Below, piece after piece: positions 1 to 16,230 of a stretch of 16,230 bases of DNA (positions are counted from its first letter, which is position 1; each line of letters begins with the position of its first letter). A program made the position numbers and the translations under genes. Source of the stretch: Candidatus Thorarchaeota archaeon (GTDB lineage: Archaea > Asgardarchaeota > Thorarchaeia > Thorarchaeales > Thorarchaeaceae); contig CP070761.1 in the NCBI GenBank assembly GCA_020348985.1, positions 175,500 to 191,729 of the forward strand, read 5' to 3'. Below the pieces are notes generated by a model that worked only from the letters and a program-made list of their open reading frames with translations, was not told the origin of the DNA and made no database searches.

Positions 1-98
1 TGCAAACAATCACAACAATATCCCTTACGAGAACAACCAGGATAGGAGCAACCACACCGTTCGAGATTCTTCTCAACATTGCAAATTCTATCAGTCAT
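1..98 (-). CDS. Small Cys-rich protein, DUF6485-like (5' part; runs off the window edge)
   Basis: Not in the ORF track. Minus strand from ATG at 98 reads MTDRICNVEKNLERCGCSYPGCSRKGYCCDCL... with no stop before the edge. The C-x-C-x-Y-x2-C-x-RKG-x-CC-x-C pattern matches my recollection of DUF6485. Confidence 0.8.
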   Translation of the reverse strand, partial: MTDRICNVEKNLERCGCSYPGCSRKGYCCDCL

Positions 99-193
99 TG
101 TATGCTCGACACTTTTGCAAAGACTGAAGGCTATAATCTGTTTGGTCTGACATGTCTATTTCACTCAGAACATGTTTTCCAATTATCCACAAT

Positions 194-2341
194 CTAGTTG
201 GTAAACAGATGCATAACGTGGTCTATTACTTGGCTCACAGTTACTTTGTTTCCATTGTCCACTATGCTGGGATAATGCTGTGAATAGATTTCGAGACACC
301 TACTCAAATACACTGCAAAGTCATCCAGAATTCTAGGAGTGTCTCCTTGATACATTCTCATCGATTCTCTAGCTGAATCAACCATTGTATGTTTGAGAAC
401 GTTCCATTCTATTTCGGGTGGAGAGATCATTCTCTTTCTACATACAAAAACCATGTCGATTGTGATATTCGATTTTCTGTGCAAATGAGTGGAAGCTTTC
501 ATTTCGCTGCGTATTGGATGCACCGTGCTAACGAAGAACCCGGCATCTAGAACAGCGCCCATCATAGATCCCCAAGCTTCGGGTCTCCTGTGATGGAAGG
601 TAAATACCAAATGCCCATCATCATTTAGAACACGGTTTGCTTCAGAGAAGATTCGGGTCAGCCCTTCGAGAAACTCTTTCTCTCCCTTTCCCTGTACTCT
701 GTTAGCTATCACTTCTTCTTTCCAAGGAACGAGACTCTGTTTGAAATACTCATATCTATCTTTCAGGAATTCTCTCAACCACACATAGAAGAAATTTGAG
801 AGTTCTGAATACATCACATTGTCAGCATATGGTGGATCAGTTACTACAGCGTCAACAGCACCATCCGGAATCTCTAATCTCTCTGATGAGCCACACCCAA
901 GCATTGCATTGCCCCGTATTCCTAGTTTCTCGAATTTTTCAACGAACAAACCAACAATAGGTCTGGAATGCTCTACTTTCGTCTGTTGCTCTTCAAAGAC
1001 TATTCTCTCAAACGGTTTCTGGCAATACTGTTTTCCTTCTATGACCAGTCTCACAAATGCAGTGAATGATCCTCGTCCTTTGGCTGTATCATAACAATTG
1101 GCTTCAACAGGAGCTGCTGATGGAGAGAATGAATGAGTTCGAAACAAATCAGTGATGAACGCCCGAGTGCTGTTGTATTTTGCAAACATGTTGTTGTACT
1201 TCAAACAGTTTGAGAATGCTAATACGAAGAACTCCTTCAGGTTCCAATCTTCAAGTTGATTAATCCATTTTGCTATCTTGCCAAGATTCAGTAATTGTCT
1301 CTTACCGAACATATCACTGAACCGGACATATCCATGATTCAAAGCACGTCTAGTTTCAACACCTTCAGGAATCGGAGCATCAGGAATGGGAAGAGTATCC
1401 TTAATCTCGTTGAATTCTAGCTCAGCCCTTTGCAATAGCCCGTGGTCTGCCAAATCAGCTGTCTTGTATCCTCTGCCTCGTTTGAGACTAGTATGACCTG
1501 ATTCATCACAATTCCTACAGTAGAACTCAACTGCATACATACGTTCTCTTGGTCGTCCATTCTCACGAATCCAATCGACAATCTTCTCAGAACCACAATC
1601 ATCATTTGCACATCGATATTCTTGTCTTCTTCCCACAAAGCCCCCCTTGGGTAGAAAGGACATGTGACATTTGCCACATTCCACACGAGATTCCAGATCT
1701 TCAGTTTCAAGGATGTCCCAACACCTAGGACAGACAACAAGATTTTTCTCATTCACAGGAGACTTGGCAAGAAAGAGGTCACGGAGGAGAGAGGTTTCTA
1801 TTCCACATGACGGACAGTCAATCTCCTTAGAGTAGAAATAGTAAATACCTTCAGCTTCGTTTTCACAATAGGGGCAAATCGTAACATAGTATTTCCTTAG
1901 CTCACTTCCCAAGTCCCTTTCCAACTGGTCAAGCGCAGACACCAAGATGTGTGGGTCAATACCCTCAATCTGTTTCTTGACCACAAACCATGCAACTGGA
2001 TTGAGATCCCATCCAATAACATTGTTTCCCAGTCGAAGAGCTTCAACGATTGTCGTTCCGCCTCCCATCATCGGGTCCAGAACAATCTTCCCTCTCAAGT
2101 CCAGTTCATCTGGGTACAAACTCCACAAGCTATCCACATTCTGATCCCATTTCTCTAAACCACTGTCAGCAAGAGTATAGAGAAGGATTGCTCTGAACAC
2201 TGATCCAACTCTTCTGGCCCACCACTTGTGCATCACAGACCAAGGCCTATAATGGCGGCGACCAAAGCCTGTAGATTCTCTTTCCACTATTCGATTCAAA
2301 TCCTGAGTTGGGAATACAGTTTCTATCGGACTTCTCCGCAG
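194..2341 (-). CDS. Adenine-specific DNA amino-methyltransferase with Zn-ribbon insertion (COG1743/DUF1156-like)
   Basis: N-terminal MHKWWARR motif, SAM-binding LDPMMGGGT, catalytic VTDPPY, and six Cys pairs (CPYC, CPSC, CPRC, CGKC, CANDDC, CRNC) between the motifs. The track starts at TTG 2299, but the frame is open upstream and the start is more likely CTG 2341 (SD-like GTGGGGGT at 2355-2348). Confidence 0.88.
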   Translation of the reverse strand: MRRSPIETVFPTQDLNRIVERESTGFGRRHYRPWSVMHKWWARRVGSVFRAILLYTLADSGLEKWDQNVDSLWSLYPDELDLRGKIVLDPMMGGGTTIVEALRLGNNVIGWDLNPVAWFVVKKQIEGIDPHILVSALDQLERDLGSELRKYYVTICPYCENEAEGIYYFYSKEIDCPSCGIETSLLRDLFLAKSPVNEKNLVVCPRCWDILETEDLESRVECGKCHMSFLPKGGFVGRRQEYRCANDDCGSEKIVDWIRENGRPRERMYAVEFYCRNCDESGHTSLKRGRGYKTADLADHGLLQRAELEFNEIKDTLPIPDAPIPEGVETRRALNHGYVRFSDMFGKRQLLNLGKIAKWINQLEDWNLKEFFVLAFSNCLKYNNMFAKYNSTRAFITDLFRTHSFSPSAAPVEANCYDTAKGRGSFTAFVRLVIEGKQYCQKPFERIVFEEQQTKVEHSRPIVGLFVEKFEKLGIRGNAMLGCGSSERLEIPDGAVDAVVTDPPYADNVMYSELSNFFYVWLREFLKDRYEYFKQSLVPWKEEVIANRVQGKGEKEFLEGLTRIFSEANRVLNDDGHLVFTFHHRRPEAWGSMMGAVLDAGFFVSTVHPIRSEMKASTHLHRKSNITIDMVFVCRKRMISPPEIEWNVLKHTMVDSARESMRMYQGDTPRILDDFAVYLSRCLEIYSQHYPSIVDNGNKVTVSQVIDHVMHLFTN

Positions 2342-2450
2342 GTTTGAACCCCCACTTGTTGTGATAATTCCATAATACAGCCAACCCCTATCAAGATTCC
2401 TTAGTCGTCAGAAACATATTCCATACCAATATTGGACTGCTGAGTAATCC

Positions 2451-2457
2451 TTTTATT
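2451..2457 (+). promoter_or_regulatory. Putative TATA box of tRNA-Tyr
   Basis: TTTTATT about 30 nt upstream of the tRNA 5' end, the usual archaeal spacing. Confidence 0.5.
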
Positions 2458-2483
2458 GCAACTTCGAGTGGAATCGATTCACA

Positions 2484-2560
2484 CGGGACGTAGCTCAATC
2501 TGGCAGAGCAATGGACTGTAGATCCATCGGTTGCCGGTTCAAATCCGGCCGTCCCGACCA
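2484..2560 (+). tRNA. tRNA-Tyr(GTA), intronless, CCA encoded
   Basis: Acceptor CGGGACG/CGTCCCG with archaeal/eukaryal C1:G72 and A73. Anticodon arm ATGGA-CTGTAGA-TCCAT, T arm GCCGG-TTCAAAT-CCGGC, ends ACCA. Confidence 0.97.
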
Positions 2561-2593
2561 TTTATTGTGAACTATGTTCTCCAAAGCAGCATG

Positions 2594-3598
2594 TTACTTC
2601 TTGCTTACCTTGCTAACGATAACTTCGGGCAGATGGATAATGAAGCTGCATTCAAGATCACCCTTGAGCGCTGACTTGACCATCTTCACCTCCAGAGGCT
2701 GGTCGAGAGCTACTTCCCAAGGCATCTTTGTAAATCCAGCACTGCAATAACAGAAAGTTGGCGAGACTTCGTGGTCTCCAGTCTTGATAGCTTCTCTCGC
2801 CCATGCACAATGGCAATAGTAGTAACGCTTCATACGTTCATCCGTTTCTGCAAGATACTCCTTTGTCAGGTATGGAATTTTCGTATGATAGATCGTATCT
2901 CCTCTGCGTTCACCTGTCAGCATGTCCGGACGACTTTTGACGAACTCAAGTACCTCATCGGTGACTTCCTGGTTGAAGAACAACGTTTGCTCTTCATTGT
3001 GTTTCTCTAGCTGAGCAATTGCTCTTGCCCTTTTGCTTCTGATATAACCGTCAATATCCTTTGCATTGAGAAATCTATTCCTCTCTTCTGCATGATACTC
3101 CTTAGGCATTCCATGAGCAACATCTGACAGTACTTTCTTGCAGGCCTTTGAATCTACTATCTTCTCCATTCTTTCCATAACAGCCTGTGTGAACTTTGGC
3201 TTTTCAGAGGAGGGAGTGCCCAGTGGGGGCAGCTCGATTCCCTCGAATACCTGATCTCTTGTCTTGCTGCTAACCTGCTGACCAAGCTTCTCAAACAGAA
3301 TTTCAGCAACTTCTGCTCCATCTAGAAGCTCCAGAACCGCAAGATAGAGGTCGTTGTTACCAGAGAAGTAACCGTATCGGGCAATCGCCGCATAGTTATC
3401 GTACGTATTGTAACCTTTCTCAATCATGAAGGCTGAATAGCCTACAAAGTCCTCTGAAGTCACTGATTCAAGACTCTTTTGAGGCTCTGAATCACTAATG
3501 TAATTCTCAAACTCTCTTACGGTTGCTATTGAAAGTCCAATCTGATCCTCAGGAATTTCTCGTTTTCTAAGATAAACACGAAATCCGTCTTCGTCCAT
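2594..3598 (-). CDS. DUF6144-like Cys-rich protein (V4R-like C-terminal ligand/metal-binding domain), function unknown
   Basis: C-terminal YYYCHCAW...FCYCSAGF..K..WE...GD..CSF.IHLP pattern. The start is more likely ATG 3598 (or 3604), behind SD-like GAGTG, than 3679 from the track. Confidence 0.72.
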   Translation of the reverse strand: MDEDGFRVYLRKREIPEDQIGLSIATVREFENYISDSEPQKSLESVTSEDFVGYSAFMIEKGYNTYDNYAAIARYGYFSGNNDLYLAVLELLDGAEVAEILFEKLGQQVSSKTRDQVFEGIELPPLGTPSSEKPKFTQAVMERMEKIVDSKACKKVLSDVAHGMPKEYHAEERNRFLNAKDIDGYIRSKRARAIAQLEKHNEEQTLFFNQEVTDEVLEFVKSRPDMLTGERRGDTIYHTKIPYLTKEYLAETDERMKRYYYCHCAWAREAIKTGDHEVSPTFCYCSAGFTKMPWEVALDQPLEVKMVKSALKGDLECSFIIHLPEVIVSKVSKK

Positions 3599-3833
3599 GG
3601 TCATCGCACTCAGTACAACCAAGCAATCAACTGCTATTTTATCAATAAGGCTTTCAAAGCAACCGAGTGAAAGATACAAATCAGCTTTCTAGATCTCGTA
3701 CTATCCCTCGGCTATCTAAGATTCTCTCAGTTTTCCTAATAGGCCTATAAACGTCAAGATGATGCTATTCTGGAGTATTACCGTGTTATTACAGGTGCTT
3801 TAGTACCTTGATACTACACTGAAGTCTGGTGTA

Positions 3834-4127
3834 GTGTCAAAAATGAGAGCCCTAGAAGCCAAGATCAGAGAAGGTCTGAGAATAGCTGGTATAGACTGTC
3901 AATCAGTATACCAGATTCCTAATGAAGACGCCCCACGAGTCCTACTCGCATTCGGTTCAAGCAGCAAACATCTGACACCTAGAAGAGTGAAGAAAGTTCT
4001 AGACTCGCTCGGGATTGGTCAATTCAATGTTCCCAATGAGTTTCAACGTCTAAGTGCAGCTTTCTTACATCTGGAAGTCGTAATGGGAGCCAAGACAGAA
4101 CAGACAGTAGTATCCAGTGCACTGTAG
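3834..4127 (+). CDS. Hypothetical protein (97 aa)
   Basis: Fills an otherwise empty gap, with GGTG just before the GTG start, TATAAA at 3746-3751 and globular-looking composition. No family recognised. Confidence 0.65.
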   Translation: MSKMRALEAKIREGLRIAGIDCQSVYQIPNEDAPRVLLAFGSSSKHLTPRRVKKVLDSLGIGQFNVPNEFQRLSAAFLHLEVVMGAKTEQTVVSSAL

Positions 4128-4187
4128 GATACTAGTCGCAGAAGTGATATAGCTCTCAGTATCTCTCCATGTCGGAGATGCTCCGAT

Positions 4188-4955
4188 ATGGACCTTCAAC
4201 TTGACAACAAAACAATCCTTGTGACCGCAGCTTCTCGTGGTCTCGGTTATGCAACTGCTAAGGTTCTTGCTGATGAAGGTGCAAATGTCATAATCTGCGG
4301 CAGAACTGAGGACTCTCTAAAGAGCGCCAAGACCACAATTGGTGGTTCGACCGAATACGTAGTAGCTGATGTTTCTAGGAAGGATCATATAGTGAGTCTA
4401 ATTGCCAAGATTCAATCAATCAGTCCAGCACTTGATGGACTCTTCGTCAATGCTGGAGGCCCTCCACCTGGAACTTTCTCAACGATTTCTGACGAGGACT
4501 GGAGGCATACTTTCAATCTTACACTAATGAGTGCTGTATGGCTAACAAGAGAGTCGTTGCCGCTTCTTCGCAAGTCAGATTCGCCATCAGTGCTGTATAG
4601 TACATCGATTTCTGTCAAGCAACCGATAGACAATCTACTTTTATCCAATTCAATGAGGCCGGCAGTAATCGGAATGATGCGGACCTTGGCCGATGAGATA
4701 GGTCCCGAGTGTATCCGTGCAAATGCAGTTTGTCCTGGCTATATCTACACTGAACGAGTTGAAGAGCTCATGGCCCATTCGAGTGATGGAGAAGTCTCTC
4801 CCAAGGAAAAGATTGAGTCAACCATACCACTTGGGAGAATGGGCAATCCTGTTGAATTCGGTAGGGTTTGTGCTTTCCTACTCAGCCCAGCAGCAAGTTA
4901 TGTTCATGGCGCACTGCTGCTAATTGATGGTGGTCTCTACAAAGGCATGATGTGA
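4188..4955 (+). CDS. Short-chain dehydrogenase/reductase, BKR/FabG-like atypical subgroup
   Basis: TAASRGLG nucleotide-binding loop, VNAGGPPPG, NAVCPG, IPLGRMG and IDGG. The catalytic YxxxK is replaced by SNSMR. Confidence 0.92.
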   Translation: MDLQLDNKTILVTAASRGLGYATAKVLADEGANVIICGRTEDSLKSAKTTIGGSTEYVVADVSRKDHIVSLIAKIQSISPALDGLFVNAGGPPPGTFSTISDEDWRHTFNLTLMSAVWLTRESLPLLRKSDSPSVLYSTSISVKQPIDNLLLSNSMRPAVIGMMRTLADEIGPECIRANAVCPGYIYTERVEELMAHSSDGEVSPKEKIESTIPLGRMGNPVEFGRVCAFLLSPAASYVHGALLLIDGGLYKGMM

Positions 4956-5927
4956 CTATATCTTGAAACCGAAATCTGTAGGATCAATTCTTCCAAGCAT
5001 CATCAAGGCAGTTCTGGCATACTCTCTAATCTGCTCATCAGGATCTTGAAGTAACTGTTCCAGGCTGCCCGCAGCAGGTGGATATGGCGAAACTCCCATT
5101 GCCCACGCTGCTGTACGTCTAACTTCACTGTCAGTTGAAAGCAACATCTCGGCTATTGCTCTCTGGATTATTTCCGAACGTTTCTCAGCAAGTAGCTGTA
5201 TCAATCTGATCTGCCTCCCAGATTGAACCAATTTCATTGCATCAGCCAGTCCCTGCAGAGCTTGCGAATCATCCATGTCCCTCAGTCCGCGGACCGCCCA
5301 ATCGCGGACTTCTTCTTCCTCATCTTCGAGGGCTGCTAGCATGCAATTTATAGAAGACGGAGACCCAATCCGACTTAGAGACCATGCACTAGAAACGCGA
5401 ATCAACTTCTCCGAATCACCAAGTAGTGCACACAGAGCACCTAGGCTCTCATCATCACCAATATTGGTCAATGCGAACACAGCTTCTTTTCTAAGGTCGA
5501 CCTGTTCTTTCGAATTTCTTGCAATCTTCCTGAGCACCCTTCCATATCCATTCGGATCAGTAGTTGCCAGTATATGAACTGCCCACTTCCTAGCTTGAAA
5601 GACTTCTTCATTATCTTCGAGGATTTCCTTGACTTCAGCATTCAACGATTCCATTCGTACACGGTATGCAGCCTGCAATCCTCTAATTCGTACCTGCGGC
5701 TTATCATCTTTCAGAGCATACTCGATTACTGTGACTGCAGCAGAGTGGGTTACGAAGTCAACGTAATCCAACACAAATAATTTGTCTTCGATAGAAGTGG
5801 AATCATCACCAAAAACCTGACTCAACATTAGCTCGAATTCTTCAAGATGAGAGTTGATATGTTCCGCAGCCTGGCGTCGTTCGGCACGGTTCTGACAACT
5901 CTTGAGTCGGTTGAGCAAAGTAGTCAC
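4956..5927 (-). CDS. HEAT/PBS-lyase repeat protein
   Basis: Repeated L.D....VR..A..AL units (ALKDDKPQVRIRG, LGDSEKLIRVSSAWSL, LEDEEEEVRDWAVRGL, LLSTDSEVRRTAAWAMG, LQDPDEQIREYARTAL). Confidence 0.9.
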   Translation of the reverse strand: MTTLLNRLKSCQNRAERRQAAEHINSHLEEFELMLSQVFGDDSTSIEDKLFVLDYVDFVTHSAAVTVIEYALKDDKPQVRIRGLQAAYRVRMESLNAEVKEILEDNEEVFQARKWAVHILATTDPNGYGRVLRKIARNSKEQVDLRKEAVFALTNIGDDESLGALCALLGDSEKLIRVSSAWSLSRIGSPSSINCMLAALEDEEEEVRDWAVRGLRDMDDSQALQGLADAMKLVQSGRQIRLIQLLAEKRSEIIQRAIAEMLLSTDSEVRRTAAWAMGVSPYPPAAGSLEQLLQDPDEQIREYARTALMMLGRIDPTDFGFKI

Positions 5928-5974
5928 TTAGTCACATCCAATCTATCATGCATCTTGTGATATCACATCTGACT

Positions 5975-6994
5975 TCAATAGATACTAAATGCATCTGCAT
6001 TTGGCTGCTTCCACTTTTCTTTCTGAGGATTGAACCTAATTACCGTGTGGTAGGCTGCCATCTGGAAAGCAATTGAATTTGCAATTGCTTGTCCTAGCGG
6101 CGTTTCCAATCTCAGCTCATTGTCCACATACAAATGATACGCATTCATTCTCAGTGTTTCTCTCAAGACCCTCAAGTACGCCGTGTCTTCCGTGGTTGGT
6201 GGACTATCAGTCACAAACACAACAGAGTCACCTTCATTGAGACTCAGATTCCAATGATGTGAATATTCTTCTCTATGTGCAAGGTGAGCCTTAACTAGTG
6301 AGTACTCATTGAACTTCATTAGTCCAATGTGTGCCGCTATGTGATTTGGTCCATCAGACACAAAATATAGGGGAATGCCAAGGTCAACAAAGTCAGAAAT
6401 CACTTTGCCTGAGATTTCTGCCCAATCAATCAATTTCTTTCCGAGAGTTTCAAGTCTAACAGAATCTCGATAAATGCCAGTTTTCGACGTTCCACATTCC
6501 ATTGAAACTCTTCTCAGAATGTAGGCCATGGCAGTTGTCGTTGGAGATGAAGGGCTTATGTTGTACGAATCGACGCCAGCATAGGTTCGCCAGACAAGAT
6601 CGACATTCTGTGCAGCTCTCCCCTCCGGGTCATCAGTCAACACCACAGTGAAGGCACCTTTCTGTCTGGAAAACTGCAAAGCGTTGATTGTTGCCACGCT
6701 TCGACCTGACGCAGTCACACCGATGACCACGTCTTTCTCATCAAGGTGTACTCTACTGATATCTGGGGGTGCGAATGCATTTGCATTCACACCGTTCTGC
6801 AGGAATACCCACTGCCCATATCTAGCGACAGCAAAAGAATCACCACAGCCTATGAGTATCACCCTTTTTCTGTCACCAAAGGTTAGATTATCTTTCTCAG
6901 TTTTCTTGATTGTATGAGAAATGGATTTCTCCTGAGCCCTAATTGCACTGTAGCATGCTTCAAGAAATCTGGTCATTACAACTGACTCCATCAT
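5975..6994 (-). CDS. Double-SIS-domain sugar-phosphate isomerase/deglycase (GlmS C-terminal/AgaS/FrlB-like)
   Basis: IGCGDS, GVTASGRS...T and LMKFNEYS....REEYSH resemble GlmS-type SIS motifs. No N-terminal glutaminase domain. Confidence 0.85.
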   Translation of the reverse strand: MMESVVMTRFLEACYSAIRAQEKSISHTIKKTEKDNLTFGDRKRVILIGCGDSFAVARYGQWVFLQNGVNANAFAPPDISRVHLDEKDVVIGVTASGRSVATINALQFSRQKGAFTVVLTDDPEGRAAQNVDLVWRTYAGVDSYNISPSSPTTTAMAYILRRVSMECGTSKTGIYRDSVRLETLGKKLIDWAEISGKVISDFVDLGIPLYFVSDGPNHIAAHIGLMKFNEYSLVKAHLAHREEYSHHWNLSLNEGDSVVFVTDSPPTTEDTAYLRVLRETLRMNAYHLYVDNELRLETPLGQAIANSIAFQMAAYHTVIRFNPQKEKWKQPNADAFSIY

Positions 6995-6999
6995 ACTGT

Positions 7000-7464
7000 C
7001 TACAGCATATCAACGTGCGGCGGTGTATATCCTAGTTGTCTTAGCAGTCCAACCAGAAGTCCACGATGATGTGCTTCGTGTGTTGCTAAATGAACCAGCG
7101 CTTTTGTAATCGTGAAGCTCACTGTCCTGTCTGCCCATCGTATGCTACTAACATGTTGAAGCTTCTTCTTATCCAGATTCCTTAGAAACTCTCTTGTCTT
7201 GCTTTCGATTCTTTCCCAAGATTCTACTATCGCAGAAACATTGTCAAAGTCCTCATACTTCAACCATTGCTCTTCTTCGCCTTTCAGCAATGAAATCCAA
7301 TATGCTTCTGTATTCGCCAGATGAACTAGTATATTCCTGACTGAACCTTGCCCTACTCCTAAGTTCCTTGTGAATTCCTCAGAATCAAGATCACCCAATC
7401 TATGAAGCAGAGTCTTTCTAACTGCATAGTTGTGCTCCAGCAACATCTCAATGCACTGCAACAT
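7000..7464 (-). CDS. DinB/YfiT family metalloprotein
   Basis: SVRNILVHL...EAYW and HLATHEAHHRG...LRQLG give the DinB His triad. Start uncertain (ATG 7464 preferred over GTG 7503). Confidence 0.88.
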   Translation of the reverse strand: MLQCIEMLLEHNYAVRKTLLHRLGDLDSEEFTRNLGVGQGSVRNILVHLANTEAYWISLLKGEEEQWLKYEDFDNVSAIVESWERIESKTREFLRNLDKKKLQHVSSIRWADRTVSFTITKALVHLATHEAHHRGLLVGLLRQLGYTPPHVDML

Positions 7465-7593
7465 TATAGATTCTCTTGATAAGTGCGTCCTTATCATATT
7501 CACGTTGTAAACTAGTTCACCAGCATTTCTTTTCTGGCCAATTCTAGACTATCCATAGCTCATTGGAAAACAGACAGATTGCCAGAAGAATAG

Positions 7594-7671
7594 TGGCGCC
7601 CCCGCCGGGACTTGAACCCGGGTCTCAAGAGTGACAGTCTTGAATGCTAGGCCGAGCTACACTACAGGGGC
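7594..7671 (-). tRNA. tRNA-Asp(GTC), intronless, CCA encoded
   Basis: Reverse complement gives acceptor GCCCCTG/CGGGGGC, G73 and CCA. Anticodon arm CAAGA-CTGTCAC-TCTTG, T arm CCGGG-TTCAAGT-CCCGG. Confidence 0.97.
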
Positions 7672-7851
7672 AGGAAAACGTGCAGCCAGCCTCTGTCGCC
7701 ATAGGTTTTCTATTAAACCTGTCGGAGTAGTATGTGCTTACCTAACCTTGAGATAGTTTAACACAATGCTTTTTACGCTCCCGGCTGCTACGTACATCGG
7801 CTCAGAATTCCGCTTAGCCTCGATTAGATGGTATGCCATTTCCTTGTTCTA

Positions 7852-7867
7852 AAGAAAACCTTTTATG
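7852..7867 (+). promoter_or_regulatory. Putative BRE-TATA promoter for the tRNA-Lys / RNA polymerase transcript
   Basis: Purine-rich AAGAAAACC immediately followed by TTTTATG (7861-7867). It is the best archaeal promoter match I can see upstream of tRNA-Lys and rpo2. Confidence 0.55.
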
Positions 7868-7920
7868 CCCACAAAAGTCCCGTCCGATGCTCAGGTCGAA
7901 CTGCTTCCCACCCATGCATG

Positions 7921-7990
7921 ACCATATGTCACATCCTATCACAATGAGCACACTAGACAATATCCCAATACAGGATGTGTTGCATATGGT
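7921..7990. repeat. Imperfect inverted repeat / long hairpin
   Basis: ACCATATG (7921-7928) pairs with CATATGGT (7983-7990); CACATCCT (7930-7937) pairs with AGGATGTG (7972-7979). Confidence 0.75.
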
Positions 7991-8003
7991 ACTCTAGCGT
8001 ACG

Positions 8004-8080
8004 GGGCTCGTGGCGCAGACAGGTAGCGCAGCAGGCTTTTAACCTGATGGCCGCGGGTTCAAATCCCGCCGAGCCCGCCA
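8004..8080 (+). tRNA. tRNA-Lys(TTT), intronless, CCA encoded
   Basis: Acceptor GGGCTCG/CGAGCCC, G73 and CCA. Anticodon arm CAGG-CTTTTAA-CCTG (G27.A43 mismatch), T arm GCGGG-TTCAAAT-CCCGC. Confidence 0.96.
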
Positions 8081-8111
8081 CGATCCCGGCGTTAGACTGG
8101 ACTGGAGAGCT

Positions 8112-8239
8112 GATTGACAGAGCAAGCAAACGGGGCGGCTACTGCGGTAAATGAATGAGCTCGGATTTTCTGAGGTCATGCGTTGGGAAGCGCGAAATCC
8201 GACAGTGGTACTCCCCGTCCCATCTAATAGGTGTCAGTC
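8112..8239 (+). ncRNA. Candidate structured RNA (rpo2 5' leader or independent ncRNA), family not recognised
   Basis: Five nested helices by hand pairing: 8112-8119/8232-8239, 8130-8135/8213-8218, 8138-8144/8203-8209, 8161-8168/8195-8202, and 8180-8184/8189-8193 capped by a GGGA (GNRA) tetraloop. Confidence 0.5.
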
Positions 8240-8241
8240 TC

Positions 8242-11200
8242 ATGTCAGACGCGGAAGAACGAGGAAAGTATTGGCCTGTCATTGAGTCCTTCTTTGGGCA
8301 CTATGGGCTTGTTGGCCAGCATCTTGATTCCTTCAATAGATTCGTGAGGGAGGAACTGCAGCAAGTAGTTGACAGTGTTGGCGAGCTGAAGCCGAAAGTA
8401 GAAGGGTACACAGTCTCCCTTGGTAGGATTACTGTCGAGCCGCCTTCGGTCAGAGAGGCTGATGGAAGTGAACATGCACTATATCCTAACGAAGCACGAA
8501 TCCGGAACTTAACCTACGCAAGCAAACTATACTTAGAGTGCACCCCGATTAGAAAGGAAGGATCTGTTACAACTCGACTTGAAACTCTAAGAATCTACAT
8601 TGGCGATCTTCCGATTATGCTTCGCAGCGAGAAATGCCTTCTTCATGGTATGTCTGATGAGGATCTTATCAGCCACGGTGAAGACCCAAAGGATCCTGGA
8701 GGCTATTTCATAATCAATGGTTCAGAACGCGTACTAGTGACACAAGAAGATCTGGCGCCAAATAGAATACTCATTGAAGAAGCGAGCAAGAGCTCTAGCT
8801 ATACTCACATCGCCAAAGTCTTCTCAACCTCACGTGGATTCCGTGCTCCTGTTACAATCGAGAGAAAGCGAACAGGAGAGCTCCGTGTATCGTTCCCATC
8901 AGTTCCAGGGAAAATCCCGCTTGCAATCCTTCTGAAGGCTCTCGGCCTAGAATCCGACCGGGAGATTGTTGATGTCATATCGGATGATGAAGAAATTCGA
9001 AACGAGCTGATTGTCACCATTGAACAGTCTGCACCGATCAATGCAGAACGTGATGAGGAAGAAGGTTCCACCAGAGTGAATGCCCTGGATTTCATTGGAA
9101 AGAGGGTTGCTGTTGGGCAGACAAAAGAATACAGGCTAGCTCGAGCTGAGAAGGTTCTTGATAGATACCTGCTTCCACACATTGGCACGGAGGAAAACTA
9201 TCGACTTCAGAAAGCTTACTATCTTGGTCAAATGGTAGAGCGTCTACTCGAGCTCGTATTGGACAAAAGACAGGCTGACGACAAGGACCACTACTCAAAC
9301 AAGAGACTGAAGCTTTCTGGCGACTTGTTGATGTCTCTTTTCCGAGTTGCTCTATACTCCTTGACTCGCGACATAAAGTATCAGCTCGAACGCACAGCAG
9401 TTCGTGGTCGAAAACCTAACATCCGTACAGCCGTAAGAGCAGATGTTATCACGCAGAGACTGAAGCATGCATTGGCAACAGGAAACTGGGTCGGTGGAAA
9501 GGCTGGTGTCTCACAGCTTCTCGACCGAACCAACTACATATCTTCGCTCTCGCATTTGCGCAGAGTAGTATCTCCACTCTCACGTTCGCAGCCGCATTTC
9601 GAAGCTCGGGACCTGCACTCCACTCATTGGGGAAAGATATGTCCAAACGAAACTCCTGAGGGTCCCAATTGTGGTCTGGTCAAAAACATAGCAATGATGG
9701 CATACATTTCGGTTGGAACTAACGAGGAAGCTGTCGAACATGCCTTAATCAAAGCAGAAGTCGAACCGATTGAGAACCTGAAAGGGAAGAGAGGTGCAAA
9801 GTGGGCAGATGTATTCCTAAATGGAAGACTTGTCGGAGTTCATCCCGCCCCGCAGGTCTTGACAAAGACTATCAGGCAGAAGCGACGTGCGGGAGAGATT
9901 GATCATGAAACAAACATCTCCTACTACGAGGAAACAAACGAGGTTCAGGTCAATTGCGATGCTGGCCGTGTAAGACGTCCTGCGATAGTTGTAGAGAATG
10001 CAAAGAGTAGACTTACCGATGAACACCTCAAAATGATAGTAGACGGCGAATGGGGGTTCATCGAATTACTGCGAAATGGTATTGTTGAGTTCTTGGATGC
10101 AGAAGAAGAGGAGAATACACTGATTGCAATGTATCCTTCAGAGATTGCGAAGCCAACCACCCATATGGAGATTGAACCTTCCACGATTCTTGGCATCTCA
10201 GCTGCCCTTATACCGTTCCCTGAAAGAAATCAATCGCCTCGAAATGTCTACATGGCAGGCATGGCAAAGCAATCCGTTGGTGTACCTGCTTCAAACTTCA
10301 GATATAGAGCAGATACGAGAGCACACTTCTTCCACTACCCTCAAATTCCACTTGTCAAGACTCGCGCAATGGATTCGATTGGCTTTGAAGAGAGGCCAGC
10401 ACTGCAGAACTTCGTAGTCGCTATACTATCTTTTGAAGGCTACAACATCGAAGATGCCCTCATCATGAACAAGGCATCAATTGACCGAGGTCTTGGAAGA
10501 AGCACATTCTGCAGAGTCTATGAGAGTGAGGAACGCAAGTACCCTGGAGGCCAGGAAGACAGGTTCGAGATTCCTGATCGTAGCGTTCGTGGATATAGGG
10601 CTTCAGAATCATATAGGAACCTTGGAGAGGACGGTGTTATTGAAACCGAAGTCGAAGTTCAAGGAGGAGATGTTCTCATAGGAAGAACTTCACCGCCGCG
10701 GTTCCTTGAAGAGTACTCAGAGTTTGAGATTGCATCACCAAACCGACGCGAGACTTCTGTAGCCGTGCGTCACGGCGAGTCTGGAGTTGTTGACAGTGTT
10801 ATTCTAACCGAGACAATCGATGGAAACAGACTCGTTAAGGTCAAGGTCAGGGATCTTCGAATACCTGAGCTTGGTGATAAATACGCTTCACGTCATGGTC
10901 AAAAGGGTGTTATCGGATACATAGTTCCTCAGGCTGATGTACCGTTTACCGAAGATGGAGTAGTACCTGATCTGATAATCAACCCTCATGCAATTCCAAG
11001 TAGAATGACAATCGGCCAAATCCTTGAGATGGTTGCTGGAAAGGCCGCATCAATGGATGGCAAGCAGCAAGATGCAACCGCCTTCTCTGGAGTGGGTGAG
11101 GAAGAGCTCTTCCAGATCCTTTCTAAACGTGGACTCCAATACAATGGTCGGGAGACCATGTACTCCGGAATCACCGGTGAGAAACTCACTGTTGACATAT

Positions 11201-11610
11201 TCATTGGTGTCATTGCCTATCAGAAGCTCCATCATATGGTTGCAGACAAGATTCATGCCAGGGCAAGAGGACCCGTCCAGATTCTTACGCGTCAGCCAAC
11301 AGAAGGACGAGCACGAGAAGGTGGTCTTAGATTCGGAGAGATGGAGCGAGACGTTCTGATAGGTCACGGCGCAGCGATTCTTCTGAAAGGACGATTACTC
11401 GATGAATCAGACAAGAGTAACATGCTGGTCTGTGAGGAATGCGGTCTCATTGGAGTCTACGACAGGAACCGTGACGCCTACTACTGTCCAATATGTGGTC
11501 AGGGCGCGAAGATCAGCAGCGTTGTGGTATCTTATGCTTTCAAACTGCTGATACAGGAGATGATGTCACTCGGCCTGGCGTGCAGGCTACGACTGAAGGA
11601 GATGATATAA
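8242..11610 (+). CDS. rpo2: DNA-directed RNA polymerase subunit Rpo2 (B), unsplit
   Basis: GGYFIINGSER, ETPEGPNCGLVKN, GDKYASRHGQKG, NPHAIPSRMT, GGLRFGEMERD and a C-terminal Zn ribbon. Start placed at ATG 8242 (AGGTG SD at 8229-8233) rather than 8155. Confidence 0.98.
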   Translation: MSDAEERGKYWPVIESFFGHYGLVGQHLDSFNRFVREELQQVVDSVGELKPKVEGYTVSLGRITVEPPSVREADGSEHALYPNEARIRNLTYASKLYLECTPIRKEGSVTTRLETLRIYIGDLPIMLRSEKCLLHGMSDEDLISHGEDPKDPGGYFIINGSERVLVTQEDLAPNRILIEEASKSSSYTHIAKVFSTSRGFRAPVTIERKRTGELRVSFPSVPGKIPLAILLKALGLESDREIVDVISDDEEIRNELIVTIEQSAPINAERDEEEGSTRVNALDFIGKRVAVGQTKEYRLARAEKVLDRYLLPHIGTEENYRLQKAYYLGQMVERLLELVLDKRQADDKDHYSNKRLKLSGDLLMSLFRVALYSLTRDIKYQLERTAVRGRKPNIRTAVRADVITQRLKHALATGNWVGGKAGVSQLLDRTNYISSLSHLRRVVSPLSRSQPHFEARDLHSTHWGKICPNETPEGPNCGLVKNIAMMAYISVGTNEEAVEHALIKAEVEPIENLKGKRGAKWADVFLNGRLVGVHPAPQVLTKTIRQKRRAGEIDHETNISYYEETNEVQVNCDAGRVRRPAIVVENAKSRLTDEHLKMIVDGEWGFIELLRNGIVEFLDAEEEENTLIAMYPSEIAKPTTHMEIEPSTILGISAALIPFPERNQSPRNVYMAGMAKQSVGVPASNFRYRADTRAHFFHYPQIPLVKTRAMDSIGFEERPALQNFVVAILSFEGYNIEDALIMNKASIDRGLGRSTFCRVYESEERKYPGGQEDRFEIPDRSVRGYRASESYRNLGEDGVIETEVEVQGGDVLIGRTSPPRFLEEYSEFEIASPNRRETSVAVRHGESGVVDSVILTETIDGNRLVKVKVRDLRIPELGDKYASRHGQKGVIGYIVPQADVPFTEDGVVPDLIINPHAIPSRMTIGQILEMVAGKAASMDGKQQDATAFSGVGEEELFQILSKRGLQYNGRETMYSGITGEKLTVDIFIGVIAYQKLHHMVADKIHARARGPVQILTRQPTEGRAREGGLRFGEMERDVLIGHGAAILLKGRLLDESDKSNMLVCEECGLIGVYDRNRDAYYCPICGQGAKISSVVVSYAFKLLIQEMMSLGLACRLRLKEMI

Positions 11611-14268
11611 TTGTTCGCAGCACAAACCACCAAGAAGATAGATGCAATTGAATTCGGACTACTATCTCCCGATGATGTTCGGAAGATGTCCGTAGCCCAG
11701 ATTGTTGTCGCCGATACCTACGATGAGGATGGGTATCCCATTGAGAGTGGCATAATGGACCCTAGACTGGGAGTCATAGATCCAGGCCAGCGCTGTAGGA
11801 CTTGTGGAAACAGGGTGGGCAATTGCCCCGGCCATTTCGGACATATCGAACTAGCAAGACCTGTAATGCATGCCGGATATGCCAAGGTCATCCACAAAGT
11901 TCTCAGAGCAGTATGCCGTGAGTGTAGCAGAATCTTGCTTACCGATGAAGAGATAGAGTACTACACTGGGCTTTTCAAGAAATATCCTGGCATTGGACAG
12001 AAGACAGCAAATCTCTCCAAGGAGATCCTCAAACGGTGCGCCAAAGTCAAGATATGTCCTCACTGCAGTGAAGAACAGCTAAAGCTGAAGCTCGAGAAGC
12101 CAACATCAATCTATGAAGTTGGCGAAGCAGGTTCTGTAAGACTCACACCAATTGATGTGCGTGCACGACTTGAGAATGTCACGGACGACGATTACCGGCT
12201 GCTAGGGATCAACCCTGAAGCTGCACGGCTCGAATGGGCGATTCTTACAGTACTCGCAGTTCCGCCTGTGACAGTGAGACCTTCAATCACTCTCGAATCT
12301 GGAGTTCGTTCTGAGGATGATTTGAGTCACAAACTAATTGACATAATCAGAATCAACCAAAGACTTAGAGAGAATCTGGATGCTGGTGCACCTCAGTTGA
12401 TTGTAGAAGATCTATGGTCGCTGCTAGAATACCATACCACAACCTATCATGACAACGGAGTTTCAGGAATACCTCCGGCACGACACAGGTCAGGCCGTGC
12501 TCTAAGAACACTTGCCCAGAGACTGAAGGGCAAGGAAGGAAGATTCCGATCTAACCTTTCAGGCAAACGTGTTGACTTTTCTGCTCGAACTGTCATTTCT
12601 CCTGATCCAAACCTCAGTATGAACGAGGTCGGAGTGCCTGAGCAGATTGCCAAGATTCTATCAATTCCACAACGAGTAACTGAATGGAATATCGAAGAGA
12701 TGAAAGAGCTTGTGATTCGTGGTCCAGATAGGCACCCCGGTTCCAACTATCTCATTCGTACTGATGGTAGACGTGTAGACTTGCGATTTGTGAAAGACAG
12801 ATCAATCATAGCAGATACCATCGAACCTGGTTTCATTGTAGAACGTCATCTTGACAGTGGAGATATTGTCCTATTCAATCGTCAACCATCACTACACAGG
12901 ATGTCCATCATGGCACATGAGGTTAGAGTCATGCCGTATCGGACATTCAGACTTTCCCTTTTCGTTTGTCCACCTTACAACGCAGACTTTGATGGAGATG
13001 AGATGAATCTCCATGTTCCCCAGTCAGAAGAAGCAAGAGCAGAGGCGAGAGTCCTTATGAGAGTACAGGAGCAAATATTGTCTCCACGCTTTGGTGGACC
13101 AATCATAGGCGCTCTACAAGACTACATTTCCGCAGCATTTCTTTTGACCAGAAAATCAACTCTCTTTACGGAAACCCGTGTCAACCAGCTTCTGGCGACG
13201 GCAGGTTATGCCGGAGAGCTACCAAAGCCTGCAATCCTAAGTCCTGTAAAACTCTGGACTGGTAAACAGATATTCAGCATGTTCATTCCGGAGGGTCTCT
13301 CATTATCTTTCAAGGCAAACATCTGCAGAAAGTGTAAAACCTGCAAGATTGAAGATTGTGAGAATGATGCCTATGTCGTTATTCGCGACGGAGAACTTCT
13401 CTTCGGTGTTGTCGATGAGAAGGCATTTGGCGCAGGTGAAGCAGATTCGCTCTTCCACAGAATAATCAAAGAGAAGGGCCCAACGATCGCACGTCAATTC
13501 ATGGACTCAGTTGGAAGACTCCTAGTTCGACTGATTACCGATAGGGGATTCACTATGGGGCTGGATGATGTCACCTTACCTCGTGAAGCACAACAACGTA
13601 TCAGAGTTATCCTAGTAGAGGCGGAACAGAAGGTTGAACAGCTCATTGAAACCTATAAACGAGCCGAGCTAGATGCCAATCCAGGTCAAACACTTCTTGA
13701 AACACTTGAACAGCGAATCCAAGCTACGCTTGCTGAAGCTCGTGACTCAGCAGGTGAGGTAGCAGGAGAGCATCTAGGTCTAGAGAACGCTGCTGTAATT
13801 ATGGCACAAACAGGTGCTCGGGGTTCACGTCTTAATCTATCACAAATGGCAGCAGTCGTTGGACAGCAATCTGTACGTGGTGGAAGAATCAGCAGGGGGT
13901 ATATGGGGCGTACTCTTCCACATTTCGAAAGAGGTGATCTTGGAGCCCGAGCCCGAGGATTCGTCACATCCAGCTACAAGAGCGGACTAGACCCCATCGA
14001 ATATTGGTTCCATGCTGCAGGCGGACGCGAAGGCCTTGTGGACACAGCCGTTAGGACATCAACTTCTGGATACATGCAGAGGCGACTTATGACTGCTCTA
14101 CAAGATCTCAAGGTTGAGAGCGATGGTACTGTTCGCACTGCGCCCGGCAGAATAGTACAGTTTCGCTTTGGTGACGACGGAGTGGATCCAAGCAAGTCGG
14201 ACCATGGTCGCTCGGTGAATATCGACATTGCAATTGAGAAGATTCTCGGAAAGAGTCGAGCTAAGTAG
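11611..14268 (+). CDS. rpo1N: DNA-directed RNA polymerase subunit Rpo1N (A')
   Basis: CRTC...CPGHFGHIEL, GKRVDFSARTVI, LFNRQPSLH, catalytic YNADFDGDEMN and bridge helix TAVRTSTSGYMQRRL. TTG start directly after the rpo2 stop, with GGAG just upstream. Confidence 0.98.
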   Translation: MFAAQTTKKIDAIEFGLLSPDDVRKMSVAQIVVADTYDEDGYPIESGIMDPRLGVIDPGQRCRTCGNRVGNCPGHFGHIELARPVMHAGYAKVIHKVLRAVCRECSRILLTDEEIEYYTGLFKKYPGIGQKTANLSKEILKRCAKVKICPHCSEEQLKLKLEKPTSIYEVGEAGSVRLTPIDVRARLENVTDDDYRLLGINPEAARLEWAILTVLAVPPVTVRPSITLESGVRSEDDLSHKLIDIIRINQRLRENLDAGAPQLIVEDLWSLLEYHTTTYHDNGVSGIPPARHRSGRALRTLAQRLKGKEGRFRSNLSGKRVDFSARTVISPDPNLSMNEVGVPEQIAKILSIPQRVTEWNIEEMKELVIRGPDRHPGSNYLIRTDGRRVDLRFVKDRSIIADTIEPGFIVERHLDSGDIVLFNRQPSLHRMSIMAHEVRVMPYRTFRLSLFVCPPYNADFDGDEMNLHVPQSEEARAEARVLMRVQEQILSPRFGGPIIGALQDYISAAFLLTRKSTLFTETRVNQLLATAGYAGELPKPAILSPVKLWTGKQIFSMFIPEGLSLSFKANICRKCKTCKIEDCENDAYVVIRDGELLFGVVDEKAFGAGEADSLFHRIIKEKGPTIARQFMDSVGRLLVRLITDRGFTMGLDDVTLPREAQQRIRVILVEAEQKVEQLIETYKRAELDANPGQTLLETLEQRIQATLAEARDSAGEVAGEHLGLENAAVIMAQTGARGSRLNLSQMAAVVGQQSVRGGRISRGYMGRTLPHFERGDLGARARGFVTSSYKSGLDPIEYWFHAAGGREGLVDTAVRTSTSGYMQRRLMTALQDLKVESDGTVRTAPGRIVQFRFGDDGVDPSKSDHGRSVNIDIAIEKILGKSRAK

Positions 14269-14278
14269 GGGAGTGTAA

Positions 14279-15466
<1,188 letters not shown>

Positions 15467-15491
15467 ATTTTGTTGTTCAAAGCAGTCATGG

Positions 15492-15506
15492 CACAAACAT
15501 TTTAAC
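15492..15506 (+). promoter_or_regulatory. Putative internal BRE-TATA promoter for rpl30e-nusA
   Basis: CACAAACA followed by TTTTAA (15500-15505) in the 114-nt gap after rpo1C. A T-rich tract ATTTTGTTGTT directly follows the rpo1C stop. Confidence 0.4.
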
Positions 15507-15580
15507 AGAAGTCAATCAGACGACGCTCTAGTACACGGCTTGTTAATGAGTCATATCTTCAAACAAAGAGGTCACGGAAA

Positions 15581-15874
15581 TTGAGCGTAAATCAACCGCT
15601 TGCCAGTGCTGTAAGTACGGGCAAATGCATGATAGGTGCAAGATCCTCCATTGACGCCATAAAGAATGGGGACGCCAAACTTGTAGTAATCGCACGTAAC
15701 TGTTCTCAGGAAGAACGCGAAGACATTGAACGATTTGCAGAGCTTGCACAAATACCAATCCACATTTTCGATGGAACCTCTTGGGATATGGGAGAAACTG
15801 TCGGAAAACCGTTCATGGTGTCTGCAATCGCCGTGATTGAAGCCGGCGACTCGAAGATTCTCAAGATGTTCTGA
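15581..15874 (+). CDS. rpl30e: 50S ribosomal protein L30e (eL30)
   Basis: AVSTGKCMIGARSSIDAIKNGDAKLVVIARNC...GETVGKPFMVSAIAVIEAGDSKIL; canonical position after rpo1C; TTG start with GAGGT SD. Confidence 0.96.
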   Translation: MSVNQPLASAVSTGKCMIGARSSIDAIKNGDAKLVVIARNCSQEEREDIERFAELAQIPIHIFDGTSWDMGETVGKPFMVSAIAVIEAGDSKILKMF

Positions 15875-15883
15875 GGTGCCTTT

Positions 15884-16230
15884 TTGGCTCGAGTTAAACT
15901 CTCCATGGAAGACATGGCTCTCATTGCCAGTTTTGAACGGATAACAGGTGCGGCTGCAGTTGATGTTATCCGAGATGACGACAGCGAACGAATCATCTTC
16001 GTAGTTCGACCCAAACAGCTGGGCAAGGCCATAGGCAAAGGAGGTTCAAATGTGAAGAGGGCCTCTGACTCCTTTGGCATGTCAGTCGATGTCGTGGAAA
16101 TTGCAGAAACAGTCGAAGAATTTGTCAAGAATGCTCTAGCCCCAGCTCGTGTGGAGAAAGTCAAGATCATAGTCCAGCGCGATGGGAGCAAGGTGGCAGC
16201 AGTCACAGTGAAGAGTGAAGACCGAGGCAT
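15884..16230 (+). CDS. nusA: Archaeal NusA (KH-domain transcription factor), 3' truncated by the window
   Basis: Not in the ORF track. TTG 15884 with GAGGTG SD reads MARVKLSMEDMALIASFERITGAAAVDVIRDDDSERIIFVVRPKQLGKAIGKGGSNVK..., including the KH motif AIGKGG; canonical position after rpl30e. Confidence 0.95.
   Translation, partial: MARVKLSMEDMALIASFERITGAAAVDVIRDDDSERIIFVVRPKQLGKAIGKGGSNVKRASDSFGMSVDVVEIAETVEEFVKNALAPARVEKVKIIVQRDGSKVAAVTVKSEDRG

Follow-up and report, generated by a model that had tools for sequence, protein, structure and literature searches.

The spacer between the tRNA-Lys gene and rpoB of Thorarchaeota holds a strongly conserved structured RNA of about 90 nt with three arms, undescribed until now. 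Its parts and neighbours in the window, the whole stretch of 16,230 nucleotides that was analysed, are listed in Table 1. The core is built on a long stem of about 20 bp, composed of P1, a bulged C, P2 and P2b, with a three-way junction on top that carries hairpins P3 and P4. P2 is rich in G.U pairs and shows compensatory changes, and P2b keeps its pairing while its sequence varies. A preliminary description of the window had drawn P1, P2/P2b and two hairpins (8155-8179 and 8180-8193), all of which are present. It had also proposed two alternative states of the core, Fold A and Fold B, and the Fold B hairpin (8155-8179) is the conserved P3.

Table 1. Features of the tRNA-Lys/rpoB region (positions in the window)
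Feature	Position	Strand	Remarks
5' leader segment of tRNA	7992-8001	+	Complementary to 3' trailer 8088-8096; possible precursor stem
tRNA-Lys(UUU) with encoded CCA	8004-8080	+	ARAGORN; Rfam tRNA, 68.6 bits
Variable linker	8081-8129	+	Semi-conserved GAGCA box at 8120-8124, then A-rich run
Conserved structured core	8130-8218	+	Covariance-model match 8127-8222, 83.9 bits
P1, 5' strand	8130-8135	+	Partner 8213-8218; sequence nearly invariant; 99.3% of cells paired
Bulged C	8136	+	Directly after P1 5' strand
P2 and P2b, 5' strand	8137-8147	+	Partner 8199-8209
Junction strand J2b/3	8148-8156	+	Semi-conserved R-A-U-G-R-R-Y in the alignment
P3 hairpin	8157-8177	+	9 bp, U-rich loop; extended to 8155-8179 in the window
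P4 hairpin	8178-8193	+	Invariant GGGAA loop motif at 8185-8189 (invariant columns, pair counts)
Shine-Dalgarno AGGTG	8229-8233	+	Complementary to 16S 3' end of relatives
rpoB (unsplit)	8242-11610	+	Pfam; first gene of rpoB-rpoA'-rpoA''-L30e-NusA

The core, as folded (93 nt), reaches -42.2 kcal/mol against -27.3 +/- 3.0 kcal/mol for shuffled sequences (z -4.98), and none of the 200 shuffles was equally good. Cores of relatives gave z values of -3.9 to -5.6 in seven of the nine tested. The whole spacer (about 161-164 nt) reached a z of only -1.43 against shuffles, and therefore the earlier statement that it folds almost end to end is an overstatement. The core has a single dominant fold, the minimum free energy (MFE) fold alone making up 28% of the ensemble of the window core.

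In the regions upstream of rpoB (rpo2) of relatives, to which the preliminary description had pointed, the structured core is indeed conserved with compensatory changes. Standard pairs fill 94.6% of the pair cells in the alignment of relatives, against 43-49% when the partners are slid, and both partners have changed in seven pairs, where shuffles give 1.1. P2b pairs better within than between genomes (p 0.004), with weaker column-wise support. P1 gives no evidence of covariation because it never varies, and covariation is modest overall because the sequences are so alike. Pairwise identity is 0.78 in the core, compared with 0.42 at the third codon positions of rpoB and 0.43 in the linker, and the core evolves at the slow rate of the first codon positions of rpoB. 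P1, P2, P3 and the P4 loop hardly vary, and this extends to the G.U pairs, seven of which are conserved in the core, whereas J2b/3 and J4/2b differ in sequence and length. Two details of the alignment can be added. For consensus A61-U62 two pairings are possible, one in P4 and one in an extended P3, and the alignment is ambiguous there. The GGGAA loop of P4 could, on paper, pair with the U/C-rich loop of P3; both are invariant, and the upper pairs of P3 covary in one lineage.

These data bear on the explanation that the segment acts as DNA, either as a promoter or as a factor-binding site, or is a chance palindrome with no RNA function. No canonical promoter was located for rpoB or for tRNA-Lys, as a DNA-level role could explain. 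However, the conserved G.U pairs are mismatches on the other strand, covariance-model scores collapse from 72-99 bits in the sense to at most 21 bits in the antisense orientation, the helices are kept by compensatory changes, and the core has no BRE/TATA-like sequence. We give this explanation almost no credence.

The two folds of the preliminary description were said to be mutually exclusive, and an outer helix was said to overlap the ribosome-binding site. Such an RNA would be a riboswitch-like or thermosensing leader, in which ligand or temperature exposes or hides the site. An 8-bp pairing (8161-8168/8195-8202, Fold A) and an outer helix to the Shine-Dalgarno region (8112-8119/8232-8239) can be drawn in the window, genomes L016 and L057 of one other genus have a similar 8-bp complement, and the alternative pairing of A61-U62 also fits such a leader. 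However, Fold A is 9.6 kcal/mol less stable than Fold B in the window and the stretch that holds its 3' partner is variable, with a complement of at least 6 bp in 7 of 45 distinct relatives, about the chance rate, and none in the other 38. The ensemble is dominated by the MFE fold. Neither the outer helix nor the alternative partner at 8094-8100 is conserved, and pairing of the 5' linker with the Shine-Dalgarno region shows no covariation (within- versus between-genome p = 0.44). The predicted partner of the Shine-Dalgarno sequence varies by genome, and the core of the window stops about 10 nt before that sequence. What was drawn as Fold A, as the outer helix and as masking of the ribosome-binding site is window-specific or due to chance. 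In addition, a ligand pocket would be expected in the junction strands, yet conservation is lowest there and the invariant parts are the helices and the P4 loop, and no conserved alternative pairing that hides the Shine-Dalgarno sequence or forms a terminator was found as an expression platform. A two-state leader is thus very improbable in our judgement.

The element was found in 50 species-level Thorarchaeota genomes, at one copy in the genome, whereas 125 genomes of other Asgard families gave no match. The 3' end of tRNA-Lys lies within 90 nt upstream in 49 of the 50 genomes. The rpoB gene follows 16-105 nt downstream (median 24) in 49, the remaining genome ending at a contig edge, and no genome of the 50 has the element at a place apart from rpoB. 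In relatives the Shine-Dalgarno sequence lies 5-11 nt past the end of the covariance-model match; the rpoB start in the window is most likely the ATG at 8242. The operon also encodes an L7Ae/L30e-family protein (L30e, 15581-15874) and a KH-domain NusA (Pfam). The comparison shows that the slot usually held by rpoH is occupied in the Thorarchaeota family by a tRNA and a structured RNA. One genus (G015) has a diverged and poorly folding version, and at least one lineage can therefore do without the element or replace it. A covariance-model search for homologues outside the family, run with filters off, returned nothing beyond a match of 11 bits at the syntenic position in G015. A second Asgard family has its own long conserved rpoB leader, unrelated to the Thorarchaeota element.

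What stands of the earlier interpretation is an undescribed structured RNA in the tRNA-Lys/rpoB spacer, without the switch-like core and the overlap with the ribosome-binding site. Given the strong selection and the constant attachment to the start of the polymerase operon, the other possibilities that it had named, a protein-bound leader or an RNA processed from a tRNA-rpo transcript, therefore still lead.

Signals in the flanks were searched on both sides of the core. The spacer has no TATA-like box; most other tRNAs of the genome carry one 30-38 nt upstream, and tRNA-Lys itself has no canonical TATA box at the usual distance. The promoter search in the spacer returned a weak recurring motif containing TGG. 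Transcription may start within the linker near the GAGCA box. The linker has no T-rich tract, the T content of the tRNA-Lys trailer being the second lowest of 35 tRNA trailers, and there is neither a T-rich tract in the listed flank 3' of the core nor a T-run after any hairpin. The tRNA leader and trailer form a predicted duplex of -9.9 kcal/mol in the window, and among 44 relatives same-genome duplexes average -6.6 kcal/mol compared with -5.4 kcal/mol for different-genome ones (p 0.019); this complementarity is only suggestive of a possible precursor stem flanking tRNA-Lys.

The explanation that we favour, at a little under an even chance, is that the element belongs to the 5' leader of the rpoB-rpoA'-rpoA''-L30e-NusA mRNA as a domain recognised by a protein, and that it determines how well the message is translated or how stable it is. 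It would probably be transcribed together with tRNA-Lys. A leader is preferred over a separate gene because the spacer lacks a TATA box and a T-rich tract and because of the complementarity that flanks the tRNA. A protein is preferred over a small ligand because the helices, G.U pairs and GGGAA loop are conserved and the junction strands vary. Most likely, tRNA-Lys, element and operon would be made as one transcript, and removal of the tRNA would leave the element in the 5'-terminal region of the mRNA. It would then be bound by a protein or protein complex about 10 nt upstream of the Shine-Dalgarno sequence, and the bound partner would tune ribosome access or mRNA stability, with feedback on RNA polymerase synthesis. 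The candidate binders are the operon products L30e and NusA, or RNA polymerase itself. The element might even be an autogenous operator. A factor encoded in the operon (RNA polymerase, L30e or NusA) would then gauge how much of itself is present and, through the element, set the output of the catalytic RNA polymerase subunits; we regard this proposal as rather unlikely. Against the leader reading, inspection of the alignment revealed no kink-turn signature for L30e or L7Ae, and sequence comparison revealed no rRNA mimicry.

The same flanks could be read in a passive sense, in which the stem marks the cut of the tRNA-mRNA precursor, or shields the rpoB mRNA at its newly made 5' end against 5'-to-3' exonucleases, with no dedicated regulator. 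Several observations agree with this: the tRNA heads the operon, the spacer has no terminator or promoter, a very stable stem stands at the future 5' end of the mRNA, and the tRNA leader and trailer are complementary. There is also a precedent in the E. coli metY-rimP-nusA-infB operon, where a tRNA gene likewise heads an operon for the transcription and translation machinery that includes NusA. Its leader has an RNase III-cleaved hairpin between metY and rimP, and cleavage in this hairpin downstream of the tRNA frees the tRNA and also starts mRNA decay (PMC6511841). The two parts, tRNA and first ORF, are kept apart by this structured RNA, which also affects the fate of the mRNA (PMC6511841, citing Regnier and Grunberg-Manago 1989). 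The Thorarchaeota element, however, has no sequence or structural homology to the metY leader; it is a three-way junction with sequence-invariant helices, and its cleavage is putative. RNase III is generally lacking in the archaeal lineage, and in the alignment P1-P2 shows no bulge-helix-bulge motif that the archaeal splicing endonuclease could cut. Moreover, a mere structural stem would be expected to drift in sequence while keeping its pairs, whereas P1, P2, P3 and the P4 loop hardly change next to third codon positions that are 42% identical. We consider a passive role improbable.

A further possibility is that the core is excised from the tRNA-rpoB precursor as a stable small RNA with a target in trans, such as RNA polymerase or the ribosome, and gains only co-expression from its place before rpoB. 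It is a compact and very stable domain closed by its own terminal helix, its sequence is conserved at the level of housekeeping RNAs, and it is single-copy, as an RNA gene would be. The tight spacing to the Shine-Dalgarno sequence and the start of rpoB, and the absence of any copy apart from rpoB in the 50 genomes, argue against an independent RNA, as do the lack of a following terminator and of box C/D, H/ACA or other small-RNA signatures. Such a small RNA has, in our estimate, a low probability.

The element was compared with known RNA classes. The preliminary description had recognised no Rfam family, and the search agrees: against Rfam 15 at the gathering score the window gave three tRNAs only, and the region 7900-8400 at E<=10 gave nothing within 8081-8241. 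For box C/D sRNAs, the AUGA- and CUGA-like strings of the window are not conserved (CUGG in most relatives, variable J2b/3), and no snoRNA family matched; for H/ACA sRNAs, P1-P2 is continuous except for a 1-nt bulge, with no conserved ACA after P1. Several other candidates were rejected. A divergent 5S rRNA or 5S mimic was discarded, a genuine 5S being present elsewhere in the genome and the core aligning with a score of 23 compared with 20.4 +/- 4.0 for shuffled sequences. A coding frame running from ATG 8155 into rpoB is contradicted by indels in relatives that are not multiples of three and by RpoB homology that begins near 8242. A remnant of rpoH does not fit either, because relatives have rpoH at another place, as an ORF of about 185-220 aa, and a spacer of 161 nt is too small for it. 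The window has too few G-tracts for a G-quadruplex, and the CUGAUGA- and GAAA-like strings of a hammerhead-like core are not conserved. A literature search on structured or non-coding RNAs of Asgard archaea and Thorarchaeota found nothing relevant.

Among regulated systems, the bacterial autogenous leaders (the L10 leader before rplJL-rpoBC and the rimP leader, Rfam RF01770) are likewise narrowly distributed structured 5' leaders near the ribosome-binding site of operons with RNA polymerase subunits and a ribosomal protein. In leaders of this type, feedback by an operon-encoded RNA-binding protein is established. In the Thorarchaeota element the binder is putative, and there is no match to an Rfam leader and no detected rRNA mimicry; at the sequence level, the only matches that blastn-short returned to the 16S and 23S of five relatives were 8-13 nt long, most with E>=1.9 (best E 0.03). 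We know of no described leader for an archaeal RNA polymerase. Kink-turn operators, bound by L30 on the yeast RPL30 transcript and by L7Ae on the 5' UTR of archaeal L7Ae, offer another parallel, in that the Thorarchaeota operon also has an L7Ae/L30e-family gene, and autoregulation through the leader is therefore conceivable. Unlike these operators, the element shows in its alignment no conserved three-nucleotide bulge followed by tandem G.A/A.G pairs. Inspection of the alignment by eye only found in J2b/3 an invariant G and then a purine after a 3-nt stretch, opposed by C and G and not by A and G; the would-be A1n is a conserved C. Dicistronic tRNA-sRNA and tRNA-mRNA units, which are processed by maturation of the tRNA 3' end, also share a transcript with no terminator between their parts, as probably happens in Thorarchaeota, but here the downstream partner is a conserved structured domain fused to a long mRNA and not a box C/D guide RNA.

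To our knowledge, described cis-regulatory RNAs of archaea are few, and none belongs to an RNA polymerase operon. The element bears on how archaea, and especially the Asgard archaea, keep the synthesis of their transcription machinery in balance. It is a sharply defined candidate, single-copy, about 90 nt long, with a clear fold and a fixed position about 10 nt before the Shine-Dalgarno sequence of rpoB, and it is suited to synthesis and in vitro probing without culturing the organism. The unrelated long rpoB leader of a second Asgard family gives a hint that this operon may carry long leaders more widely. If the element does prove to be an autogenous operator, it would be the first cis-regulatory RNA known to control how much RNA polymerase an archaeon makes, and this in an Asgard lineage.

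Every helix of the preliminary description was found in the window sequence, and no Rfam family matches the spacer between tRNA-Lys and rpoB, whether at the gathering score or with the cutoff relaxed to E<=10, as had been proposed. The claim that the spacer folds almost end to end fared differently, the stability of the 164-nt spacer being unremarkable (z -1.43). A 93-nt core (8128-8220) reaches -42.2 kcal/mol, versus -27.3 +/- 3.0 in dinucleotide shuffles (z -4.98), and its MFE structure makes up 28% of the ensemble in the window. Core z values were between -3.9 and -5.6 in seven of nine relatives tested, while the remaining two, both divergent, gave -2.85 and -1.11. The long ORF counted from ATG 8155 is rpoB. 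The order tRNA-Lys, spacer, rpoB can be aligned family-wide (24/24 family members; 68/85 in a further count).

Features of the locus, consensus parts of the element, and the 5S rRNA gene of the same assembly (contig C1)
Feature	Position	Size	Remarks
Leader-trailer complementarity of tRNA-Lys	7992-8001 with 8088-8096
tRNA-Lys(UUU)	8004-8080
P1		6 bp	almost invariant, followed by a bulged C
P2		9 bp	many G.U pairs
P2b		3-7 bp	sequence-variable, below the three-way junction
P3		9 bp	hairpin with U-rich loop
P4		3-5 bp	stem with eight-base loop ending in invariant GGGAA
Shine-Dalgarno AGGTG	8229-8233		complement of the 3' end of 16S in relatives
rpoB	start at ATG 8242 or close by		placed where homology to RpoB of relatives begins
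rpoA'	11611-14268		downstream of rpoB
rpoA''	14282-15466		downstream of rpoA'
L7Ae/L30e-family gene	15581-15874		downstream of rpoA''
KH-domain NusA	begins 15884		downstream of the L7Ae/L30e-family gene
5S rRNA	C1:1757444-1757564

A covariance model of the core (R1) was based on an alignment of 37 distinct extracted cores, and the consensus architecture was obtained by realigning its 49 matches (45 distinct). Standard pairs occupy 94.6% of pair cells, versus 43-49% after sliding of the 3' partners, and at seven pairs both partners have changed, versus 1.1 in column shuffles. P2b pairing is stronger within than between genomes (p 0.004); with fixed columns its support is weaker, 70% of cells being paired and both-side changes numbering 12 versus 5.8 in shuffles. 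Seven G.U pairs are conserved, which settles the strand of the element, and R1 scores 72-99 bits on the sense strand and at most 21 on the antisense strand. Mean pairwise identity is 0.78 in the core and 0.43 in the linker, and in the same comparison rpoB gives 0.82, 0.92 and 0.42 at codon positions 1, 2 and 3. As judged from these sequence comparisons, the core is under strong purifying selection on its sequence, beyond pairing alone. Such conservation of sequence would not be needed by a stem that served only passively in protection or processing.

A core with two mutually exclusive folds, under an outer helix masking the SD, was rejected. Fold A (8161-8168 with 8195-8202) is 9.6 kcal/mol less stable than Fold B in the window; a complement of at least 6 bp exists in only 7 of 45 relatives, near a roughly estimated chance rate, and its 3' arm falls within the variable J4/2b-P2b stretch. 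The outer helix shows no covariation: duplexes of the 5' linker with the SD region are equally stable whether the two strands come from one genome or from different ones (p 0.44). Partition-function folding leaves the SD 41% unpaired on average, and its partner is inconsistent, being the 5' flank, the core or a local hairpin according to the case.

The element is single-copy in the window's genome. Among 151 sampled genomes of the phylum, R1 matches 23 of the 26 members of the same family and none of the 125 genomes from 26 other families. Among the family members without a match that were checked, one contig begins within rpoB and two have no match to the rpoB N-terminus. Only one genus, G015, has an intact locus and no match. 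Its leader (L105:2105-2270, minus strand) retains a GGGAA-like motif, with P1 and P2 altered by compensatory substitutions; it has no recognisable P3, folds no better than shuffles, reaches 11 bits against R1 with filters off, and could represent a copy that is decaying or has been remodelled. When 185,579 species genomes were scanned with a degenerate pattern, 80 stretches matched. Of these, 50 are archaeal (72-99 bits), from genomes named Candidatus Thorarchaeota, Promethearchaeota or uncultured archaeon; the roughly 30 bacterial ones score nothing with R1 and were dismissed as chance matches. In 49 of the 50 carriers the element is followed by rpoB in the same orientation, at a distance of 16-105 nt (median 24), the remaining one ending at the contig end, and in 49 the 3' end of tRNA-Lys lies at most 90 nt upstream.

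A TATA-like box stands 30-38 nt upstream of most other tRNA genes in the window's genome; the tRNA-Lys/rpoB spacer has none. T content downstream of tRNA-Lys is the second-lowest of the 35 predicted tRNAs, and relatives have no T-run after the core. The end of the tRNA-Lys 5' leader is complementary to the start of the 3' trailer in many lineages, in lineage-specific sequences, and matched duplexes are more stable than mismatched ones (-6.6 versus -5.4 kcal/mol, p 0.019, the genomes not being independent), which suggests a precursor stem prolonging the acceptor arm. Taken together, the spacer without TATA, the T-poor trailer, the missing T-run and this complementarity suggest that one precursor spans tRNA-Lys and the rpoB leader. 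Positions 8120-8129 hold a GAGCA box, semi-conserved, and the A-rich tail that follows it. Upstream of tRNA-Lys there is no canonical TATA at the expected distance, the nearest good candidate being 7860-7867.

Other features of these tRNAs were seen. A long imperfect hairpin (7922-7991) lies directly upstream of tRNA-Lys; its energy is not significant (7890-8003, z -0.86) and its weak Rfam match is meaningless. The rpoB-upstream tRNA-Lys has one or two introns of varying position in many relatives (L003, L005, L008, L010, L012, L013, L017, L026, L027 and L105), with none in the window. A T/C-rich tract stands immediately 3' of most tRNA genes in the window's genome, T5 within 60 nt occurring in 1 of 35, and such tracts may reflect the termination signal of the lineage. 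Two predicted tRNA-Ala genes (C1:2218040, minus; C1:2456458, plus) have identical 60-nt upstream sequences, which points to a repeated segment. This assembly is a single contig of 3.16 Mb with 13.1 kb of N, in which 16S and 23S rRNA genes were not detectable.

Our literature search on structured or non-coding RNAs of Asgard archaea and Thorarchaeota found no description of the element. Structured leaders on transcription and translation operons are already known in bacteria; the RNA family, the fold, the archaeal host and the tRNA-linked setting are new. Ligand-binding riboswitches show the opposite of invariant helices and loop with variable junction strands, a pattern typical of protein-recognised RNAs such as r-protein leaders. 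Since its helices with G.U pairs and its loop are invariant and its junction strands variable, the element is more likely to be recognised by a protein than by a small ligand. The favoured reading, at somewhat under even probability, is a protein-bound leader domain exerting feedback on the rpoB operon. Candidate partners would be the operon's own RNA binders, L30e and NusA, or RNA polymerase. The SD starts 5-11 nt past the end of the model, a short and fixed distance that favours a cis-acting role in translation initiation or in the stability of the 5' end. Inspection of the alignment found no kink-turn signature, and no 5S or rRNA mimicry was found in the sequence of the element. The closest functional precedent for the Thorarchaeota arrangement is the E. 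coli metY-nusA-infB operon, described as having a tRNA at its head, where cleavage in a downstream hairpin frees the tRNA and triggers mRNA decay (PMC6511841).

Thorarchaeota relatives encode RpoH/Rpb5 away from rpoB, and the protein is long, about 185-220 aa (e.g. L094:1486-2043, minus strand), with a C-terminal Rpb5_C domain and, N-terminally, a region that weakly matches a restriction-endonuclease-like domain (Mrr_cat); eight genomes have two tandem copies. RpoH was not found in the window's genome assembly (86% complete). In several other Asgard families rpoB is still immediately preceded by a short RpoH, with an open frame of 81-125 aa. Another Asgard family (f12, genus g27) possesses a highly conserved rpoB leader, unrelated to this element and about 230 nt long (L120:1180-1500; also L121, L124, L126, L127, L129 and L130), behind a canonical BRE/TATA-like box and almost invariant over its first ~100 nt in four aligned species, without an Rfam match or unusual folding stability (z -0.25). 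Long leaders of rpoB operons may be a wider Asgard theme.
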